This document shows, piece by piece, positions 1 to 64,000 of a stretch of DNA of 64,000 nucleotides. Source of the stretch: a virus (taxonomy: Duplodnaviria; Caudoviricetes); the IMG/VR virus record IMGVR_UViG_3300029288_000159, positions 7,498 to 71,497 of that record. One strand, given 5' to 3'. The position numbers were made by a program, and so were the translations under genes. Positions within the stretch are counted from its first letter, which is position 1. Every line of letters begins with the position of its first letter. Under the pieces are notes generated by a model. That model saw only the letters and a list, made by a program, of their open reading frames with translations. It had not been told where the DNA came from and did not search any database.

Positions 1-1218
1 GCGCTCTACGCTGGCATCGCTCGAGTAGCCGACATGGTTTTCAGACGCAAGAGAAATGATGGTGGCCCCGACTACGCCAAGTTCTATTGCTCGCGCAAGT
101 GCACGAATCTAATCCGGGAAATGGGGCTCTACCGGCGCAAGAAAAACACCGATGGCACGTTCGCCGAACTTCCCGAGGACAAGAACAATCACTGCCTGGT
201 CGCCGGCACGCTGATAACCACTGAGCGCGGCGAGGCGCCAATTGAGTCAGTGACGTCAGCTGATCGCGTTCTGACGAGAAACGGGTGGCAACAGGTAAGA
301 TGGGCTGGGCAAAGTGGTGAGACACGACATACGGTCAAAGTGACTGTCGAGAATCGCATTTTGGAAGGGACCCCCTCTCATAAGATTTGGACGGAAAATC
401 GCGGGTGGGTGCCACTTGACGAACTGCGATACGTGGACACACTGCTCGCATGTCCAAGCATGGGCCCTGCGAGTCACTTGTCTACAATGGTGAACGATTC
501 CGCCGATATCCAGAGTCAAAAAACAGAGAGTTGCGAGTCTACTTCGCGTCACAACGCGGAAGGACATTGCATAGGGCAATCTGGGAAGACGCAAACGGTC
601 CAATCCCAGATGGATGGCACATTCATCACAAGGATCACAACCCGCTCAACAACAATCTCTCTAATCTCGAACCCAAATCGCCTATCAACCATCACGCTGA
701 ACACTGGACCAAAGAGCGAGCAGAATTCGCCAGAAGAAACATCAAACGAATCAGTCCGCTCGCCAAGGCCTGGCATCGAAGTGCAGCCGGACGCGCATGG
801 CATACAGAGCATGGGCGCGACGCGTGGACTAAGCGAACTCCCATCAAAAGGGACTGCGTTCAGTGTGGGCGTGCATTCGAAGACATCGCGCGTCGCGACA
901 CAGACAGGTTTTGCAGCAACAACTGCAAGTCAATGTGGAGACGCAAGAGTGGAGTCGACGACGAAGACCGGATCTGTCCCATCTGCGGAAAGACATTCAG
1001 GATCAATCGGTATAGTCGAACCAAGACCTGTTCGAGCGTGTGCGGTGGAGTACATCACAGCAGAACAATTTGTTCCCGTGTTCGACATTGAAGTAGAAAC
1101 TATTCACGAATTTTTCGCCAATGGGGTTTTGGTTCAGAATTCCACAGATGCCCTTCGCTACGCCCTCTTCGGCCGCTTCGGGCGCCCGCCGAACTACAGG
1201 ACGACGCTGACAGGATGA
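1..1218 (+). CDS. terL: Terminase large subunit, C-terminal nuclease part (5' end outside window), interrupted by an intein
   Basis: Frame open from base 1. Removing 193-1140 gives ...LPEDKNNH|STDALRYALF, the typical terminase C-terminal 'D-x-x-N-H-x-x-D-A-x-R-Y' motif. Lies upstream of the portal. Confidence 0.85.
   Translation, partial: ALYAGIARVADMVFRRKRNDGGPDYAKFYCSRKCTNLIREMGLYRRKKNTDGTFAELPEDKNNHCLVAGTLITTERGEAPIESVTSADRVLTRNGWQQVRWAGQSGETRHTVKVTVENRILEGTPSHKIWTENRGWVPLDELRYVDTLLACPSMGPASHLSTMVNDSADIQSQKTESCESTSRHNAEGHCIGQSGKTQTVQSQMDGTFITRITTRSTTISLISNPNRLSTITLNTGPKSEQNSPEETSNESVRSPRPGIEVQPDAHGIQSMGATRGLSELPSKGTAFSVGVHSKTSRVATQTGFAATTASQCGDARVESTTKTGSVPSAERHSGSIGIVEPRPVRACAVEYITAEQFVPVFDIEVETIHEFFANGVLVQNSTDALRYALFGRFGRPPNYRTTLTG
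193..1140 (+). mobile_element. Intein (316 aa) in terminase
   Basis: Starts CLVAGTLITT (block A), has EGTPSHKIWT (block B TxxH), ends VFDIEVETIHEFFANGVLVQN followed by Ser+1. Penultimate residue is Gln rather than His. Confidence 0.92.
450..1091 (+). CDS. HNH homing endonuclease with C-terminal Cys zinc ribbons, nested out of frame in the intein
   Basis: LHRAIWEDANGPIPDGWHIHHKDHNPLNNNLSNLE is a typical HNH_3 motif; CxxC/CSxxC pairs follow. Frame differs from the terminase/intein frame. Confidence 0.88.
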   Translation: MSKHGPCESLVYNGERFRRYPESKNRELRVYFASQRGRTLHRAIWEDANGPIPDGWHIHHKDHNPLNNNLSNLEPKSPINHHAEHWTKERAEFARRNIKRISPLAKAWHRSAAGRAWHTEHGRDAWTKRTPIKRDCVQCGRAFEDIARRDTDRFCSNNCKSMWRRKSGVDDEDRICPICGKTFRINRYSRTKTCSSVCGGVHHSRTICSRVRH

Positions 1219-1400
1219 GGTGGCAGGCTTTTCTCAATGGCCTAATGCGCGTCCTCGACATCAGATCCACTCCTCAGGTCAGAGAGATTCTCAACCGCGA
1301 CCCCAACGTGGTAGACTCCCTCGCCATCCAGAGTGATTGGCAGCACGTAGTACCCTCACAGCCGTCGCCGGGCGTTGTTCGGGCGAGGAGGAAGTCATGA
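1215..1400 (+). CDS. Hypothetical protein
   Basis: ATGA overlaps with terL stop and with the next start. Confidence 0.45.
   Translation: MRWQAFLNGLMRVLDIRSTPQVREILNRDPNVVDSLAIQSDWQHVVPSQPSPGVVRARRKS
1360..1387 (+). promoter_or_regulatory. Conserved upstream motif, copy 1 (AGCCGTCGCCGGGCGTTGTTCGGGCGAG)
   Basis: Identical 28-mer at 5641-5668 and a variant at 10768-10794; each ends 9-15 nt before a start codon. Confidence 0.6.
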
Positions 1401-1882
1401 CGAATTCACGAGACACGAATGGGCCGCTCGACGCAAATGCATCCGAGGACATGGCCCAGGCGAACCTGGCATGGGGCGACGCACTCGCATCGGCCCACGC
1501 CCTATGGCTCAAATGGCGGAATAGGGCGCTCATGGCAGAAGCGCAATGCAAGATACTCGCGCCCTGGCGAGATCGCTCACTCTCAGCGGAGGCCCGCTGT
1601 CAGGCCCTCGAGGCGGCCATCAGCGCCGCCGGTCTCGAGACCGTAGAGTGGGAGAATCACACAATGGGTCTCGTCAACAGGGGCGAGAGCAAGGACTGGG
1701 CGAACTTCCGTAGCGCACTCAACGACCTCACCACGAGACACCTGAATACCTTCCGGGTCGAGATGGATCATCTTGTCGACGCCTACTCGAAGCATGCGGC
1801 CCGGAAACAGGATGAGACGGAAGTCGAGAAGCTCCATGGATACGTCAAAGCGGCAATCGCAGCCAAGAGGGGGACGCCATGA
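1397..1882 (+). CDS. Hypothetical protein
   Basis: GAGGAGG RBS before ATG 1397 (downstream of the ORF-track start at 1337). Confidence 0.6.
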   Translation: MTNSRDTNGPLDANASEDMAQANLAWGDALASAHALWLKWRNRALMAEAQCKILAPWRDRSLSAEARCQALEAAISAAGLETVEWENHTMGLVNRGESKDWANFRSALNDLTTRHLNTFRVEMDHLVDAYSKHAARKQDETEVEKLHGYVKAAIAAKRGTP

Positions 1883-2119
1883 GCGAGATCTATACTGAGG
1901 CAAGTCGACGCATCGCTACTGGGTCATCGATTTCGACGACTCCCATCAATGCGACGCTTGCAGCAAGACGCGCGGTGCTCGCCAAACGCCTACAGCAACT
2001 GAAAGCCGACCAGGACCACTGGAATCGGATGCACCCCGACGAGGAGCCCATATCTCTCGACTTCGACCTCACGGCCGACGTAGAGGCGGCGCTCGCAGCC
2101 AAGAGGGGGACGCCATGAG
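1857..2119 (+). repeat. 27-bp direct repeats (1857-1883, 2093-2119) flanking one small gene
   Basis: TCGCAGCCAAGAGGGGGACGCCATGAG occurs twice, each copy containing RBS, stop and start. Confidence 0.9.
1879..2118 (+). CDS. Small protein starting with a 20-aa copy of a major capsid segment
   Basis: IYTEASRRIATGSSISTTPI is identical to capsid codons 13857-13916. Confidence 0.7.
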   Translation: MSEIYTEASRRIATGSSISTTPINATLAARRAVLAKRLQQLKADQDHWNRMHPDEEPISLDFDLTADVEAALAAKRGTP

Positions 2120-3014
2120 TGATAGCAAACTAGTGAAGTTCGAGTTCCACGGCGATGAGCTTTGGGCAACCTGGCGGAACGGGATTCTCTGGATCCCCGT
2201 GAAGCGCGTCTGCGAGTGCCTCGGCATCGACGAGAGCAGCCAAAGGCAGCGTCTTTTGCGGTCCAAATGGGCAGTTACGGCCATGGTAACCGTGACTGGA
2301 CTAGATGGAAAGTCGTACTCGATGTTCTGCATCCACATCGACTCCCTGCCGATGTGGCTCACCACGATTCAAGCTTCGCTCGTCAAGGGGAAGCGTGTTC
2401 GAGAGAAGCTGGAACTCTATCAATGCCAGGCGGCCAAGGCACTACGCGACCATTTCATCGGTTCGCAGCAGACCATCAATCCGCAGATGCTTCGAAGCAT
2501 CATCTCGGAGGAGTTGCTCCCGTACAAGCAGGAGAACGCCGATCTCAAGGCCATCGTTTATGACTCGCGCTCCGAAAACATGGAATTGAAGACGACCGTT
2601 CAAGAGTTGAGGACGATCGTCCAAGAGATTCGCGACGGGCAAAATGCAACGATTACCCCGACAGAACTCAAGCTACTTAGCGAAAAACTGGCCGACATCG
2701 CGAGACTGCGGAAGGAGCATGGGAAAGAGGGAGCTCTCTACATCACAGTCATGACTCAGATGTTTCGCTGGGGCGTGCTCAAACAATGCAAGTTGGCCAA
2801 TATCCCATCTACTGCAGTCCCATATGCCTTCAATTGGCTCGACGGGCAACTCGACGAGTTCAAGCGCGAAGAGCGTGACAAGGCCAAACGTGAACGGGCC
2901 GAGAAGAAAGCAAAGGTCGCTCAAGAGGAGGCCAAGGCGGCCAAAGAGAAAGAGTGTCAACAGAAGCTCGACTTCACCGCTTCGGCAGAGGCCGCTGCGA
3001 AGCGGAGCAACTAG
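2115..3014 (+). CDS. Phage antirepressor (P22 Ant N-terminal-like) with coiled-coil C-terminus
   Basis: FEFHGDEL...IPVKRVCECLGIDESSQRQRL...LPMWL...KLELYQ pattern. Confidence 0.75.
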   Translation: MSDSKLVKFEFHGDELWATWRNGILWIPVKRVCECLGIDESSQRQRLLRSKWAVTAMVTVTGLDGKSYSMFCIHIDSLPMWLTTIQASLVKGKRVREKLELYQCQAAKALRDHFIGSQQTINPQMLRSIISEELLPYKQENADLKAIVYDSRSENMELKTTVQELRTIVQEIRDGQNATITPTELKLLSEKLADIARLRKEHGKEGALYITVMTQMFRWGVLKQCKLANIPSTAVPYAFNWLDGQLDEFKREERDKAKRERAEKKAKVAQEEAKAAKEKECQQKLDFTASAEAAAKRSN

Positions 3015-3016
3015 TA

Positions 3017-3331
3017 GTGCCCGAGTCGCAGGCCGTGCGTGACCCGGAGTCACTGCTCTGGGTCACCCCCGGCACCACCGACGGATACGAATCCGGCATC
3101 GCGCTGCACGGTGGGTACGAGCGCGATCTCCCCTGGCTCCGCGCCGAATACGAGAAGATTCTCGCGCGAGGCATGAGCGAAGAGAAGAGCGGCTCTCAAG
3201 TGCCCTGTGTAATAAGCAATGATGACATCAGGATGTTGATATACAAATGGCAGGCAGAGTTGTGTGAGATGTGGCTCAAGAGAGCCATTGAGCGGCTTGA
3301 GCGCGCAGGCATTTCGGCCAACAAACCATAA
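3017..3331 (+). CDS. Hypothetical protein
   Basis: Fills the gap between antirepressor and portal; start uncertain. Confidence 0.45.
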   Translation: MPESQAVRDPESLLWVTPGTTDGYESGIALHGGYERDLPWLRAEYEKILARGMSEEKSGSQVPCVISNDDIRMLIYKWQAELCEMWLKRAIERLERAGISANKP

Positions 3332-3334
3332 AGC

Positions 3335-5104
3335 ATGGACTACTCCCGCCTCGAAGGCATCGAGAAAGCTCTCCTCGCCTTCGAGGCGAATGTCAGCCCG
3401 CGGTATCGCTATTTGGATTGCCTGGAGCGATGGGTAGAGGGCCGGCAGTACGAGGGGCTGACCGATTGGTTCGACACACGCAAGCCGCTTTTCGAGCGGG
3501 CGCCATGCATCGTCTATTTGCTGACCCGAGGAAGTATCGAGTCGAAACGCGACCTCGTGGTGGGCGAGGGACACTTCCCGGAAATCACTGCGTCGCCCGA
3601 TGAGGACGACGAGGACTTCGACGAGGAAACGGGGCTCGGCCCCGAGGACTCGGAGACGCTCGACAGGTTCGTGCAGCGGGCGATGACGAAGGCCGCATTC
3701 GCCCCGGCCATCCGCGAATCACTCGAGCACGGGCAGGGCGTAGGCTCCGCTGTGCTGCTCTTCGGAGCGCGGAAGGGGCGGCCCTTCATCGAGACGACGA
3801 AAGCGAAGTGGAGCGAGCCCACGCTCGACAACGAGGGCAATTGCACGAGACTCGAGATTCGATATCCGTACCTCGATCCCTACAAGGACAAGGCCGGCAA
3901 ATGGAAGGTCCGCGCCAAAATCTACCGGCGCGTTATCGACGAAACGACCGATACTACCTACCGCCCAGCGGACGCCGATGAGCAGGGCCGCGAGCCGGCC
4001 TGGTCAGCCAACCCCGAGCTGACCTATTCACATGGCCTCGGCTTCTGCCCCGTCATCTGGTACCCATTCGCGAAAGGGTGCTCGACCGCAAATCAGATAG
4101 ACGGCAAGGCGGTGCACGATGGGCTGCTAGACGAGATTCGCGCACTTGACCAGGCGCTCTCACAGCGACATCGCGCGGTGCTATTTACTGCCGATCCGCA
4201 GTGGACTGAATGCGGCGTAGTCCCCGGGTCGAATCCATCATCAGTGGGAAACCGAGCGGTGATGCCTGCCACCCAACATGGTGGCCCAGAAGGCCCCGAC
4301 AACAAGGGGACCGGGATGTACATCGAGCCGGGCAACATCGGCCCCGCTCGAAAGAAAGGCCCCGGCGAAGTCTGGCAGTATCCCGACAAGGACACGAAGG
4401 TCCAAATGCATTGCCTTCCCGGCGATGCGGTCAAAGCGACGATGGAACACTCGTCGGACCTGCGTTTGAAACTTTGCGAATTGCTTGCCTATGTCCCACT
4501 CGATCCCGAAAGCATCAAAGGCATCCGCACACTCTCGGGCAAGGCACTTACCGCCTTGCGCAAACGAGAGATCAATCGCTGCAATGGTATTCGAGACGAC
4601 CTTGGGCAGCACTGCATCATCCCTGCCATTCGAATGCTGCTACGACTCTGTGTGGTGCTGGGCTCTCGCGGTAAGGGGGCGATTCGCGTCCCCGGAATAC
4701 AGAAAACTCTCCCAATCCTCCAACGCTTCCTCGAAGAAGACCCCGATCTGAGGCTCATTTGGGGTTCGTACGAAGATGAAGACCCCGAAGAGGAAAAGGC
4801 CACGGTCGATACGGTCAATGTGGCGCTTACTGGGAAGTTTATCACCAAGCGCATGGCCGTGCAGAAGGTGAAAAACATCTTCGGAATCGAGAACGTAGAC
4901 CAGGCAGTCGATATGCTCGAAGAGGAAGCTCAGCAAGCGCAGGAAAAAGAGCTCGATCTGATGGGATCCATGCACAAGCTCGCAAACGACGATGGGACTA
5001 CAGGAAACCAAGGCAGCTCTGGCAGCAATGCTCTTGGCGGAAAGCCGCCTAAGAAAGCGTTTGGGGGCGGCAACAAATCTATGGCAACGAGTCCCCCAAA
5101 GTAG
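3335..5104 (+). CDS. Portal protein
   Basis: 589 aa, downstream of terminase and upstream of a MuF-like gene; disordered C-terminal tail. Confidence 0.75.
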   Translation: MDYSRLEGIEKALLAFEANVSPRYRYLDCLERWVEGRQYEGLTDWFDTRKPLFERAPCIVYLLTRGSIESKRDLVVGEGHFPEITASPDEDDEDFDEETGLGPEDSETLDRFVQRAMTKAAFAPAIRESLEHGQGVGSAVLLFGARKGRPFIETTKAKWSEPTLDNEGNCTRLEIRYPYLDPYKDKAGKWKVRAKIYRRVIDETTDTTYRPADADEQGREPAWSANPELTYSHGLGFCPVIWYPFAKGCSTANQIDGKAVHDGLLDEIRALDQALSQRHRAVLFTADPQWTECGVVPGSNPSSVGNRAVMPATQHGGPEGPDNKGTGMYIEPGNIGPARKKGPGEVWQYPDKDTKVQMHCLPGDAVKATMEHSSDLRLKLCELLAYVPLDPESIKGIRTLSGKALTALRKREINRCNGIRDDLGQHCIIPAIRMLLRLCVVLGSRGKGAIRVPGIQKTLPILQRFLEEDPDLRLIWGSYEDEDPEEEKATVDTVNVALTGKFITKRMAVQKVKNIFGIENVDQAVDMLEEEAQQAQEKELDLMGSMHKLANDDGTTGNQGSSGSNALGGKPPKKAFGGGNKSMATSPPK

Positions 5105-5642
5105 TCTCACACAGACCATCTCGAACTCCACAGCGATTGGGGCACTCGATTCATGGCATCGCGGGGTGTTGTCGGGGCATCGCGATCTCAACTGGATTGC
5201 AGAGCAATTCGATGAGGAGATCGAGGCAGTCGAGCCGCAAGAGCCGACATCACAGATCTCACGCCGGGCATCGTCAATCGGCCTGAACTACGAGCGCGCT
5301 GTTGCTCGATCAGCGGATGATGCAGAACGTGCAAATGCGAAGAATCCGATAGCCAGCGCGATAAGAGAAAACGCATACCGTCTTGACCGCATCGCAGCTA
5401 CCGAAAACTCGATTGCATTCTCATCTGGTCGCCGAGAGTTCATCACTGCATCGGTCATCAATTCAGTTATCAAGCGCTCACGTGTTGTGCAGGTGTGGTT
5501 CGCGCTTCTCGACGCTTGTCGAATTTGTCAGGGGTTGAATGGCGAAAGAGTTCAACTGGGCGGCTCGTGGAACGGGCAGCTGCCCGGGTACGTACACGCA
5601 AGATGTCGATGTATTGATTCGTATGAGGTAACCGAAGAGTAG
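4992..5642 (+). CDS. Minor head (MuF/SPP1 gp7-like) protein; true start probably downstream
   Basis: C-terminal W...D.AC.IC..LNG...P...H.RCRC motif. Confidence 0.7.
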   Translation: MGLQETKAALAAMLLAESRLRKRLGAATNLWQRVPQSSLTQTISNSTAIGALDSWHRGVLSGHRDLNWIAEQFDEEIEAVEPQEPTSQISRRASSIGLNYERAVARSADDAERANAKNPIASAIRENAYRLDRIAATENSIAFSSGRREFITASVINSVIKRSRVVQVWFALLDACRICQGLNGERVQLGGSWNGQLPGYVHARCRCIDSYEVTEE

Positions 5643-5668
5643 CCGTCGCCGGGCGTTGTTCGGGCGAG
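5641..5668 (+). promoter_or_regulatory. Conserved upstream motif, copy 2
   Basis: Identical to 1360-1387; intergenic, upstream of the scaffold-like gene. Confidence 0.6.
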
Positions 5669-5683
5669 AAAAGAGAATGTGTC

Positions 5684-6367
5684 ATGGCTGATGAAGTCAC
5701 TCCCGTTATTGCTCCCACTCCCGTCGCTTCTCCCCCTCCCGCCCCTACGGCTGCTCCCGCTCCTGTTGCCACTGCTGAACCTACGCCCGCTGCCCACATG
5801 CCAGTCCCCGGAGAGCCGGGCTGGCTGAAGTCCAGACTCGATCAAGCTCGACAGACCGAGCGCAATGCCATCCTGGCCGAGCTCGGACTCACCGACATGG
5901 CCGCGGCCAAGACGGCCGTAGATACTGCATCAGCAGCGGCAAACTATACAGCGAGGCTCGCTCAGTTGGAAGCTGTAGCGAAAGTGCAGGCTGGCAACAT
6001 GCTGATGGGTCTTACGGAACAGCAACAAGCCGCGGTGAAGGCTCTTGCCGGCGATGACCCCGCCAAACAGATGCAGACGATCATGGCTCTGCAACCAACC
6101 TGGGGACCTCCGCCGCCCCTCACGATCAAGAGCGAAGACCTGGCAACGAAGATGGCCACGGCAGGGACGATTGCTGCATCTAGTCCTCCGGCGCCCGTTC
6201 AGATAGTCCCCGGCGCGACCACCGCACCACCTCCAATTGCTCCCGCCGGCGCTTCCGCCGCCCCGCCCGACCATCGAGCCATCTACGAAGTAATGTCGGA
6301 AACCAACCCGTTTGCAGCCGCCGAGTACGGCGCGCTGCATCCCGAAATCTACACCCCGAGGACCTAA
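5684..6367 (+). CDS. Putative scaffolding protein (Pro/Ala-rich, helical core)
   Basis: Position after the MuF-like gene and composition. Confidence 0.55.
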   Translation: MADEVTPVIAPTPVASPPPAPTAAPAPVATAEPTPAAHMPVPGEPGWLKSRLDQARQTERNAILAELGLTDMAAAKTAVDTASAAANYTARLAQLEAVAKVQAGNMLMGLTEQQQAAVKALAGDDPAKQMQTIMALQPTWGPPPPLTIKSEDLATKMATAGTIAASSPPAPVQIVPGATTAPPPIAPAGASAAPPDHRAIYEVMSETNPFAAAEYGALHPEIYTPRT

Positions 6368-6370
6368 CCT

Positions 6371-6673
6371 ATGGCCACCGAGCGTTACTCGCCAGACTCC
6401 ACTCAGCCGGCCGACGACGTGATTGAGTACTCGTCGTTCATCGGCGGGATCGACTTCGTGGCAACGCTCGGACAACCTGTGCGTCTCATCCAAGTCATCA
6501 CCGCAGGGTCGGGCAGCCTCGTCGTCGAGACACGTCGTAGTGCTGCCACCAACGGTGGTGCTGTGAACCGAACACTCACAGGATTGATTGCAGGCGACCG
6601 CATCGGCCCCGTGCAAATCAACAAGATCATCGAGAGCGGCACGAACGTAACGAAGGTGCGAGTCTACCTGTAA
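6371..6673 (+). CDS. Hypothetical virion protein
   Basis: Tightly packed in the head operon. Confidence 0.55.
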   Translation: MATERYSPDSTQPADDVIEYSSFIGGIDFVATLGQPVRLIQVITAGSGSLVVETRRSAATNGGAVNRTLTGLIAGDRIGPVQINKIIESGTNVTKVRVYL

Positions 6674-9150
6674 TGCACCTCGGGTTCGACTACGCGATCG
6701 ACGAGATGGGTGGCATGAGCTCTGGATTGCTACCAATCGGTAGTTCCGATGCGTCCGCATCGGTGGGTCCATTTGCCACTGCAAGCGACTATTGGGCATC
6801 GGAGACTTTGGCCGGCGGAGACATGACTGCGGGCAATTCGATCGTTGCTCTGATCGAGTTGCTTCCGACGGCGTGCGGCGCAATAGTCGCAATTTTGGCA
6901 CATGCGAGTGCAACTACTGGATGGGAGCTTACTGCGCTGGTTACTACTGGTGTCGCAGCGATGTCATTCAAGGCCGTTGGTGGCTCTACGTATCAACTTG
7001 GGGCCATATCTCCTGGCCTGCACGCGATCGCTATTACGGCCACTGCTGCGGGACCGATTCGTTCATCAATGGACGGATTCACGGTCTATCAGGCCAATGC
7101 AACCAATCCCATCTCATCCAACAGCTCAAGCGCAGTCATCAGCTTAGGGAATTGCGTGCAAGTTGCGTCGCAACCATGCAAGACAATCTGTGTGCTCGAG
7201 TACGCACACATTGCGGCTGAGATGTCTGATGCAGAACTCGTGGCGGCCTCGCTTTCAACCATCGCGACGAACAGATACATATTGCCAGACTCGGTGCGCT
7301 CTCACGCCTCTCTGACTACTGGATTATCTATTAGTAGAGATTGGAACGGCGTGACCTCTACCATAACGCCAGGCGGTGGCATCGATAGACCTGTCTTCAC
7401 GATACATGGGTCGACACCATTCAACACCATCCCAGAAGAAACAGTTTACGAGATTCCACAGGCGTACTGGGGAGACAACGCACTCTGGCAAGCACAGACA
7501 AATTACGTGCTTCGGAATCAGTTTGCTAGGGCCAAATGCGCAGTCGCATCAGGTGCAACGAATACATCTCTGGCGTCGTCTACAACATTCGCCTCAGGAT
7601 TTTCGTCGCCAGTCACAGACGTGTGTTGGGACGGGAACAACTTCTACGCTGTGGACTACACGTCGAATGACGTAAAGGCGATCACGCCGGCGGGAGTGGT
7701 AACCACTTTCGCCACAGGGCTATCGCATCCGTATGGCATCTGCTGGGCTGGCAATAACTTCTACGCCACATCTGGGAACACTATCGTTCAGATTACTCCA
7801 GGAGGAGTTGTCACTACGTTTGCAAGTGGGTTCGCTACGCCAATTGGGATCTGCTGGGATGGCAGCAACTTTTACGTCTCGAACTACAGCGGGAATAACA
7901 TCAAGAAGATCACGCCGGCTGCAGAGGTTACTACATTCGCCTCTGTCACCACTGCGCGATGGGTCATCTGGGATGGTAGCAATTTCTACGCTATCAGCGG
8001 CACAACTACCATCGTCAAAATAACCCCAGCAGGAGTAGTTTCTACCGTCACGGCCGGTTTGATCGGCGCAGACGCGATGTGCTGGGATGGCACCAACTTC
8101 TACGTGACTAGTAATAGCAATGGAATTGTCTATAGAGTCTCTCCTGCCGGAGTAGTGACGATAGCGCTATATGGTTTGGGCCAACCGTACGGGATTAGTT
8201 TTCTGAATGGTTCGATGTATGCTTGTGATGGTGCGCAGATCATCAGAATCAAGTTACTCTCGCATCGAATAGCAGTCGACCTGTATTGCAATTATCTAGC
8301 AGAAGAGCGAATAGGAGTCTTCGGCAATGATGTGTACGAGTGCTCCATAGGCAGATCTAGCGCATCCAGCACTGCCTTGTTGCAGACTGCTGACTATTAC
8401 ATGCCGGCGACCAACTCAACCATTGATGTAGTAGATGGCACTCAGACCCGCAACGCGCCGCCAACGATCTGGGGAACTTTTGTGCGCGCAGTGCGATGTT
8501 CGGCTGGAGTGCTGACATGTACTAGACCGATGGCTCCTATGCATCGAGTAGTCATCTATCAAGATTCGATCTCGTGGGGATATGTGACCGTAACCCCATT
8601 CGTCCAATCGTGGGGAATGCTTCTGCGCTCGCATGGGCTCGGGGCTGGATGGGACATTACTGAAGAGGCATACGGTACTCGAGCATTAACGGATGACGTT
8701 ACATCCAATAGTCACGATGTGGATGCGACGAAGTTGGCCGCATTGGTCGGACGACTTGCCAGCGCGTGCGATGGCATATCGTCGAATGTGCTGATCGTGG
8801 CGATGGGCACCAATGATTGCGGCCATTCACTTCCATCGGGATACGCAACCAGAGCAATCGGTTTTGGCATTCTGTATGCAGCATTTCTGGATGCATTCCA
8901 TGCTTTACGCCCAGATGTGCAGATCGTGTGCATCACGCCGCTCACACGCGCGGTGATCGAAGCTGATTTAGTCCCGTACAGATCAGAAATTGTGACTGAT
9001 GTGACTGATCGGTCTGCATGGGGCAATGTCACTACCATGGATGGTCCTTCCATGGTTACTTATCCTGCCAATTTCACAGACGGCACTCATCCTAACGATG
9101 CAGGACATGTCCAGTTCGAGGCTGCGGTTCGTGCAGTGCTTGGATACTGA
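6673..9150 (+). CDS. Multidomain protein: lectin-like N-terminus, beta-propeller (CWDGxNFY repeats), C-terminal SGNH/GDSL esterase
   Basis: Six ~40-aa xWxGxNFY repeats; SGNH blocks YQDSISWG, MGTND and DGTHPNDAGH. Confidence 0.75.
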   Translation: MHLGFDYAIDEMGGMSSGLLPIGSSDASASVGPFATASDYWASETLAGGDMTAGNSIVALIELLPTACGAIVAILAHASATTGWELTALVTTGVAAMSFKAVGGSTYQLGAISPGLHAIAITATAAGPIRSSMDGFTVYQANATNPISSNSSSAVISLGNCVQVASQPCKTICVLEYAHIAAEMSDAELVAASLSTIATNRYILPDSVRSHASLTTGLSISRDWNGVTSTITPGGGIDRPVFTIHGSTPFNTIPEETVYEIPQAYWGDNALWQAQTNYVLRNQFARAKCAVASGATNTSLASSTTFASGFSSPVTDVCWDGNNFYAVDYTSNDVKAITPAGVVTTFATGLSHPYGICWAGNNFYATSGNTIVQITPGGVVTTFASGFATPIGICWDGSNFYVSNYSGNNIKKITPAAEVTTFASVTTARWVIWDGSNFYAISGTTTIVKITPAGVVSTVTAGLIGADAMCWDGTNFYVTSNSNGIVYRVSPAGVVTIALYGLGQPYGISFLNGSMYACDGAQIIRIKLLSHRIAVDLYCNYLAEERIGVFGNDVYECSIGRSSASSTALLQTADYYMPATNSTIDVVDGTQTRNAPPTIWGTFVRAVRCSAGVLTCTRPMAPMHRVVIYQDSISWGYVTVTPFVQSWGMLLRSHGLGAGWDITEEAYGTRALTDDVTSNSHDVDATKLAALVGRLASACDGISSNVLIVAMGTNDCGHSLPSGYATRAIGFGILYAAFLDAFHALRPDVQIVCITPLTRAVIEADLVPYRSEIVTDVTDRSAWGNVTTMDGPSMVTYPANFTDGTHPNDAGHVQFEAAVRAVLGY

Positions 9151-9159
9151 GGATTAATC

Positions 9160-9819
9160 ATGTCGGCAACATATGACGTATGGGGACCTGTCGAAAGTGG
9201 TCTCTTTGAGGCATACTATGAGGCGGGGCAGGGATATACCATGTCAGGGGGAGGAGTCCAATATTGGGATGATCTAACTGGACATGGTCACACTTTTGGA
9301 TTCCAGATATTGCCGACCCCGATAGCGTCAGACGCTGCATATGATGGCCGGCCGACACTTGACATGTCCCCTAACTGTTACGGGTTTTCTACTGGGTGGG
9401 CTGGCTTTTCAAACCCAGTGACCATATTTGTTGCCGGAGAATGCCATGGCTCTTCAGGCGGATTCATATCATTGGCTAGTTACGCTGACGGGTTATTGTA
9501 TGCATTATCATCCAGCACAGTGTCGCTGTATACGTCAGGTTTGCAGATAACAGATACCGGATTGGACGCGAACCCAACATGCCTAATAGGTGTCCTGAAT
9601 GGCGCGAGTAGCAGACTGTACGTTAAAACACGAACAGCAGTGACAGGTACAACTAAAGCCATTACGTCATCGAATGGCATATGGCTTGGGAAGTGGGGCA
9701 CAAGCCCATTGAATGGGAAAATAGCCTGTGCCGGGATTGCTCTGTCGCAATCTACGACGATGGACAATCTGATCATAAGGTGGATGGCCCATAGATATAA
9801 ATTGATTTTGAGGGCATGA
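9160..9819 (+). CDS. LamG/concanavalin-like domain protein
   Basis: WDDLTGHGH...DGRPTL...TIFVAG pattern seen in phage lectin-like domains. Confidence 0.5.
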   Translation: MSATYDVWGPVESGLFEAYYEAGQGYTMSGGGVQYWDDLTGHGHTFGFQILPTPIASDAAYDGRPTLDMSPNCYGFSTGWAGFSNPVTIFVAGECHGSSGGFISLASYADGLLYALSSSTVSLYTSGLQITDTGLDANPTCLIGVLNGASSRLYVKTRTAVTGTTKAITSSNGIWLGKWGTSPLNGKIACAGIALSQSTTMDNLIIRWMAHRYKLILRA

Positions 9820-10208
9820 TGAGCGAAGGACGCATGTATCAGATGACCCCGATGGGCATCAGGGAGGGCAATGGTCTCATCAAGCTCGACGTACCTGTCG
9901 AGAAGATGATCGATGTACGCCCCACGACAGTCTTCCAGCGCACCCCTGTGCAGCCTCCCGAGGAGGACGCCCCGGCGCAGGACATCAAGCCCTCAAAGTC
10001 CATCCCCACCAAGCTTCGTCCGGGCGACATCCTGAAGATGGCGCAAGCGCGTGTGCGCGAGATTCGCGTCGAATTGCGCGAGCATAAGCGCCTAGAGAAA
10101 GAGCTCGCAGAGCTCGAAAGACTCATCGCAGCCGCCAAGGCAACTCCTCTGGCAGCCGTCCGTCCAATCAATCCAGCCCGCCGAACCGGCGGAGGAGAAA
10201 AGCCATGA
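9816..10208 (+). CDS. Hypothetical coiled-coil protein
   Basis: Overlapping start/stop with neighbours. Confidence 0.55.
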   Translation: MMSEGRMYQMTPMGIREGNGLIKLDVPVEKMIDVRPTTVFQRTPVQPPEEDAPAQDIKPSKSIPTKLRPGDILKMAQARVREIRVELREHKRLEKELAELERLIAAAKATPLAAVRPINPARRTGGGEKP

Positions 10209-10579
10209 CTGCATACAGCGGCCTCGTCCGAGGCGTGAATCTCATCGCCGGCTCTCGTGGAGTTGGCAGCAACCACGCCTACGAACTCGCCATTGGCATC
10301 ACGCATGCGAGCGTTCCGGGCGACACCATCACAATCACCGGTGTGCCGGCGCGTATCCAAGAGAGCCGCAAGAGCGGGCGTACCTTCAACTATCTCTACG
10401 CCGTACCATTGAATCCTTGCGTCGATGCAAGCGGGAACAAAATCGGGTTCGGCGGGACAGCAATCGCCAATTCTAGCGGGACATTGACTCTCTACCTGGT
10501 AACCGATCAGGGAACCACAGCTGCCACCGCTACGGCGATGGAAGGTCTCTCGATTGCCGTGTTCGGCTACGACACCTGA
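10205..10579 (+). CDS. Hypothetical protein
   Basis: ATGA overlap and GGAG RBS. Confidence 0.55.
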   Translation: MTAYSGLVRGVNLIAGSRGVGSNHAYELAIGITHASVPGDTITITGVPARIQESRKSGRTFNYLYAVPLNPCVDASGNKIGFGGTAIANSSGTLTLYLVTDQGTTAATATAMEGLSIAVFGYDT

Positions 10580-10584
10580 GAGCC

Positions 10585-10725
10585 ATGCCTTTCAAGTCGA
10601 AAGCGCAAAAGGGCTATCTGTACGTGCATCATCCGACGGTAGCCAAAAAGTTCCAGGCAGACACATCGAAGAAGCAGGAAGCCAAACTGCCTGAGCACGT
10701 GAAGAAGAGCCCGAAGAAAAAGTAG
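10585..10725 (+). CDS. Small basic protein (46 aa, MPFKSKAQKGYLY...), below the ORF-track cutoff
   Basis: Manual translation; the MPFKSKAQ...LPEHV pattern resembles small proteins common in phage head regions. Confidence 0.65.
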   Translation: MPFKSKAQKGYLYVHHPTVAKKFQADTSKKQEAKLPEHVKKSPKKK

Positions 10726-10741
10726 GGTTGCCTTCGTTCCG

Positions 10742-10766
10742 GTAACGATCTGGATCGTTACTGTTT
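10742..10766 (+). terminator. Perfect hairpin GTAACGATC-TG-GATCGTTAC followed by TGTTT
   Basis: 9-bp inverted repeat, intergenic, just upstream of motif copy 3; short U tract. Confidence 0.45.
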
Positions 10767-10767
10767 C

Positions 10768-10794
10768 GCCGTCGCCGGGCGTCATACGGGCGAG
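10768..10794 (+). promoter_or_regulatory. Conserved upstream motif, copy 3 (GCCGTCGCCGGGCGTCATACGGGCGAG)
   Basis: 24/27 identical to copies 1 and 2; 9 nt before ATG 10804. Confidence 0.55.
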
Positions 10795-10803
10795 AAAGAA
10801 GCA

Positions 10804-11196
10804 ATGATGGCACATAACCATGCAACGCCTTCGGGCTTGTCAGTGTCGAGTGGTGGTCGTTTTCACACCGTCGATGACCTGCCGAATCACGCAAAGGAAG
10901 TAGTTCAGCAACAGTTACTTGCTCGACCTGAACTCGTCGCAGAGGGAATGCGAACGGTGCGAGCGATGCGCCTTGCCTCGTCGCTCAGGGAGGTGCTTGC
11001 GAAGCAGCTACATGCTCTGGTGGGTGGCGATAAGGTGAAGACGGCCTTCGCTGCTCTCGAGAGCCTTGTGGATCACGAGGACATGCTTGTTGTGCAGAAG
11101 GCAGAGCAGGAGAAGCGGGATGTGGCCCGGGCCAAATTCCTCGAGGATCAACAGAAGATAGAACAGGGGATGCAGAAAGCAGGTGGCCGGCGATGA
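10804..11196 (+). CDS. Hypothetical protein
   Basis: First gene after motif copy 3. Confidence 0.55.
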   Translation: MMAHNHATPSGLSVSSGGRFHTVDDLPNHAKEVVQQQLLARPELVAEGMRTVRAMRLASSLREVLAKQLHALVGGDKVKTAFAALESLVDHEDMLVVQKAEQEKRDVARAKFLEDQQKIEQGMQKAGGRR

Positions 11197-12332
11197 CCAC
11201 CATCTGTCTGTCGATGATCGTGCGCAACGAGGCGAAGGTCATCAAACGATGCCTCGCCTCGGTCAAGCGCCACATTGACAGCTACGCTATCGTCGACACG
11301 GGCTCGACCGATGGGACGCAGGACATCATTCGCGCTGAACTCTCCGGAATTCCCGGATACATCATCGACCGTCCGTGGGAGGATTTCGCAACAAATCGGA
11401 ATCAGGCTCTTCAGCTAGCGATGACCATCGGCGCTGACTTCGCGATGGTCATCGACGCCGACGAGGAGTTGCGATGGCCCGAAAAGGCCGACATGCGCTC
11501 GGTCCTCACGAAGCCTATCTACGGCATCAGCCTCCGGCTGACGGGGAGTAGCCAGACGTGGACACGGACGTTGTTGCTCCGCCTGAACCTCCCCTGGCGC
11601 TGGATTGGGAGAGTTCACGAATCCCTCGAGACGCCGGGTGTCGAGCTGGGTCCTCAGGACAAGGTGCTCTTCGGCAACGTCTACATCGCCAGCCATGGAG
11701 ACGGAGCCCGAAACTCGGGGAAAGACCGACGTGCAAAATATGCGCGCGACCTCAAGGTCCTGAAAAAAATGCTCCGAGAGGACAAGGATAATAAGGCCCG
11801 CACCCAGTATTATCTGGGACAGACATACATGGGCCTGTTCGACTGGGATCGAGCCATTGATGCTTACGAAAAGCGCATCGCGATGGGCGGATGGTTCGAG
11901 GAGGTCTACTCGAGCATGACCCAAATCGCGCTCATCATGGGCCTGCGGGGCGACCACTGGCACGATATCGCGCGCGCGTACGAGCGGGCATACGAGTACC
12001 GCCCAGAGCGTGCCGAGGCGCTATTCGAGCTCTGTGTGCTGCACAGGGACCAGGGCAATCACGCCCTGGCTGAGATGTATTCCCGGGCCGCCTGCCGCAT
12101 TCCCCGACCGTCGGATGTCCTTCTCGTGGACGAGGATGTCTATGCCTGGCGGGCTGCAGACGAACTTGCCGGTGCTCTGGCTCGAATGGGCCGCAAGGAG
12201 GAGGCGCAAGGAATCCTCCAGCGCCTCATCGACTTGAAGGGCCTCCCCGAAGAAGAGCGAGCTCGAGCCAGAGAGAATCTGGCGATGCTCGATGAGCCCC
12301 CCGAAGGCTCATCATCCCAAGCAGCTGCTTGA
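11193..12332 (+). CDS. Family 2 glycosyltransferase with C-terminal TPR repeats
   Basis: MIVRNEAKVIKRCL...VDTGSTDGT...DFATNRN...IDADE, followed by TPR-like helices. Confidence 0.88.
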   Translation: MTTICLSMIVRNEAKVIKRCLASVKRHIDSYAIVDTGSTDGTQDIIRAELSGIPGYIIDRPWEDFATNRNQALQLAMTIGADFAMVIDADEELRWPEKADMRSVLTKPIYGISLRLTGSSQTWTRTLLLRLNLPWRWIGRVHESLETPGVELGPQDKVLFGNVYIASHGDGARNSGKDRRAKYARDLKVLKKMLREDKDNKARTQYYLGQTYMGLFDWDRAIDAYEKRIAMGGWFEEVYSSMTQIALIMGLRGDHWHDIARAYERAYEYRPERAEALFELCVLHRDQGNHALAEMYSRAACRIPRPSDVLLVDEDVYAWRAADELAGALARMGRKEEAQGILQRLIDLKGLPEEERARARENLAMLDEPPEGSSSQAAA

Positions 12333-12516
12333 GCAACAATCCTTCGAAACAGATGCCTCCAAGACTGCGCACTTGCAGTCGACGCATCGGAGCGCAGGGC
12401 AATTGTCCTGCAAAACGCGCTGTCGGCACACCATAGGAAGTGAGTGTCGCAGCTGGGCCGTTCTGTGATTTTGAGCGGTCTGGCAATCGCAGACCGCTAC
12501 TTTGTAGGTCTGCATA

Positions 12517-13485
12517 ATGTATGTACTTAACCCCTTAGGTCCCGATGAGCAAACATATTTGCGCTACGGGAGGACGATACGACAGCTCGGGATTCGCAAA
12601 GGACTCCGTGTACTGTCTGATAGGTATGGCCGAGAACCGACGCCCAGCCCGCTAAGATGGCTCTGGTCACTGCTTGTTGCGGTCATGTTGCCGTGGCAAA
12701 GAGCTGTGCAATTCTGCGCACTTGCACTTGTCGGACCGGTCACATTCATTGCAGTAGAGCCTCTTCTCGGAGAGCGCGCCTATCTGGTTGCGATTCTGGC
12801 AGCGACTTCGCCCATTGTGTGGACGGTCGGTCGAAGGGTCCTCCAAGACGTTCCGGTAGCGATCATCGTTCTGCTCTGCCTCGGGTGTGCCGCGAGACAC
12901 GATGCGTTCTCGCTGAGCATCACTCTATTCTGTCTCCTGGCCTGCCGGGAAGCGGCCGTACTCATGGTGCCTGCCATTGTCACGGTCTGGCTGCTCACCG
13001 GCGGGCCGGTAGGCCCTCTGCTCTGGTCGATTGGAGCGTCAGGGACTGCCAGCCTCATTGCCTTGATAGTTCTCTTTGGAAAGCGCCTGCCGGGCCTCCT
13101 TAAACGATTCGCGACGGGAACCGATTGCGAGTACGCGCGCACCCACAAGGGGACCTATCACAGACTCCTTGTCGATCTCATGATGGTGTCGCCGCTCACG
13201 TGCATTCTGGCATGCGCTGGCTGGCACATCTCGCTTCCTATCACATGCGCCGCCATCACCATCATTGGCATTCACGCGGTGCTTCCAATACGCAATTTAC
13301 GATTCATCATTGCAGCCGATCTCCTACTCCGAGGTGTCGCTGCACTCGCAATCCCAATGTGGTGTCTCCCTATTCTCATTGGGGTGGACATCTGTATTGC
13401 CTACAAGATTAGAAACGTCTACGACCCCGTGACGTTCTCGCTGGCATCCGCTTTCGGTATGCCTAAGCAGATAGAAATGAAATAG
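12517..13485 (+). CDS. Polytopic membrane protein, GT-C/PMT-like glycosyltransferase candidate
   Basis: N-terminal DE pair (PDEQTY), many hydrophobic segments, REAAV motif; next to GT2. Confidence 0.5.
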   Translation: MYVLNPLGPDEQTYLRYGRTIRQLGIRKGLRVLSDRYGREPTPSPLRWLWSLLVAVMLPWQRAVQFCALALVGPVTFIAVEPLLGERAYLVAILAATSPIVWTVGRRVLQDVPVAIIVLLCLGCAARHDAFSLSITLFCLLACREAAVLMVPAIVTVWLLTGGPVGPLLWSIGASGTASLIALIVLFGKRLPGLLKRFATGTDCEYARTHKGTYHRLLVDLMMVSPLTCILACAGWHISLPITCAAITIIGIHAVLPIRNLRFIIAADLLLRGVAALAIPMWCLPILIGVDICIAYKIRNVYDPVTFSLASAFGMPKQIEMK

Positions 13486-13532
13486 GTTACGCGCCGGGGC
13501 CTCGAGTCCGTTAACGGCGAAAGGATAAAGCT

Positions 13533-14630
13533 ATGCCTGGATATTCACGGGCAACGATGCCCAGCGAGTTCTACGACATCACGAAGGACATGCTGCTCAG
13601 GCAGCCCGAGCCGCAGTACGTGTTTTGGCTTATGTTCCGTGATGCAATGCGCGTGCAACTCACGCCTCCATCGAGCATTGGATTGCAGCTGCCCGGTCGT
13701 ACGGTGGCAGGCGTCGGAGCGGACTATGTCACTCCAGAGCGAGACCGGCTCATGCTATCCGACCCGCTCACCACTGAGCTCATCGCCGCTAAGGTCGACT
13801 TCGCCGCTCTTCCTGGGCAGACGGTCCGCATCAATCGGCCGCTGTTCACGAACACAATCTATACCGAGGCGAGTCGCCGAATCGCTACTGGGTCGTCGAT
13901 TTCGACAACTCCCATCACGATTAGCGGGCAGCAAACCGACCTCACCCTCTTCCGCTATGCTGGTCCCTACGACACCGTGAACAGCTGCGTGGCGCCCTAC
14001 GCTATCGAGGCATTCGATGCGAATATGGGCGTACACAATGCCGCCCGCATCGTGGGCACTCACCTCGCTCGAGACTTCCATCGCTTCGTTGACGCTGTGC
14101 ATGTGGCGCTTCTCGATCTCAGTGCCACTACGGTCTACCCGGCCGGTATGACGGCGGACAATGATGCGACGACAGCCGGAGCGTTCCCATTCACGTACGC
14201 GCTTGTGTCGGACGTGGAACAGCAGATGGATACGGCGAATCTGCCGAGGTTCTCCGACGGTCATCGCATCATGGTTTGCACTCCAGTCCAGAAGCAACAA
14301 CTTCGGAATGATGTACAATACCAGCGCGCCAGCCAGTACTTCCGAGAGATGAACATCTTGTTCGGCCAGACCTACTTCGGGTCGGTCAACAACTTTCATC
14401 TCTTCGTGAACAACACCAACACCATCACGCCCAACGGATCGAGCGTCAACATCCACCACGGTTACGCCATGTGTCCAGGCGTTTTCCTCGGCGGCATGGG
14501 CCGACCTCCTGTCGTCATCCCGGCCAGCGATGACAACTACGGCGAGACCGTGAAGGTCATCTGGAAGGGTGACCTCTCATTCGGTCTGTCGGATGACCGA
14601 TTCGTGTATGGCGTGCACTCATCTGCCTAG
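13533..14630 (+). CDS. Major capsid protein
   Basis: 365 aa with PGQTVRINRP motif reminiscent of N4-gp56-type capsids; followed by head-tail genes. Confidence 0.8.
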   Translation: MPGYSRATMPSEFYDITKDMLLRQPEPQYVFWLMFRDAMRVQLTPPSSIGLQLPGRTVAGVGADYVTPERDRLMLSDPLTTELIAAKVDFAALPGQTVRINRPLFTNTIYTEASRRIATGSSISTTPITISGQQTDLTLFRYAGPYDTVNSCVAPYAIEAFDANMGVHNAARIVGTHLARDFHRFVDAVHVALLDLSATTVYPAGMTADNDATTAGAFPFTYALVSDVEQQMDTANLPRFSDGHRIMVCTPVQKQQLRNDVQYQRASQYFREMNILFGQTYFGSVNNFHLFVNNTNTITPNGSSVNIHHGYAMCPGVFLGGMGRPPVVIPASDDNYGETVKVIWKGDLSFGLSDDRFVYGVHSSA

Positions 14631-14679
14631 TCGCTAGGCGTTCAGTCATAGACAAGAACGTAAGCGAAAGGGAAAGACC

Positions 14680-15111
14680 ATGGGATATCGAAGATACAAC
14701 GTGAGTTCGACTTCGGGGAGCTTCTCCGGAGCAACCACGACGGCGGGCTACGGACCGGCTCTTTTCATCGGTGAGAACACGAGGCAGGTGCAAGATCTGT
14801 CGGCGTACGTGTCTCTCACTGGGACCATCACTGGCGCCACGATGGGCCTCAAATGGCAGGGCAGCAATGATGCGGCTACATGGGTCGACGTCGCGAATGG
14901 CCCCGCGAACACAGCAGCCACCGTGCTCATCACTGGCACAGGGACTGCGGCAAACGTCGCCAAATCCGTGGAAGCACCAGTTGGAGTCTACGGCTACAAG
15001 TACGCCCGGTCCGGCGTCGTTTGGACCTCCGCCACAGCAGGTGGAGCGACGGACGTCTACGCGATGGGCTACATCTATCGCCAGCGCGATCCTGGCGAAG
15101 TGCTGTTCTAG
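14680..15111 (+). CDS. Virion protein (possible head decoration)
   Basis: Small Gly/Thr/Ala-rich beta protein after the capsid gene. Confidence 0.5.
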   Translation: MGYRRYNVSSTSGSFSGATTTAGYGPALFIGENTRQVQDLSAYVSLTGTITGATMGLKWQGSNDAATWVDVANGPANTAATVLITGTGTAANVAKSVEAPVGVYGYKYARSGVVWTSATAGGATDVYAMGYIYRQRDPGEVLF

Positions 15112-15117
15112 GAGCTG

Positions 15118-15762
15118 GTGATGGCGCTCCTCGAAAGCGAATTGGAACTGATTCGCTGGGAATTGGGTTGGAATGCTCTCAGCGTAGGAGCCATCCCTTA
15201 CATCGGTATCGCAGCGATTTTCGAGAAGGTCGTCCAGCCATATCTGCTCTCTGGACTCATCACATACAGCTCCACGCAGGTGGTTGCGGCCGATACCCCA
15301 ACGGTCGTGGCCCTCACGCTTGGAGCTGTTTCAGGCACGAATACGCAGGGAACGGCGGTTGCCGTGCACGTAAACGACACCCTCGTTGTGGATGTAGCCT
15401 ACGCGCAGGAGACCGCCGTGGTCCAGGCAATTCGAGGCAACTCGGTCTCGGTCGAGTTGCGCTTTGCCCATTCCGGAACGTACCCCGTGACAGTGCAGGG
15501 AGGAGAGGCCATCGTGCGTTGGCTTCTCCGTCGGTGCTGGCTCATCCGAGAACGCATCGCGAACAGTGAATCACGAGCCGGCATCAAGAAGGTCGATGAG
15601 ATCGAGTTCTTCCAGGGCAAGGCTGGCGGTGGAACCACTTTCGAAGAACTCACCACGCGCCAGAAGTATTGGCGTTCCGAGTTGAAACGTATTCTGTTCG
15701 GCACAGGCGACCCGACGATCTCATCCATCTCAGGTGGTGGCTCGGGCATCTCGGTCTACTGA
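15118..15762 (+). CDS. Head-tail adaptor candidate
   Basis: Position; KKVDEIEF motif near the C-terminus. Confidence 0.5.
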   Translation: MMALLESELELIRWELGWNALSVGAIPYIGIAAIFEKVVQPYLLSGLITYSSTQVVAADTPTVVALTLGAVSGTNTQGTAVAVHVNDTLVVDVAYAQETAVVQAIRGNSVSVELRFAHSGTYPVTVQGGEAIVRWLLRRCWLIRERIANSESRAGIKKVDEIEFFQGKAGGGTTFEELTTRQKYWRSELKRILFGTGDPTISSISGGGSGISVY

Positions 15763-15764
15763 AC

Positions 15765-16253
15765 ATGGCCGCCCCTCCGTCCCCCACGTTCCGGGAAGAC
15801 ATCCTCCCGGATATCGACGACATCCGGGGCATCCCGAACGAGCTTGGTATACGCCTGTATACCGTCTCGCTTCGCACCACGATCTGGACGGGAGATGCGA
15901 CGCTCATCGGGATTGGACGAGGAACGAAGACCACCACCGAGACCCCCATCGTCCTCGCCAACGGCGCGCCCCCGAAGGTCCGTCGCGTCGGCTACAAGGA
16001 GACCATCGCGGCCGGCGGGAAGTACCAAGAGGGCGACTTCCGCATTGGGCCCTTCACGCCTCCGTATCAGTATGGCGGGGTGCCGTTTTCCCGCATGGCA
16101 CCCATCCCCACGGACGCCCGGAAGCATTATCACTTCATTCTGAAGGGTCCGGACCTCCCCGCTTCTGGGATGCTTTGCGAGCCCGTGCAGGAGGAGGCCG
16201 ACCGCAACTTCTCCCGTTATTTGGTCGTAAGACCGGAAGGAGTGGCGGCATGA
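15765..16253 (+). CDS. Head closure/stopper candidate
   Basis: Position; ATG 15765 follows the previous stop. Confidence 0.5.
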   Translation: MAAPPSPTFREDILPDIDDIRGIPNELGIRLYTVSLRTTIWTGDATLIGIGRGTKTTTETPIVLANGAPPKVRRVGYKETIAAGGKYQEGDFRIGPFTPPYQYGGVPFSRMAPIPTDARKHYHFILKGPDLPASGMLCEPVQEEADRNFSRYLVVRPEGVAA

Positions 16254-16280
16254 CTTCCCTTTTCTTGACCTCATCATGAG

Positions 16281-16778
16281 GTGCCAAAAAGGGAAGCCAT
16301 GATCGTCGCTGTCGTCAAGACCGCCGAAACCCGCCATGCAGCGGCCAGCATCTGTCGAGACCTCCTTGCCGGAGTCCCACATGTGCTCGACGGAGTGGTC
16401 ACGGAGGTTGCAGAGCACGCCCAGCAACACCCCGAATTCTACACGCCCCGCCACGGCATGGCAGGCCTCCAAGGAGCGACGAAGCATCGATTGATCGAGG
16501 CCAGCAGCGTCCGGGCAACCGCACGCGTGGAGAACGCCCGTCCCTATGCCGCGGCCGTCCACATGGGCGCCAAGCCGCATCCAATTGTGGCGAAGAACGC
16601 TCCCTTTCTCGTCTTCTTTTGGCCGAAAGTCGGCCATGTCGTTCACTTTCGTCGAGTCAATCACCCCGGAAACAAGCCGATGCCATTCCTACAGACTCCT
16701 GTGCGATACGGTGAGCAGAGGCTGGTCATCGCTCTCTACGACCTTCTCGGCAACGCGGTCCGCCGGTATTCGCGGTAA
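16281..16778 (+). CDS. HK97 gp10-like tail completion protein
   Basis: YAAAVHMG...RRVNHPGNKPMPFL motif. Confidence 0.7.
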   Translation: MPKREAMIVAVVKTAETRHAAASICRDLLAGVPHVLDGVVTEVAEHAQQHPEFYTPRHGMAGLQGATKHRLIEASSVRATARVENARPYAAAVHMGAKPHPIVAKNAPFLVFFWPKVGHVVHFRRVNHPGNKPMPFLQTPVRYGEQRLVIALYDLLGNAVRRYSR

Positions 16779-17533
16779 TGCTGGGGTACGGCTCATTTCA
16801 GTATGGCGGAGTCGTCTATCCGATTCCGGCCGTCGCAGCGGACACCAACCTCCTCGAGATATGCGATCCGGGACTCGGTGCGCTTCTGCAGTTCTTTCGG
16901 TCGCTTCTCGATGCATACGTTGGCCCAGTTCTTCTTAGCGCCGCGGCGAACGATCCAGAGATTACGGTCACTATCGGAAACATCCTTCCGCTCGACCCGC
17001 TTCGGATTGGCTCGCATACCACTTTCAAGTTCCCGATTCTCTGTGGATGGCGACTGAGCGCCGACTACGACAACCGCACGATTCCCTGGCGCCAAAGCAC
17101 ATCCAAGATTCGCGTCGCCTACGTCCTTCCTCCGCTCGACGCTGACCGTCTTCTCGCTCTCGATCCGATTCTGACCTCAGTCGAGCGAGTCATTGACCGG
17201 TCACTTTTCCAGGCATTCGACCCGAACTTCCTCGCTGGTCAGACGGTATTCACCGTTAATGGCATATGCAACGCGAAGCTCATCTCGACGACGCGAGGGC
17301 AGTACCAACTCGCCCAAGAGATCGACTTCGGTGCTGTCATTCTCGACCTTGAAGTCGAAGAGCGACAGATGCCTCACGTCTCGGGTGGACCGTTTACAGA
17401 CTCTCGTCTTCAGATTGATAACGCTTCCGATACCACTATCGACCCTGTGTTCCAGGTGGCTATCGGAGGCGAGATAGACGAGCGCGTGACCGGCACAGCA
17501 GCCGGTGTATTGCCAACACTATCCGGTTTCTAG
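16778..17533 (+). CDS. Tail terminator/completion candidate
   Basis: Position before the sheath; ends with a VTGTAAGVLPTL repeat unit. Confidence 0.5.
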   Translation: MLGYGSFQYGGVVYPIPAVAADTNLLEICDPGLGALLQFFRSLLDAYVGPVLLSAAANDPEITVTIGNILPLDPLRIGSHTTFKFPILCGWRLSADYDNRTIPWRQSTSKIRVAYVLPPLDADRLLALDPILTSVERVIDRSLFQAFDPNFLAGQTVFTVNGICNAKLISTTRGQYQLAQEIDFGAVILDLEVEERQMPHVSGGPFTDSRLQIDNASDTTIDPVFQVAIGGEIDERVTGTAAGVLPTLSGF

Positions 17534-17543
17534 GAGAGGCCAC

Positions 17544-17780
17544 ATGGTTGCATTTGCTGATCTGCTCGTCCGAGCGGTGCCGGGGATCTGCGTCTGCAGG
17601 ACGCCGATCTCATCGATGAAAATTGCATACATCGGGCGTCGCTACGACCCACACGGGGACTCGACCAAACTTGAATCTGAATTCCCTATCCTGCCAGAGG
17701 GTGAACGGGTGAAGTCTTCACAATTTATCCGTAAGGCTATTGCCGACGGCGAGCTTGTCGAGCTCGGGAAAGTAGGCTGA
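17544..17780 (+). CDS. Small protein upstream of sheath
   Basis: AGGAG RBS; equivalent position to the small Mu-like pre-sheath gene. Confidence 0.55.
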   Translation: MVAFADLLVRAVPGICVCRTPISSMKIAYIGRRYDPHGDSTKLESEFPILPEGERVKSSQFIRKAIADGELVELGKVG

Positions 17781-17782
17781 CA

Positions 17783-19348
17783 ATGCCCGGTACTATCAAT
17801 CTGACAGGTCTGCCGTCGAGCTATGCAGTCCCGCTGACGGCAATTGAAATACGCTTTGGGATGGGCCCGAGTGCAGGTGGCGCTGGCGTCTATTCCGCAC
17901 TTCTGATCGGAAACAAGACGAGTTCCGGGAGTGCCGCTGCAGCCACCGTATACCCCAACAGCACGACAGCGATGTCGACGGAGAACGACGTCATCACGCT
18001 CTTCGGGCCGGGCTCGGAAGCTCATCGCATGTACAAGCGGTTCGTAGCCAGCAATGGTGGCGCGACCACTTGTTACATCGTCGCTCCTGCAGAGGATGCA
18101 GGTGCTTCGGTGGGCACCATCACATTGACGTTCGCTACCACAGCGACGGGGCCAGGCGTTTCCCGCACCTACGTGGGCGATGAATTCGTCGACGTTGGCA
18201 TCTCCACTACCGATACTCCGGCGGAGATTGCGACAGCGGTAGCTCAGGCGATCAACAACGAGAGCAACTGGGCGGTGACTGCAGAGGCACCAGGCGGAGC
18301 TCCGACAACAGTCCTCATCACCTCGAAGAACAAGGGTCCTCGAGTCAATGAGATCCGCGTCCGCAGCATCATCATCGGGACGCCGGCGACAACCGTATCG
18401 GGTGCCGCCACCTCTACTGCATTGAGCGGTGGGGCGACGGAGGATGACTGGACGAACACTCTCGCCGAGATCCTCTCTTCTCGATACTACTACATCGTAT
18501 CTCCGTCGACATCCGTTGCGGGGCATACGTTTGATGATCTGCTTTCGCAGGTCCTCACGCAGGCATTGCCGGTCAATGGGACGCGCCAAGTCGTCATTGC
18601 TGGGTCAGTAGACACGCAATCGAACGCCAGCACTGTGGCCGCCAATGCGCTCGTGAACACACCACGAGCTCGCATCATATGGCAGGAGTCGAGCGAGTGG
18701 ACGGCAGGTGAACTCGCAGCCCATTACGCGGGAGCCAAGGCCCTGTTCGACACAACACGGAGCCCAAAGTTCAACTTCGATGGGTTCGGCTCGACGAACA
18801 CAACGCAACAATTCTGGAAGATCCCTCCTCAGAGCTTGAAGGCCAAGAGGCCGACAGCCGGCATCTCCGGAAGCATCTCAGCCGCGGTCAATAACGGTCT
18901 GACTTGCATCGCGACCCTGAAAGATGGCTCCGGAACGTACGTGGTCATGGATGTGACCACGAAGCACAAGAACGCCGGGAACTACGACTACCGCAATCGC
19001 GATGGTCACATCACAACGGTGTGTGACTTCTTTGCGGATGATTGCGAAGTCGTTCTCGATGAGATGCGTATAGGCAAAAACCTCGTCGACAATCCTCCGC
19101 AGGGCACCATCCTCACCGACCCAGACACGGTCTACCCGGCACTCGTGGGAGCTCGAGTGAAGAAGATCATCGACGACTACGGGGAGGACGGGAAGTTCAA
19201 GCACGTCGAGACCATCAAAGCCGGTACCTACTGGCAAATCTCCGCGGTCAATCAGAGCCGTTCCGAAGGCTATGTGCCCGCCCAAGTCGCCAACCTCCAC
19301 CACCAAGCGGTTCTCCTCGTCGACGATGTCTCGACGCTTACCGCATAA
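17783..19348 (+). CDS. Contractile tail sheath protein (Mu gpL-like)
   Basis: ALLIGNK...LFGPGSEAHRM...ITSKNKG motifs; 521 aa. Confidence 0.88.
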   Translation: MPGTINLTGLPSSYAVPLTAIEIRFGMGPSAGGAGVYSALLIGNKTSSGSAAAATVYPNSTTAMSTENDVITLFGPGSEAHRMYKRFVASNGGATTCYIVAPAEDAGASVGTITLTFATTATGPGVSRTYVGDEFVDVGISTTDTPAEIATAVAQAINNESNWAVTAEAPGGAPTTVLITSKNKGPRVNEIRVRSIIIGTPATTVSGAATSTALSGGATEDDWTNTLAEILSSRYYYIVSPSTSVAGHTFDDLLSQVLTQALPVNGTRQVVIAGSVDTQSNASTVAANALVNTPRARIIWQESSEWTAGELAAHYAGAKALFDTTRSPKFNFDGFGSTNTTQQFWKIPPQSLKAKRPTAGISGSISAAVNNGLTCIATLKDGSGTYVVMDVTTKHKNAGNYDYRNRDGHITTVCDFFADDCEVVLDEMRIGKNLVDNPPQGTILTDPDTVYPALVGARVKKIIDDYGEDGKFKHVETIKAGTYWQISAVNQSRSEGYVPAQVANLHHQAVLLVDDVSTLTA

Positions 19349-19363
19349 GGAAGGACGACGAAC

Positions 19364-19747
19364 ATGGCTACGAGCACACGACTCTACGCAAACATCACGG
19401 TCTACAAAGAGGGCGCTCTCTTCACCGAAGAGAATCAGGTCAGAATCACGAGAGACTACGGAAACAAGCCGGTCTACACGGTGGCGCGCGGTTGGGCTGG
19501 CATCGTGAAGGGTGCATCGGAGATTCGAGTGAGCATCCGGAGCGCTGTGCCATCGACAGGCGTCGAATATGACCCCGGCCCGGATGGCGTATCATGCGTG
19601 AAGCGAACGTACACGTTCGTTCGTGGAGGCCAGCAGCTCACCGCGGACTTGATGGTACTCACTGACGAGACAGGTCACCAGGTCAACAACGAATCAGAAA
19701 TGAACTACGATCTGATGGGCAAGATGACCCAATGGAGTCCGCTGTAA
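19364..19747 (+). CDS. Tail tube protein
   Basis: 127 aa, directly after the sheath. Confidence 0.7.
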   Translation: MATSTRLYANITVYKEGALFTEENQVRITRDYGNKPVYTVARGWAGIVKGASEIRVSIRSAVPSTGVEYDPGPDGVSCVKRTYTFVRGGQQLTADLMVLTDETGHQVNNESEMNYDLMGKMTQWSPL

Positions 19748-19750
19748 CCA

Positions 19751-20440
19751 ATGGCATTGCCCCCTACCAACATTGAGGCTGTGGACCTCTACGAGCGGCT
19801 CACGTCCATGCCTCGGCCGCATGAAATGGTCCCCTTCCCGCGCAAGGATGCGGAGGGGAACCCGATGGGTCAGATCCCCATCTGGCCTCTCAAGGAGAAT
19901 GAGATTCTGCAGGCGGAAGCCGCTGCAACGGCCTACACGCGCAAGCTCCTAGAGAACACTCCACAGCCCACAGGGGGCGACGATTTCGGCTACAGAGAGG
20001 TCTACAACAACGCGATGTGCACGGAGATCCTCCAACGTGCATGCCGCAAGGTGAAGGTCAATCCCGAGACGGGTGAGTCGACACCGTTCCTGAATTTGCC
20101 CCTTTTTCTGAAGACGGCCGACCTCCGGAATGCACTCATCCACGACGAAATCGGTGTGCTCTTCAACGAGTACATGCTCGTTCAGAGACAGCTAGGGCCC
20201 ATCGCGAATCAGTTATCCAAAGTCGAATGCGAGGCGTGGCTCAAGCGTCTGCAGGAGGGAGGGGAGCGCATGGGGCTCTCTTTTTTCTCCTGGGCGGCTC
20301 TGATCGACCTGGTGAGTTTTATGGTCGACCGGATCACGAGCTTACAGACGGAGCTATCCTCTGCTGGGTTGCCGCACGAAGATATCGAAAGTCCTACGAG
20401 TCCAACATCGAAGAGTGACGATAGCCCCACTCCAGTCTGA
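19751..20440 (+). CDS. Tail assembly chaperone
   Basis: Between tube and tape measure. Confidence 0.6.
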   Translation: MALPPTNIEAVDLYERLTSMPRPHEMVPFPRKDAEGNPMGQIPIWPLKENEILQAEAAATAYTRKLLENTPQPTGGDDFGYREVYNNAMCTEILQRACRKVKVNPETGESTPFLNLPLFLKTADLRNALIHDEIGVLFNEYMLVQRQLGPIANQLSKVECEAWLKRLQEGGERMGLSFFSWAALIDLVSFMVDRITSLQTELSSAGLPHEDIESPTSPTSKSDDSPTPV

Positions 20441-20513
20441 GGATAAGCCAATGGCCCGTATCGATCGTTCTGCAACATGTTCGGTCGATGCGGGCCTTTG
20501 CTGCATTTGAGAT

Positions 20514-22721
20514 ATGCCCGCACTTCCTCCCGTAACAGTTGACTTCCGAGTTGGCGGACTTCAAGGCGTAAAGCAAGCCTTCGCCAGCTTCGATCAGATG
20601 CTCGCTCAGCTCGAGCAGCGGGAGGGACAACGTGCATCTGCCGGAGCTCGCGCACGTGTAGAATCAGAAACGAAAGCCAGTGCCATCATTCGCCGAGGGC
20701 TCACCGAGGAAGAACGCACTCGGGAGAGAATGGCGAAAGAGGCCGAGCGAGCTGAAAAGCGAAAAGCCGACGAGGCTATCCACCAGGTCCAGCGTGAGAC
20801 TCGTGAGAAGGAGCGGCTGCAACAGCAATACGCCCGCCAGCACGAACGCATCGTCCAAACCTCTCTGAGGTGGGAGCAGACCGCACGAGAGCGGGCTGAC
20901 CGCGAAACTGAGCGGTCGATGCGCTCGGCAATGCAGCGTCGCGAGCGAATGATCCGAAGCGTTGGCGGTGTTGTAGGAGGTGGAGTCTCCGCAGGCATCG
21001 GGATGGCGGGCCGCCTGGCCGGCGTCGCTGCTGGCGTCATGGGAGGATTCTCCGTGGCTGGCGCGATGCAGGCTGGTATGCGCGAAGAGTCAATGGCCGG
21101 CGAATTGATTCGCGGGTCAGTCAATAGTTCAGGCGTCAATCGAGCGGATGTAGTGTCTGCGGCCAAAGCGCAGACGATTCGAGTTGGAGGTACGACCGAA
21201 GACAAGCTTGCTGGGCTAGGGACCTTCGTGCGCAAAACTGGTGATATGAAGGCGGCCATGGACATGTTGCAAGAGATGTCCGACTTGTCAGCAGCCACTG
21301 GTACTCACTTCGAGGACATGGGAAGCACGGCGGCCGAGGTATTCTCTCAGCTAAAAGAAGTCGGACAACAGAATCAGACTATGGGAGTGATGCGTTCTCT
21401 TGCCGGGATGGGCCGGGCCGGTGCAGTCGACATCAAGGATTTAGGACAATATGGTGGGAGATTGGCGGCCAGTGCAGCGATGTTCCAAGGAGACATATCA
21501 GGGAACATCGGCCAACTGGGCGCAGTAGCACAGCTGGCGAAAAGATTGGGTGGTGCAACAGATGCAGCCGAGGCGACAATGGCTGTGCAGCACCTTGGTG
21601 CTGATGTCGCCAGGCAACGAGCGCAGGAGCATCTCGCTAAATACGGAATCAACGTATGGGCGAACAAAGAGAAAACGATGCTCCGAGGTCCTGAGGATAT
21701 CATCACAGAGTCCGTGGCAAAAACAGGCGGGAACCTGCAAGCCCTGCAGGAGATCTTCGGAGAGCGATCAATCCGTGCCGTGCGTGGAGCTCAGGTCGCC
21801 TATCGCAGAGCGGGCGGCGGATCGGCGGGAGAAGCTGCAATTCGTGCCCAGTTTCAAGAGCTACGCACGACGGCTCTGTCGAAGGAGGACGTCTCTCGAG
21901 ATGTGGCGATGGCCAAGGAGGAGACAGAGCGAAAATTGCAGATCGCAACGGAGGAATACCATAAGGTCCTGCAAGACAAGCTCCTGCCCCTGCTCCCTCA
22001 ACTGGTGAATCACCTCACGGCACTCGTTCCGGCTCTCTCGCGATTCCTCGGGTTTTTGGCGGAGAATCCGTTTAAGGGGATTGGACTCATCCTCACCGCG
22101 GCAATCACCGGAGAAATTGCGAAAGCCGGCCTAGGACTCGCCGTGAAGTCGGCCATCGAAGCCGCCCTTCGCGGCTTACTTCCCCCCGCTGCATCTGGAG
22201 CCGCTGGCGCTGCTCCGGCCGCTGCTGGACTGCTCGGGAAGGCCGCGGCGGCAACAGGAGCCAGCAGTGGGTTAGGCCTCCTCGCTGGTGCTGCACTGCC
22301 CGTTGCAGCCGGTGTGGCGGCAGGAGCAGGCGCAGCAGCATACTTCCAGACGACGAGCGACAAGACTCGAGCCGGCGTTGCAGAGCTCATCGCACAAGCA
22401 CAGACCCCAGCCGACGCGGGTGCGGCAAAGGGAAATGTTGCACGCCTGCAGGAGATGGTGGAAAAGGCCAAGGCCTCGAAGAAGTTCGAGCAAATGGTGG
22501 CCACCAGCCCGGTACCGCTCCCGCTGGCGAGCTCGAAGACGGCGGAGACCCATGTCCTCGCCGAGTCTCTCCCGAAACTCACACAGGCCCTCGAGGAGGC
22601 CACGCGCAAGCTCAATGAGTTCGGAGGTGCCGCGGGCGAGGCGAAGGACCAACTCGGCACTGGCGACGGGCGTGCGAGTCAGACGGACCCATCGAGAGGG
22701 CCGATTCAGATCGGACACTGA
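20514..22721 (+). CDS. Tape measure protein
   Basis: 735 aa, Ala/Gly-rich helical with an N-terminal coiled coil. Confidence 0.82.
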   Translation: MPALPPVTVDFRVGGLQGVKQAFASFDQMLAQLEQREGQRASAGARARVESETKASAIIRRGLTEEERTRERMAKEAERAEKRKADEAIHQVQRETREKERLQQQYARQHERIVQTSLRWEQTARERADRETERSMRSAMQRRERMIRSVGGVVGGGVSAGIGMAGRLAGVAAGVMGGFSVAGAMQAGMREESMAGELIRGSVNSSGVNRADVVSAAKAQTIRVGGTTEDKLAGLGTFVRKTGDMKAAMDMLQEMSDLSAATGTHFEDMGSTAAEVFSQLKEVGQQNQTMGVMRSLAGMGRAGAVDIKDLGQYGGRLAASAAMFQGDISGNIGQLGAVAQLAKRLGGATDAAEATMAVQHLGADVARQRAQEHLAKYGINVWANKEKTMLRGPEDIITESVAKTGGNLQALQEIFGERSIRAVRGAQVAYRRAGGGSAGEAAIRAQFQELRTTALSKEDVSRDVAMAKEETERKLQIATEEYHKVLQDKLLPLLPQLVNHLTALVPALSRFLGFLAENPFKGIGLILTAAITGEIAKAGLGLAVKSAIEAALRGLLPPAASGAAGAAPAAAGLLGKAAAATGASSGLGLLAGAALPVAAGVAAGAGAAAYFQTTSDKTRAGVAELIAQAQTPADAGAAKGNVARLQEMVEKAKASKKFEQMVATSPVPLPLASSKTAETHVLAESLPKLTQALEEATRKLNEFGGAAGEAKDQLGTGDGRASQTDPSRGPIQIGH

Positions 22722-22723
22722 CC

Positions 22724-23662
22724 ATGGCGAAAGCGCGAGACCTCGACATCCTGCTCCAATTTCTCCCTGCCTCATGGCGCGGAGTGCCCTTCCCCGTTGC
22801 CGATTTCGACATCTCATGGAGCCACGATCATGCCGTCCACAAGGTATACAAGCAGCCCGTCTCCAACATCGAAACTACCGGACGTAATAGTCGAGAATTC
22901 GGATTCGACATTCCCTTTCGAAACGGAGTCATTCCTGGACCCACCGAAGATGACCTGCGAGGACGGATCCTCTACCCGGACGTATATCTGGCTTTCGTCG
23001 ACGCTTTCAACGAAGACACCGCAGGAGACTTGATCCACCCTTCAGTGGGAAAAGTAAACTGCAAGCCGGGGCAGATAAGAGTTATCGGGAGCGCGCAATC
23101 ACGCGATGGCGTGATGGTGCATGCGACGTTCACCGAGTCGGATGATACCCCAGAAGGGAATGCCCCTCCTCCGGATTCTCCTGCCCCAATGACTGGAATC
23201 GCATCGGAAGCCGAGAATCTCGATACGATGCTTCTCGTCCTCAAGCCTCCTCCCCTAGACGATGACACCGGGGAACCGTTTACATCATTCGCCCAATTCG
23301 GCGCTCTCCTGCGAGCTCCGTTCGACACACTCTCGCTTCTCTCGACTCGAGTTGGCAACGCCATCGCAGCGTTTGGGGATCAGCTCGACCGCCTGCAGGA
23401 GTCAGTCTCCCGGCTCAACGACGTGAGCATGTGGCCCATCCTAGACTCGATTGGAAAACTGCGAGACAGTCTCATCGATCTCACTGTCGCAGGTCAGAAA
23501 GAGGCACTCAAACTCCACAAGTACGTGACCCCGCACGATATGACAGTGAGTGACATCTCGAACTTCCTGCAGGTCGATTTCGAATCGCTCATCTTGGCGA
23601 ACCCATTTCTGTGTGACAGTCCCATCGTGGTGGAGAACACCACTGTCATCTACCAGCGATGA
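22724..23662 (+). CDS. DNA circularization N-terminal domain protein (Mu gpN-like) with C-terminal LysM-like segment
   Basis: LPASWRGVPF...IETTGR...LIHPSVG motifs. Confidence 0.82.
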   Translation: MAKARDLDILLQFLPASWRGVPFPVADFDISWSHDHAVHKVYKQPVSNIETTGRNSREFGFDIPFRNGVIPGPTEDDLRGRILYPDVYLAFVDAFNEDTAGDLIHPSVGKVNCKPGQIRVIGSAQSRDGVMVHATFTESDDTPEGNAPPPDSPAPMTGIASEAENLDTMLLVLKPPPLDDDTGEPFTSFAQFGALLRAPFDTLSLLSTRVGNAIAAFGDQLDRLQESVSRLNDVSMWPILDSIGKLRDSLIDLTVAGQKEALKLHKYVTPHDMTVSDISNFLQVDFESLILANPFLCDSPIVVENTTVIYQR

Positions 23663-24885
23663 CCATCGGTGACGAATCAGTTGTCCTTGAGGTGGGCGGC
23701 AAGAAGATTGCTCGGTGGGAGAACTACTCGTTCAACAACCATTTCCTCATCCCGGCCGATGGGTTCAGCTTCTCGATCGGCGGTGATTCGCTCACGCCAG
23801 ATCTCATCAAGATGTTGAAGCCTGGCTTGGCCGTGAAGCTTACGATCGATGGCAACGTACAAGCATCCGGCTTCATCGACCGCATTGTGCCGCGCACCAA
23901 TCGCAGTGGAGGAGGGACGATTACAGTCGAGGGCCGAGACAAGTTCGGCAGCGTGCTCGACTCTCAGATCGATCCACGCAAAAAGTGGAAGGATACGACA
24001 CTCGAGAAATTCATCATCGACACGCTAGGCCCATTCGGATTCACCACGTTTTTCGTGGACAACGAAGCAAACACGAATGTGGCGGCTGGCAAGGCCGTAA
24101 AGAGAAACAAGAAGCCAAAGAAGCTGAGTGAGTACAAGAGCTCATACGCGAAGCCTCAAAACAACGAATGCGTGTTCTCGTTCGTCTCTCGCATCACACA
24201 GCATTTGGGTCTCTGGATCTGGCCGACGGTCGATGGTGACGGAGTAGTCGTAGGCGTTCCGGACTTCGCACAGAAGGCTCGCTATCGCATCGTGATGCGC
24301 ATGCGCGGGGGCTCGCAGAATACGGCCCTCGAAGGCGGGGTAACGCGCGACTACACCGGTCAGCCGAGCTTCATCGTGGGGCGCGGGCGCATCCCGGGAA
24401 AGACCTTCGAGCGCACGAAGACGTCGGTCACACTCACGAGCAATTTGGCTGCATCGGGCACGCAAACGCCAGCACTCAAAGCGGTGGGAGAGAGCCCGTT
24501 TATCGATCATCTCGGATACCAAATAGAGAAAGAGACCGTCGTCGTCCCAGCGAAACCAGTCGAATGGGCGAATGAATTCGCTTCGACGGTGGCGAGGCCC
24601 ATCTTTCTCACGGATGACCACTCAAAAGACATCGAAGAGCTCAAGAAGTTCGTCCAACGCGAGATGTCGCTCCGCACTCGACACGCGGTGACCGGGCATT
24701 ACATTGTGGCGGGGCACACGCAGAATGACGTTCCGTGGACCATCGATAGCATCTGCGATGTCAGCGACGAGGTCTCCGATTGGGAGCGCCCCATGTGGAT
24801 CTTGAGCCGTACATTTCGAAAAGATCGTTCGTCCGGGACGACGACTGAATTGGAGCTTTTGCCCCTCGATTCTCTCGTTTTCTGA
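23659..24885 (+). CDS. Baseplate hub (Mu gpP/gp44-like)
   Basis: WENYS...IPADGFSF...VEGRDK...LDSQ motifs. Confidence 0.82.
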   Translation: MTIGDESVVLEVGGKKIARWENYSFNNHFLIPADGFSFSIGGDSLTPDLIKMLKPGLAVKLTIDGNVQASGFIDRIVPRTNRSGGGTITVEGRDKFGSVLDSQIDPRKKWKDTTLEKFIIDTLGPFGFTTFFVDNEANTNVAAGKAVKRNKKPKKLSEYKSSYAKPQNNECVFSFVSRITQHLGLWIWPTVDGDGVVVGVPDFAQKARYRIVMRMRGGSQNTALEGGVTRDYTGQPSFIVGRGRIPGKTFERTKTSVTLTSNLAASGTQTPALKAVGESPFIDHLGYQIEKETVVVPAKPVEWANEFASTVARPIFLTDDHSKDIEELKKFVQREMSLRTRHAVTGHYIVAGHTQNDVPWTIDSICDVSDEVSDWERPMWILSRTFRKDRSSGTTTELELLPLDSLVF

Positions 24886-24899
24886 TACAGGATGCAGGC

Positions 24900-25142
24900 A
24901 TGTTCAATATCACACATTATGTTCTGTTTCAGAATGGCGATGCGTGGATAGCTCAGTTGCTCGAAAAAGATCTCAATGGGCAAGGATCGACGAAAGAAGA
25001 AGCATTGCATAGCCTCAAGAGGACCATTTGGGGACAAATGGAAGTGGATAAGCACTTCGGGCATATTCTGTTGGGCGATTTAGGCCCAGCCCCATCAATA
25101 TACTGGAGCATGGAACGATGCCAGTTGAAGCTTTTCGTGTAG
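24900..25142 (+). CDS. HicB-like fold protein without a HicA partner
   Basis: WIAQLLEKDLNGQGSTKEEALHSL matches the HicB N-terminal pattern; locally AT-richer. Confidence 0.55.
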   Translation: MFNITHYVLFQNGDAWIAQLLEKDLNGQGSTKEEALHSLKRTIWGQMEVDKHFGHILLGDLGPAPSIYWSMERCQLKLFV

Positions 25143-25771
25143 AAGAATGTCTCTCATGCACGCGCGATGCGACGACAGGAGCCATTCTGCTCACCATCGG
25201 CGATGTGCTGCATGAACGGGTAGAGGATTCAGACGTCCCCCTGTTCCAGACTCCGGGGTTCGTGAGCCGCCCTGCGGTGCCCGACCCGAAGGCTTCCGGA
25301 GCCGAATTCGTGGTGCTTCGAAGTGTCGACTCCGATGTCGCAATCGCTGGCCGGGACCTTCGGGGTCATGCGATTGCTGGCACTTTGCTCGATGGAGAGA
25401 GCTGCGTCTACGCGCCAGCGGGGCAAGGCCGCATCCTTCTGAAGGCTGATGGCTCGGTCACCATGTACACGACCTCCGATAACACGGAGTCTGGTGACTC
25501 GGTGTTCTGTAGCATCTCCCCGACCGGCATCAAAATAGGCGGCCCGTGGGGCGTACTCTCGATGGACTCAGACGGCGTACGCGTTCTCTCGTCGAAGGGC
25601 TCCGCGCTCACCCTCGCCACTGATGCATCGCTTGCCGGCCAGAGCGCATCCCTCAATGGTGCCGGGAATGCCTCAGTGGCTGCCGGCGTCTTGAATCCCG
25701 CACAAGGTATCGCCTATTCATCTGCAGGACCGGTCAATCTCGTATCGCTGACCTGCACTGTGTCGCCGTGA
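25118..25771 (+). CDS. Baseplate spike (Mu gp45-like)
   Basis: PLFQTPGFVSRP...GESCVY...ILLKADG motifs. Confidence 0.78.
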   Translation: MPVEAFRVEECLSCTRDATTGAILLTIGDVLHERVEDSDVPLFQTPGFVSRPAVPDPKASGAEFVVLRSVDSDVAIAGRDLRGHAIAGTLLDGESCVYAPAGQGRILLKADGSVTMYTTSDNTESGDSVFCSISPTGIKIGGPWGVLSMDSDGVRVLSSKGSALTLATDASLAGQSASLNGAGNASVAAGVLNPAQGIAYSSAGPVNLVSLTCTVSP

Positions 25772-26079
25772 GTCTCTGCAATTTCTCGCTCTTTACGATC
25801 ATCATCCCGCCGATCCCTCTGCCGGCGATACCATCGCTCCCAAGCTTTTCGCTCTCGTTTACGATCCCAGGGCTGAACCTCCCGTACACGCTCTCGCTCG
25901 CCATCCCGGCAATCCCGTTGCCTGCCATTCCTAGTCTACCATCGTTCTCGCTCTCGTTCACGATCCCCGGATTGAACTTGCCCTATACGCTGAGTCTGAC
26001 GATCCCGGCGATCCCGCTCCCCGCCATCCCGAGCCTGCCAAGCTTCACTCTGCCGTCGCTCTACTGCCCGCTCGACTGA
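25768..26079 (+). CDS. Pro/Leu/Ser-rich protein made of 33-aa tandem repeats
   Basis: About 2.5 copies of IPAIPLPAIPSLPSFSLSFTIPGLNLPYTLSL, with synonymous divergence between copies. Confidence 0.75.
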   Translation: MSLCNFSLFTIIIPPIPLPAIPSLPSFSLSFTIPGLNLPYTLSLAIPAIPLPAIPSLPSFSLSFTIPGLNLPYTLSLTIPAIPLPAIPSLPSFTLPSLYCPLD

Positions 26080-26467
26080 CCGTCACGACGTCGTTGGGTT
26101 TCACGTGCGGGAATGGCGAGGCCAGGACCACGTGCACGGACCCATCGATCCCATGATGCGCTACGATGGTGCTCGTGTAGATGACGAGGTCGATCGAATC
26201 GAACATCGATAACTGCGTCACTCCGTCGACGAACATGTCGTACGGCGGGTAGTGACGCTCTCCACTCGACACGACGAAAGCCGACGGTGTCACGACATTC
26301 TCCCAATCTACTACGAGGGCGGTCTGACCCTCAATCGTCGATGTACTGATGGGGTCTTGTGGCGCCCCCGAGCAGCCATTCACCAATAAGAGTCCCAGAA
26401 ACAATAGCGCAATGTATTGCGCCTGCGCTCTGCGGTCGTGTTCCTGCCAATATTCGACGTTGTTCAT
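26045..26467 (-). CDS. Antisense-oriented putative lipoprotein carrying a paralog of a baseplate-J domain
   Basis: Hydrophobic signal ending LVNG-C; mature part aligns to baseplate J at ~28090-28380. Confidence 0.75.
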   Translation of the reverse strand: MNNVEYWQEHDRRAQAQYIALLFLGLLLVNGCSGAPQDPISTSTIEGQTALVVDWENVVTPSAFVVSSGERHYPPYDMFVDGVTQLSMFDSIDLVIYTSTIVAHHGIDGSVHVVLASPFPHVKPNDVVTVSRAGSRATAE

Positions 26468-26546
26468 GATTGACCTCCGTGAACAAGCATATCGACTTCA
26501 TTGTATCCGTCCAGAGCATCTGTAATCTGCCAACGATATCAAGCAC

Positions 26547-27002
26547 ATGTCCTACCTCCCGATAGTCGGCACAGGGCCCTTTGGTGCGGGGACTCCCATC
26601 CCACCATCCCCTCCACCTGCTCCCGTCCTTGGGTCGTCCCGAGAGATTGGGACAGGGCCGGAGAACCGTGGCCAATACGTGATAGATGCGACTAGTGGCC
26701 ACCCTATCTACGATACGGATGTGCGACAGTTGGCGATCATCGCTTTGACAACATCACTCAATTCGAGTTGTGTTTTGGGTTTGGGCCGCGATCCGGAACC
26801 GCCCACGATCGACGACAATTTCCCCGAGCAGAAGCGGGCTCAGATCGATGCGGCGTTGGCTGATCTGGTGAAGGCCAAGATGCTTTCCGTCTCATCGATG
26901 CAGATCATCGAGAGCGTGGGGACGGGGCTCGGGCGGACCATCACGCTATTGCATCTGAAGGATCTGTCGAACAATCAGCCCTTCAGCCTCAATCTCTCAT
27001 AG
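26547..27002 (+). CDS. Baseplate wedge protein (Mu gp46/gp25-like)
   Basis: Position before baseplate J; QLAIIAL...IDAALADLV pattern. Confidence 0.6.
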   Translation: MSYLPIVGTGPFGAGTPIPPSPPPAPVLGSSREIGTGPENRGQYVIDATSGHPIYDTDVRQLAIIALTTSLNSSCVLGLGRDPEPPTIDDNFPEQKRAQIDAALADLVKAKMLSVSSMQIIESVGTGLGRTITLLHLKDLSNNQPFSLNLS

Positions 27003-27084
27003 TCCAAATAACTGAATGCCCCCGGACCATCCGGAGGCATTCAGCAGCTCGCAGCCTGAATCGGAGGTCGTCTCCGAGTAGAGG

Positions 27085-28725
27085 TTGCAGATCGCAGACT
27101 ACACGCTGCAGGTGCCCATGTCAACGACGTCGCCCGCCACACTCACAGTCCTGTCCCCGGACGAAATCAGTAATTCTTACCTACGAGTAGTTCGGGCTGA
27201 GCTCATTTCTCGCGGCGTTGCGAATCCAAATGTCACACCGGGCAGCGACTATGCGGTGAGAGCCGCCGCTCTGGCTCAGCAGATCTCTCCGGCGATGGCG
27301 AATGCAATCATCGCCGCGGACATCAACATGCCGGACATGTGCACAGCCGAACGACTCGTGCGCTGGCTCGCGATCTACGGATTGTCATACCGGGATGCGC
27401 AAGGCTCCGTCGGCAATATCGTGCACAGCGCGTCGTCCACAGGATACGTCCCGCATGGCGCCCAGCTCGTCAATTCCTCTGGTCTATTTTATGAGGTGGA
27501 CGTCGGAGGAAACTACCCGAACGGTGCGTCGATTCCCATCCGCGCTCTATCCACCGGCAAGTCCACGAACATGTTGGCCGGGGAGACGCTGCAATGGCTG
27601 GTGCCTCCGCCATACGCTAACAGCAAAGTGCTCGTGGGTGTAGGCGGGCTGATCGATGGCGTCGACGCAGACACGGACACGATCGCGCGTAATCGGTTGC
27701 TGCAGCATCTTCGAACGCCGACGGGCGGCGGGAACTGGGCACAGACGATCGAATGGGCGGTCGAGGCGAGCGCCTCCGTCGTTGCCGCATTCGATTACCC
27801 GGCTCTTCTCGGTCCCTCGTCATATGCCATCTGGCCGCTCGGAGCGCTCATCTACGACACGACAACGGGGTTCTCTCGGCAACTCTCCGATGCTACGCGT
27901 GCGATCGTGAAGGCTGCCGTAGTAGCGCAGAAGCCGCCCGAAACGTATTGCTACATGATGACGACGCTAGGTTCGTATGCGGCTGACATCGACACGGACG
28001 TGGTGATTGCCCTCTCTCTTCCCGCTGCAATCTCGGTCGGCGGGGAAGGCGGTGGATGGACGGATGCGACGCCATGGCCCGTCCTCGAGGGAGGCATCGA
28101 ACGCATCTGGGTTGACGGCGACAACACCATTACGCCAACACAATTCGTTTTGCGGAGTGAGAGCACATCCTATCCACGTGCTTCCACAATCATCAATGGC
28201 GTAACACAGATTGCCGTATTCGACCCCGTGAGTTGGTGGAATGGCGGGGCGACGGATCATGGCCCCGCCATCCGCACGAGCACCATTGTAAGCCATGCGG
28301 GGATCGATGGGAGTGTGGTCTGCATGATCGACCCTGCCCATCCGTTCCCGAACCTCAAGGCGAACGACATGGTCTTCCCAAACTGCGAAAACGCTGAGGT
28401 CTACGCACAGGCATGGCTTGTCGCCATGGCCGACATGGGACCGGGGGAGATGACCACGAACGCCGATGTGCTCGTCTATGCATATCGACATCCAGCACCC
28501 GGACAGGGACATCCATACTCTCTCACTACACGTCAGACGAAAGCGATCATTGACTCGTCGGATGAAGTGCTCGATGCGGCCTACATTCTAGCAGGAGCCG
28601 TGAGTCCTTCCGATGACACCATTTTTACTGAGTTCACAACACCTCCGGTTGGTGGTCCATCGCTCGACTACGCACCGGCAACGCTCGTCCCCAGGACATT
28701 CGCCTTCTTCCCAATGAGTGCATAA
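27085..28725 (+). CDS. Baseplate J-like protein (Mu gp47-like) with an inserted domain
   Basis: PGSDYAVRA...GGLIDGVDADTD...RNRLL...PTGGGN motifs. Confidence 0.85.
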   Translation: MQIADYTLQVPMSTTSPATLTVLSPDEISNSYLRVVRAELISRGVANPNVTPGSDYAVRAAALAQQISPAMANAIIAADINMPDMCTAERLVRWLAIYGLSYRDAQGSVGNIVHSASSTGYVPHGAQLVNSSGLFYEVDVGGNYPNGASIPIRALSTGKSTNMLAGETLQWLVPPPYANSKVLVGVGGLIDGVDADTDTIARNRLLQHLRTPTGGGNWAQTIEWAVEASASVVAAFDYPALLGPSSYAIWPLGALIYDTTTGFSRQLSDATRAIVKAAVVAQKPPETYCYMMTTLGSYAADIDTDVVIALSLPAAISVGGEGGGWTDATPWPVLEGGIERIWVDGDNTITPTQFVLRSESTSYPRASTIINGVTQIAVFDPVSWWNGGATDHGPAIRTSTIVSHAGIDGSVVCMIDPAHPFPNLKANDMVFPNCENAEVYAQAWLVAMADMGPGEMTTNADVLVYAYRHPAPGQGHPYSLTTRQTKAIIDSSDEVLDAAYILAGAVSPSDDTIFTEFTTPPVGGPSLDYAPATLVPRTFAFFPMSA

Positions 28726-29225
28726 TGACTCTACCTGCTATTGATTCTGCGGCTGCGTGGGGTGCTGACACATGGACTGACTTCGAGCCCATCGTCGACC
28801 CGACTACCGAGCTGCCGGCGTCCGTCGCCAAGACTATCGCCGCTGATACGGCTGCCATGACTCACACCGCAGTGAGGGCATGGGTGCGCTTCCTATGCGC
28901 TACGTACACAAGCGGCACCGTGGCATGCACGGTAGTCGATCACGATTCCGTGTGGGGCAGCGCCACGGCTCCGACCGTAGACGAAGTGGCAGCAGGTCAA
29001 TACACGATCACCTGGCCTGCATCCGTCACGGATGAACTCGGCGCGATACATACACTGGCCATCCGTGCCCCTCTCCAGCCTGCTCTATCGGGGAGTGCCA
29101 CATTTGGCATCGGATACGCAATGGTCTTTTCATTCACGGCGAACGTCATCAATCTGCGAACGTACAACACTTCGTTCACGGAAGCAGATATGGCCGCCGA
29201 TTATTGCACGGTCGCTTGGTACTGA
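28725..29225 (+). CDS. Hypothetical tail/baseplate protein
   Basis: Operon packing. Confidence 0.5.
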   Translation: MTLPAIDSAAAWGADTWTDFEPIVDPTTELPASVAKTIAADTAAMTHTAVRAWVRFLCATYTSGTVACTVVDHDSVWGSATAPTVDEVAAGQYTITWPASVTDELGAIHTLAIRAPLQPALSGSATFGIGYAMVFSFTANVINLRTYNTSFTEADMAADYCTVAWY

Positions 29226-29226
29226 G

Positions 29227-29943
29227 ATGCCCTTCGGACGATTTGGCTCATTCCCGTTTCGGTTTGGGTCTGGGATTCCCCTCGCTCGAACCGTTTACGA
29301 ATCGCTCAATCGATCACTTGGGTCAGCCTATGACACGAGCGAGACGAGCAATGTTGTAGCGGAGACGAGTGCAGAAGCTAGACTCATTGCCGCATGCTGG
29401 AACGCCAATACCCGGGCATCGAATCAATACGATGCTGACCGGATGACAGATTTCATTCCCAGATGGGAATCGATATTTGCCTTATCGGTAATACAGAACG
29501 CGACGGATAACGAGCGGCGTACTCGTGTCAAGTCCAAGTTTGCGGCGACGACAACGCCGACTCACACGAGCATCTACAACTTCTGCCTCGCCGCACTCGG
29601 GTCTGTTCTTGTCGATGTCGAATACACGCCGTGGAATGAAGTGGCCTCCGGCATCATGTGGCCGCCCACCATCAATTGGGACGACACGGGCACTGCTGTC
29701 TACCCAGTGACGGGATATCCACAGGGATGGTCATCGGCTGTGTCTCACATCGTTGTGCGCGTGGAGCAACCATCTACGCTATCTGAAAACCAATTCGTTA
29801 CGCTCGTGGGGACCACGCTCCGCCAACTTCGGGACATGCTGCCCGACTACGACACAGCGGACTGGGTAGAGAACAACGAGGACGACACCGAAGGTTTCAT
29901 CCTCGACGATGAGCACAATCTCGACTCGGAGGCTTTTGACTGA
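29227..29943 (+). CDS. Baseplate protein (Mu gp48/DUF2313-like)
   Basis: FIPRWESIF...ERRTRV..K motif. Confidence 0.68.
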   Translation: MPFGRFGSFPFRFGSGIPLARTVYESLNRSLGSAYDTSETSNVVAETSAEARLIAACWNANTRASNQYDADRMTDFIPRWESIFALSVIQNATDNERRTRVKSKFAATTTPTHTSIYNFCLAALGSVLVDVEYTPWNEVASGIMWPPTINWDDTGTAVYPVTGYPQGWSSAVSHIVVRVEQPSTLSENQFVTLVGTTLRQLRDMLPDYDTADWVENNEDDTEGFILDDEHNLDSEAFD

Positions 29944-29945
29944 CC

Positions 29946-30494
29946 ATGGCGATACCCTTCGTAAAAGCGGGCGGATGGGCCTACCGCGAGAAGCTCACGT
30001 CAGTGCAGATGAACACTCTGCAGACGTATCTGAACTCTCGGGCCGCAGATCTCGCAACAGGAGAGACGAATAGTTTCGGCAGCGTGGTCGAGTTCAATGG
30101 GGCCGCCACATTCAATGCTCCGGTTGTGTTTGCCACCAACGTATCGTTCCACACGTCGAGAGTCACCTATCTGAATAGCGCATACGCGGAGCTTCGCTAT
30201 GCGAATCTGCAAGATGTTCCGACTAGCCATTTTGGGATCGTATCTGCCGAGTTGGTTCGCGTCGGAGTCGTGAGCCAGACGACATCGGCGATTCTCGACA
30301 ACGATGCCACGGATACTTATGGAGCGATCGAGTTTTCGTGTCGAGCGGCGAACCCTGGGTACCCTGTGTTTATCAAAGATGCGGCGCTGGCGAACATGGT
30401 CACTCTGGGGTGGACCACAGGAATGTATCTGTATGCAAAGATGGTTTGGGACGGATCCGTGTGGCGCTTCTGGACGGGTGAAGTGAAAACATGA
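29946..30494 (+). CDS. Tail-fibre-associated protein
   Basis: N-terminal W...EKLTS.QMN motif typical of fibre attachment segments. Confidence 0.5.
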   Translation: MAIPFVKAGGWAYREKLTSVQMNTLQTYLNSRAADLATGETNSFGSVVEFNGAATFNAPVVFATNVSFHTSRVTYLNSAYAELRYANLQDVPTSHFGIVSAELVRVGVVSQTTSAILDNDATDTYGAIEFSCRAANPGYPVFIKDAALANMVTLGWTTGMYLYAKMVWDGSVWRFWTGEVKT

Positions 30495-33400
30495 CCGTCA
30501 CAGCCTCCGCCATTTGCCTTGTCCAATCGGCCTCCCTCGGGGCCGGATGGCACTCTGTCGAGGCGTTGTCACTGCCTATCGAGGCAGGCGAGACCGTTTC
30601 CATCAAACTCGAGAGCTCTGCCGGTGCTGGCGTGTGGCGGCTCGAGATCTATGGAGCAGATGAACTCGTCACAGTGCCAACGATCACGCAGGCGAGCGGT
30701 CCGGAGGCGATAGCGTCCTTCACTGCCCCAGCCGATGCGGGCGGAGACGGATGGGCGCTAATCATAAAGTCTCAGATTGGGAATAACACACCGGGGTACG
30801 ATGCGTCTGGCATCGCTCACACGGAATACAATTTCACCTTCAAACTCTGGCATGCGACAGGCACGACCGGACGGGAACTCCTAGCCCTAAATGAAACATT
30901 TGAGGCCAATGCTACGGCTGGTTGGGCAGCAATCATCAATCCGGTCATCCGTGCAGCCGGCGGAGGTGGAGGTGGTCCTCCGACCGGGGCGGCGGGCGGT
31001 GACCTCGGTGGTTTCTATCCCAACCCAGACGTCCTCAAAATCCACGGAGCAAGCGTACCGACCTCCCCAACGAGCGGTGATGTCGGCAAAGCTCTCGTCG
31101 TCAGCGCGGCGGACACACTTGCGTACGGTGCGATAGCCGCCCTTACTTCGACTGCTCCAGTCGACGTCACCAAAGCCACAGCAGCTGTAGGAACAGGGGC
31201 AACAGCGGCTCGATACGATCATAAGCACGATGTCGCCACAGCTGCTGCCGGGGCCGCTGCTGCCGGGGCATCCGCGGCGGAGGGGACTGCCACCTCGTTG
31301 GCTCGGTCCGATCACGCACACTCGTTTGCCGTGGCCACGCCCGCTGCTGTAGGAGCTGCGAGCGCTCCTGGCTCCGCGAGCACCTTCGTTCGCGGAGATC
31401 ACGTACACGGGCACGGAGACCAGACAGGAGGCACTCTTCACGCCGTCGCCACTACCTCGGTTGCTGGATTTGAGTCGGCCGCAGACAAGACGAAACTTGA
31501 TGGCATCTCAGCGGGAGCGGCCGGGCTGTCTTCGGCGGCGCCGGCTGACGTCACGAAAGCGGCTGCGGCGGTGGGGGTTGGGACGACGGCCGCCCGGTCG
31601 GACCACAAGCACGACATCAGCACGGCGGCCGCTGGCGTCGCAGCAGCGGGCGCTTCGGCGGCAGAAGGCACAGCAACCAGTCTCGCCCGTTCTGACCACG
31701 CACACAGCTTCTCAGTGGCTACCCCGGCCAGCGTGGGAACGGCAAACGCTACTGGTTCGGCTAGCACATTCGTCCGTGGAGATCATGTACACGACCACGG
31801 AACGCAATCGACGGGGACACATCATGCAGTTGCGACAGCGATCCTCAATGGATTCATGTCGTCGACCGATTACTCGAAGTTGGCCGGGATCGCTGCAGGC
31901 GCCACCAACACTCCGCTATCTTCGACCGCTCCCTCGGATGTCACCAAAGCGGCCGCTAATGCAGGCACAGGAGCCGAGGCGGCTCGATACGATCACAAGC
32001 ACAACATCTCGACTGCCACTCCCATTGCCATTGGGGCAACTCTGGCGGAGGGAACGGCCACATCTCTTGCTCGTTCTGATCACCAACATACACACGGGAA
32101 TCAGCTCGGGGGAACACTACACGCTGTTGCTACCACCTCCATCGCTGGATTCATGTCCGCCGCCGACAAGACGAATTTGGACGGTCTCGCAGGTGGGTCA
32201 GTGCCCTCGAGCCGCACGATTTCGACTACCGCCCCGCTCACCGGAGGTGGAGACTTTTCGATCAACCGAACGCATGCTATCGATTGCGGAGGGACATCCA
32301 ATCGAGCACTCGTAACGACGAACGGGACATCATGTGCATTCGGACAAGTGACCGCGGCAATGATGAACGCGGGAGGCACAGCCAACCGTATCTTTCTTAC
32401 CACCGACGGATCCAATGCTTCGTGGGGATTGATCGTCGACGCGATGATTTCTGGCGTCGGATGGTCCAAGATCGCGAGCACTCCGACTACGGTGTCTGGG
32501 TACGGTATTACGGATGCGGTCGCAACTACACGCTCTATCTCCACCACATCTCCTCTCACTGGTGGTGGTGATCTATCCGCAAACAGGACGTTCGCCGTCA
32601 ATACGTTGTCGAATACGACGAGCGGCGTAGTCCCGGCGATCACTGCGGCGAACACCGCTCTCATCTCAACGAGTGGCACCGCTGGTGTCTGGGGTCAAAT
32701 CCCCGATGCGATTATCTCCGGAGTTGCCTGGTCGAAGATAAGCAGCAAGCCGACTACGCTCTCTGGATACGGAATCACAGACGGCGTCTCGATCGCTCGA
32801 ACGATCTCAACCACGTCGCCCCTTACCGGAGGAGGTGACCTCTCTGCCAATCGCACGATTGCGATCTCTGCAGGCGGCACTGCACTCCGCGTGATGCTCA
32901 CGGTCGACGGAACGGCCGTGACGTGGGGACAGGTTTCGGACAGCTACATCTCCGGGGTGGCATGGTCGAAAGTATCGGGGCGCCCGACGACTCTATCGGG
33001 ATACGGAATCACCGATGCGGTGGCAGCTACCAGGACCATCTCGACTACTGCGCCGCTCTCAGGCGGTGGAGATCTCAGTGCCAACCGCACGATTACCGTT
33101 GCCACCGTCTCGGGTTCGTCGAGCGGTGTCATGCCCGCCGTGGGAGCCAATGGGACGATTGCCCGGAGTGATGGCACTGCTGCTTCCTGGGGGTTCCTCA
33201 CTGACGCCAACGTGTCGGCCAGTGCCGCCATCCTAGGCACGAAGATCTCGGCGGACTTTCGATCGAACACCGTCTACGGTGGCGCGCTCGCGGTCGGGAC
33301 ATCCCCAGCTCAAAGCGGATCGCTCCGGCTGCCACTCAGCGGGTCGATTCGCACGCGTTCGTACGACGATGCTAGTGATCAGGTTGGCATTGCATTTGGA

Positions 33401-34054
33401 TACGTTAGCAATAAGCAAACGATCAATATCGGATCAACGGCAAATACGAATGCTATCGACACGTATGTTGAGGCCACCGGCACGCAACGAATCAACGTTG
33501 GAGGTACTCCGAAAGTCACCGTCTCATCCGCCGCTGTGACCGTGGCCGCGACCCTGAAGTCAGATGATTACCAGACGATCAATACGCAAACAGTCTCGCG
33601 CAAGCAAAATATCATGTGCGGGACTGGCAGCTCAGGGACAACTACATACTGGTACACGGTAGACGGGGCATGGTCGCAGAATCTATCAGCAGGTTCATAT
33701 TCTTATGCACTAACCATTGACCTAGATATTCCTCATGGGTCATATATCACAGACATCTATGTTCGATTCTGGCCTCAGACTCATACGGCTCTTCCGGCGA
33801 GTATGCCCGCTTTCCGATTCGTCTACCTGGGTCCTGCGGGCACGTCAGTCGTCACCAGCGTGACCGATACTTCGAATCTCGCGACATACAACACTTCTCA
33901 CGAAGTTGCCATGGCGTTGGGGGCCTATTCGGTAGATAGGACAAACTACGCATATCAGGTGCGGATTGAAGGGGAATACGGGGCAAACTCCATAACAGAC
34001 ATGCGTGTCCAGGCCGTAAGAGTCACGTACACGTACACGAGTCTCATGAGATGA
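30491..34054 (+). CDS. Long tail fibre with two families of internal repeats
   Basis: Three APxDVTKA...RYDHKH...RSDHxH units, then four RTISTTxPLxGGGDLSANRT-like units. Confidence 0.8.
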   Translation: MTVTASAICLVQSASLGAGWHSVEALSLPIEAGETVSIKLESSAGAGVWRLEIYGADELVTVPTITQASGPEAIASFTAPADAGGDGWALIIKSQIGNNTPGYDASGIAHTEYNFTFKLWHATGTTGRELLALNETFEANATAGWAAIINPVIRAAGGGGGGPPTGAAGGDLGGFYPNPDVLKIHGASVPTSPTSGDVGKALVVSAADTLAYGAIAALTSTAPVDVTKATAAVGTGATAARYDHKHDVATAAAGAAAAGASAAEGTATSLARSDHAHSFAVATPAAVGAASAPGSASTFVRGDHVHGHGDQTGGTLHAVATTSVAGFESAADKTKLDGISAGAAGLSSAAPADVTKAAAAVGVGTTAARSDHKHDISTAAAGVAAAGASAAEGTATSLARSDHAHSFSVATPASVGTANATGSASTFVRGDHVHDHGTQSTGTHHAVATAILNGFMSSTDYSKLAGIAAGATNTPLSSTAPSDVTKAAANAGTGAEAARYDHKHNISTATPIAIGATLAEGTATSLARSDHQHTHGNQLGGTLHAVATTSIAGFMSAADKTNLDGLAGGSVPSSRTISTTAPLTGGGDFSINRTHAIDCGGTSNRALVTTNGTSCAFGQVTAAMMNAGGTANRIFLTTDGSNASWGLIVDAMISGVGWSKIASTPTTVSGYGITDAVATTRSISTTSPLTGGGDLSANRTFAVNTLSNTTSGVVPAITAANTALISTSGTAGVWGQIPDAIISGVAWSKISSKPTTLSGYGITDGVSIARTISTTSPLTGGGDLSANRTIAISAGGTALRVMLTVDGTAVTWGQVSDSYISGVAWSKVSGRPTTLSGYGITDAVAATRTISTTAPLSGGGDLSANRTITVATVSGSSSGVMPAVGANGTIARSDGTAASWGFLTDANVSASAAILGTKISADFRSNTVYGGALAVGTSPAQSGSLRLPLSGSIRTRSYDDASDQVGIAFGYVSNKQTINIGSTANTNAIDTYVEATGTQRINVGGTPKVTVSSAAVTVAATLKSDDYQTINTQTVSRKQNIMCGTGSSGTTTYWYTVDGAWSQNLSAGSYSYALTIDLDIPHGSYITDIYVRFWPQTHTALPASMPAFRFVYLGPAGTSVVTSVTDTSNLATYNTSHEVAMALGAYSVDRTNYAYQVRIEGEYGANSITDMRVQAVRVTYTYTSLMR

Positions 34055-34485
34055 AACGCGACACTCGGGAGTTCCTGATTCCCGCACATCTCCGACCCGA
34101 GCAGGGACGCGAGCCTAGGGATTCGGATAGACCACTGCCACCGAGCATCCCTCCGCCGCTCGAGCGAGAAGCCAAGCGAATTGGGTTGTTTCTGCCAATC
34201 CTCACTGGCTCGATCATGCTTCTGTCTGCTGGCTTTTCGATGGGCACATATCTTACAAGTCGCAAACTAGAACCCATCATAGCCGCGCTCCAAGACAACA
34301 AGGATTCGCATAACCTAATTGATTCAAGGCTCCGCGCATTGGAAATGACAATGGCCGGGATCCAGGGGCAGGTGAACACAATTTCGTCCGTACTCGGTAC
34401 CATGCCGACGTCGGACATTCTTACCATGAAGAGTATGCATGCCGCTGTCACGTACGGTGGGGGGAGTAAGGACCCGCCCAAGTGA
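34051..34485 (+). CDS. Single-TM coiled-coil protein (lysis region)
   Basis: One hydrophobic helix followed by heptads. Confidence 0.5.
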   Translation: MKRDTREFLIPAHLRPEQGREPRDSDRPLPPSIPPPLEREAKRIGLFLPILTGSIMLLSAGFSMGTYLTSRKLEPIIAALQDNKDSHNLIDSRLRALEMTMAGIQGQVNTISSVLGTMPTSDILTMKSMHAAVTYGGGSKDPPK

Positions 34486-34721
34486 GCGACGAATTGTTGT
34501 GCGACAAGATCGAATGCGTCATCAACAGGATAGTACACACGAAGATACTTCCAGTTCTTGCATCAACGGCTGACCAGACAACGGAGATGCATGAGACACA
34601 GCGTCAGATCCTACGAGAGTTGAAGGGACTCCGTGGGAAGTTTGATGCTCTCGAAGCGGACTTCGAAAAGCTCCGAGAGGAACACGAACGGTGCCCTCAT
34701 TGCGGCACTGCTAACAGTTAG
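34482..34721 (+). CDS. Small coiled-coil protein
   Basis: GTGA overlap with the previous gene. Confidence 0.5.
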   Translation: MSDELLCDKIECVINRIVHTKILPVLASTADQTTEMHETQRQILRELKGLRGKFDALEADFEKLREEHERCPHCGTANS

Positions 34722-34730
34722 GAGGATACA

Positions 34731-35234
34731 ATGAATTCTCAAGTGTTGTTCGTACTTCTCATGACGATAGTGACGAGTATTGGGACGTTCCTCATTCGGG
34801 GACTCAAGGGTGAATTTGCCGTTTTCCCCGACTGGCCAGCACCCGTCCGGCTCGCACTCGCTACCTTCCTGGCTGTCGTCGTTGGTGCAGCAACGAACGT
34901 GGAGACAGGTGCAGCGTTCCTCGCATCGTTTCTCTCTGGACTCGTTTCGGCTCTGCCAACCATCTTGCTAGAGCTCCTCGATCTGCTCAAAAACGTGAAG
35001 ACGAAGGCAAACGTTGCAGCTGTTTCGGCAGCTGCAAAGATGACCATGTTGCTTGTAGTCATCATGATGGCTACTGCTTGCTCCGCTGTCTGTCCAATCA
35101 TCCACGCTGCGGATCAAGTGTGTCCGTTCATCATCGTGGAACTCGAGAACGGCCAGAAGGTGCAGATCCCTAAGGGGCCTGTGGTGCAGCAGGCTCGCGC
35201 GATCGCAGCAGAAAAGAAGGACGGTGTGAAGTGA
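34731..35234 (+). CDS. Holin-like multi-TM protein
   Basis: Three to four hydrophobic segments, AGGAG RBS, upstream of the endolysin. Confidence 0.5.
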   Translation: MNSQVLFVLLMTIVTSIGTFLIRGLKGEFAVFPDWPAPVRLALATFLAVVVGAATNVETGAAFLASFLSGLVSALPTILLELLDLLKNVKTKANVAAVSAAAKMTMLLVVIMMATACSAVCPIIHAADQVCPFIIVELENGQKVQIPKGPVVQQARAIAAEKKDGVK

Positions 35235-36169
35235 GCGAGTCCGTCATCGGAGAGGTCGTCTTCGATGGGAAGGTTCGACCTCTCAAACACCGCCCCTCTC
35301 CGCCAGGATCACGAGGCCCGGTCGAGCTGAGACACATGCCTCGCATCCGACGCGCGAGAGTCTCAGCCGGACCCGTGCTCCACAACAACGATGACCTAAT
35401 CATCGAAGTGCTCGACCAGGGGCAGTTAGGCTCCTGCGAGCTCAACGGTTGGGACAACGGTCTGCGCTCCGCACAAACCCTCCAACTCGCCACGGCCATG
35501 GCGACACAACTGGGCATCTTGTTCGCTGACGCTCTGGTCCGAGTCAAAGATGCGCCGCCGGAGCTTGCCGCCCGCCTATTCATGTATTTCTGTGCCCAGG
35601 CGGTGGGCGGATATCTAGGTCAGGGCGATACCGGCACGACGTCGGCAGACGTTGCGGAAGCGTTGGCGTCGGTTGGTTTCTGTCGAGAGAGCCTCGACCC
35701 CTATCGAGACGATCCGAACGCAATCGATCCAAACGACCGCATGGTTGCTCTGCAGGCGCACGCATACGACCAGCGATTCCACGGCATTGCTCGAATCGAT
35801 GAGGACGGCATGTCGCCGTATGACCGTGCGTCGGTAATGGATCAATCACTAGCTGGGCGCTACGTCGTAATCTACGCCACACCATGGGACATCACGGCAT
35901 CGGAAATTCAACCCGGTCAGATCTGGCGTGGCTGTCTCGGCCAAATCCTCGGCGGCCATTGCGTTGATGTCGTGGCGGTTGGACCTGCAAACATGCTGAT
36001 GCCCGGAGACACAACTTCTACCGAGGAGTGCTATCTCGTGCTCAACAGTTGGGGTACGAGTTTCTGCCGCAATGGCCGATTCCTAATGGCCAAAGAGGCT
36101 CTGCGCTGGCAGTACGACGGCTACATCGTCGGCAACGTTCCACAATTCAGCGATCAGGTGGCCGCATGA
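35231..36169 (+). CDS. Papain-like (C1) cysteine peptidase
   Basis: DQGQLGSC (catalytic Cys), GGHCV (His) and LNSWG (Asn) motifs. Confidence 0.88.
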   Translation: MSESVIGEVVFDGKVRPLKHRPSPPGSRGPVELRHMPRIRRARVSAGPVLHNNDDLIIEVLDQGQLGSCELNGWDNGLRSAQTLQLATAMATQLGILFADALVRVKDAPPELAARLFMYFCAQAVGGYLGQGDTGTTSADVAEALASVGFCRESLDPYRDDPNAIDPNDRMVALQAHAYDQRFHGIARIDEDGMSPYDRASVMDQSLAGRYVVIYATPWDITASEIQPGQIWRGCLGQILGGHCVDVVAVGPANMLMPGDTTSTEECYLVLNSWGTSFCRNGRFLMAKEALRWQYDGYIVGNVPQFSDQVAA

Positions 36170-36576
36170 ACCGACAATTCATCTTCATCTTGAGCGCGGT
36201 GGGCCTCTTCTCGCTGCTGTCGATGGCGCCCGCATGTCCGCCTCAACCTGTGCCGCCTACGCCGGGTTCTGGCGGCTCGCCTGGCACAGGTGGCTCACCC
36301 AATGCCGCCGGCTCGCAGACGGACGATGGCGGTGCTTTTCGGTGCCAGCAACCGGGTACTTTTTGCTGCGCGGAGTGCGCCGTCCTCGTGGCACACGAGT
36401 GCCACGAGGAGGTCGACCGAACACCCAACGAGGCAGGCTGCGAGGAACGATGCAACAGCGCCGCGTCGCTCGTTTCTGCGCTGCATTGGCCCGACGTGAC
36501 AGCGTGCACCGCGCTGTCATGCATCCGTGAGCCGAAGGCCGGCAAGCGAGGAATCGCTTGCGCAGGAGGCAAATAG
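36166..36576 (+). CDS. Secreted/lipoprotein-like Cys-rich protein with a Pro/Gly linker
   Basis: N-terminal signal ending MAPAC, PG/S linker, many Cys. Confidence 0.55.
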   Translation: MNRQFIFILSAVGLFSLLSMAPACPPQPVPPTPGSGGSPGTGGSPNAAGSQTDDGGAFRCQQPGTFCCAECAVLVAHECHEEVDRTPNEAGCEERCNSAASLVSALHWPDVTACTALSCIREPKAGKRGIACAGGK

Positions 36577-36634
36577 TAGGTGATGGTCGAGGGGAGGGCA
36601 GTAGGGCTCTCCCTTCTCCAAGCGCCGGAGCAAA

Positions 36635-37276
36635 ATGACAAAGAGGATTCTCGCCATGGCGATTGGTATTTCTGCTCTATTATTCGCGAAGGCCGCAAAG
36701 CTCGAGACGCTGCACGAGGGGCGTCGAGCTCACGTGTATTTGGACTCGAAGGGAATCAAGACAGTAGGGATCGGCCTCAACCTCGAACGAGGAGATGCTC
36801 GTTCCGCACTGGATGCAGTTGGAGCAGACTACGACGCTATTGCGAATGGACATACTACGCTAAGCAACGAGCAAATCGACGAGTTGTTTCGTCGTGACCT
36901 CACCATGGCAATCGCATGGACGAAGAAGGTGGTCCCCGAGTTCGACAATCTGCCAGAAGTGATTCAGCTTGTCCTTATCGACATGACATTCAACATGGGA
37001 TGGGTAGCACTGCGTGGATTCCCGAGAATGTTGGCCGCCATGCGATCCCAGAATTGGGAGCAAATGATCGCGGAGATGTACGATTCAAAGTGGTTCCGCG
37101 ACGTCCCCACTCGCGTCAACGACGACGTGCGATTGCTACGCGCCGGTCTCAAGTTGCCTAGTCCAGTGCTAGCTCTAGATGATGACGAACGAGAGCGCAT
37201 TATGGCATTGGTTGCGCTCACTACGGAGCAGATTCTAGACGAGCACTTAGAACCTCATGCTTCGGAAACTGCCTGA
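36635..37276 (+). CDS. GH24 lysozyme endolysin, probable SAR type
   Basis: E-x8-D-x5-T triad (HEGRRAHVYLDSKGIKT) right after a weakly hydrophobic Ala/Gly-rich N-terminal helix. Confidence 0.88.
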   Translation: MTKRILAMAIGISALLFAKAAKLETLHEGRRAHVYLDSKGIKTVGIGLNLERGDARSALDAVGADYDAIANGHTTLSNEQIDELFRRDLTMAIAWTKKVVPEFDNLPEVIQLVLIDMTFNMGWVALRGFPRMLAAMRSQNWEQMIAEMYDSKWFRDVPTRVNDDVRLLRAGLKLPSPVLALDDDERERIMALVALTTEQILDEHLEPHASETA

Positions 37277-37466
37277 CGTATTGCCCAATCGGACAACTCC
37301 AATCGATAGATCAGACACCATTTGTCCGATGTGCAAAAGCGTAGGGACAGTACTGATCTCTCAGGGGGATCGATGTGCCAGGCAGACGTGCCCGCTCTGC
37401 CTAGGAGCCATTCTCATTCCCAGCCGAGTGGCTGGCGAGTGGCTAGCCACACATCCGAACAAGTAG
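37257..37466 (+). CDS. Small zinc-finger protein
   Basis: CPMC...CPLC pairs. Confidence 0.5.
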   Translation: MLRKLPDVLPNRTTPIDRSDTICPMCKSVGTVLISQGDRCARQTCPLCLGAILIPSRVAGEWLATHPNK

Positions 37467-37541
37467 CCAAAGCCAACTAACACATACCGGTTCGCCTCAT
37501 GCGCGCCGGGGCGCACACGTGTATCCAAAGGAGATATTATC

Positions 37542-37940
37542 ATGAAAGTAACAGCAGTACGACGCAACGCGATGGTCGATAACTTCTGCGCGCAGCACAA
37601 CAGCGGAACCGTCAACATCTACGCCGCGAACGTGGGCGTTCCTGCCGACGCAGATGCGGCGAACACCAACACGCTCCTCTGCACGCTGACGTTCGGATCC
37701 ACGGCATTTGGCGCTGCTTCGGGCGGTGTCGCTACGGCGAACAGTATCAGCCAGGACACCGACGCCGATGCGACTGGGACTGCCGCATTCGCTCGCACAG
37801 CCGCATCGGGCGGGACCGTTCTAGGACAATGGAGCGTAGGCACGAGCGGGGCAGAGATCAACCTCAATACTCTGTCGATCGTGCAACACGCGACCGTTTC
37901 GATCACATCGATGACGATCACGATGGGCGTAGGAACCTGA
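37542..37940 (+). CDS. Virion-type beta protein (132 aa)
   Basis: AAGGAG RBS; RNAM.D...GT.NIY...LLCTL.F...FG.AS.G pattern seen next to phage fibre genes. Confidence 0.7.
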   Translation: MKVTAVRRNAMVDNFCAQHNSGTVNIYAANVGVPADADAANTNTLLCTLTFGSTAFGAASGGVATANSISQDTDADATGTAAFARTAASGGTVLGQWSVGTSGAEINLNTLSIVQHATVSITSMTITMGVGT

Positions 37941-37995
37941 TAGACACGAAGACGGCGCCCGAGTAGTTGACGGGCGCCAAACCTGTTAGGTAACC

Positions 37996-40900
37996 ATGTC
38001 CATACGTCAGTCCGCTACTGGAAACTGTGCAACACTTGCCAGCGTCCCTGCCCGGGGCGCGACTGGCATGACTATTTGTTGCTGGTTTCGACGACGTGGA
38101 GCAGCTCAGGCGTGGGACTACGTACTCAATCTGTGTGACGGTAATCTGTACAACTTCCTCGGACTAGTCAATCCTGGAACTGGCACTGGTATAGACATAT
38201 TCCCAAATGGATATTGGGATGAGCCGATGCTGTCGGCCGCCACTACTGATGAGTGGTATTTCATGGGCTGGAAGGTGGCAGCAGACGGGAACACGGTAAC
38301 AGGATTCTGCAGCGTGTCGGGAGGGGGCACAATCACTGATGTCGTATGTGATACGTCTTCTGTTCAGATAGATACGTATGTCACAACGCTTTACATGCTC
38401 CACGGGTTCGACGGATACTGGCTAAATGGTGCAATAGAGAACCTTAAAATATGGAGCGCCGTCCTCACCAACGCTGAATTGGTCGAGGAGATGTGGTCGT
38501 ATGAGCCCGTGCGATCGTCTGGGCTGTGGGCTCGCATTCCGCTTAACGATATATCGTCTGCTGCATTTCTAGACACGTCGGGAAATGGGCATAATGCGAC
38601 GAAGATTGGTAGTCCGACCGCAGAAGCGAGTCCGCCGTATCAGATTGCGGTGACAGGCACGGCTGCGGGTATTCTCCCAACGCTCGTTGGGGCTGCGGTT
38701 GCTGTGCACATGATTCCGGTGACTGGCACTGCAGCTGGGGATTTGCCTGGACTAGTAGGTGAAGCAACCATGTGGGAAGCTGTCCCAGTGACAGGGACAG
38801 CAGCTGGGATCCTTGCGACTTTGGCGGGGAGCGCTGCAGGTTATCTCCCAATCACTGGCACAGCAGCTGGCATTCTATCTGGATTGACCGGTGCAGCCAC
38901 GGCTTCAACTGTGAAGCAGTATACATTTTATCACAATGGGTTCGTGGATCCTGGCACACATGACAGCGGGTATGCGTGGCGCTATTGGGTCAATGGTCAG
39001 AGAGGATATTTCAAGGACAATGGTGGCAACGGTGAGTTGTTTGCCATCGAAGATGATCAGGGAAGTACCAATCGCCTCCACATCATAAAGAGCACGGATG
39101 GCGGTGCAACGTGGACTTGGGTGAGTCCTACCGGCTCTCTCGCTTCCTACGATTTCACGGGTGTCCTATATCAGGGAGGAGCGCAGGACTCGAGCGGGAA
39201 GCTGCATCTAGCATTCGTATCGACAGCGACCGTCACGTACATGCGCGTGGTGCTCACTCGTACGGATGGAGCCATCACCGGGCTCGACTACGAGGCAACA
39301 TTCAATCTGCCAGGCACGTACGATGCGACCGGAGACATCTGGTCATGTGTCGAGATCGTCACCACAGCATCATCTGTGGAATGTGTACTGATCTGTTCCG
39401 ACGATCGCCCGGCCAGCCCGGGGACTGGTATCCGCACTCAGGCAGTCAAATCGTCGAGTATCACCCCTGCAACCGCAACCGATTTCACGAAGCTCGATGG
39501 CACAGCAGGGGCAACAGTGTTGCTCACGCATGCTACGGCAAACTCGCATGAGCATCACACTCTCTTCGCGCAATGCACCAACACACGTGATGTCTGGCTG
39601 TTTTTGGGAAGTCAGTTTGCAGAGGGTGGACCGGACGGCTCTGGTCTATATCTCAGCTATTTGCGACTAACTGCCAGTGGCGGGACGTGGACGGTTGGGA
39701 GTCTGACCGCTACTCCATATGGTAATAGCGTTACCCAAAAGACGACATTGCAGTGCGTGATTGGCACTGACGATTACGTTTGGGTAGTGATGATTACCCC
39801 GGCAGATGGCATTTGCCTCGACCGGGTGAACGCGTCCGGATACACGCACAAGGCTATTCCGTGCCCAGACACGGGGACGGAACAGATTGGTTGGTGCGTT
39901 GCCCAAGTGTCGGCCGACGGAACCAACGCATTCGCCGTTTGGGATCTGATGTCCCCGACGTCCACGAAGTACGGAGCATACTCGACTCTTGCCGGGACAT
40001 GGACTACGTGGACAGAATCTCGGAGCGCGTACATTGGCGATTCATGGGGGATGGCGAAAGGCCCGTGGGTCGACGGTATTATCGCTGGTCGTGTTGACGA
40101 GACGACTCATTACGTCTCGCTGGCGACCGTCTATCGCATTGAGCAAATCAGTGTGAGTGGGGCGGCGGGCGTCCTGCCCGGATTGACCGGGGCGGCGACG
40201 GGAACGGAGACCATTTCGGGGACTGCAGTTGGGTCATTGGTCGTACTTGCCGGCAGTGCTCAGGCAGTGGAAAGTATTCCTGGAACTGCAGCCGGCGTCC
40301 TCAATACAGACCATCCGATCTCGCTTATCGACCATTATGCGATTGGCGACGTCAACACGCAGAACCCCGGAGTAGTGCTGCATCTCTCCGGAGCTGTCCC
40401 GGAGACGCAAGTCACATTTGGAGGGACTCCTGCAGCGGCCATCGTCGTTGATTCGAGCGCGCAGGTCACTGTCACGACTCCGTCGCTCGCGTACGGGGAA
40501 TATGTCGTCCTTGCGTTCAGTGCGGCCCTGCGCGGCGCTGTAGTCGCCTCCGAGATCTTCACCGGGACAGCTGCGGGCGTGCTCCCATCGCCGCTCGTTG
40601 GCCTGGCGGGAATGTACGAGGACATCCCGGGCACGGCGTCGGGCGTGCTTCCGGGACTGGTCGGAGCCGCTGTCGGCACCGTCAACGTCGCTCCCCCCGT
40701 GACCGGCACAGCAGCCGGCGCTCTCCCGACGTTTACCGGAGCGAGCGCCGCCATGGAGTTTATGGTCGGAGCTGCGGCCGGGGTACTTCCGACGCTCGTT
40801 GGGGATGCATCTGCGAGTGAGGGGGTTACTGGTACCGCTACCGGTGCTCTTTCGACGCTTGCTGGCGCTGCGACGGCCAGCGAGGATATTCCCGGTATCT

Positions 40901-41952
40901 CTGCAGGTACGCTCTCCACTCTCACGGGATTCGCTCAGGGTTCCTCGGTCGAGGCCGGAGCCATCAATGGGACAGCTGCCGGAGATCTCCCAACACTAGC
41001 CGGTGCTTCGACCGCAAGTGAAGATATCTCAGCGACAGCCATCGGCGTCCTCCCAACTCTCACCGGAGTTTCCGCAGGGTACGCCAGCATTTTTGGTCAG
41101 GCAGCGGCAAATGTTCAGACGCTGGTCGGTGCGGCGGCAGGCATTGAGTCAATATCCGGCCCGGCTGCTGGCGTTCTCCAGACACTCGTCGGAGATGCCA
41201 TTGGGAGTCGAGTAGGCCCCGACGAGGTAACAGGCACTGCGGCTGCCAATCTCGTTACGCTCGTGGGCACTGGTGGGGCGTACGAGGACCTTCCAGGGAC
41301 AGCCGCTGGAACACTCCCTGGTCTGACTGGATCTGCGAGCGGCGAGGTAAGCATCCACGATGTTCTTGCGACGGCCGACGGCATCCTCCCAAATCTGTCT
41401 GGCGATGCCTTGGGGTGGCATGAGATTCTGGGGACGGCCGACGGCGTACTCCCTACTCTCACGGGAGCATCGATCGCCTACTCGATCAGCTTTGCTCCAT
41501 TCCCCAACGACGCTGTATTCACGGTGGCGGAGCCAATCACTGATGACTTTTCAACCGAAGACTCCATCGACGATCAGACTGCCATCCTCACTGTTCTCAC
41601 GCCAGCCGGGAGTTCGACCATGCTCATTTCACGAAAAACCAAAGACACTCGCCCTCTGGTCGTTTCGATCCTGAGCAATGGAGTCGCACTCCCTCTGACC
41701 GGAATCACGAGTGTCGTCGTGAACATCCGTCGAGCTGGCTCGGCGACATACATTCAGCGGCGCGCCGCATGCACAATCACGGAACCGGCTACTGGAACCA
41801 TCTCCTATGCCTGGCAGCCGGACGATCTCGCTGTGCCTGACCTCTACATCTTCGAGTTCGTGCTGCTATTCTCGGATGGGACTGAGACCGTATTGCCGGT
41901 GGCGGACCTGACAATGACGGTCGAACCCCGCGTGGTGGACGATGCCGCATAG
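37996..41952 (+). CDS. Giant adhesin/fibre-like protein (1318 aa): LamG-like N-terminus, propeller-like middle, IPT-like segment, many GTAAGxLPxLxG repeats, BppU-like C-terminus
   Basis: LDTSGNGHNA (LamG-type); IIKSTDGGATWT (BNR); more than 20 repeat units; C-terminal TGTISYAWQPDDL..PDLYIFEF. Confidence 0.72.
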   Translation: MSIRQSATGNCATLASVPARGATGMTICCWFRRRGAAQAWDYVLNLCDGNLYNFLGLVNPGTGTGIDIFPNGYWDEPMLSAATTDEWYFMGWKVAADGNTVTGFCSVSGGGTITDVVCDTSSVQIDTYVTTLYMLHGFDGYWLNGAIENLKIWSAVLTNAELVEEMWSYEPVRSSGLWARIPLNDISSAAFLDTSGNGHNATKIGSPTAEASPPYQIAVTGTAAGILPTLVGAAVAVHMIPVTGTAAGDLPGLVGEATMWEAVPVTGTAAGILATLAGSAAGYLPITGTAAGILSGLTGAATASTVKQYTFYHNGFVDPGTHDSGYAWRYWVNGQRGYFKDNGGNGELFAIEDDQGSTNRLHIIKSTDGGATWTWVSPTGSLASYDFTGVLYQGGAQDSSGKLHLAFVSTATVTYMRVVLTRTDGAITGLDYEATFNLPGTYDATGDIWSCVEIVTTASSVECVLICSDDRPASPGTGIRTQAVKSSSITPATATDFTKLDGTAGATVLLTHATANSHEHHTLFAQCTNTRDVWLFLGSQFAEGGPDGSGLYLSYLRLTASGGTWTVGSLTATPYGNSVTQKTTLQCVIGTDDYVWVVMITPADGICLDRVNASGYTHKAIPCPDTGTEQIGWCVAQVSADGTNAFAVWDLMSPTSTKYGAYSTLAGTWTTWTESRSAYIGDSWGMAKGPWVDGIIAGRVDETTHYVSLATVYRIEQISVSGAAGVLPGLTGAATGTETISGTAVGSLVVLAGSAQAVESIPGTAAGVLNTDHPISLIDHYAIGDVNTQNPGVVLHLSGAVPETQVTFGGTPAAAIVVDSSAQVTVTTPSLAYGEYVVLAFSAALRGAVVASEIFTGTAAGVLPSPLVGLAGMYEDIPGTASGVLPGLVGAAVGTVNVAPPVTGTAAGALPTFTGASAAMEFMVGAAAGVLPTLVGDASASEGVTGTATGALSTLAGAATASEDIPGISAGTLSTLTGFAQGSSVEAGAINGTAAGDLPTLAGASTASEDISATAIGVLPTLTGVSAGYASIFGQAAANVQTLVGAAAGIESISGPAAGVLQTLVGDAIGSRVGPDEVTGTAAANLVTLVGTGGAYEDLPGTAAGTLPGLTGSASGEVSIHDVLATADGILPNLSGDALGWHEILGTADGVLPTLTGASIAYSISFAPFPNDAVFTVAEPITDDFSTEDSIDDQTAILTVLTPAGSSTMLISRKTKDTRPLVVSILSNGVALPLTGITSVVVNIRRAGSATYIQRRAACTITEPATGTISYAWQPDDLAVPDLYIFEFVLLFSDGTETVLPVADLTMTVEPRVVDDAA

Positions 41953-42018
41953 CTGATAGAGCAATGGCCTGTGGGGGCCGGAATCCTCCCCGGGCGCCTT
42001 CCCCCTACAGAGCCTTGT

Positions 42019-42054
42019 GCCCCCCGATCCAGCGATGGGTCGGGGGGCTTTTCT
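42019..42054 (+). terminator. Rho-independent terminator ending the late region
   Basis: GCCCCCCGATCC-AGCGAT-GGGTCGGGGGGC-TTTTCT. Confidence 0.85.
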
Positions 42055-42066
42055 CATTTGTGGCCA

Positions 42067-42561
42067 TCAAAGCGAATCGAAGCACAACTCGCACAGATGA
42101 TGAGGTCTCTCTTGCGTGATGTATCTCACACCGCACGTTCCGCAGAGGAACTGTCGAGTCTCCTTCTGGACCCGGGGGTCCGATTGCGGGATGTCCTCAC
42201 CGCAACCGCAAAGAGCGTCGTGCAGCCTGATCGGCTGTCGATTCGGACCGTAGTCTTGCCAAATCACATTCTGGCAGAGGGGTTCAGGTTCGATGAGTTT
42301 TGCCCAATGTGGGTCCTCATCTCCGAACCCGACGACGCACTGTCGCCTACCATCTGCCAGTTGGCGGACGCATACGTAATGTGCTTGCCGCCAGTCGTGC
42401 TTGTCGAGCGTCTCCCACGTAGTGTCTGGGATATCTCCCAGACGCATGCCAGTCTCCGCTCGTACGCGATCTCTAAAACTCTTGCGCGTTTCCATCAGTC
42501 TTCCTCCTGCCAGGGTGCCATCAATCTGTCGTAGTTCGCGACCCGCATGTGAATGCGCCAC
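42067..42561 (-). CDS. Hypothetical protein with C-terminal Cys clusters
   Basis: CGCG, CGTC and CELC motifs; start uncertain. Confidence 0.5.
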   Translation of the reverse strand: MAHSHAGRELRQIDGTLAGGRLMETRKSFRDRVRAETGMRLGDIPDTTWETLDKHDWRQAHYVCVRQLADGRRQCVVGFGDEDPHWAKLIEPEPLCQNVIWQDYGPNRQPIRLHDALCGCGEDIPQSDPRVQKETRQFLCGTCGVRYITQERPHHLCELCFDSL

Positions 42562-42702
42562 GGGTCACCGTCGCTGTCCTCGCCCCAGAACTCATGCTCG
42601 ACGCCATGTTCCAAGCGGGTCAAGCGGCGCAACGTTGCCGCATGCGCACAGGAGAGCGAGAGTCAAAGCGAAGCGTTTCATGATGTACCTCACAATCTTG
42701 GG

Positions 42703-43047
42703 TCATTGCAGGCAGGTTTGCAAACGTTTCACGCAGGTGGCATGCCCGATCTCGGCCTCCTCCCACGTCGCATAGCGCGCTACGACCTCCACCTCTCCCG
42801 CTCTGTACAGCAAAGCCGTCTCAAACAGGAGGGGCTTGCCCTCCTCACCGATGTCCACGCCTAGGAACATGGTAGAGACCTTGACGTCGGTGCAGACGGT
42901 TAGCGCCACTCGACGCTCGCCTAGCCATTGCGCGTACTGCTCCGGAGGGACTCTGACTGGCGTGCGCCCCTTCAAAATATAGAACATGTCGCTCGTGATC
43001 ATGATGTCCTCCACCCGGGCTGCCACCCCAGCCCAGGAGCAATACAT
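42703..43047 (-). CDS. Conserved phage hypothetical protein
   Basis: VSTMFLGVD...PLLFET...RYATWEEA.GH motif. Confidence 0.65.
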   Translation of the reverse strand: MYCSWAGVAARVEDIMITSDMFYILKGRTPVRVPPEQYAQWLGERRVALTVCTDVKVSTMFLGVDIGEEGKPLLFETALLYRAGEVEVVARYATWEEAEIGHATCVKRLQTCLQ

Positions 43048-43229
43048 CAGTGCTCGTTGTCTTCGTCGTAATCTAACCGTTCGAGCGAGAACAGGATCTC
43101 ACGATCAGCGATAGGCGTAGCGCGTGATATCAAGTGTTTAGGCGCCTCGGGCACGTCTACTGCGTATTGTGTTACGCTTTTGGTGCGTAGTAGCATGCTC
43201 GCTTCCTGTCGGACATTACGCAGTTGCAA

Positions 43230-43511
43230 TTATCGATGAGGAGCGCAGATTTCGGCTACGGCGTCTGCCACCATGGCGAGACGAAGCCCGCCCGAAAGCC
43301 ATTGCTGGGCGAGCTTGTACGCGCGCGAGCACACGTACATTTGCCTAGCATCACCATGCTCAGAGCCTGACATCGCGCGAGCATTCGCGATGTCGAGTGC
43401 GAATCGGTATTCTGCAATCTCGCTGCAGATATACTCTGCAGCCTTTCTTGCAATCTCTTCCGCCCGGTCGGGCGGCCCGTCGGCGGTATCCACTGTGCGT
43501 AGTGCGTTCAT
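43230..43511 (-). CDS. Hypothetical protein
   Basis: Packed in the leftward operon. Confidence 0.5.
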   Translation of the reverse strand: MNALRTVDTADGPPDRAEEIARKAAEYICSEIAEYRFALDIANARAMSGSEHGDARQMYVCSRAYKLAQQWLSGGLRLAMVADAVAEICAPHR

Positions 43512-43735
43512 TGGCGATCCAGTGGTGACCCAGATGCTGCCACGGCTAGGCTCGCCTCATTGAACGTCATCGGAGCGTGTCCCCGCAGGGACACGGATGC
43601 GCCCTGGTCCCACATCGTCTGGACGCCAGCGGGGTCCGAAGGATGGCTGGAGCCGTCCTCGAATGTGACATCGAACTTCAAATCGGATGGGCGCCCGTAG
43701 GCGCCGCTCAAAACACGCCTCAATTCTCGTCTCAT
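43508..43735 (-). CDS. Hypothetical protein
   Basis: AGGAGG RBS. Confidence 0.55.
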   Translation of the reverse strand: MRRELRRVLSGAYGRPSDLKFDVTFEDGSSHPSDPAGVQTMWDQGASVSLRGHAPMTFNEASLAVAASGSPLDRQ

Positions 43736-43751
43736 CGTGTCCTCCTAACGA

Positions 43752-44045
43752 TTACCAAAATGCCATCTCACCGCGAAGAAACTCGTCGTCTGGATCGAAC
43801 AGGCCGAATTCCCTGCTGAGATGAAACCCCCCGACGCAGATGACCTTTCCGGTCTCCACCTCGACCATGACGTGCATGGCCGGCGCTCTCTCCACTCGTC
43901 CGAGGCTGCGCACCCTCCCGGTTACTTTCCAATATTGCCTCGCCTTTTTCGTGCAGAGGATGAACTCCTCTGCGTTGAGGTCGCTTGCGTAGCCAGTAAT
44001 CATTTCGACGGATTTGCCGTCGGCCAAAACGATTGTGGTAGCCAT
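43752..44045 (-). CDS. Hypothetical protein
   Basis: AGGAG RBS. Confidence 0.55.
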   Translation of the reverse strand: MATTIVLADGKSVEMITGYASDLNAEEFILCTKKARQYWKVTGRVRSLGRVERAPAMHVMVEVETGKVICVGGFHLSREFGLFDPDDEFLRGEMAFW

Positions 44046-44118
44046 GTCATCTCCTACGAGCCTAACGCTCGGGGCTGTGCCTCATCGAGTGAGATACGCA
44101 TTGAGCGTAATCTCATTC

Positions 44119-44403
44119 TCAGATCTCTCGAATGCGAATCTCGTCCCCATCACGCATCTGAGGTCGGATCACATCGTCCACTACTGCCTGCGCGATGACC
44201 CGAGATGAAAGAGTCGACAGCTCCTCGTCCGTCATGCCAGTCCCCTGGTTGAGAGTTCCGGCGATGGCTGGCATCCAGCCACCCGTGGGAGCAGTGCCGG
44301 CCCATCCTGTTTTGCTTCGGATCTCAATGCGATACAGCACACATGCCTCCTCTGTGATTTCGTCCTGGCCATCATCCTGGATTTCGATTGCAATCTCATT
44401 CAT
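44119..44403 (-). CDS. Hypothetical protein (start reassigned to 44403)
   Basis: AAGGAG RBS downstream of a UUCG hairpin. Confidence 0.55.
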   Translation of the reverse strand: MNEIAIEIQDDGQDEITEEACVLYRIEIRSKTGWAGTAPTGGWMPAIAGTLNQGTGMTDEELSTLSSRVIAQAVVDDVIRPQMRDGDEIRIREI

Positions 44404-44431
44404 CGTGATCTCCTTTTGAGTCTGGGGCTCG

Positions 44432-44994
44432 GCGGGGCGCCTCCGAAGAGACACCCCGCTCAGACTCAGAATAGCTTGAGCCAACCAACCCATATGTCCC
44501 CGAAATCCTTCTCTAACAAGTTTTTTAGATTGGTCGTATATCGATCTAGATCCTCCATGGTGGCAGCCTCGCCCAGGGTGGGAGGCTCCCGTAGGAGCCC
44601 CCCGCCCAGCCTCAGGCAATCAGCTCAACCTCCCGGACTCGATACGCGCTGGTCCGGCTAGGTCTCTCAACGTATCCTACGTTGACCTTGGCCGCGGCGA
44701 GCAATTCGTCGTGGCGCTTGGTTTGGAGTCCCCATCTGGAGAGTCCCTCAGACGTGCACAAGCGCTCAAACTCTTCACTGACCTTCTTCCATTCGGCCTC
44801 GTTACTCACGTATGCAGCATGGCGCTCTGCCCCAACTCGTTCGGCTACGGCCGCATCGGCGTAGATGCCTGTTACCGTTCCATCGTACGAACCGGGTTCG
44901 TCTACTGGGAAAAACTCTGTCAATGCGTAGACCTTCATGATGTCCTCCTCGAGCTCTGGCGCTCGGTGGGGCGCCCCCGTGGAGGCGCCCCGCC
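44432..44994 (-). repeat. Three related GC-rich YNCG-tetraloop hairpins (44432-44459, 44576-44607, 44965-44994)
   Basis: 12-14-bp stems with loops UUCG, UACG and CACG; G-U pairs close only on the minus strand. Confidence 0.75.
44612..44938 (-). CDS. Hypothetical protein
   Basis: GAGGAGG RBS downstream of a hairpin. Confidence 0.6.
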   Translation of the reverse strand: MKVYALTEFFPVDEPGSYDGTVTGIYADAAVAERVGAERHAAYVSNEAEWKKVSEEFERLCTSEGLSRWGLQTKRHDELLAAAKVNVGYVERPSRTSAYRVREVELIA

Positions 44995-45004
44995 CAGAGC
45001 CAGA

Positions 45005-45241
45005 TCATAGATGGACGGTGACTTTCCACTGATTTGGGTTCTGGCCCCAAAATTCCACGCGAGCTTTTTTCGCCTCATATCCGGAGCATTCTTCGCTCAG
45101 GATCTCGCGGATTCTGCGGAGGAGGGACTTCTTTTCCGAGACGTCTTCGTCGCATGCATCCTTACTGAGGCGTACATGCGCGACATGTCCGGACTGGGTG
45201 CTGCGGTCGATGGCCTGATTTACGATTTGGTTGGCGTTCAT
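45005..45241 (-). CDS. Hypothetical protein
   Basis: AGGAG RBS, preceded by a sigma54-like motif. Confidence 0.6.
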   Translation of the reverse strand: MNANQIVNQAIDRSTQSGHVAHVRLSKDACDEDVSEKKSLLRRIREILSEECSGYEAKKARVEFWGQNPNQWKVTVHL

Positions 45242-45250
45242 GGCATCTCC

Positions 45251-45270
45251 TGTTGCATTGATGGTGCCAA
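45251..45270 (-). promoter_or_regulatory. Sigma54-like -24/-12 motif TTGGCACCATCAATGCAACA
   Basis: GG-N10-GC with TGGCAC; two further copies nearby. Confidence 0.5.
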
Positions 45271-45428
45271 GCGCTTCCGCTCACTATTACGCAGGCTTTT
45301 GCCATCGATGAGCCCCAAGTGCGAAGCTCGCTACCCGGAAGTGCGAAGCCTTCTACTCGCTTTCGTGTAATCCCATTCGCACCTTCAGCGCCCGCGCCTA
45401 GTTATCGCTAGATCTGCTGTGAGATATG

Positions 45429-45448
45429 TTGGCACGCCGATCGCAACA
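45429..45448 (+). promoter_or_regulatory. Sigma54-like motif TTGGCACGCCGATCGCAACA
   Basis: GG-N10-GC, upstream of ATG 45471. Confidence 0.5.
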
Positions 45449-45470
45449 ACGAAATGCGAGGAGAACGACG

Positions 45471-45938
45471 ATGACAATCACAGCCAAGTATTCGGGGAAA
45501 TGTTCAGTTTGCGGCGGCCACATCTGCGCGGGGGAGACCATCGAATGGAAGAAAGGGCAGCCGGCCCGCCACCCGGGCTGCAAGGGGACTCGCAAGCCCG
45601 CCAAAGCGGCCCCGCTCGTGGCGGCCGCCAAAGTCAAAGAGGAGCTGGCGGCCCTCAAAGCCGAACTCGCCACTCTCGTCGCTTCGGACGAGAACCGTGT
45701 CGATGGCGAGCCGCCCTGCCCCGAGGGCGCCCGCTACGTGCTTCGAGAGGGTGCACACGGCTCTGGCCAGGAGATCTACGTGCTCAGCTCGGATGGCCGT
45801 GTCTCGCTCTGGTATAGCGGCTGCTACGACGACTATCGCAGCTGTCTGTGGACGACGACGTCCGCTCGCGCAGTGCAGATTTTCACCGAATTGACAGGAG
45901 GCTCGAGTGGCATCGTTGTCGAGTATTATCGACAATGA
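45471..45938 (+). CDS. Hypothetical protein with N-terminal CxxC/zinc-ribbon segment
   Basis: GAGGAG RBS; AKYSGKCSVCGGHI.AGE.IEW motif. Confidence 0.65.
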   Translation: MTITAKYSGKCSVCGGHICAGETIEWKKGQPARHPGCKGTRKPAKAAPLVAAAKVKEELAALKAELATLVASDENRVDGEPPCPEGARYVLREGAHGSGQEIYVLSSDGRVSLWYSGCYDDYRSCLWTTTSARAVQIFTELTGGSSGIVVEYYRQ

Positions 45939-46046
45939 GTAGTGATTTACGCAATAGTGCGTAATGGCCTTCCCGAAAGCGAGTAGACCATTACGCACGT
46001 GCCACATCCAATAGCCAAAACGCTCGAGGATATCGTAGGCCACCTA

Positions 46047-46066
46047 TTGGCACGCTATCTGCAATA
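46047..46066 (+). promoter_or_regulatory. Sigma54-like motif TTGGCACGCTATCTGCAATA
   Basis: GG-N10-GC, upstream of ATG 46079. Confidence 0.5.
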
Positions 46067-46078
46067 GAGGGAAGCATC

Positions 46079-46369
46079 ATGACCATCGACCAGATGAACG
46101 CGAACTTCGCAGTCGACTTCGAGGTTGAGTTTTCGCATAAGGCCACCTGTTACGGCCTCAATCTGGTATCGCTGGCCAGCCTCCGAGAGGCCCTTCCGGA
46201 GTACACACGCTCGGAATTCGACGCCGGGTTGGACAGCCTTCGTGATGCAGACCTATACATGTTGCAGGCCTTCGAGGGCCGCCACGGGCAGCTGAGCGCC
46301 GAGGACCGGGACGGTGGCATCCGTGAGGTGGGCAGGCTGTTCGTGTACGTCTGCCGACGAGAAATCTGA
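46079..46369 (+). CDS. Winged-helix-like hypothetical protein
   Basis: VSLASLREALP...RSEFDAGL..L pattern. Confidence 0.5.
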   Translation: MTIDQMNANFAVDFEVEFSHKATCYGLNLVSLASLREALPEYTRSEFDAGLDSLRDADLYMLQAFEGRHGQLSAEDRDGGIREVGRLFVYVCRREI

Positions 46370-46849
46370 TTACCATCGTGGAGCGGGCACTTGTGATCCA
46401 GGCCCAATTTGCCCGCGTCGTCGCGCTACGTGACGAGCTGGCAGGCTGCGAGACCGTGGCCGCCCGGAAGTGCGTCGAGGAGTCCCTGCGAGCCGCCTAC
46501 GCGGCCTGGGCTCGCACGGCCACCGCGAATTTGGCTTCGCCCGTGGACTGACGATTTTGCTGGACACGCAGACGGAGGCGTGCGAAGGTACTCCTCGTTC
46601 GTCATCGTTCCCCCGATGACCTCCTCAGCCCAGACCCCGCAAGGAGTCTGGGCTGACTGCTTTTGTAACACCTCTGCTCGAGCATAGTTTAAGTTTGCTT
46701 GGGCATGTCCGATAGATTGATGACCCCGGCGACTTGCGCACCCAGGCGCTGAGCCCACAGGCCAGTCTGTCATCGTGAGTCGATTGAATCGGATCTTCAG
46801 GGTCTGAAGGGTCTGAGGCGGAGTATCGAACTCTAAAGTGGCCCCGGCG

Positions 46850-47779
46850 TCATCTCGGGCGCGTGAAGTGGGTGCCGACATGGGCTGTGTTCGATGAGGG
46901 TGTTGTTGTCTCTCGAAGGTTCTGAAGTTTCCAGACCAGGCATTCCTCATCATGCGCTCGAATGGTCTCTCCGTTGTCCCCGCCCTCGTACCCACACAGG
47001 TGGCATTCGCCGATGTCGTGCACCCAATCGATGCACGCTTGCGCGATGTCCTCTATGAGTTCCGCCTCAGTGTGTGTCGGCTCGCAGTCAGCGAGTCCGG
47101 GAGCATACACAGGCTTAGTCGGCTCGCGACGATAGACCGTGCGCACCGATATCGCCCAAACCCACGGATTGGCATCCCATCTAGCAAACACCTGGCGCGA
47201 TACAACATCTGCCGCACAATCTGCCGCACAGGTTGATCTTTCCTGGATCCGTATCGCTCTAACGCTCTCGATCAGTAGATGCGCTCTCGATGCGTGCTGA
47301 GGCATCGTTCTGGCAGGCTGCCACAATCCTTTCGTATTGGGGCTGTGTGGCAGACGCAACAGAATTCCGCCCAGTGGGGCATGTCGCCACTGCTCGCGAA
47401 TCCACAACTCATCTCCCTCGCGGCCGTACGGACATCTGAAATTGTCCGACGAATCATCGGGATAATCTGGTCCGACCTCGCGCCACAGTCCAGGTTCGCC
47501 AAAGGGTGTCCCGTCATCAGGTGCGACGCCCCACATTCGCTGTAGATGGTGACGCTTAAGCGGTTGCGGGTGCACCAATCGATAGAATTGGGTGCACTCG
47601 CCATACGCTAACTTGCTGGCCTCGGTCGAGCTGAACGTTACTGGGCGGATGCGGCTCACTTGTTTCATCGGAACCTGTACTTTCTTACGGGGTCGTGCCG
47701 GCATGCATAGCATCGCCACGTCCCATTCGGCTGATTGCCTCCGTCCTGCGGGTAGGGGTTTTCGGTCCCGCATGCGCAT
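46850..47779 (-). CDS. ASCH/PUA-like conserved phage protein (true start probably downstream of 47779)
   Basis: CPYG..GDELWIRE...WQPARTMP..ASR..L.IESVR...WDANPWVW motif. Confidence 0.7.
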   Translation of the reverse strand: MRMRDRKPLPAGRRQSAEWDVAMLCMPARPRKKVQVPMKQVSRIRPVTFSSTEASKLAYGECTQFYRLVHPQPLKRHHLQRMWGVAPDDGTPFGEPGLWREVGPDYPDDSSDNFRCPYGREGDELWIREQWRHAPLGGILLRLPHSPNTKGLWQPARTMPQHASRAHLLIESVRAIRIQERSTCAADCAADVVSRQVFARWDANPWVWAISVRTVYRREPTKPVYAPGLADCEPTHTEAELIEDIAQACIDWVHDIGECHLCGYEGGDNGETIRAHDEECLVWKLQNLRETTTPSSNTAHVGTHFTRPR

Positions 47780-47932
47780 GCTCGTGTTGCCCGATGCGCA
47801 TCCGGGACTGTGTCGGGCGCTACATCAGCGGCAGGAAGCTCGACCGGCGGGACCTCGAAGGACGAAAACGCCCCTCCGCATGGTGGGTGCACCCGTCCGA
47901 ATATCGCATGTTGAGTGGTGAAACCGCATCGA

Positions 47933-48223
47933 TCACATCGATAGATCCGCATGGTCATCCTCTAAAGAACACTTGATCAGTGGCACCTTGCTCCAGTCGA
48001 GTGGTTCGGCGGGATACTCACCATGAGTATTGCATGCTGGGCACACGGCCTGTACTGGCTCATCCGAGTCGCCAAGTATGAGAGCACGCCTGAGTTTGGC
48101 CCCGCCATCGATGCGAATCCACCGAGTGTCTTGGCACATATTACAGTTCATTGCGTGCCTCCCATCAAAACGGTATCTCCTCTTCGCTGTCGAGCGGCCT
48201 GGTCTCGATTTCGTGGATGTCAT
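47933..48223 (-). CDS. Small Cys-containing protein
   Basis: CNMC and CPAC motifs. Confidence 0.45.
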   Translation of the reverse strand: MTSTKSRPGRSTAKRRYRFDGRHAMNCNMCQDTRWIRIDGGAKLRRALILGDSDEPVQAVCPACNTHGEYPAEPLDWSKVPLIKCSLEDDHADLSM

Positions 48224-48353
48224 CGATGGTTCGCGCCAACTCCTTCGTGAATCGTTCGATCTCCACTATCGCTACCGTGGCTCTGCGATAGGCTGCCACG
48301 AGTTCATGCGCTCTGTTTACTGAGTTGCTCAGATCACTTATGGCTTGGTTCAT
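48165..48353 (-). CDS. Small coiled-coil protein
   Basis: ATGA overlap with the nuclease stop. Confidence 0.5.
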   Translation of the reverse strand: MNQAISDLSNSVNRAHELVAAYRRATVAIVEIERFTKELARTIDDIHEIETRPLDSEEEIPF

Positions 48354-49996
48354 TGCTTTCTCCGTCGCTCTTCGTAGCGGACCTGCGTGATCGTCTCCGT
48401 CGCACCGACCTCGCGCAACGACGTCATGACTCGCTCGAGTGTGTCTGCCACCGAAAGTCCTCGGGCTCGAGCCGCATCCTTGATCGCCTCCTTGCTTGTG
48501 CTCGGCCGTACGGCTTCGGGGAACTCGAACATGCGAACGAGACCATCAGCGTTGAGGCGAATCCGCTCAACAGGAACTTCGTGGCGACCCCACACGCCCG
48601 TGTCGGTACGGATGCCTCCGTTCGCGTCGGCCCATGTCTGTAGAGCTCTCTGGACGTCATCTACAGCCATCCTCACACGTTGGAGACGAGACAACATCCA
48701 CGCTGCATGCCTCTCGTCCTGGATGAGTTCTGGGAGCGCTACAACCGGGTAGTCCATCTCCGGGTTCAGTGATGGGTCGACTTGTTCGATGCTCTCTCTG
48801 GTTTCGGGGCAGAAAGCGCGAGCGGGGCAGTATCTGCACCACGCTCCCGGATTGGGTGCCAGCTTTTCATCCATGGCTCTCTGGATGTCTGCTAGCGTCG
48901 CTCGCACTTCGAGGAAGTCAGCCGGGCCGAGTACTGCAGTCTCGGCCCGCACCATGTCTTCGTCCACGAACGCAAGCATGATCCGAATCGTCTGCGCACC
49001 TATCCATGCAGCTACAGCCGTCCCCAGAAACCGCATCTGCATGTTGTGCTCGATCGCCTCTGTGCCTTCGACCTGTCCAGTTTTCCAATCGATGACAGTG
49101 GGGCATGAGTCCCCGAGCACCAGATCTGCTGCGCCAGACCATTCGCCCGGCTCAAGGAATTCGAACACCTTGCGTGGGTCTTTGCCCGGGTGTAGCCGTG
49201 CACTGTGAGTTCTCGGATCGTAGATGACTGGATTCTCCACGCTCAGGATGGGTTGCGACAGGAACGGCGCCATCTCGCGTTCCCACGCGGCGATCCAGTT
49301 ACGGACTGTCTTCATGCTCTCCTTGAGAGAGATGCTCATGTCCTTTGCGATCTGATCAGGCCGCCGCGCCATACTGTTCGCTCGGTCGGCAGCGTAGGCG
49401 TGGAAGAGGCGTCCCATGCTCGCCTCCTCCGATGCCTCGCTGTCGTCCGCGGGCCAGACCGCATCTGGAGACCAGAATGCCCAGACGCAATGAACTGCGA
49501 TGTGGAGCCGGGAAGCTGTCGGGCGATGTTGGCGTAGTTCAGTCGATGTCGTCGATGTCATCGTAGGCTCATGCCAGGACACAGATATCGACATGCGCCG
49601 CAAAGTTACTGCTGCGCCCAGTACTATTGCTGTATTATCAAGTACGAGATCTCCGGGTACATCCAGTTGCATCAACAGTGATCCGTCTGCGGAGAATGTG
49701 CGACCAAACGAGGCTTTCCCGGTCCCACATGCAATTGCAGAAATCGGATTCGGAATGCTGATGATGCGCTGCTTGACAACGCCTTCTGTCGCTCGCTCGA
49801 TAACGCTGTTTGCCACTTGCGAGAATGCGGGTACTTCGAAGTGCAATTCCGCAAGCAGTCTGTTCTCAATGAGAATGGAGTCAACGTTAGGCATGTGGCC
49901 GGAATAGATCCGTATCAATCCAGCGTCATGCCTTGCGCCGAGTGCAGTCAGGTTTCTGACTTGTTTACACGCTGCAAGCCGTTCGGCATCTATCAT
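48350..49996 (-). CDS. PD-(D/E)XK (RecE/Cas4-like) exonuclease with an N-terminal virion-type domain
   Basis: PTASRL..., GAADLV...VIDWKTG, PGAWCRYCPAR..CP; adjacent to recT; N-terminal ~140 aa align to ORF 37542-37940. Confidence 0.8.
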   Translation of the reverse strand: MIDAERLAACKQVRNLTALGARHDAGLIRIYSGHMPNVDSILIENRLLAELHFEVPAFSQVANSVIERATEGVVKQRIISIPNPISAIACGTGKASFGRTFSADGSLLMQLDVPGDLVLDNTAIVLGAAVTLRRMSISVSWHEPTMTSTTSTELRQHRPTASRLHIAVHCVWAFWSPDAVWPADDSEASEEASMGRLFHAYAADRANSMARRPDQIAKDMSISLKESMKTVRNWIAAWEREMAPFLSQPILSVENPVIYDPRTHSARLHPGKDPRKVFEFLEPGEWSGAADLVLGDSCPTVIDWKTGQVEGTEAIEHNMQMRFLGTAVAAWIGAQTIRIMLAFVDEDMVRAETAVLGPADFLEVRATLADIQRAMDEKLAPNPGAWCRYCPARAFCPETRESIEQVDPSLNPEMDYPVVALPELIQDERHAAWMLSRLQRVRMAVDDVQRALQTWADANGGIRTDTGVWGRHEVPVERIRLNADGLVRMFEFPEAVRPSTSKEAIKDAARARGLSVADTLERVMTSLREVGATETITQVRYEERRRKQ

Positions 49997-51033
49997 TCGA
50001 ATCCCTCCCGGATTGGATCATGATCCGCCCCGTCCACCACCTCATTCTCTGTCGGCACGCGTGGGCGTTCTGTCGAGTAATGGACCGGCTTGAACGAGCC
50101 GCCCCGTTGCTCCTGCACGTCCTGCACGACGCCGTCCTGATCGACGGTCACCGTCTCGGGTTGCGGGTCCTCCGTACCCAGCATTTCCGCCGCGCTGGGC
50201 TGCGCAGGCGGGAGCGCCGCGGCCTGGAGGGCCTCGGATAACGGGACGAGTCCTCGGTCGTTCTGGCGGGTCGCCATGTTGCCCTGCGCCTCGTCCGAGT
50301 GGGAGAGCGCCATGGCCACCGATTCAGCCACCTCCGGCTCGACAGGGAGATACTTCACCAGTCTTCTCACAGCGGTTTTCCTGCTCATCTCGTCGGGCCA
50401 GTCGGCCCATGGCCCCGATTGCGCCGCAGAGCACGCCCGGATGGCCTCGAGGTCGCCACGCGTGCAGATCTCGACCTGCTTGCACCCATCCTTGAAGGTG
50501 GCGATCGCGTAGGAGGCGATGATTTGTCCTCTGTCTTCCATGCCCAGATACGGCACATGCTCAATTTTGGAGTCAGTCCCATAACGGACGTCGAACACAG
50601 GATCCTTCTCACGTACGACGTGAGCCTCGATACTTGCGATCAACTTGGAGCGTCGCGCGATGTCGAGCAGCCCGCGATATCCAGGGTCGAAGGAGCATTC
50701 CCATCGGTGCGGCGTGACCTTCTTGTTCTGTCGCGGGACGAGATATCCGCGACCGTTCACGCCACCCGGAGTGATGCCTAGCGCCGCCGCGTCCATGAGC
50801 GCCTTCAGCACGCTCTCGGGCGTGCACTCACCAAGGCGGGGTTGACGACTCGCCGCCAGGCACGCCAGGCGGATCATCTCCACTGGATTCACCTGCTTCG
50901 AGGCCACATCGTTCAACCGGTCGATGTTCGCCATCAACCAATCTTTCAACGTTGCCGGCCGGGTTTGCTGTTTCCGCTGACTCGGTGGCGTTGGCGATGG
51001 GGGATTCGGAGAACTCTGACGTTGCTGTGCCAT
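49993..51033 (-). CDS. recT: RecT-family single-strand annealing recombinase
   Basis: L.ECTPESVLKALMDAAALGITP...GYLVP...GYRGLLDIARRS...WPDEMSRKTAVRRLVKYLP. Confidence 0.92.
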   Translation of the reverse strand: MAQQRQSSPNPPSPTPPSQRKQQTRPATLKDWLMANIDRLNDVASKQVNPVEMIRLACLAASRQPRLGECTPESVLKALMDAAALGITPGGVNGRGYLVPRQNKKVTPHRWECSFDPGYRGLLDIARRSKLIASIEAHVVREKDPVFDVRYGTDSKIEHVPYLGMEDRGQIIASYAIATFKDGCKQVEICTRGDLEAIRACSAAQSGPWADWPDEMSRKTAVRRLVKYLPVEPEVAESVAMALSHSDEAQGNMATRQNDRGLVPLSEALQAAALPPAQPSAAEMLGTEDPQPETVTVDQDGVVQDVQEQRGGSFKPVHYSTERPRVPTENEVVDGADHDPIREGFE

Positions 51034-51277
51034 TGAGGATTTCCCTTCGTAGATGGTCTCTGAACTTGGCGATCACTTCGTCGATCGAGTGCTCGCCTGC
51101 AACGATGCACCTGCCGTCCACGCTTATATCACACATAAACACCGGTTCTTGCACTTGGACGAGCGATAGGTCAAAGTATGACATACTGCAGAACAACTCA
51201 GTCGTTGTGTTCCCGACGGCGATGAGTTCGGCCCTCGCTCGAGTATAGAGTTCCTTGACATCATAATCCATTGTCAT
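50828..51277 (-). CDS. Hypothetical protein; 3' end overlaps the recT 5' end
   Basis: AAGGAG RBS; ~200-nt overlap in another frame. Confidence 0.45.
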   Translation of the reverse strand: MTMDYDVKELYTRARAELIAVGNTTTELFCSMSYFDLSLVQVQEPVFMCDISVDGRCIVAGEHSIDEVIAKFRDHLRREILNGTATSEFSESPIANATESAETANPAGNVERLVDGEHRPVERCGLEAGESSGDDPPGVPGGESSTPPW

Positions 51278-51580
51278 CTCCTTTCAATGCGTGAGCCCAA
51301 TAGAAGAGGATGAGCCGCTTGGCTCGCAACAGCTGATGGCCCTTGCGGTGCGGACCTCGTATGCGCCATTCGACATGGCCGAGAAACTCGGCCATCCTTT
51401 CGGGAGTGGCAACAAATCGGCCATCGGTCGTCGGCCACCACCAGAGGCCACACCAGTCGCAGCACGCAATGGTCTGCCCAGCAACCGTTTCGGGATGCAG
51501 TCGACCATCACAATGTCTCGCTCCTCGCGGACACGGGCCGATGTCGAGGCGATCATCAACCAGATTGAGCGGTTTGAGCA

Positions 51581-51865
51581 TCACAGTGTCCCTCCGAGTT
51601 TGACGATGGCCAGATTGATCTCGGCGCGTAGGGCCGCTGACCCAGTGGCGAACGATTCATTCGCGCTGAGTCTGGCGCTCCGGTAGAGCGCGAGAGCCTC
51701 CTCCCTTTTCCCATCGTCGGCCAGGAGTTTGGCTCGACGGGCCTTGTCCCATGCCATCGAATAGAAGTCGGAGAGGCGTGAATTGACCTGTGTAGGCCTG
51801 GTGACTGGAGGCTGTTTCATTTGCGTTCCATCTTGATCGATCGATTGCAGATGCGGGCGCCCCAT
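51581..51865 (-). CDS. Hypothetical (TPR-like helix pair)
   Basis: Operon packing. Confidence 0.4.
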   Translation of the reverse strand: MGRPHLQSIDQDGTQMKQPPVTRPTQVNSRLSDFYSMAWDKARRAKLLADDGKREEALALYRSARLSANESFATGSAALRAEINLAIVKLGGTL

Positions 51866-52101
51866 GTGATGACTTTGCCGTCATGATCGAGGTCGACTCC
51901 CGAATCTGCAGTGAAGTGTGCATCGGCTTCGCTTGGCCTCCACTCTCTAGCTTGTAGCGATAAGATTTGCTGCGCCTGCTCCTCCACACACTCGAGGAGA
52001 GCCTTGATGCACGCCTCAATGGGAGCGCTGGCGTCTACACCAAGATCGACGCAGTGCTGCCATGCGGCTCGAGCCGCATCTAGTTTGGATTGCACGGTCA
52101 T
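51817..52101 (-). CDS. Hypothetical protein
   Basis: AAGGAG RBS. Confidence 0.5.
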   Translation of the reverse strand: MTVQSKLDAARAAWQHCVDLGVDASAPIEACIKALLECVEEQAQQILSLQAREWRPSEADAHFTADSGVDLDHDGKVITWGARICNRSIKMERK

Positions 52102-52295
52102 TCTCCTTTCTTAGTCTCGTCATCATCGCACCATCTCTCCCACGGACAGCCGTGGCATTTCGACCGAACCAATGTGCCCAGCGCACATCCCCGCTTAGGC
52201 ATATTGATCCACTTCCGAAGCGCCCAGCGCAGGAGCGGCAATGAGAGCATCACCGCCACTCCTGTGCCAAACCAATAGAGAAGAAACATCGTCAG

Positions 52296-52640
52296 TTAGT
52301 CCAATGAATGGACCACATGGATCCAGTGAATCTCGGCCCCCTCGGGAAGAGTGATGACTCCTTCGGGGAGACGAGGGCCAACGTACTGGTAGACCAGTAG
52401 CTCATCCCCATGCTCTAATTTCACCGACACTCGGTTGAAGGGAACTGGGAAGGCCAGTGACTCAGATGCCAGTTTGGCAGTTTGGTCATGACCGATGGCC
52501 GGGAGGGCATCCCTGGCTAGCTCTCGTGCTCGCTCCACGGACACCTCCTCCCACCGGATGGTTCCCCGGGAGACATTACACATTCCGAGCGTAAACACAT
52601 TGCACACGTATCGTTTCATTGTCTTCTTCCTTTCTACCAT
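52296..52640 (-). CDS. STIV B116-like (DUF1874) protein
   Basis: AIGHDQTA..AS...FNRVSVKLEHGDELLVYQYVGPRLPEG motif. Confidence 0.72.
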   Translation of the reverse strand: MVERKKTMKRYVCNVFTLGMCNVSRGTIRWEEVSVERARELARDALPAIGHDQTAKLASESLAFPVPFNRVSVKLEHGDELLVYQYVGPRLPEGVITLPEGAEIHWIHVVHSLD

Positions 52641-53079
52641 TGCATCGATGAGCTATTCGATAGGCTTCCGCCGGCATCGCCTCGAGTAGGCCGACGACGC
52701 GTCCCTGAGGGGAGATGGCGATCACGGCGCACCTTCCCGAGCGAAGCGGAAAGACGTCGAAGTGCGGCGCGTGAGGTTGCTGTGCAGGCGGTGCGATGCC
52801 GATCAATGTTCGTGAGAATCTACTCATCCTCATCCTCCTCATCCTGCTCCGTCTCCTGTATCCACTCGTCGACCCGCTCACCATACGGGTCATACTCTTC
52901 CTCATCCATGTTCCTCATTTTGAGGTCATCGGCATCAAGGGCAGTTGCATGGGATCGCCGCAAGTATGCATCCCCGGCGGCTGATCGGCCGTGTGAATCC
53001 ACGGTGCTGGTATGGACAGCTCCAGAGCGTCCCGTACCTACGTTCTCCGTGCAAAAGCCCTTGATGCCGATGACTTGGC

Positions 53080-53391
53080 TCATGCCCAGGACAATGCGCT
53101 CGCCAGTGCCTGCCGTACTCGAGCACTCGCGCACGCTTGCTGTATCTGCTCCGGTCCAGGTCCCTCTGGACGAACGTCATTGGGGACTAGCAATCCACAG
53201 ACTACTGCAGACCATTGATCCATCAGCAATGCGATAAACTCATTGTCGACGATGGATGCAACTGGAATCGCTGTCGGAAGCGCTCGCGTAATCAAACGGG
53301 CCTGTTTCCCGCATACTCTGTCGGCCTCTTCTGCCAGCTCGTCTGCCTGCGCGAGAAACTTCCGTACCATCTCTATTCGTGAACTCGCCAT
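53080..53391 (-). CDS. First leftward gene of the divergent switch; no HTH recognised
   Basis: ATG 53391 downstream of the leftward promoter candidate. Confidence 0.45.
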   Translation of the reverse strand: MASSRIEMVRKFLAQADELAEEADRVCGKQARLITRALPTAIPVASIVDNEFIALLMDQWSAVVCGLLVPNDVRPEGPGPEQIQQACASARVRQALASALSWA

Positions 53392-53483
53392 GGGTGCCAC
53401 CTTCGGGATCAACTGTTACCCTGGGGTAAAACCGGAGTCAAGCAATCATTGACTTTTTTTTGACCCAAGGTAAAAGTGGCTCC
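53392..53483. promoter_or_regulatory. Divergent promoter/operator region
   Basis: Leftward TTGACT-N17-TAACAG, rightward TTGACT-N16-TAAAAG; palindrome TTACCC-TG-GGGTAA at 53416-53429. Confidence 0.55.
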
Positions 53484-53735
53484 ATGGACGACGACAGAAA
53501 AGGAGCGGCCCGTTGGCGAGCGGCGTTCGTGACCTGGAAGGAGGAGGAGGGGGTTTCGCTGACCCAACTGGCCGGCGATTTGGGGGTCTCGGTGGCCACG
53601 GTATGTAGGTGGGAGTCGGGCTCACGCATACCATCGAAAGAAAATCGGGACATCATCCAACAGCGGTCGAAGGGAGCGGTCCGAGCTCTACTGATCCCAC
53701 TCAGACAACATCAAATAAAATGGGGGACCAGGTGA
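53484..53735 (+). CDS. Cro/XRE-family HTH regulator
   Basis: VSLTQLAGDLGVSVATVCRWESGSRIPS. Confidence 0.88.
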   Translation: MDDDRKGAARWRAAFVTWKEEEGVSLTQLAGDLGVSVATVCRWESGSRIPSKENRDIIQQRSKGAVRALLIPLRQHQIKWGTR

Positions 53736-53929
53736 CAGATCAAAACAAGGAGAGACTCCTCGCTGTCGGTGCACTTGCCGTCGCTCTGCTCATCGTATTT
53801 CTCATGTGGAAGGGAGCGCATGCACTTAACTGTATGGACCGGAAGTGCCCAATCGGTGAACCCATCTCCGAGCGGGGCGAGTGTTGGTGTTGGATACGAG
53901 CCGAGAGGGTACCATGGACCCAAAAGTGA
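53732..53929 (+). CDS. Small membrane protein with Cys-rich tail
   Basis: One TM helix; GTGA overlap. Confidence 0.5.
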   Translation: MTDQNKERLLAVGALAVALLIVFLMWKGAHALNCMDRKCPIGEPISERGECWCWIRAERVPWTQK

Positions 53930-54336
53930 AAGTGAGACGTCTATGCGAGGCGGCTCGTGCCGTCCTGTTCAATACTCCATGGCAGAGTTCGAATATCTAT
54001 TTTTCTGAACTGAACGATGCTCTCCGCGCACTCGACACGCTTCCGCGAAAAGGATATGTTGAGGTGGTTAACTACGAGTCACCCGAGGTGCTGTGCATGA
54101 GGGAGGAGAAGCCATGAGCGAGGCGGACCTCATATCCGAATCATGCCTCGCATCCGCGTAAAGCCCGGCCACTTCCGCTATGTCTGCGATGCCTGCGGGC
54201 GCAAGGCGGACGAGTGGGTTGCGGGGTGGCGCGATCCGCCAGTGCCGCTCTTCCCTTATGAAAACTCATTGATTGGAAAGCTCGCGTGCTCGGATGCATG
54301 TGAAGCCCTGTTACGAAAAAGTCAGAAAGGAGCCAA

Positions 54337-54702
54337 ATGAAAGAGGAATCAGTTGGGCCGCGTGACTTCGCGCGGGAACTAGCAACGATGGCCGACGGGC
54401 AGTTCAATGCCATCCTGAGCGCCGAACAGCAGAAACTCGTTGCTTCGCTGCAGGATCAAGCGCTCGCCAAGGGAGATTCGGGAAAGGAGAAGGGGTCAAT
54501 CACCATCACAATCAAATACGATGTGAGCGCCAAGGGGCATGTGTTTATCAGTCCGACGCTCAAGGTCACATGCCCCAAGCCGACGGTCGGGGCCACCGTC
54601 AGATTCGTGGACAAGAATGGCAATCTGACCAACGAAGACACACGGCAACAGAAGTTGCCGCTTAGAGAAGTTGCAGCACCACCAATTCGAGACCTGAAGT
54701 AG
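54337..54702 (+). CDS. Conserved partner of DUF2303
   Basis: GSITITIKY...PK...TVRFVDKNGNLT..D.RQ..L motif. Confidence 0.7.
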   Translation: MKEESVGPRDFARELATMADGQFNAILSAEQQKLVASLQDQALAKGDSGKEKGSITITIKYDVSAKGHVFISPTLKVTCPKPTVGATVRFVDKNGNLTNEDTRQQKLPLREVAAPPIRDLK

Positions 54703-54711
54703 GAGGATACA

Positions 54712-55680
54712 ATGAGTGATGATGAGGACGGCAGAGCAGCAATCGTGAGTCTATTTACTCTATTTGCTCAAGCACAGAGAGGACTTCTTGAGCCGAAGCT
54801 CGTGGACATCAAGGATCCAAACAATCCAACGGTATCGTGCCAGATACTGCTTACCCCAAGCTTCGACGGTCAGGGTCAGCAGGCCATGACTGTACACGCG
54901 GTGAAGAGCTTTCTGGATGAGTATCGGGTCGCCCCAGAAGCAGTCGAAGGCACTGCGCGACTGCACGATCTGAACTCCTTCATCGCGCATGTCAATCGAT
55001 TCAAGGAGTCCGGATCATCACTGTTCATGGATGCGGGCACGAACAGCAATAGTCCAACACTGATCGCAGTGTTCGACTACAGCCCAAATCGAGAACAGCC
55101 ACGCTGGGGAACACATGTCGCGAAGTACGTGTTCCCGTTGAGCGACGAGTGGATTGCTTGGATGGAGGCCAACGGCAGGCTCATGTCACAAGCCAAGTTT
55201 GCGGACTTCGTCGAGGATCGACTCATGGACGTCATCGACCCTAGCACCGATGGCCCCAACGGCGGCCCTGGTGAACTCGGCGCTCTTCTCGCGCAAGCGA
55301 CGGGCATCGTCTACGCGACACCGCTCAAGCTTCTCGAGCTGTCTCGAGGGCTCATGCTGAGGGTCGAGCACACGGTCGGAGAGGTGCGCAATCTGGCAAC
55401 CGGAGAGGCGCAACTCATGTTCACTGAGCAGCACACGGATGCTCAGGGGCAGCCATTGAGGATGCCGACAGGATTGGTAATAGGCATCCCTGTGTTTAAA
55501 AATGGTGACCGACATCGCATCCCGGCCAGGCTGCGATACCGCAAGGACGGCACGAAGCTCGTCTTCTGGTACGAGCTCTACCGGGCGTCGAGTGTGTTTG
55601 ACTTCGCCATTCGTGATGCCTGCGAGGTGGCCAGGGCAGCGACGTCGCTCCCGCTCTACATGGGGACGCCGGAGGACTAA
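54712..55680 (+). CDS. DUF2303 (YfdQ-like) protein
   Basis: HDLNSFIAHVNRF...FPLSDEWIAW...MSQAKFADFVED...IPARLRYR. Confidence 0.85.
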   Translation: MSDDEDGRAAIVSLFTLFAQAQRGLLEPKLVDIKDPNNPTVSCQILLTPSFDGQGQQAMTVHAVKSFLDEYRVAPEAVEGTARLHDLNSFIAHVNRFKESGSSLFMDAGTNSNSPTLIAVFDYSPNREQPRWGTHVAKYVFPLSDEWIAWMEANGRLMSQAKFADFVEDRLMDVIDPSTDGPNGGPGELGALLAQATGIVYATPLKLLELSRGLMLRVEHTVGEVRNLATGEAQLMFTEQHTDAQGQPLRMPTGLVIGIPVFKNGDRHRIPARLRYRKDGTKLVFWYELYRASSVFDFAIRDACEVARAATSLPLYMGTPED

Positions 55681-55850
55681 GCGACCCCTGGCCGAGGATA
55701 TGGCCGAGGATATCCGCAGCCAATTTTGGCTTCGATCCGGCAGCTGCGCACTTTTCGTTACAGTGTGGCTGCCGGATTGCCCTTGCCAGAACTGTCAGAC
55801 GCATAGTAAGTCATTTGTCCAACATGTTAGAAAAAGAGAGAGATGCTCTC

Positions 55851-56036
55851 ATGGGCACAGCGAGAATATCGTTTCGGACTGATGCGGATGTGCTCGTACG
55901 CATCAAGAAACTCGGGGCATTACTCGACTCCAAACTGGCTGGGGCGCCCAAATTCACAATGTCTGGCGCATTAAGAATAGCGTTATTGCGGGGAATGGAA
56001 GTGATTGAGAAAGAACTGTCTCACATCCGGAAGTGA
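55851..56036 (+). CDS. Ribbon-helix-helix regulator
   Basis: RISFRTDADVLVRI...TMSGALRIALLRG. Confidence 0.6.
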   Translation: MGTARISFRTDADVLVRIKKLGALLDSKLAGAPKFTMSGALRIALLRGMEVIEKELSHIRK

Positions 56037-56043
56037 GTGCCCG

Positions 56044-56880
56044 ATGAGCTGGTTTCGACTGGACGATCAAGGGGCATTTCATGCCAAGGTTGTTGGGGCG
56101 GGAAACGAAGCATACGGCGCATGGTGCCGTGCCGGGCAATGGTGTTCGCAGCATCTAACTGACGGGATAATTCCAGTATCGGTGGCGCGGACTATAGCCC
56201 CCATGAGAGTGTGGGAGAGGCTCTGTCACACAAATTTGTTGGAAAAAGTTTCGGCCGAGACCCTCGCGATCCACGACTTCTTGGATTGGAATCCGACGGC
56301 AGAAAGTGTGAAAGCTGAGAGGGCACGTAAAGCCAAAAACACGTCAGATCATCGATCTCGTAACCGGGGATGTAACCGGTTACATGACCGGTTAGTAACC
56401 GGAGCTGTAACCGGTAAGTCACCGGTGAGAAATCACGGTCCCGATCCCGATCCCGATCCCGATCCAGAAGAGAAAAGAGATCCCTGTGGTAGCTTCGGGT
56501 TAGGGGGTGCAGGGGGGGCACAGGGTTCGCTCGCCCTGACGGGCGAGCCCCCCAACGGACCCAAGCAGGCGAAGGCGAAGGCGTGTGCACGCAGGACGCA
56601 GGTGCCTCACGACTTCGCGCCAAATGCTGGTCACGACTCTCTCGCCAAAGAGCTTGGACTCGATCTCGCCGACGAGACTCCAAAGTTCATTGAACACCAC
56701 AGCGGCAAGGGAACGTTGATGGCTGACTGGAATATGGCTTTCCGAACGTGGCTTCGGAATGCGCCAGGGTTCGCTCGCAGCAAGCCAGCCGATCGAGCCA
56801 ATCTCATGCGTCAAATGGATGATCACATCGCGGAACTCGAAGAAGAAGAAAGGCAGGCAGCATGCTCAAATCAGAAGTAG
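56044..56880 (+). CDS. Phage replication initiator-like protein
   Basis: WFRLDD...AYGAWCR...TDG.IP...IHDFLDWN, DPDPDPDP linker, C-terminal DW..AFRTW. Confidence 0.72.
   Translation: MSWFRLDDQGAFHAKVVGAGNEAYGAWCRAGQWCSQHLTDGIIPVSVARTIAPMRVWERLCHTNLLEKVSAETLAIHDFLDWNPTAESVKAERARKAKNTSDHRSRNRGCNRLHDRLVTGAVTGKSPVRNHGPDPDPDPDPEEKRDPCGSFGLGGAGGAQGSLALTGEPPNGPKQAKAKACARRTQVPHDFAPNAGHDSLAKELGLDLADETPKFIEHHSGKGTLMADWNMAFRTWLRNAPGFARSKPADRANLMRQMDDHIAELEEEERQAACSNQK
56360..56425 (+). repeat. Iteron-like GTAACCGG repeats inside the initiator gene (candidate ori)
   Basis: Four exact and two variant copies at an 11-12-bp period. Confidence 0.6.
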
Positions 56881-57530
56881 GCAAGTTGGTGCAGATGCTC
56901 ATGGCGGCATATCCCAATTCGAAAGCCGACCCAAAGACGGCAGCTGTGTACGAGATGGCATTGACAGATCTGGACTTGGTGAAGGCGCAACGAGCCGTCT
57001 TGCGTTTGCTCTCGACAACCAAGTTTCTGCCTACCATTTCCGAAATCCGAGAAGCGGCCACAGCACTCGACATCGGACCTCGTCGCTCGGGAGCAGAAGC
57101 GTGGTGTGATGTGATGAAACAGATCGACGATGAAGGCGCCTACGGTACGCCGTCGTTCGACGATCCAATCGTCGCTGACATCGTGAAACAATGGGGATGG
57201 CGACGCCTATGCTTCGAAGGTTCTCTCGAGTCTGACCGTGCACGCTTTATCGAGACGTACGAAGCAATTGCGAGTCGACGACGGGAAGATGCTGTATCTG
57301 GCATCCCGCTTCCTCCGCCCAAGTATCCACCAAAGCAACAACAACTTCCTGAACCTGTTTCACCAAAGACTCCGCCGCAATTGGGAGAAGCTGCCGTGAA
57401 GTTCAGTTCTGAAGTGGCTCAAATTGGCAAGAGTCCTGTTCGGGACTTCGTCCCCAGCTCCGACGAGGAGTTGGCCGAGAAAGCGCGCAAGGACAGGGAT
57501 AGGCTGCTTAAGGAATTTGGAGACAAGTGA
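56862..57530 (+). CDS. Helicase loader/inhibitor (G39P-like) protein
   Basis: L.AAYP...YE.ALTDLD...FLPTISEIRE...AEAW motif. Confidence 0.68.
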   Translation: MLKSEVGKLVQMLMAAYPNSKADPKTAAVYEMALTDLDLVKAQRAVLRLLSTTKFLPTISEIREAATALDIGPRRSGAEAWCDVMKQIDDEGAYGTPSFDDPIVADIVKQWGWRRLCFEGSLESDRARFIETYEAIASRRREDAVSGIPLPPPKYPPKQQQLPEPVSPKTPPQLGEAAVKFSSEVAQIGKSPVRDFVPSSDEELAEKARKDRDRLLKEFGDK

Positions 57531-57865
57531 TATTGACCGGGAGGACGACGATGAACATCGAGGCAAAGAAGGAAGAACTCAAAGAACGGGACCTGTTGTG
57601 TTTAGTGTGCAAATGCGCAAAGCTCTACAATGTAACCGTCGATGAGATACTCGGCCGACGACGGCTGCATCGCATTTGCCATGCCCGCCACGTCATTTGG
57701 GCGACGCTCTACAACCGGGGTCATTGGAGTCTGCCGCAACTCGGCTTACTATTCGAGCGTGACCACACGACCATTCTGAACGGCGTCAATCGTATCTCCG
57801 GAGAAGAGATTGACGCCATCGATCCGCCCCCCCCTGACTCTCAACCCGCAGTACTCGCATCATGA
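57527..57865 (+). CDS. DnaA C-terminal-like HTH protein
   Basis: VTVDEILGRRR...HARH...SLPQLGLLFERDHTTILNGV. Confidence 0.8.
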   Translation: MILTGRTTMNIEAKKEELKERDLLCLVCKCAKLYNVTVDEILGRRRLHRICHARHVIWATLYNRGHWSLPQLGLLFERDHTTILNGVNRISGEEIDAIDPPPPDSQPAVLAS

Positions 57866-58740
57866 GCGCCATATCCAAGATCGAATGGACGGACGCAACG
57901 TGGAACCCAGTTCGCGGCTGCGCGATGGTTTCCGCCGGATGCGAGCATTGCTACGCGATGCGGCAGGCGCATCGATTCTCCGGCAAGGGGCAACCATACG
58001 AAGGACTCACTCGATTGGATATGCGTTGGGTGGGCCGTGCCCGCTTCGTTCCCGAGATGCTGCCTGTTCCGATGCGATGGGAGTCTCCTAGGCGAATCTT
58101 CGTTAACTCGATGAGTGATCTGTTCCACGGGGACATCACGAATCGACAGATCAGCGCTGTGTTCGCTGTGATGGCTGCATGTCCGCAACATACATTCATC
58201 GTCCTCACCAAACGCCCAAACGGAATGAATCGATGGTACGAGTTGCACCCGTTCGGCGGATACGCTTCGAAGGCAGTGCTCGATTACCGGAAGGAATTCA
58301 CTGACAGACAGTTGGATCGATTGACTCACGTTGGGTCATGGCCGCTCCCGAATGTATGGCTGGGTGTGAGTTGTGAAGATCAGTCAATGCTAGCGAAGCG
58401 CGTCTTGCCCCTTTTGCAAACGCCAGCAGCGATCCGCTGGGTGAGCTTGGAGCCACTACTTGCACCAATTAGATTCATTGCTAATCGATTCGATCCATTG
58501 GTTGGGATGGATATTGAGCGTCCCAACATCAGATCGAAGATCGATTGGGTTGTGGTCGGCGCTGAGAGCGGCCCAGGCGCGCGCCCAATGAACGAAGACT
58601 GGGTGCGCAGTATCCGAGATGAGTGCAAGGAGGTCGGCACCCCATTCTTTTACAAGCAGAAACTCGAGAACGGTCGCAAGGTTTCCTTGCCGTTCCTAGA
58701 TGGTTTGCGCTATGCGGAGTATCCAGGAGGACACAGATGA
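57862..58740 (+). CDS. Gp37/Gp68 (DUF5131) family protein
   Basis: SKIEWTDATWNPVRGC..VSAGCEHCYA...IFVNSMSDLFH...LTKRP...WVSLEPLL. Confidence 0.92.
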   Translation: MSAISKIEWTDATWNPVRGCAMVSAGCEHCYAMRQAHRFSGKGQPYEGLTRLDMRWVGRARFVPEMLPVPMRWESPRRIFVNSMSDLFHGDITNRQISAVFAVMAACPQHTFIVLTKRPNGMNRWYELHPFGGYASKAVLDYRKEFTDRQLDRLTHVGSWPLPNVWLGVSCEDQSMLAKRVLPLLQTPAAIRWVSLEPLLAPIRFIANRFDPLVGMDIERPNIRSKIDWVVVGAESGPGARPMNEDWVRSIRDECKEVGTPFFYKQKLENGRKVSLPFLDGLRYAEYPGGHR

Positions 58741-59801
58741 ACACTGAGAGTTCACAGATAGCAATTGCGGAGGAGTGTGAGCGAATCAAGAGCATGCTCC
58801 TCGAGAAGAATGCATCGTACGGGAATAGTGCACTCGAGCCGATACACGTCTTCGCGCCTAAGGCGGATGCACAGGCCGGGATCCGCTTTCGTCTAGACGA
58901 CAAGCTTACGAGAATCGCAAAGGGCGATGGTCGCTTCGACGAAGACACCATCGGCGACATCATCGGGTATCTCGTCCTGCTTCACATCGCAGAGCGAGCA
59001 TCTCCGGTCACCGAGACAGCTGCCCAATGTCCGCCCGTAGCGAGCAATCACGATGACGAGGTGGAGGTTCTCCACGAAGAGATAGAGCGGTTGACGAATA
59101 CACTGCACACGGCCGAATCTAATGCAGGGTTCCTTCTGCAATCGCGCAACTCGGAGATCGAGAGACTGAAACAGGATTTAGATCAAGCCAACCAATTCAC
59201 TGCATCCGCCAATGCAGCGGCCTTCTCGATGAAGAAGAAGCTCGATGAACAGTTGAAAGCAGAAAAGGAATTGCAGCGGAAAGCCTGCGAGGACTGTCAG
59301 CGGGAATGCGATGAGGCACGCAAGGAGCGTGATGAAGCTCGTGCAGCCATCGCCGAGTTGCACTCGCAAGCGTCGGTGAAGATAACGTCGCTTGAAGCGT
59401 GTGCGTCTAAGCTCGAAGCGGAGCGGGATGAAGCTATTGTGCAGCGCGATGCATTCCGCAACAATACTGCACTGGAGAAGGCAGTCTCAGAGCGCAACGA
59501 TGCATGGGTGCAGCTAAATGAACTAAGCGCGTCGCTCGTGAAGGCAATCGCACAGGAGAAGCACATCTCCGAGGACTACAATTCATGTTTCCGCCGCATC
59601 GTCCGAGAGCGCGACATCGCAATCAAAGAACGCAATGCTCTCATCCAGAAAGCACATACTGAACAAGAGCAAGTACAAGAGTGCATCATGAGAGCCGAAC
59701 GAGCCGAGCTGAGAGCAGCCAATGCAGAGCGACGATTCGCAGAGGCACAGGCAAGCATCAAAGTATTGAAGCAAGATACTGACAGCTCCATGGGGCCCTA
59801 A
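58737..59801 (+). CDS. Long coiled-coil protein with N-terminal EKNASYGNSAL domain
   Basis: Heptad-rich C-terminal two-thirds. Confidence 0.65.
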   Translation: MNTESSQIAIAEECERIKSMLLEKNASYGNSALEPIHVFAPKADAQAGIRFRLDDKLTRIAKGDGRFDEDTIGDIIGYLVLLHIAERASPVTETAAQCPPVASNHDDEVEVLHEEIERLTNTLHTAESNAGFLLQSRNSEIERLKQDLDQANQFTASANAAAFSMKKKLDEQLKAEKELQRKACEDCQRECDEARKERDEARAAIAELHSQASVKITSLEACASKLEAERDEAIVQRDAFRNNTALEKAVSERNDAWVQLNELSASLVKAIAQEKHISEDYNSCFRRIVRERDIAIKERNALIQKAHTEQEQVQECIMRAERAELRAANAERRFAEAQASIKVLKQDTDSSMGP

Positions 59802-60361
59802 TGAAAACAAGTATCATTGGGATTGACGGCGGATTCAGTTCGGTCGGCTGGGCAGTGCTCGAGTTGACTGCAACCACCGAAACCGAAACGCTCGTCAACA
59901 TGGGCGTGATTCGAACAGCAAAATCAGACAAGAAACTCAACGTGCTGAGTTCGTCGGACAGCTTCCGACGATGCCAGGAAATCGCCGTGGTGCTCGGCAA
60001 GGTGCTTGACCTGTACAGCCCCCGGGTGGTGGCGATCGAATCGCTCAGCCTCCCCCGCAACGCCGGAGTGAGCGCCAAGATTGGCATGGGCTACGGCGTC
60101 CTAGCGGCCCTCCTAAGCGCTCGGAGCCTGCCGATGGCCCAGGTGTCACCCCAAGGGGTCAAGAAGACTCTGGCGGGCTCCCAGAGCGCAAGCAAGGCAT
60201 GTGTCCAGGAGGCACTCGCGAAGAGGTTCGGGTCCCCATTTCAGAAAAGACTGGAAGAATTTAACAAGACTGTAAGGGAACACCCGGCGGATGCCCTCGC
60301 AGTGGCGGTTGCAGCCCTCACTTCTGAGGTGGTCAAGCTCGCTCGGAGTATGGCCGCGTGA
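59801..60361 (+). CDS. ruvC: RuvC-like Holliday junction resolvase
   Basis: IIGIDGG...VVAIE...EHPADALAVA with an intact acidic triad. Confidence 0.85.
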   Translation: MKTSIIGIDGGFSSVGWAVLELTATTETETLVNMGVIRTAKSDKKLNVLSSSDSFRRCQEIAVVLGKVLDLYSPRVVAIESLSLPRNAGVSAKIGMGYGVLAALLSARSLPMAQVSPQGVKKTLAGSQSASKACVQEALAKRFGSPFQKRLEEFNKTVREHPADALAVAVAALTSEVVKLARSMAA

Positions 60362-60628
60362 TGTCCGCCGCCCTTGCAAGCGCCCCCCTTGGCGCCCGCC
60401 TCCGCCCTTATCGCTCCGCTCGGGGCGCTGCTGCCCTCGGGCGGGGCCATGTGCCTGCCCAAATCGGCCGGTGGAAGATGCGTGTCGATTGCAAGGCCGG
60501 TAATTGGACCGGATATGCAATAAGAAAAGCAGATGGCACCTGGCAGATGTCTGTAACCATAAACGGAGAGATGCGTGTAGTGCGAGTCTACCCGACCCTG
60601 CAAAGACAGAACGTGAAGAGGATTATCA

Positions 60629-60907
60629 ATGAAAGAAAAGGGTAAAGTAGTAGAAGGTATCTGGTCCGGGCCGGCACCCATCTGCCCGCTCTGTCACCAG
60701 AGACAAGACATTCATCACAATGCGCTAAGTTGTATGCAACGCCAGATTGATGGGATGGCCGAGAGTATTAATAAGATGCGCGAAGTTATAACTGCGAATG
60801 TTCTAGTGATAACTACGCTTGACCAGCGCATCGCGTTGCTCTCGGCCGATCTCGACGACGAGCGGGACCGGGCAGAAAAAAGAGTGGCACTCAGCGAAAG
60901 TGGTTGA
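60629..60907 (+). CDS. Small zinc/coiled-coil protein
   Basis: CPLC...H...C followed by heptads. Confidence 0.5.
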   Translation: MKEKGKVVEGIWSGPAPICPLCHQRQDIHHNALSCMQRQIDGMAESINKMREVITANVLVITTLDQRIALLSADLDDERDRAEKRVALSESG

Positions 60908-60949
60908 AATCTCTTGCACCCTCCCGGGGTCGCGTGGTAGGCCGGGAGA

Positions 60950-61129
60950 GTGAGCAAAAAAGCTGGACCCATACGAACCACGCAGAAGAATCTTCGGCTC
61001 GCACCAGATGAGATGCGCAGAGCCGAGAAGGTTATGAACCATTACGGATTGGACCTTCAGGCTCTTCTTCGAATGCTCGTTAAGCAGGAGCATGATAGGC
61101 TTTTCTCACATGGCAAGGAGGCAAGGTGA
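60950..61129 (+). CDS. RelB/DinJ-like ribbon-helix-helix protein (59 aa), absent from the ORF track
   Basis: Manual translation MSKKAGPIRTTQKNLRLAPDEMRRAEKVMNHYGLDLQALLRMLVKQEHDRLFSHGKEAR; GGGAGA RBS; GTGA overlap with the Cas12f start. Confidence 0.75.
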   Translation: MSKKAGPIRTTQKNLRLAPDEMRRAEKVMNHYGLDLQALLRMLVKQEHDRLFSHGKEAR

Positions 61130-62550
61130 AGGTGAAGAAGAAGAAGAAGAAGGAGGAGGAAAAGGAGAAGGAGACGGGCACAGTTGTTCGTGTGCGGGCT
61201 GTGCGAGTGGAGATTGCAAAGCCTCTCGACATCCAGTGGCGAGAGCTGGACGATCTGTTGCGAGATAGACGAGCCGTAATGCATCGGCTGCTCAATGCAG
61301 GCGTGCTTCACATTGCTTCTCAGCGCTGGGCCGGGAATGAGAAACCGCGCGCGCTTGAAGCCATCAAGGCAGAATTGTCGTCTTGGCAAACGTGGTGCGC
61401 TGAGATGGGCGCCAAGACGAAGGATGAGAAAGAACGCATCAGACACGAACGTAGAGCGACGATGACATTGGCGTCGTCAATCACAGATGCACTGCAACAG
61501 CGGTGCGTTGACGCAGATCAACGGTGGCGCAAAAACAAGGGCAACGCCAGATTGCCTACCGCAAAACGTGGGGCTCCAATCTTCATCCGTGATGGTGGTT
61601 GGACGCTTGAGTCGGACAAGAACGGTTGGATCCTGTCGATGAGACTTGAGGGTGTCACCCCAACGAATCATCGTCCAGGCAAGGTCCGCGTCGCTTTGCG
61701 ACCGTCATCCGGAAAGCATCATGGCATTCTGCAACAGATGGTGAAAGGCTCAGTCAAGATAGGCAATTGCCAAGTTGTACTCGATGAGTCGACTGGCAAA
61801 TGGTACGCCATCCTAGCGTTCACTGAGGAGTTGAATCGAGCGGCCCCACCACGAGACGGTACCAAGACACTTATCGTCCATAGAGGGCAACGCAACTTTA
61901 TGTATGCCCTGTGCACCGACGGGCGAACGCGTATATTGCGCGGCAACAAGTTTGCGGCTCAACGATTGCATCTGAAGAGGAGAGCGGAGGCTTTCAAGCG
62001 TGTGTCAGCGTTCGAGCGTGGTGCCGGAGCCAAGGGGCATGGCACCAGACGACGGTACGAAACTCATGATGCTTTGGATCGGAAGCTCAAACGAGTCGTT
62101 CATACATATTGTCAGACTTCGGCTGCCTGGGTGTTCAAGGCCGCCAAGGATCTTGGCTGTGGACGCATCCTCATCGAGGACTATGGCGGTATAGAACAGA
62201 GCGACGAACGAGCTGAGCGCAGATTCTTGGATCACTTCCCGTACTACCAACTGGGGACGGCAATCAAGTGGGTCTGCAAGCGAGAGCAACTGGAGCTGTT
62301 GGAAGGTCCGGCAGCATTCATCTCGCAAACGTGTCCACGATGCAAGCATCAGGATGCTCGTCAACACAACACCCGAACCGGAGTGTTCCATTGCATCAAC
62401 CCAGACTGCGGATTCGACCGACCAGCAGACTGGGTAGCAGCATTCAATCAAGGTATCGCTTTTGGCATTGACATGAGTGAGATAAAGAAGATACTTGCTG
62501 CTCAAGAGAGGGTAGCGGCCGAAATCAAAAAGAAGGCAAAGGCGGCATGA
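61126..62550 (+). CDS. cas12f: Cas12f1-like type V effector with altered RuvC (H252-E351-D435); probably nuclease-deficient
   Basis: N-terminal RVEIAKPLDIQWRELDDLLR, GAKGHG, GCGRILIEDY, RFLDHFPYYQL, SQTCPRC...CINPDC...ADWVAAFN follow the AsCas12f1 layout as recalled; RuvC-I reads LIVHRG instead of xGIDLG; adjacent to the array. Confidence 0.85.
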   Translation: MKVKKKKKKEEEKEKETGTVVRVRAVRVEIAKPLDIQWRELDDLLRDRRAVMHRLLNAGVLHIASQRWAGNEKPRALEAIKAELSSWQTWCAEMGAKTKDEKERIRHERRATMTLASSITDALQQRCVDADQRWRKNKGNARLPTAKRGAPIFIRDGGWTLESDKNGWILSMRLEGVTPTNHRPGKVRVALRPSSGKHHGILQQMVKGSVKIGNCQVVLDESTGKWYAILAFTEELNRAAPPRDGTKTLIVHRGQRNFMYALCTDGRTRILRGNKFAAQRLHLKRRAEAFKRVSAFERGAGAKGHGTRRRYETHDALDRKLKRVVHTYCQTSAAWVFKAAKDLGCGRILIEDYGGIEQSDERAERRFLDHFPYYQLGTAIKWVCKREQLELLEGPAAFISQTCPRCKHQDARQHNTRTGVFHCINPDCGFDRPADWVAAFNQGIAFGIDMSEIKKILAAQERVAAEIKKKAKAA

Positions 62551-62555
62551 CGAGC

Positions 62556-62714
62556 AGGGCCGCGAATGCAGTTGTGATGGGTGTGCTGCCGCGACTCCGC
62601 GCGGCAAACGCGAGACCACGTTACGTGCTCGCGAACCTGGGGACACTCAGGACGATGGGGGATGCCCCATCAGCACCATGACCGCCCACCACACCTGCAT
62701 TCGCGGCCCTTCTG
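62556..62714 (+). ncRNA. tracrRNA-like structured RNA
   Basis: 16-bp perfect closing stem (62556-62571 with 62695-62710) enclosing four hairpins; 62671-62683 is complementary to repeat nt 21-33 (one G-U), 62684-62689 to repeat nt 7-12. Confidence 0.8.
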
Positions 62715-62735
62715 CGTTTGGCAAAAGGAGATAAC

Positions 62736-63362
62736 ATGTCATTCAACATGAAAGAGGCCACCCTGGAGCAAATCGTCGCTGAGGCTCTCGCTCTGAGAGC
62801 TAAAGCAGAGCGGTCGGCCGCTGAATATCTGGCGTTTCTGTATCAGTTCGAGTTGGAGCGTGAGGACCTGTGGAAGACTGCAGGTGTTGCAACCTACAGT
62901 CAATTCCTGAATTCGCATTCGCTGGTGAATACGTCGAGATACGACGTGTTCCGTAAAGGTGTGGAGAAGCTGGGCAGTGTGGCTCAGGCTATCGAGATAG
63001 GCGAGCCATCCACTGCAGAGGCAGGCAAGATCAAGGACCCCCTTGCTGTGCCAGTGTTTGAGGGGATCACGAAAGCGTGGATAGATATTCACGATGGCAC
63101 CGTCCCAAGTGAACAGACGGCAGAGTGCCATCGCGCGCAGGCCGAACCAAAGAAGTCTCCAGTGTTCTTCCGGCAGTCAGAACTTCATGAGTTGCGCGCA
63201 AAAGTGCAACAGTTGGCAGCCAGGAACAGGCAGCTGGAAGCCGACTTGAGAACGAAGCAAAAGACGATATACGAACTGCAAGCCAAGCTGGAAGGAATAG
63301 CTGCCAAGAAGGCTGCCAAGAGAGCGGCGCGAGTCGAAAATTCAGAAGGCGCGAGCGTCTAG
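62736..63362 (+). CDS. Unknown accessory protein (208 aa) between tracrRNA and array
   Basis: AAGGAG RBS; helical N-terminus with LWKTAGVATYSQFL; C-terminal basic coiled coil. Confidence 0.75.
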   Translation: MSFNMKEATLEQIVAEALALRAKAERSAAEYLAFLYQFELEREDLWKTAGVATYSQFLNSHSLVNTSRYDVFRKGVEKLGSVAQAIEIGEPSTAEAGKIKDPLAVPVFEGITKAWIDIHDGTVPSEQTAECHRAQAEPKKSPVFFRQSELHELRAKVQQLAARNRQLEADLRTKQKTIYELQAKLEGIAAKKAAKRAARVENSEGASV

Positions 63363-63451
63363 CAATTTGGATTCGGAATGCGGGCGTGGATGGAGACCCG
63401 CTCGCAATCCGGGCCGCAGGTCCTTGAAATCATTGTGTCTGTGGAGGGGCT
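63363..63451 (+). promoter_or_regulatory. CRISPR leader (short)
   Basis: Non-coding stretch before repeat 1 containing CTCGCAA and TTGAAAT, ending in GGGGCT. Confidence 0.5.

Positions 63452-64000: not shown

What the first reader, a model, noticed from the sequence alone, without database searches (positions are those of the whole stretch)
61861..62450. RuvC-I Asp replaced by His (LIVHRG) while RuvC-II Glu and RuvC-III Asp are intact
Seen: H252 (CAT at 61879) sits where Cas12f1 has the GIDLG aspartate; E351 (ILIEDY), D435 (ADWVAAFN) and the zinc finger are retained. Known: a His at RuvC-I also occurs in Cas12m, which binds but does not cut DNA. Inference: independent convergence on a binding-only state in a Cas12f1 scaffold. 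Caveat: CAT is one base from GAT, though the flanking residues have also diverged.
Basis: partly seen in the sequence, partly recalled or inferred. Interest (0 to 1): 0.85.

Follow-up and report, generated by a model that had tools for sequence, protein, structure and literature searches.

The report
Phage Cas12f with histidine active site
A bacteriophage carries a miniature CRISPR enzyme of the Cas12f type whose first cutting residue is a histidine, not an aspartate, in this gene and in its whole, almost purely phage-borne family, so it probably binds rather than cuts DNA, as Cas12m does.

Summary
ORF 61126-62550 (474 aa) is a full-length relative of AsCas12f (profile E 5.7e-55; Foldseek E 4.6e-25). 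H252 (CAT, 61879-61881) aligns with the RuvC-I aspartate. E351, D435 and the CCCC zinc finger are kept.

It is not a sequencing error or a private mutation. His-Arg-Gly is invariant in 23 homologs down to 32% identity. An independent wetland assembly keeps CAT, and relatives use both CAT and CAC. Among 147 cluster representatives RuvC-I is H 100, R 25, N 14, K 2; only the five canonical outgroup proteins carry Asp. RuvC-II and RuvC-III decay repeatedly in sub-branches.

The gene lies at the end of a 71.5-kb contractile-tailed phage genome without cas1, cas2 or cas4. Next to it are a strongly structured tracrRNA candidate with an anti-repeat, a CRISPR array, and a conserved helical/coiled-coil accessory gene (10 of 12 loci; the other two are cut short).

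Best reading (about 0.6): a binding-only, Cas12m-like silencing effector that arose independently on a Cas12f1 scaffold. Loss of cleavage is inferred, not shown.

Surveys have probably noticed the family already (V-U24 in PNAS 2023; a landfill clade with a 474-aa representative), but nobody has characterised it. The scan holds no notes on it from other DNA.

The parts
60950..61129 (+). 59-aa ORF whose stop overlaps the effector start; possible ribbon-helix-helix regulator (a lead only)
   Evidence: The ORF is. Its only family hit is a weak NikA-like match, E 0.07. Small ORFs sit at the same place in L009 and L010, but they are only 15-21% identical to it.
61126..62550 (+). Cas12f1-like effector gene, 474 aa, with an H-E-D RuvC triad
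   Evidence: Pfam Cas12f1-like_TNB, E 8.1e-10. PADLOC Cas12u3 and Cas12f, E about 1e-35, full length. Profile against AsCas12f, E 5.7e-55. AF2 model pLDDT 86.3. Foldseek top match AsCas12f, E 4.6e-25.
61879..61881 (+). CAT codon of H252 at the RuvC-I position
62176..62178 (+). GAG codon of E351 (RuvC-II, ILIEDYGG)
   Evidence: The position is E in 118 of 147 representatives.
62332..62409 (+). CCCC zinc finger of the TNB domain (C403, C406, C423, C428); it also holds the invariant R417
   Evidence: These columns are invariant. The Pfam TNB domain covers residues 373-441.
62428..62430 (+). GAC codon of D435 (RuvC-III, RPADWVAA)
   Evidence: The position is D in 136 of 147 representatives.
62551..62717 (+). 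tracrRNA candidate: a strongly structured intergenic RNA. The anti-repeat at 62663-62683 is complementary to the 3' part of the CRISPR repeat.
   Evidence: A 29-nt closing stem and the anti-repeat pairs are. MFE -104.6 kcal/mol, z -10.3 against shuffles. Anti-repeats also lie beside the arrays of L005 and L006. There is no Rfam family. Expression was not tested.
62718..63362 (+). Conserved accessory gene: 208 aa from the ATG at 62736, 214 aa from the TTG at 62718. It has an all-helical N-terminal domain and a coiled coil of about 65 residues at the C-terminus.
   Evidence: Homologs lie next to the effector in 10 of 12 distinct loci; the other two loci are cut short. Alignment A2. AF2 pLDDT 86.4. 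No Pfam, PHROG or PADLOC family.
63452..64000 (+). CRISPR array: 8 identical 36-nt repeats, spacers of 19-49 nt, cut off by the end of the contig
   Evidence: The window end is the end of the virus record.

Best explanation
This is the effector of a phage-encoded, adaptation-less type V-F-like CRISPR module. The module comprises a Cas12f1-derived protein, a tracrRNA, a CRISPR array and a dedicated accessory protein. The RuvC-I aspartate was lost long ago in the family and is fixed here as histidine. The likely mechanism is inferred by analogy with the Cas12m2 structure. The protein, probably a dimer like Cas12f, loads a crRNA:tracrRNA duplex and opens an R-loop on matching DNA. It cannot assemble the two-metal centre needed to cut. 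Instead H252 and D435 would hold at most one metal ion, E351 would steady the histidine, and the pocket would clamp the displaced strand. The complex would then stay on the DNA as a roadblock that silences transcription or replication of a competitor element or a host gene. The conserved helical/coiled-coil partner may add DNA binding, oligomerisation or regulation. Shown here: the residue identities, their conservation, the gene neighbourhood, the array and the anti-repeat. Inferred: loss of cleavage, the single-metal clamp, silencing, and any role of the partner.
For: The full-length sequence and fold are Cas12f1-like, and H252, E351 and D435 sit at the RuvC-I, II and III positions. HRG is invariant in 23 homologs. 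Among 147 representatives RuvC-I is H 100, R 25, N 14 and K 2. No member of the 142-member clade carries D, although His to Asp is a single base change. Arg, Lys and Asn substitute for His in sister branches, which fits a phosphate- or strand-binding role better than a precise catalytic one. RuvC-II changed at least 15 times (to G, A, Q, D, S, P) and RuvC-III at least 9 times on the tree. This resembles the 'gradual inactivation' described for subtype V-M (PMC10691335). In Cas12m2 the HDD triad binds one Mg ion, holds the non-target strand and gives no cleavage (PMC10442227). Arrays flank the effector in 10 distinct loci, and a degenerate array does so in an eleventh. An anti-repeat and a very stable RNA fold lie in the intergenic region. 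The phage has no cas1, cas2 or cas4. The family is almost absent from 185,579 species genomes: 3 hits, all on short MAG contigs.
Against: No biochemical data exist for any member. In the His sub-clade E351, D435, R417 and the zinc finger remain highly conserved, which could equally mean a working, altered active site. Altae-Tran et al. argue that conserved specific replacements often mark rearranged but active sites. No convincing protospacer was found, so the targets and the PAM are unknown. The tree samples only the best 150 hits, uses FastTree, and is rooted by assumption on the canonical DED group.
Confidence: 0.6

Rival explanations
1. The H-E-D site is a rearranged but active centre. His, Glu and Asp would bind a transition metal (Mn, Zn, Fe or Co) or a single Mg ion. 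The enzyme would still hydrolyse something: nicking one strand, cutting slowly, processing its own pre-crRNA in the RuvC pocket as Cas12c and Cas12j do, or cutting only when the accessory protein is bound.
For: E351, D435, R417 and the zinc finger are strongly conserved in the His sub-clade. The His itself is invariant across 23 homologs with both codons in use, which indicates selection for His specifically and not merely against Asp. The literature holds that conserved replacements can mark active rearranged sites (PMC10691335) and that RuvC-site pre-crRNA processing occurs in Cas12c and Cas12j (PMC10442227).
Against: Arg, Lys and Asn replace His in related branches, and Arg and Lys cannot ligate a metal. 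Glu is lost to Gly, Ala, Gln or Ser in several sub-branches that keep arrays or accessory genes. For example P0010, with HGD, is a close homolog. The only solved His-at-RuvC-I effector, Cas12m2, does not cut, and reverting it to DED did not restore cutting. To my knowledge (not searched here) no RNase H-fold nuclease is reported active with His at the first-strand carboxylate position.
Confidence: 0.25
2. The effector is a guide-directed recruiter. Its main job would be to bring the conserved accessory protein, or through it a host factor, to a DNA site. This would parallel Cas12k with transposition proteins or dCas12f with a sigma factor, and silencing by the effector alone would not be the function.
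For: The accessory gene is adjacent in 10 of 12 loci and the other two are truncated. It is a confidently folded helical domain plus a long coiled coil. Nuclease-dead Cas12f relatives are known to work with sigma-E and HTH partners (PMC13472631). V-U24 is described as having a non-canonical RuvC-I together with an HTH protein.
Against: No physical interaction was tested, because the complex predictor was unavailable. The accessory protein has no recognisable enzymatic or named domain. Its position relative to effector and array varies, lying upstream in L006 and after the array in L007. That also fits a simple locus regulator.
Confidence: 0.12
3. The His is a sequencing or assembly error, or the gene is a decaying pseudogene.
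For: CAT is one base from GAT.
Against: The source contig has depth about 40 with no variant, and an independent sample keeps CAT. All 23 homologs and 100 of 147 representatives have His. The frame is intact, the fold is confident, and the array, tracrRNA candidate and accessory gene are all present.
Confidence: 0.01

Closest known systems
AsCas12f (Acidibacillus sulfuroxidans Cas12f1, type V-F1; PDB 8j12, 7wju, 8dzj)
   Same: It gives the best sequence and fold match over the full length. It shares the WED/REC/RuvC/zinc-finger TNB layout, the glycine-rich GxGAxGHGxxRR loop, a tracrRNA with anti-repeat, and a 36-nt repeat array.
   Different: AsCas12f has the canonical D-E-D triad and cuts dsDNA. 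Here RuvC-I is His, followed by an invariant Arg-Gly (HRG instead of DLG), and RuvC-II reads IEDYGG. The locus is phage-borne, lacks adaptation genes and carries a dedicated accessory gene.
Cas12m2 (type V-M, Mycolicibacterium mucogenicum; PDB 8hhl)
   Same: It has His at RuvC-I in a non-canonical triad and keeps the RuvC-III Asp. It is compact, and it silences by tight binding without cleavage (PMC10442227).
   Different: It comes from a different lineage: the matches are weak, and Cas12m lies outside the derived TnpB clade that holds most other Cas12s. Its triad is HDD, not HED. It uses crRNA only, is monomeric and has a coiled-coil REC2. It is chromosomal or plasmid-borne, not phage-borne.
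dCas12f-sigma-E systems and array-associated dCas12f (Hoffmann et al., PMC13472631; PDB 9n9c)
   Same: They derive from Cas12f, have RuvC mutations, bind DNA under RNA guidance without cutting, and associate with helical DNA-binding partners. Foldseek E is 6.5e-17.
   Different: Those proteins lack the C-terminal RuvC-III and zinc-finger region. Most have lost their arrays, use a single guide RNA and sit next to rpoE in Bacteroidota. Here the C-terminus, zinc finger, array and tracrRNA candidate are intact, and no sigma factor is among the ten neighbours tested.
Subtype V-U24 of Altae-Tran et al. 2023 (PMC10691335)
   Same: [quoted passage not shown] Both features fit this locus.
   Different: Identity could not be checked, because the supplement with the sequences is not held. 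The accessory protein here could not be shown to contain an HTH.
Landfill phage clade 'C' of PMC12607003 (19 sequences, 474-aa representative)
   Same: It shares the habitat (the best-holding run is a landfill metagenome), the length of 474 aa, the position beside a viral CRISPR array, and a similar structure-prediction score (pTM 0.6 there, 0.56 here).
   Different: That paper reported no recognisable RuvC motifs in the clade. Here all three positions are located by profile alignment, with only RuvC-I altered. Identity of the sequences is probable but unverified.

Membership tests
Type V-F1 CRISPR-Cas12f | Full-length sequence and fold similarity to solved Cas12f1 effectors | tested here: met
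   Profile against AsCas12f: E 5.7e-55, positions 7-428. Foldseek E 4.6e-25. PADLOC Cas12u3 and Cas12f: E about 1e-35. The NCBIfam guided_TnpB score of 90.9 bits is below the 100-bit cut-off.
Type V-F1 CRISPR-Cas12f | Canonical Asp-Glu-Asp RuvC triad | tested here: not met
   RuvC-I is His252. Glu351 and Asp435 are present.
Type V-F1 CRISPR-Cas12f | Zinc-finger TNB domain inserted in RuvC | tested here: met
   Pfam PF07282 scores above its cut-off. The four Cys are invariant.
Type V-F1 CRISPR-Cas12f | Adjacent CRISPR array | tested here: met
   Eight 36-nt repeats lie about 900 nt downstream. Arrays are present in 10 related loci.
Type V-F1 CRISPR-Cas12f | tracrRNA with an anti-repeat | tested here: met
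   Computational only. The anti-repeat is at 62663-62683 inside an RNA with fold z -10.3. Anti-repeats occur in L005 and L006. No expression data.
Type V-F1 CRISPR-Cas12f | Asymmetric homodimer on one guide RNA | not tested
   The complex predictor was unavailable.
Type V-F1 CRISPR-Cas12f | RNA-guided dsDNA cleavage | not testable with these tools
   This needs biochemistry.
Cas12m (type V-M) | Sequence and fold membership in the Cas12m lineage | tested here: not met
   The only hit is a partial one of E 1.3e-3 to UnCas12m4a. Cas12m2 ranks far below Cas12f in Foldseek.
Cas12m (type V-M) | Non-canonical triad with His at RuvC-I | tested here: met
   The triad here is HED. Cas12m clades carry HDD, HEK or HQK. 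This is a resemblance in one residue, not kinship.
Cas12m (type V-M) | crRNA-only guide, no tracrRNA | tested here: not met
   An anti-repeat-bearing structured RNA is present.
Cas12m (type V-M) | Binds target DNA without cutting | not testable with these tools
   Inferred only.
dCas12f-sigma-E | C-terminal truncation that removes RuvC-III and the zinc finger | tested here: not met
   D435 and the CCCC finger are present and invariant.
dCas12f-sigma-E | Adjacent rpoE gene and loss of the array | tested here: not met
   No sigma factor is among the ten neighbouring proteins. The array is present.
V-U24 (Altae-Tran 2023) | Non-canonical RuvC-I in a CRISPR-associated Cas12 | tested here: met
V-U24 (Altae-Tran 2023) | Linked HTH-domain protein | tested here: inconclusive
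   The accessory gene is conserved. An HTH is only suggested, by nearest Atlas clusters carrying DUF3102 or Plasmid_parti_N at score 0.92-0.93. Pfam, PHROGs and the fold searches gave nothing for the N-terminal domain.
V-U24 (Altae-Tran 2023) | Sequence identity with published V-U24 members | not testable with these tools
   The supplement is not held.

The most novel reading that the evidence does not exclude
A phage-restricted type V subtype in which a Cas12f1-derived effector lost its first catalytic carboxylate long ago (the path Asp to Asn to His/Arg/Lys is inferred). It would work as an obligate pair with a dedicated helical/coiled-coil protein of no known family. Phages would use this pair to silence or re-programme a competitor or host gene without cutting DNA. 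That would be a third, independent origin of binding-only Cas12 with its own partner protein.
Probability: 0.35. Interest if true: 0.75.

Novelty: new variant of a known kind. Interest (0 to 1): 0.55.

Why it matters
Naturally nuclease-disabled Cas12 effectors (Cas12k, Cas12m, dCas12f) have each revealed a new use of RNA-guided DNA binding and have given compact tools. This lineage would be a further, independent case. It differs in being built on the smallest well-studied scaffold, in keeping its tracrRNA candidate, array and zinc finger, in being carried almost only by phages, and in always travelling with an unknown partner protein.

It offers a natural experiment on what each RuvC carboxylate contributes, because H, R, N and K variants, and E-to-G or E-to-A variants, all exist in nature. 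It also gives a testable case of phages using CRISPR for silencing rather than destruction. A naturally dead effector of about 450 aa with tight binding could serve as a base-editor or CRISPRi chassis.

The value is tempered because large surveys have probably already flagged the family, and because the mechanism rests on analogy.

Tried and rejected
- **Sequencing error or pseudogene:** rejected.
- **Active-site geometry:** I could not measure it, because the model's coordinates are not exposed to scripts.
- **Spacer targets:**
  - Three 21-nt spacer seeds found nothing in IMG/VR.
  - Whole arrays of the window and of L007 against INPHARED gave only chance-level hits, E 0.05 or more.
  - No self-target lies in the window.
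  - One seed matched two soil metagenome contigs over 23 nt, inside a NarL-type response-regulator gene. A single 21-mer hit in that collection is about what chance gives, so it is not used as evidence.
- **Rfam:** no family for the intergenic RNA.
- **RNA runs:** no RNA holder listed.
- **Accessory protein:**
  - No Pfam, PHROG or PADLOC family beyond coiled-coil noise.
  - Foldseek found no match.
  - VIA-align rows cover only the C-terminal coiled coil.
  - The Atlas search gave DUF3102 and Plasmid_parti_N as leads only.
- **PNAS 2023 supplement:** not held, so V-U24 membership could not be checked.
- **Literature:** searches found no paper characterising a His-RuvC-I Cas12f.
- **Promoter scan:** one sigma-70-like site at 62468-62495, no more than shuffles give.

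Full report
**Observation.** The 474-aa ORF at 61126-62550 (+) starts at a GTG that follows an AAGGAGG ribosome-binding site. Codon 252 is CAT at 61879-61881, codon 351 is GAG and codon 435 is GAC. I built a profile from 23 homologs and searched it against all PDB sequences. The best hits were the AsCas12f structures (8j12, 8j1j, 8dzj, 8j3r, 7wju), at E about 1e-54 to 1e-55 over nearly the full length. In those alignments:
- The family's VHRG lines up with GIDLG, and with the deposited dead mutant GIALG in 8dzj.
- IEDYGG lines up with QMEDL.
- PADWVAA lines up with NADYNAA.

So H252, E351 and D435 occupy RuvC-I, II and III. Pfam recognises the zinc-finger TNB domain. PADLOC calls the protein Cas12u3/Cas12f at E about 1e-35. 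An AlphaFold2 model (pLDDT 86.3) matches AsCas12f best in Foldseek (E 4.6e-25), with Cas12m2 far lower at about 1e-11.

**The His is not an error or a private mutation.**
- H252, R253 and G254 are invariant in all 23 homologs, down to 32% identity.
- The source contig (depth about 40) shows no variant. A contig from an independent wetland metagenome covers 61803-61953 and keeps CAT.
- Related loci encode the His with CAT or CAC, so selection acts on the amino acid.

**A family-wide state.** An exhaustive HMMER search of 1.84 billion cluster representatives gave 643 hits at E of 1e-3 or better. I aligned the best 150 together with the earlier homologs; 150 of these 165 proteins were long enough to align. 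The RuvC-I column was overwhelmingly non-acidic. In a FastTree phylogeny of 147 near-full-length representatives, RuvC-I is H in 100, R in 25, N in 14, K in 2 and a gap in one. Only five proteins carry D. These are the most distant ones, with canonical GVDLG/GVDMG motifs, and I used them as the outgroup.

The 142 non-Asp proteins form one clade (support 0.92). Two all-Asn lineages branch first, followed by a 133-member H/R-dominated clade (support 0.987). By parsimony RuvC-I changed at least 17 times and never returned to Asp, although His to Asp is a single base change. RuvC-II changed at least 15 times (to D, G, A, Q, S, P) and RuvC-III at least 9 times (to E, Q).

The picture is one old loss of the first carboxylate, free exchange among H, R, N and K, and piecemeal decay of the other two positions. 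It resembles the 'gradual inactivation' reported for subtype V-M (PMC10691335). Three caveats apply:
- The sample is the query's own neighbourhood.
- FastTree was used.
- The root is assumed.

**Context.** The window is bases 7498-71497 of a 71,497-bp IMG/VR virus record that CheckV rates 97% complete. It encodes portal, tail sheath, tape measure, baseplate, RecT and exonuclease genes. Near the effector lie DUF2303, a DnaA-type HTH, DUF5131 and a RuvC resolvase. The record holds no cas1, cas2 or cas4.

Four elements surround the effector:
- **Intergenic RNA.** Downstream lies a 167-nt intergenic stretch (62551-62717) that folds at -104.6 kcal/mol (z -10.3). A 29-nt closing stem encloses it, and an internal segment (62663-62683) is complementary to the 3' part of the CRISPR repeat. 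This is a tracrRNA candidate.
- **Accessory gene.** A 208/214-aa gene follows at 62718-63362.
- **Array.** Eight identical 36-nt repeats (63452 onward) have uneven spacers of 19-49 nt and are cut off by the contig end.
- **Upstream ORF.** A 59-aa ORF overlaps the effector start. It is at best weakly RHH-like.

**Related loci.** I fetched twelve distinct related loci from IMG/VR, JGI, Logan and three MAGs.
- Ten carry an array beside the effector. The closest homolog (55% identity, L009) has a degenerate array in which only the 3' 16-17 nt of the repeat are conserved.
- The accessory gene is adjacent in ten of the twelve loci. The two exceptions are contigs that end just beyond the effector or the array.
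- Anti-repeats lie next to the arrays of L005 and L006.
- Contexts are phage-like, with lysozyme, peptidoglycan-binding and many small ORFs.
- A scan of one genome for each of 185,579 prokaryote species found only three hits, all on MAG contigs of 1.6-5.3 kb. The lineage is therefore essentially phage-borne.

**The accessory protein.** It folds confidently (pLDDT 86.4) as a helical domain of about 140 residues plus a single helix of about 65 residues. Pfam, PHROGs and PADLOC return nothing beyond coiled-coil noise. Foldseek finds nothing, and VIA-align matches only the coiled coil. The nearest named Atlas clusters carry DUF3102 or Plasmid_parti_N (score 0.92-0.93). That is a lead toward a DNA-binding helical domain and no more. 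Whether the protein binds the effector could not be tested.

**Mechanism.** The structure of Cas12m2 (PMC10442227) is the only experimental guide. Its His317/Asp485/Asp579 triad binds one Mg ion through His and the RuvC-III Asp and lacks the second metal. It clamps the non-target strand and gives tight binding without cleavage, and reverting it to DED did not restore cutting. By analogy, H252 and D435 would hold one metal, E351 would steady the His, and the pocket would serve as a strand clamp. Arg and Lys variants would contact the phosphate directly. A phage could use such a complex to silence a rival element or a host gene without breaking DNA.

I put this reading at about 0.6. The main rival (0.25) is an altered but working site, such as a nickase, a transition-metal enzyme, or pre-crRNA processing in the RuvC pocket. 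It is kept alive by the strong conservation of E351, D435, R417 and the zinc finger within the His sub-clade. A recruiter role centred on the accessory protein (0.12) overlaps with the main reading.

**Comparison with what is known.** The protein works like Cas12m but is not a Cas12m. It is a Cas12f1 derivative that fails the defining DED test. It also differs from the dCas12f-sigma-E proteins, which have lost the C-terminal RuvC-III and zinc finger and mostly their arrays (PMC13472631).

Two surveys probably saw this family:
- A landfill virome study describes a 19-member clade beside viral arrays with a 474-aa representative, for which 'no RuvC motifs' were found. The best-holding run for this window is a landfill metagenome.

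Neither identity could be verified, and no paper characterises the family.

**Verdict.** I rate it a new variant of a known kind, of moderate interest.

Noticed in passing
L009:9500-10600: The closest homolog (55% identity) is followed by about 15 copies of a short conserved unit, (G/T)GTCATGGCGT(A/C/T)AGAG. This is the 3' half of a repeat, with variable 5' parts and irregular spacing of 36-266 nt. It looks like a degenerate or minimised array in which only the anti-repeat-pairing part survives.
   Followed up: partly
window 63488-63536 and 63852-63927: Spacer lengths are very uneven (49, 27, 37, 35, 36, 21, 19 and at least 37 nt) although the repeats are identical. A 12-nt copy of the repeat start sits just before repeat 2. 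Related arrays have regular 35-40-nt spacers.
   Followed up: partly
L014:3519-3541 and L015:1059-1081: The first 23 nt of spacer 4 (63709-63731) match two soil metagenome contigs exactly, inside a NarL/LuxR-type response-regulator gene. The match stops after 23 nt, and the upstream flank is GCCGCG. It may be chance.
   Followed up: partly
window 60950-61129: A 59-aa ORF has its stop overlapping the effector's GTG start. It shows a weak NikA-like (RHH) match, E 0.07. Small ORFs of 52-58 aa sit at the same place in L009 and L010 but are barely similar.
   Followed up: partly
window 61126-61176: The effector begins with a Lys/Glu-rich low-complexity stretch (MKVKKKKKKEEEKEKE) that most homologs lack. 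Contig laying was interrupted there because it reads as a repeat.
   Followed up: no
L004:22-39: A perfect 18-nt complement (one G-U) of the 3' part of the L004 repeat lies 6 kb upstream of the effector, far from the array. It could be a displaced tracrRNA gene or a remnant repeat on the other strand.
   Followed up: no
window 62468-62495: A sigma-70-like site, TTGACA-16-GATACT (10 of 12), lies inside the 3' end of the effector gene, about 55 nt before the structured RNA. It is the only such site in 3.7 kb, which is no more than shuffles give.
   Followed up: no
window 48350-49996: The exonuclease next to RecT carries an N-terminal segment that matches a PHROG 'virion structural protein' family (residues 24-138, E 1e-12).
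   Followed up: no

What the first reader, a model, noticed from the sequence alone, without database searches (positions are those of the whole stretch)
62556..62714. Multi-branched tracrRNA-like RNA whose anti-repeat overlaps its own closing stem
Seen: a ~28-bp closing stem (16 perfect bp plus an extension with two mismatches) encloses four hairpins: TGCCGCG/CGCGGCA, CGCGAG-CACG/CGTG-CTCGCG, CCTGGG/CTCAGG and GATGGGG/CCCCATC. The segment CAGCACCATGACC-GCCCAC can pair with repeat nt 21-33 and 7-12 (19 bp, 8-nt bulge); CCTTCTG at 62708 could pair with nt 16-22. Part of the anti-repeat is also paired by the 5' arm. Inference: the crRNA must strand-invade, or the 5' arm is trimmed; the long stem could be an RNase III substrate or a switch.
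Basis: partly seen in the sequence, partly recalled or inferred. Interest (0 to 1): 0.8.

Follow-up and report, generated by a model that had tools for sequence, protein, structure and literature searches.

The report
Phage Cas12f helper RNA (tracrRNA)
The folded 155-base RNA is the helper RNA (tracrRNA) of a small CRISPR-Cas12f-like system carried by a phage. Its long end-to-end stem is conserved by compensating mutations in more than 15 related phage loci, so it is a well-supported new member of a known RNA class, not a new kind of element.

Summary
There is a 16-bp perfect closing helix, extended to about 29 bp, and four hairpins. A 13-nt anti-repeat is unique in the 64-kb window apart from the eight repeats.

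The fold is far better than chance (z = -8.7) and is conserved. A model built from this one sequence finds 14 homologues beside related cas12f-like genes. In them 94% of pair cells are paired and 51 of 58 pairs show compensatory changes, including all 24 pairs of the closing helix.

The anti-repeat covaries with each locus's own repeat. The loop of hairpin 1 (CUCC) covaries with the last repeat bases (GGAG), which gives the short pseudoknot known from Cas12f1 guides. The effector is a phage-borne sister clade of AsCas12f1.

A 4-6-bp inner helix pairs the 5' strand with the first anti-repeat bases in about 14 of 16 loci examined, so the crRNA must displace it.

The closing helix corresponds to the "head-to-toe" stem predicted for SpCas12f1. 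Its role as a processing or insulating stalk is inferred, not shown.

The scan noted a similar RNA in another phage genome (e1-5729716).

The parts
61126..62550 (+). cas12f-like effector gene (474 aa), sister clade of AsCas12f1; His at the RuvC-I Asp position
   Evidence: PF07282 8e-10 and NF040570 1e-25. PADLOC Cas12u3 5e-36. Clade profile against AsCas12f1 8j12, E = 2e-52 over the full length; H252 aligns with As D225.
62468..62495 (+). sigma-70-like promoter candidate inside the 3' end of cas12f (TTGACA-16-GATACT)
   Evidence: 10 of 12 match. Not more frequent than in shuffles, so this is only a lead.
62556..62710 (+). tracrRNA, whole closed structure
   Evidence: Fold z = -8.7. Models R1 and R2 find homologues beside related genes, all on the gene strand. 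94% of pair cells paired and 51 of 58 pairs compensatory. G.U pairs 56 against A.C 9.
62556..62582 (+). 5' arm of the closing (head-to-toe) helix
   Evidence: Pairs with 62684-62710. The helix is present with unrelated sequences in 17 loci; cognate arms always pair better than any non-cognate pair. 24 of 24 pairs are compensatory.
62583..62587 (+). inner helix, 5' strand (GUGCU); pairs with AGCAC of the anti-repeat
   Evidence: 5 of 5 pairs compensatory and 91.5% paired. Tracks anti-repeat changes in L007, L010 and L016.
62588..62605 (+). hairpin 1; loop ACUCCG (62594-62599) predicted to pair with the repeat's last bases GGAG (short repeat:anti-repeat pseudoknot)
   Evidence: Loop and repeat tail covary: CUCU:AGAG in L004 and L007, UUCC:GGAA in L037, UUUC:GAAA in L013, and a fifth pair G-C in L015 against A-U in L018.
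62609..62633 (+). hairpin 2, the sequence-conserved stem (CGCGAG / CUCGCG)
   Evidence: Five pairs never vary in 14 homologues.
62636..62651 (+). hairpin 3
   Evidence: 6 of 6 pairs compensatory.
62654..62671 (+). hairpin 4
   Evidence: 7 of 7 pairs compensatory.
62671..62683 (+). anti-repeat (long repeat:anti-repeat partner); the centre CAUGACC (62677-62683) is an unpaired bulge
   Evidence: 13-bp complement of repeat nt 21-33, unique in the window. Covaries with the cognate repeats.
62684..62710 (+). 3' arm of the closing helix
62736..63362 (+). conserved accessory ORF (208 aa) with an AAGGAG ribosome-binding site 15 nt after the helix
   Evidence: Homologues lie next to the effector in L004, L007, L008, L010, L012 and L013. 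No Pfam, PDB or fold match.
63396..63421 (+). array leader motif (CCGCUCGCAA...CGCAGG)
   Evidence: A related motif follows the closing helix directly in L012, L016, L017, L023, L024, L025 and L026.
63452..64000 (+). CRISPR array: eight identical 36-nt repeats, running to the contig end

Best explanation
The region 62556-62710 (+) encodes the tracrRNA of a phage-borne, AsCas12f1-like type V-F CRISPR system.

Shown by comparison:
- The RNA has four hairpins enclosed by a long 5'/3' closing helix.
- The 3' 17-18 nt of each crRNA repeat pair with it in two places. One is a 10-13-bp long duplex with the anti-repeat just after hairpin 4. The other is a 4-6-bp pseudoknot between the repeat's last bases (GGAG) and the loop of hairpin 1 (CUCC), next to the guide. 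This is the long plus short repeat:anti-repeat layout of Cas12f1 guides.
- In the free RNA, a 4-6-bp inner helix formed by the strand just 5' of hairpin 1 occupies the first anti-repeat bases. It leaves 5-9 central anti-repeat bases as an open bulge.

Inferred:
- The bulge is the entry point for the repeat, which then displaces the inner helix. In the window this costs about 7 kcal/mol against about -22 kcal/mol gained. The outer closing helix stays intact.
- The closing helix matches the 'head-to-toe' stem predicted for SpCas12f1. It acts as a sequence-independent stalk that lets the RNA fold on its own and be cut out of a longer transcript, most likely by a double-strand-specific RNase such as RNase III. 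The basis is that the RNA has no room for its own terminator and sits between ORFs or inside arrays.
For: - Effector identity.
- Fold significance.
- Family: 23 hits of model R1 with E < 0.01, all on the gene strand beside related genes. A model built from the window alone recovers 14 homologues.
- Covariation: 94.0% of cells paired against 60.5% shuffled (0 of 500 shuffles reach it) and 35-45% when partners are slid. 51 of 58 pairs are compensatory. Closing helix 24 of 24, inner helix 5 of 5.
- Closing helix: cognate 5'/3' flanks beat every non-cognate pair in 17 of 17 loci, mean -62 against -30 kcal/mol.
- RNA level and strand: G.U 56 against A.C 9.
- Anti-repeat and pseudoknot covariation.
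- Energetics: opening the anti-repeat costs 1.3-7.3 kcal/mol and keeps the closing helix; the duplex gains -15 to -23 kcal/mol.
- Context: 5 nt separate the cas12f stop from the helix, a ribosome-binding site lies 15 nt after it, and no terminator follows. In L004 and L010 the RNA lies inside arrays and a repeat core follows its 3' arm directly.
[quoted passage not shown] Cas12f1 guides have a long duplex plus a 5-7-bp short pseudoknot duplex that is essential (PMC11246509).
Against:
- The covariation alignment was fitted to the model, which inflates pair counts somewhat.
- The RNase III role is pure inference. A long conserved helix could equally be a protein-contacting or stabilising element.
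- One close relative (L008) lacks the inner helix, and in L025 it is at best 3 bp.
- The inner-helix strand often resembles the repeat. Part of its co-variation could therefore come from shared descent, not from selection for pairing. L016 argues against this, because its strand differs from the repeat yet still pairs.
- A promoter-like site at 62468 would allow a dedicated transcript, although the RNA would still need a processed 3' end.
Confidence: 0.6

Rival explanations
1. The RNA is the same tracrRNA, but the closing helix is a permanent structural part of the ribonucleoprotein. It would contact the second Cas12f protomer or clamp the two RNA ends against exonucleases. It would not be a processing site.
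For: Cas12f1 guides carry long peripheral helices that stabilise the RNA (AsCas12f1 coaxial helix). Truncating the SpCas12f1 head-to-toe stem lowered in vitro cleavage somewhat. The helix stays intact when the anti-repeat is opened.
Against: The arms show no sequence conservation at all and vary in length from about 25 to 45 bp with varying bulges, which argues against specific protein recognition. The SpCas12f1 stem is unresolved in cryo-EM and its removal improved editing in human cells. This model does not explain how the RNA is released from between ORFs or arrays.
Confidence: 0.25
2. The closed form is a regulatory switch. The inner helix and the closing helix would keep the tracrRNA auto-inhibited until the effector or crRNA is present, or the helix would tune translation or stability of the flanking cas12f and accessory-ORF mRNAs.
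For: Two mutually exclusive pairings of the same anti-repeat bases are both kept by compensatory changes. The helix ends 15 nt before the ribosome-binding site of the next ORF.
Against: Opening the inner helix is cheap (1-7 kcal/mol), so inhibition would be weak. The position of the RNA relative to ORFs differs among loci, so a fixed translational role is unlikely.
Confidence: 0.08
3. The RNA works in cis as a natural single guide, like a TnpB omega RNA, fused to the repeat-spacer unit that follows it.
For: In L004 and L010 a repeat core follows the 3' arm directly. In more distant loci a leader and the first repeat follow within about 55 nt.
Against: In the window a 627-nt ORF and a leader separate the RNA from the array. 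Every locus has multi-unit arrays that must be served in trans, some of them upstream of the RNA.
Confidence: 0.04
4. It is not a functional RNA. The helix would be a DNA-level inverted repeat (a mobile-element end or recombination site) or a transcription terminator.
For: The minus strand also folds well, z = -6.5.
Against: G.U pairs outnumber A.C by 56 to 9 on the + strand. All model hits are on the gene strand. The internal hairpins and the anti-repeat covary. No U-tract follows.
Confidence: 0.02

Closest known systems
AsCas12f1 / OsCas12f1 tracrRNA-crRNA (type V-F, former V-U3 group)
   Same: The effector clade aligns over its full length with AsCas12f1 (E = 2e-52). The RNA is a multi-stem scaffold with a long repeat:anti-repeat duplex plus a short guide-proximal pseudoknot duplex, which is essential in AsCas12f1. 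It has a sequence-conserved stem 2-like hairpin.
   Different: AsCas12f1 is reported to have no RNA element at the 5' end of the guide core. Here a 25-45-bp helix joins the two ends. The long duplex is only 10-13 bp. There is no detectable sequence similarity and no Rfam family. The effector has His at the RuvC-I Asp position and is phage-borne.
SpCas12f1 guide RNA with its predicted 'head-to-toe' stem (PMC12255294; Wang et al. 2022 Cell Rep 40:111418, cited there)
   Same: Stems 1-4, a repeat:anti-repeat stem 5, a pseudoknot, and a helix between the tracrRNA 5' terminus and sequences at the anti-repeat end. The 5' end is complementary to sequences that also take part in repeat pairing.
   Different: In SpCas12f1 the stem is a prediction from one sequence, unresolved in the structure and dispensable in vitro. 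Here it is supported by compensatory change at every pair across more than 15 loci.
TnpB omega RNA / reRNA
   Same: It shares the conserved core logic: a hairpin plus a pseudoknot next to the guide, encoded downstream of the nuclease gene. In three relatives a repeat core overlaps the nuclease stop codon.
   Different: The guide is supplied in trans from a CRISPR array, and the scaffold does not overlap the ORF.
RNase III processing stalks (rRNA precursor helices, phage T7 early mRNA sites)
   Same: A long helix of unconstrained sequence joins the sequences flanking a functional RNA inside a polycistronic transcript (from general knowledge).
   Different: Cleavage here is untested. This is an analogy, not a membership claim.

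Membership tests
tracrRNA of type V-F (Cas12f1) CRISPR systems | Encoded next to a cas12f gene and a CRISPR array, on the array's transcription strand | tested here: met
   Gene 61126-62550, RNA 62556-62710 and array from 63452, all on the + strand. The same holds in more than 15 loci.
tracrRNA of type V-F (Cas12f1) CRISPR systems | An anti-repeat complementary to the repeat (long duplex) | tested here: met
   13 bp, unique in the window. It covaries with the cognate repeat in every locus examined.
tracrRNA of type V-F (Cas12f1) CRISPR systems | A short guide-proximal repeat:anti-repeat pseudoknot | tested here: met
   The hairpin-1 loop CUCC pairs with the repeat end GGAG. There are four compensatory variants (L004/L007, L037, L013, L015). 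This is comparative evidence only, with no structure.
tracrRNA of type V-F (Cas12f1) CRISPR systems | Transcribed, bound by the effector and required for targeting | not testable with these tools
tracrRNA of type V-F (Cas12f1) CRISPR systems | The effector is a Cas12f nuclease with a D-E-D RuvC triad | tested here: not met
   The clade has an invariant His at the RuvC-I Asp position; Glu and Asp are kept at RuvC-II and RuvC-III. This bears on the effector's activity, not on the identity of the RNA.
SpCas12f1-type head-to-toe stem | A helix between the tracrRNA 5' end and the region at or after the anti-repeat | tested here: met
SpCas12f1-type head-to-toe stem | Homology to the SpCas12f1 element | not tested
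TnpB omega RNA | Scaffold overlaps the 3' end of the nuclease ORF and carries its guide in cis at a transposon end | tested here: not met
   The RNA starts 5 nt after the stop codon, and the guides come from an array.
Any Rfam family | Match to a curated covariance model | tested here: not met
   There is no relevant match at E <= 1 in 60500-64000.

The most novel reading that the evidence does not exclude
The closed tracrRNA is a self-contained, portable cassette. A sequence-free head-to-toe helix lets it be dropped anywhere in a phage transcript (between ORFs or inside arrays) and cut out by a host double-strand RNase. A built-in repeat-mimic strand gates the seed of the anti-repeat until a crRNA, helped by the effector, displaces it. 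This would give the so far unexplained, in vitro-dispensable head-to-toe stem of Cas12f guides a biogenesis and gating function. It would also show a stage in which a tracrRNA and minimal 18-nt repeats are interleaved in one precursor.
Probability: 0.3. Interest if true: 0.6.

Novelty: new member of a known kind. Interest (0 to 1): 0.45.

Why it matters
This gives a covariance-supported secondary structure for the guide scaffold of an uncharacterised, almost exclusively phage-borne sister clade of AsCas12f1. It defines the parts a single-guide design would need: a 13-nt anti-repeat, a 4-nt pseudoknot and conserved hairpin 2.

It also provides the first comparative evidence I know of that a head-to-toe helix in a Cas12f-type tracrRNA is under strong selection. 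The SpCas12f1 counterpart was only predicted and was dispensable in vitro. That contrast points to an in vivo role in biogenesis or stability that ordinary experiments can test.

The effector's His at RuvC-I and the conserved accessory gene make the whole locus worth cloning.

Tried and rejected
- RNAcofold of tracrRNA plus repeat showed no anti-repeat pairing. This is an algorithmic artefact: a second strand binding inside a loop closed by a helix is a pseudoknot in the concatenated representation. I replaced it with energy bookkeeping. A first attempt with enforced base-pair constraints crashed.
- Second and third anti-repeat segments (GCCCAC, CCTTCTG): cognate is no better than non-cognate.
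- Rfam: nothing relevant.
- Single-protein scans of the viral and genome collections found nothing. Profile scans worked.
- GenBank phages hold no homologue of the gene plus RNA and no convincing spacer target; the single hit had E = 0.05.
- Cas12p ('Cas12 hacker'), a phage-encoded miniature Cas12, was considered. It is larger (500-700 aa), has an AAAC:UUUG pseudoknot motif, and no such entry appears among the PDB sequence matches.
- Accessory ORF: only coiled-coil noise in Pfam and PDB. A confident model (pLDDT 88.8) has no significant fold match; the weak lead is the SopB DNA-binding domain at probability 0.44.
- MAFFT alone misaligned the closing arms, so I used a model built from the single window sequence with its structure.

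Full report
**Context**

The window is the last 64 kb of a 71.5-kb, about 97% complete viral contig and ends at the contig end. The elements from 60.9 kb to the end are:
- a 59-aa ORF;
- a 474-aa gene at 61126-62550 (+);
- the flagged region;
- a 208-aa ORF at 62736-63362 with an AAGGAG ribosome-binding site;
- a short leader;
- a CRISPR array of eight identical 36-nt repeats from 63452 to the contig end.

The 474-aa protein carries the Cas12f1-like TNB domain and matches the TnpB-family model. PADLOC scores it best as Cas12u3/Cas12f. A profile of its clade aligns over the full length with AsCas12f1 (8j12, E = 2e-52), then with OsCas12f (9nzq) and SpCas12f1 (9i8y) (PMC13186708).

**Observation**

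The + strand of 62551-62720 folds to -101.7 kcal/mol, against -64.0 +/- 4.3 for shuffles (z = -8.7). The features are:
- a 16-bp perfect outer helix (62556-62571 with 62695-62710);
- extensions UGUG/CACA, UGGGU/GCCCA and GUGCU/AGCAC;
- four hairpins;
- a 13-nt complement of repeat nt 21-33 at 62671-62683.

That complement occurs nowhere else in the window except in the repeats; 0.11 are expected by chance.

**Relatives**

The protein has 22 near-length homologues at 34-57% identity and 643 more distant ones. Contigs for four of them, plus profile scans of the viral, metagenome and genome collections, gave about 40 loci. Those with enough flanking DNA look phage-like. Only two short MAG contigs among about 185,000 prokaryote species carry a relative.

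The three closest loci contain an obvious homologue of the RNA. Hairpin 2 and the anti-repeat are conserved, but the closing arms are completely different and still complementary.

**Family and covariation**

- A core model (R1) from four sequences found 23 hits with E < 0.01. All are on the strand of the cas12f-like gene and adjacent to it.
- For 17 loci the 50 nt upstream and downstream of the core pair far better with each other than with the flanks of any other locus. This holds in 17 of 17 loci, with means of -62 against -30 kcal/mol, while the arms share only chance identity of 0.30.
- A second model (R2) was built from the window sequence alone with its MFE structure. It recovered and aligned 14 homologues, with the window excluded.
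- On that alignment 94.0% of pair cells are standard pairs. The shuffled value is 60.5% (0 of 500 shuffles reach the observed value), and 35-45% when partners are slid.
- 51 of 58 pairs show changes on both sides. This includes all 24 pairs of the closing helix, all 5 of the inner helix, and nearly all pairs of hairpins 1, 3 and 4.
- Hairpin 2 is conserved in sequence.
- G.U pairs outnumber A.C by 56 to 9, so the constraint acts on + strand RNA.
- The alignment is fitted to the model, which favours pairing. The flank-swap control does not depend on it.
- L013, which the filters missed, has the same fold (z = -7.4).

**How the crRNA docks**

Almost every locus has an array. Repeat consensus sequences end in (U)UGGAG or a variant. 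In each locus the segment after hairpin 4 is the complement of repeat positions about -16 to -4. It differs between loci in step with the repeat. Examples are CAGCACCAUGACC, ACUCUGCAUUCC, ACCUUCACUCC and AACCUGCUCUCCG.

The hairpin-1 loop is ACUCC(G/A) where repeats end in GGAG. The variants are:

| Locus | Loop motif | Repeat end |
|---|---|---|
| L004, L007 | CUCU | AGAG |
| L037 | UUCC | GGAA |
| L013 | UUUC | GAAA |

The fifth pair switches between A-U and G-C (L018 against L015).

This is the long plus short (pseudoknot) repeat:anti-repeat arrangement described for Cas12f1, where the short duplex is essential (PMC11246509). The element map is hairpins 1-4, the repeat:anti-repeat duplex, the pseudoknot and the closing helix. 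It matches the SpCas12f1 description of stems 1-4, stem 5, the pseudoknot and a predicted head-to-toe stem (PMC12255294).

In about 14 of 16 loci examined, the 4-6 nt just 5' of hairpin 1 pair with the first bases of the anti-repeat. This leaves 5-9 central anti-repeat bases as a bulge. L008 lacks this inner helix, and in L025 it is at best 3 bp.

The inner helix changes together with the anti-repeat:
- window: GUGCU:AGCAC
- L007: CGCU:AGCG
- L010: UGCC:GGCA
- L016: GAUGGU:GCCGUC, where the strand differs from the repeat and still pairs

The same anti-repeat bases also covary with the repeat, so two mutually exclusive pairings are both maintained. Forcing the anti-repeat open costs 1.3-7.3 kcal/mol and leaves the closing helix intact. 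The anti-repeat:repeat duplex is worth -15 to -23 kcal/mol. Displacement of the inner helix by the crRNA is therefore plausible, starting from the bulge. This is inference from thermodynamic models.

Cognate repeat 5' halves pair with the region after the anti-repeat no better than non-cognate ones. In L004, L007, L010, L008, L021 and L025 only the 3' 16-20 nt of the repeat are conserved.

**Role of the closing helix (inferred)**

- The arms are free to vary in sequence.
- Total length is about 25-45 bp, with variable bulges.
- In the window it starts 5 nt after the cas12f stop and ends 15 nt before the next ribosome-binding site, with no terminator.
- In L004 and L010 the RNA lies inside arrays and is followed at once by a repeat core.
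- Its position relative to the gene, the accessory ORF and the arrays differs from locus to locus.
- The SpCas12f1 counterpart is unresolved in cryo-EM and dispensable for cleavage in vitro.

Together these observations fit a stalk that insulates folding and allows excision from a longer transcript, with RNase III the obvious candidate. A purely structural or stabilising role is the main rival. A weak promoter-like site at 62468-62495 might give a dedicated start, but it does not remove the need for 3' processing. No expression data could be obtained.

**Comparison and novelty**

The RNA meets the testable defining features of a Cas12f1-type tracrRNA. It has no Rfam family and no homologue in GenBank phages. 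The head-to-toe idea exists in the literature for one ortholog. What is new here is the depth of comparative support, the conserved inner helix over the anti-repeat seed, and the mobile placement of the RNA. I rate it a new member of a known kind, with moderate interest.

The scan's notes record a similar 163-nt closing-stem RNA at the head of another phage Cas12f-like operon (e1-5729716). I did not test that note.

Noticed in passing
window 61879-61881 (codon H252): The RuvC-I catalytic Asp position (AsCas12f1 D225) is His in this protein and is invariant (HRG) in all 18 aligned clade members. The RuvC-II Glu (E351) and RuvC-III Asp (D435) are kept. The effector may bind without cutting, or may use an altered active site.
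   Followed up: partly
window 62736-63362; L004:6096-6701, L007:6629-7195, L008:6929-7543, L010:6304-6894, L012:5311-5865, L013:1507-2061: A conserved accessory protein of about 185-208 aa (29-39% identity) lies next to the effector. It is all-helical with a long C-terminal coiled coil and a basic tail. The AlphaFold model is confident (pLDDT 88.8). There is no Pfam or PDB match; the only weak fold lead is the SopB DNA-binding domain.
   Followed up: partly
L004:5427-7217, L007:5506-6590, L010:5576-6995, L008:5507-6904, L021, L025: These arrays conserve only the 3' 16-20 nt of the repeat, which is the anti-repeat-pairing and pseudoknot part. Unit spacing varies widely (36-290 nt). They look like minimal-repeat arrays.
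   Followed up: partly
L004:5432-5449, L007:5519-5535, L010:5576-5590: In the three closest relatives a repeat core starts at or overlaps the stop codon of the cas12f-like gene, which recalls TnpB/omega RNA geometry. The window does not show this.
   Followed up: no
L004:5756-5934, L010:5838-6089: The tracrRNA sits inside the array. Repeat units lie upstream, and a repeat core follows the 3' arm of the closing helix directly.
   Followed up: partly
window 63396-63421; L017:5630, L024:2861, L026:3986, L012:6064, L023:2193: A conserved leader motif CCGCUCGCRAA lies just after the closing helix. It repeats the 3' strand of hairpin 2 (GCUCGCGAA), usually 103 nt downstream of it. In the window the accessory ORF separates this leader from the RNA.
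   Followed up: partly
window 63488-63964: Spacers are 37, 27, 37, 35, 36, 21 and 19 nt. A 12-nt duplication of the repeat start lies at 63525-63536. No spacer target was found in GenBank phages.
   Followed up: partly
window 61126-61180: The effector starts with a Lys/Glu-rich tail encoded by an AGAAGG tandem repeat at 61136-61174. The true start codon is uncertain.
   Followed up: no
L035:2738-2852, 3291-3415, 5057-5163, 5937-6045: One distant locus gives four weak hits of the core RNA model on the gene strand. Those checked lack a clear closing helix. They may be multiple diverged copies.
   Followed up: no

What the first reader, a model, noticed from the sequence alone, without database searches (positions are those of the whole stretch)
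62736..63362. Unknown accessory protein inserted between tracrRNA and leader
Seen: 208-aa ORF with a strong RBS inside the CRISPR unit, with a helical N-terminus (LWKTAGVATYSQFL) and a basic coiled-coil C-terminus. Known: dead type V effectors often depend on a partner (TniQ/TnsC for Cas12k, a sigma factor for dCas12f). Inference: candidate effector recruited by the RNP, or a nucleoid-type silencer. It could also be an unrelated phage gene that landed here.
Basis: inference. Interest (0 to 1): 0.78.

Follow-up and report, generated by a model that had tools for sequence, protein, structure and literature searches.

The report
Conserved partner protein of phage Cas12f
The 208-residue gene between the guide-RNA region and the CRISPR array of this phage's miniature Cas12f-like system is real, and its unnamed protein family lies beside the same altered-nuclease Cas12f in 19 of 21 related loci, so it is a genuine CRISPR-linked partner, probably a dimeric nucleic-acid binder, of untested function.

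Summary
Observation confirmed. Window 62736-63362 (+) is a 208-aa ORF with an AAGGAG ribosome-binding site. It lies 18 nt after a tracrRNA-like structured RNA and 90 nt before a CRISPR array that runs across the ends of a circular 71.5-kb phage genome.

The protein is not an orphan. A full HMMER scan finds 155 clusters of ~180-210-aa relatives, none in Pfam, NCBIfam, PADLOC or the PDB.

In 19 of 21 informative loci, a family member lies within ~1.3 kb of a Cas12f-like gene and its array. In 20 of the 21 the RuvC-I Asp is replaced by His (Arg in L045). Gene order varies and the flanking phage genes differ. The two proteins co-diverge (Mantel r 0.67, p <= 2e-4). The "unrelated phage gene" reading is rejected.

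The AlphaFold model (pLDDT 96) shows three parts:
- a helical N-domain that weakly resembles DUF3102, DUF222 and the ParB DNA-binding domain
- a five-heptad leucine zipper
- a basic tail

A 2023 survey (PMC10691335) mentions a subtype V-U24 with a noncanonical RuvC-I site and an associated HTH protein of unknown function. This is probably the same system, so the association is likely already noted, but it is uncharacterised.

The scan has not found this family on other DNA.

The parts
61126..62550 (+). Cas12f-like effector gene (474 aa) with a His252-Glu351-Asp435 RuvC triad
   Evidence: PF07282, E 8e-10. PADLOC Cas12u3 and Cas12f profiles match almost full-length, E 5e-36 and 4e-35. A profile of 23 homologs hits solved Cas12f1 structures (8j12, 7wju, 8dzj) at E ~1e-54, with His aligned to the Asp of GIDLG. 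H252 is invariant in the 23 homologs.
62468..62495 (+). sigma-70-like promoter match (TTGACA-16-GATACT) inside the 3' end of the cas12f-like gene; could drive tracrRNA, ORF208 and array
   Evidence: Consensus scan, 10 of 12 matches, though the count is no higher than in shuffles. Weak; inference only.
62549..62718 (+). tracrRNA-like structured RNA; anti-repeat at 62670-62717
   Evidence: MFE -104.6 kcal/mol, z -7.3. Duplex with the repeat is -41.3 kcal/mol against -32.3 +/- 3.0 for shuffles and -29.2 for the minus strand.
62725..62730 (+). ribosome-binding site AAGGAG, 5 nt before the ATG
   Evidence: read from the sequence
62736..63362 (+). ORF208, the accessory gene (208 aa plus stop)
   Evidence: ORF list. 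155 homologous clusters at E<=1e-3, 65 at E<=1e-10. AF2 pLDDT 96.3.
62736..63158 (+). N-terminal helical domain (residues 1-141), weakly like DUF3102, DUF222 and the ParB DNA-binding domain; near-invariant R21, E39, G50, R68, Y69, F72, G75, G89, P124
   Evidence: Domain model pLDDT 96.4. BFVD DUF3102 protein, prob 0.99, TMq 0.57, E 0.075. ESM Atlas DUF222, TM 0.48 over residues 2-142. ParB/Spo0J/SopB DNA-binding domains, Z 5.3/4.9/4.2. ESM features DUF3102 0.92. Conservation.
63171..63290 (+). leucine-zipper coiled coil (residues ~146-185, five heptads)
   Evidence: Long helix 142-206. Hydrophobic a/d positions 150, 153, 157, 160, 164, 167, 171, 174, 178, 181, 185, with L153 at 97% and L160 at 94%. 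bZIP, GCN4 and other coiled-coil hits only.
63291..63359 (+). basic Lys/Arg/Ala-rich tail (residues 186-208)
   Evidence: Family mean 25% K+R and 7% D+E in this region; C-terminal part pI 10.2.
63363..63451 (+). leader between the ORF208 stop and the first repeat
   Evidence: read from the sequence; no terminator-like site between the ORF and the array
63452..64000 (+). CRISPR array: 8 of 22 repeats (36 nt). It continues across the record ends to G000:C1:1-1015
   Evidence: Repeat families. 149-nt terminal overlap and 22 repeats on the joined sequence.

Best explanation
ORF208 is a bona fide CRISPR-associated accessory protein of a phage-borne clade of Cas12f-like effectors in which the RuvC-I aspartate is replaced by histidine. 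This clade is probably the 'V-U24' group noted in 2023. The protein has a ParB-HTH/DUF3102-like helical domain, a leucine zipper that should make it a dimer, and a basic tail. My preferred mechanism has four steps. (1) The gene is transcribed with the tracrRNA and pre-crRNA. (2) The protein dimerises through the zipper. (3) It acts at DNA targets together with the dimeric Cas12f-like RNP. (4) There it binds flanking or displaced DNA and so strengthens or extends a binding-based block (silencing or roadblock) on host or rival-element DNA, instead of cleavage by a canonical RuvC site. Shown here: the gene is real, the family exists, it is tightly and anciently linked to this effector and its array, and the fold is helical with a zipper. 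Inferred: dimerisation, nucleic-acid binding, contact with Cas12f, and any effect on targets. My confidence that it is a functional component of the CRISPR module is ~0.9. The figure below (0.4) is for the acts-at-the-target mechanism.
For: Linkage, starting from the effector: loci fetched with Cas12f-like homologs of 26-57% identity carry an ORF208-family gene 0-1.3 kb away. These are L008, L011, L012; L021, L022; L023, L025, L026, L027; L033, L039, L040, L041, L045; and L024, where the gene lies across the ends of a terminally repeated 111.6-kb phage record.

Linkage, starting from the ORF family: members at about 31-33% identity have a PF07282 gene just upstream (P0040; P0045; P0174).

Context: gene order differs between loci (cas-ORF-array, cas-array-ORF, cas-array-ORF-array, ORF-cas-array). 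Flanking genes also differ (DnaB/DnaG, UvrD-intein, integrase, RuvC/DUF5131). So linkage is maintained, not merely inherited synteny.

Co-divergence over 16 pairs: Mantel r 0.67, p<=2e-4.

In L008 and L014 the gene sits inside the array, so there its mRNA would be part of the pre-crRNA transcript.

The His-Glu-Asp triad is kept in every Cas12f-like gene examined but one, L045, which fits a changed output that could need a partner.

Fold.
Against: There is no evidence of physical contact. The complex predictor was unavailable.

Two loci with the same His-type effector and an array have no family member within 4 kb (L038 = L034, and L043). So the effector may work without it, or the gene lies elsewhere in those genomes.

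The DNA-binding assignment rests on weak structural and feature similarity only (Z ~5, TM ~0.5). The Pfam DUF3102 and DUF222 models do not hit.

No protospacer was found for any spacer tried, so what the system targets is unknown.

A conserved His-Glu-Asp site could still be catalytic, which would remove the need for a silencing partner.
Confidence: 0.4

Rival explanations
1. ORF208 is a dedicated transcriptional regulator of its own locus. In this reading it is an HTH dimer that binds an operator in the leader, the promoter or the repeat DNA. It would tune expression of the cas12f-like gene, the tracrRNA and the array during infection, as Aca-type proteins do for anti-CRISPR operons.
For: The domain is HTH-like with a dimerisation zipper. 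The gene always lies next to the array or leader rather than being fused to the effector. Two loci work, or at least persist, without it, as expected for a regulator more than for an obligate subunit. The 2023 survey also calls the V-U24 partner simply an HTH protein.
Against: At ~200 aa with a 40-residue zipper and a basic tail, it is larger than typical phage operon regulators. Repeats and leaders differ greatly between loci, while the putative recognition-helix residues R68, Y69 and F72 are ~90% conserved. That fits a constant ligand better than locus-specific operators. No palindromic operator was found in the leader.
Confidence: 0.3
2. ORF208 is a guide-RNA biogenesis or RNP-assembly factor. 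It would bind the repeat:anti-repeat duplex or the highly structured tracrRNA and help to process or load crRNAs from irregular arrays that have no Cas1-Cas2.
For: The gene abuts the tracrRNA-like RNA or lies inside the array. The tail is basic. The arrays are unusually irregular, with spacers of 15-49 nt and degenerate 5' repeat halves, so processing may need help. The 3' repeat core (GGTGTTGGAG-like) is shared between several loci, which could be a constant ligand.
Against: There is no RNA-binding fold or nuclease motif. Known Cas12f1 needs no such factor (established knowledge of V-F1 systems, and solved complexes such as 7wju and 8j12 listed). Repeat cores in more distant loci are unrelated.
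Confidence: 0.15
3. ORF208 is an unrelated phage gene, for example a DUF3102-type replication or partition protein that uses the repeats as a centromere. In this reading it merely travels next to the CRISPR locus.
For: There are weak ParB, SopB and plasmid-partition resemblances. Direct-repeat arrays next to ParB-like genes are the classical centromere layout (textbook knowledge of F sopC and P1 parS).
Against: Adjacency holds in 19 of 21 loci, in different phage backgrounds and in four gene orders, with co-divergence. No ParA-type ATPase appears in any neighbourhood. The repeats pair with an anti-repeat next to a Cas12f homolog. tblastn finds no family member in 50,697 deposited phage genomes, so this is not a general phage housekeeping gene.
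Confidence: 0.05

Closest known systems
Subtype V-U24 of Altae-Tran et al., PNAS 2023 (PMC10691335)
   Same: [quoted passage not shown] Here RuvC-I is His instead of Asp, and the partner has an HTH-like domain.
   Different: Identity with V-U24 could not be verified. The supplementary figure and sequences are not held, and no other paper mentions V-U24. The paper gives no fold, family size, gene-order or co-divergence data, no phage context and no function.
dCas12f-sigmaE RNA-guided transcription (PMC13472631)
   Same: A Cas12f-derived effector with an altered nuclease site is genetically coupled to a small DNA- or RNAP-directed partner protein.
   Different: In that system all RuvC motifs are lost, the array is reduced to a single guide, the partner is an ECF sigma factor, and the hosts are Bacteroidetes chromosomes. 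Here Glu and Asp are kept, the arrays have up to 22 repeats, the partner is an unrelated helical zipper protein, and the loci are in phages.
Cas12m (type V-M)
   Same: A compact Cas12 with a non-canonical RuvC site that protects by binding and transcriptional silencing rather than dsDNA cleavage (abstract of PMC10442227).
   Different: Cas12m acts alone, with no conserved accessory gene. The effector here is closest to Cas12f1 structures.
Canonical Cas12f1 (type V-F1)
   Same: Full-length homology to solved Cas12f1 (E ~1e-54), a zinc ribbon, a tracrRNA and an array.
   Different: RuvC-I is Asp to His, invariant in this clade. There is an extra conserved partner gene. The system is phage-borne. 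The arrays are irregular.
DUF3102 / DUF222 / ParB-type helical DNA-binding domains
   Same: These are the best, though weak, structural and language-model neighbours of residues 1-141.
   Different: There is no HMM match to PF11300 or PF02720, no ParB N-terminal domain and no HNH domain. The C-terminal zipper and basic tail are specific to this family.

Membership tests
Type V-F (Cas12f) CRISPR-Cas, as the context of the accessory gene | Effector homologous to Cas12f1 over its full length | tested here: met
   Profile A2 against PDB Cas12f1 chains 8j12, 8dzj and 7wju, E ~1e-54, profile positions 7-428. PADLOC Cas12f, E 4e-35.
Type V-F (Cas12f) CRISPR-Cas, as the context of the accessory gene | Canonical Asp-Glu-Asp RuvC triad | tested here: not met
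   His252 aligns with the catalytic Asp of GIDLG. His is invariant in 23 homologs and is kept in all loci but one.
Type V-F (Cas12f) CRISPR-Cas, as the context of the accessory gene | CRISPR array plus tracrRNA with an anti-repeat | tested here: met
   22 repeats. Structured RNA, z -7.3. Anti-repeat duplex -41.3 kcal/mol. No RNA data.
Subtype V-U24 (PMC10691335) | Noncanonical RuvC-I active site | tested here: met
Subtype V-U24 (PMC10691335) | [quoted passage not shown] | tested here: inconclusive
   The association with ORF208 is strong (19 of 21 loci). Its HTH character rests on weak fold matches only.
Subtype V-U24 (PMC10691335) | Effector sequence falls in the published V-U24 cluster | not testable with these tools
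   Supplementary data are not held.
DUF3102 (PF11300) | Match to the Pfam model above its cut-off | tested here: not met
   No hit at E<=1 in the genome. No hit for seven N-domains at E<=10.
DUF3102 (PF11300) | Shared fold | tested here: inconclusive
   BFVD DUF3102 proteins, TMq 0.57 and 0.43, E 0.075 and 2.2. ESM feature score 0.92.
DUF222 (PF02720) | Match to the Pfam model above its cut-off | tested here: not met
   No hit at E<=1.
DUF222 (PF02720) | Shared fold | tested here: inconclusive
   ESM Atlas clusters, TM 0.48 by query, 134 residues aligned, rmsd 3.8.
ParB / SopB centromere-binding proteins | HTH DNA-binding domain fold | tested here: inconclusive
   6s6h_B Z 5.3 (96 aligned), 1vz0_A Z 4.9, 3mkw_B Z 4.2. 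All are below the level the tool calls reliable for helical proteins.
ParB / SopB centromere-binding proteins | ParB N-terminal (CTPase) domain and a ParA partner gene | tested here: not met
   No Pfam domain in 70 members. No ParA-type gene in any neighbourhood listed.
bZIP-type leucine zipper | Heptad Leu repeat | tested here: met
   a/d pattern over residues 150-185. bZIP_1 hits in 6 of 70 members, all below the cut-off.
bZIP-type leucine zipper | Basic DNA-contact region immediately N-terminal to the zipper | tested here: not met
   The basic stretch is C-terminal to the zipper.

The most novel reading that the evidence does not exclude
The ORF208 family is the missing output module of a two-component, phage-encoded RNA-guided system. 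In this reading, a Cas12f-like RNP with a remodelled His-Glu-Asp site finds DNA. The zipper-dimer partner then binds it and converts recognition into a non-cleaving outcome, such as silencing, roadblock or recruitment of a host factor. Phages would use this against host defences or rival elements. That would be a new accessory-protein class for type V systems and a new compact programmable DNA-binding pair.
Probability: 0.35. Interest if true: 0.8.

Novelty: new member of a known kind. Interest (0 to 1): 0.62.

Why it matters
Partner proteins are what turn nuclease-altered Cas12 and TnpB relatives into new tools and new biology. Examples are TniQ/TnsC for Cas12k and sigma-E for dCas12f. Here a partner family with no Pfam, NCBIfam, PADLOC or PDB match is linked to a phage-only Cas12f clade with a conserved His-Glu-Asp site.

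The literature appears to hold one sentence on it and no function. This work adds a family of 155 clusters, a high-confidence fold, a set of 21 loci with four gene orders, and two natural loci that lack the gene. Together these make the question directly testable: is the protein an effector partner, a regulator or an RNA chaperone?

If it binds the RNP, it would define a new small (about 680 aa in total) programmable DNA-binding pair. It would also show what phages do with nuclease-altered CRISPR systems.

Tried and rejected
- Word-indexed protein search found only the query itself. The 'orphan' impression was an artefact of that index, because the full HMMER scan found 155 clusters.
- The search for related loci with ORF-family alignments A1 and A3 failed: no stretch was conserved enough. 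With the single Cas12f-like protein it found nothing in viral contigs.
- Pfam, PHROGs, NCBIfam and PADLOC gave only coiled-coil noise for ORF208.
- The PDB sequence profile gave only coiled coils.
- Foldseek against the PDB gave no match at E<=0.001 for the whole protein or the N-domain.
- VIA-align on the whole model was swamped by the long helix.
- Complex prediction (Cas12f-like plus ORF208) was not available, so nothing was folded.
- Spacer targets: no self-match longer than 14 nt in the phage genome. The array has no match in 50,697 phage records. Four spacers have no exact match in viral or genome collections.
- The upstream 59-aa RHH-like ORF (60950-61129) is not conserved in related loci, so I do not count it as part of the conserved module.
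- The Thermus-phage Cas12r system is an active nuclease system with no evident relation.
- No operator-like palindrome was found in the leader.
- L038 and L043 could not be searched beyond the fetched 9 kb.

Full report
**What is there.** The window is bases 7498-71497 of a 71,497-bp virus record rated 97% complete. Its last 149 nt repeat its first 149 nt inside a CRISPR array. The genome is therefore circular or circularly permuted, and the array of 22 repeats of 36 nt runs across the record ends.

Upstream of the finding lies a 474-aa Cas12f-like gene at 61126-62550 (PF07282). It matches the PADLOC Cas12u3 and Cas12f profiles at E 5e-36 and 4e-35. A profile of 23 homologs matches solved Cas12f1 structures at E ~1e-54. 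In that alignment His252 takes the place of the catalytic Asp of the GIDLG motif, while Glu351 and Asp435 are kept. His252 is invariant in the 23 homologs.

The 185-nt gap after the stop codon folds into a very stable RNA (-104.6 kcal/mol, z -7.3). Its 3' part (62670-62717) pairs with the CRISPR repeat better than shuffled controls do (-41.3 against -32.3 +/- 3.0 kcal/mol). Eighteen nucleotides later comes the ORF208 start codon, preceded by AAGGAG at a 5-nt spacing. The ORF ends at 63362 and the first repeat starts at 63452. No terminator-like site separates the tracrRNA, the ORF and the array.

**The protein is real and belongs to a family.** The word-indexed search returned only the query. 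A full HMMER scan of 1.84 billion cluster representatives found 155 clusters at E<=1e-3 and 65 at E<=1e-10. Nearly all are 175-210 aa and match end to end.

An alignment of 70 members shows near-invariant R21, E39, G50, R68, Y69, F72, G75, G89 and P124, and the zipper leucines L153 and L160. None of the 70 members hits a Pfam family apart from coiled-coil noise. NCBIfam, PADLOC and PHROGs give nothing either.

**Fold.** With the family alignment, AlphaFold2 gives pLDDT 96.3. The model has eight helices in residues 10-136 and one long helix at 142-206. The N-domain alone gives pLDDT 96.4.

There is no strong PDB neighbour. The best partial matches that cover most of the domain are ParB, Spo0J and SopB DNA-binding domains, at Z 5.3, 4.9 and 4.2. 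These are below what the tool regards as reliable for helical proteins.

Among predicted structures, the nearest are:
- phage DUF3102 proteins in BFVD (prob 0.99, TMq 0.57, E 0.075)
- DUF222 clusters in the ESM Atlas (TM 0.48 over residues 2-142)
- DUF3102 and plasmid-partition clusters by language-model features (0.92-0.93)

The Pfam models of DUF3102 and DUF222 do not hit. I therefore call the N-domain "ParB-HTH/DUF3102-like" as a resemblance, not a membership.

Residues 150-185 have a clean a/d heptad pattern over five heptads. The last 23 residues are Lys/Arg/Ala-rich, and the C-terminal part has pI 10.2.

**Linkage to the effector.** This is the decisive evidence.
- Starting from Cas12f-like homologs of 26-57% identity, profile searches of the fetched loci find an ORF208-family gene on the same strand, 0-1.3 kb from the effector. 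The loci are L008, L011, L012; L021, L022; L023, L025, L026, L027; and L033, L039, L040, L041, L045. In L024 the partner lies across the ends of a terminally repeated 111.6-kb phage record.
- Starting from ORF-family members at about 31-33% identity, a PF07282 gene lies just upstream: P0040, P0045 = L019 and P0174 = L028/L029.
- Short contigs that carry only the ORF end in CRISPR repeats (L014-L016), as expected if assemblies break in arrays.
- Counting this window, 19 of 21 informative, non-redundant loci have the pair.
- The two exceptions are L038 (= L034) and L043. Both have the His-type effector and an array, followed by unrelated membrane or LysM-like genes.

Gene order varies: cas-ORF-array in this window, L025 and L026; cas-array-ORF in L011, L012, L019, L022 and L028; cas-array-ORF-array in L008 and L014; and ORF-cas-array in L027 and L039. 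Flanking genes also differ: DnaB and DnaG, a UvrD with an intein, an integrase, or RuvC and DUF5131.

Pairwise identities of the two proteins correlate over 16 loci (Mantel r 0.67, p<=2e-4). Of the 21 informative loci, 20 have His at RuvC-I with Glu and Asp retained. The most distant one, L045, has Arg.

Linkage that survives rearrangement, in different phage backbones and over effector divergence down to ~20% identity, is what a functional module predicts. Hitch-hiking does not predict it.

**What it does.** Nothing here tests function directly.

From anatomy I favour, at ~0.4, a dimeric nucleic-acid-binding partner that acts with the dimeric Cas12f-like RNP at its DNA targets and supports a non-cleaving outcome. 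The main rival, at ~0.3, is a dedicated regulator of the locus. The two loci that lack the gene favour this rival. The near-invariant putative recognition-helix residues, set against very different repeats and leaders, count against it. A guide-RNA biogenesis or assembly role (~0.15) fits the gene's position next to the tracrRNA or inside arrays, and the irregular arrays. A partition or housekeeping role is nearly excluded: there is no ParA gene, and tblastn finds no homolog in 50,697 deposited phage genomes.

[quoted passage not shown] That description fits this module. I estimate ~0.65 that it is the same system. The supplementary data are not held, and no other paper in the library mentions V-U24.

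Searches for phage dCas12f systems or accessory proteins found only two related cases: the sigma-E-coupled dCas12f of Bacteroidetes (PMC13472631) and Cas12m. Both are analogous in logic but different in components.

I therefore class the finding as a new member of a kind that has been noted but never characterised. The new contributions are the family definition, the fold, the co-occurrence and co-divergence statistics, the phage context and the natural minus-partner loci.

**Verdict.** Interest is moderate to high for CRISPR specialists (0.62).

Noticed in passing
window 63452-64000 and G000:C1:1-1015 (locus L002): The array has 22 repeats, and the stretches between them are very uneven (1-49 nt by the 36-nt repeat match). 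Several repeats have degenerate 5' halves. One two-unit block is duplicated: spacers 12 and 17 are near-identical, and each is preceded by the same degenerate repeat. There is no cas1 or cas2 in the fetched neighbourhoods, so the arrays seem to grow by duplication or recombination rather than by canonical adaptation.
   Followed up: partly
window 61879-61881 (His252 codon); loci L008-L044: The RuvC-I His-Arg-Gly motif, with RuvC-II Glu and RuvC-III Asp retained, is invariant in this whole Cas12f-like clade. It looks like a selected, remodelled site rather than a dead one. The most distant partner-bearing relative (L045) has Arg there.
   Followed up: partly
L008:7427-9218 and L014:94-1149: In these relatives the ORF208 homolog sits in the middle of the repeat array, so its mRNA would be flanked by crRNA units within one precursor transcript.
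   Followed up: no
L038:3908-7138 and L043:3956-7611: These are two loci with a His-type Cas12f-like gene and an array but no ORF208 homolog within 4 kb. The gene after the array encodes a LysM-like (L038) or other protein with a C-terminal membrane helix. They are natural 'minus-partner' cases for comparison.
   Followed up: partly
L027 = L042 (IMGVR_UViG_3300033233_000001, 297,749 bp): A huge-phage contig carries the same module in reversed order (partner gene first, then the Cas12f-like gene, then the array), with only 30% effector identity to this window.
   Followed up: no
window 60950-61129: The 59-aa RHH/NikA-like ORF just upstream of the cas12f-like gene has no detectable homolog at the same position in 12 related loci. 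It is probably not part of the conserved module.
   Followed up: yes
window 57862-58740 and 59801-60361: The locus sits at the end of a replication and recombination block (DUF5131/Gp37-like protein, RuvC-like resolvase) and just before the record's start. This is a typical accessory-gene position between early and packaging modules.
   Followed up: no
window 62468-62495: The only sigma-70-like promoter match in 60500-63600 lies inside the 3' end of the cas12f-like gene, facing the tracrRNA, ORF208 and the array. The count is no higher than in shuffles.
   Followed up: no
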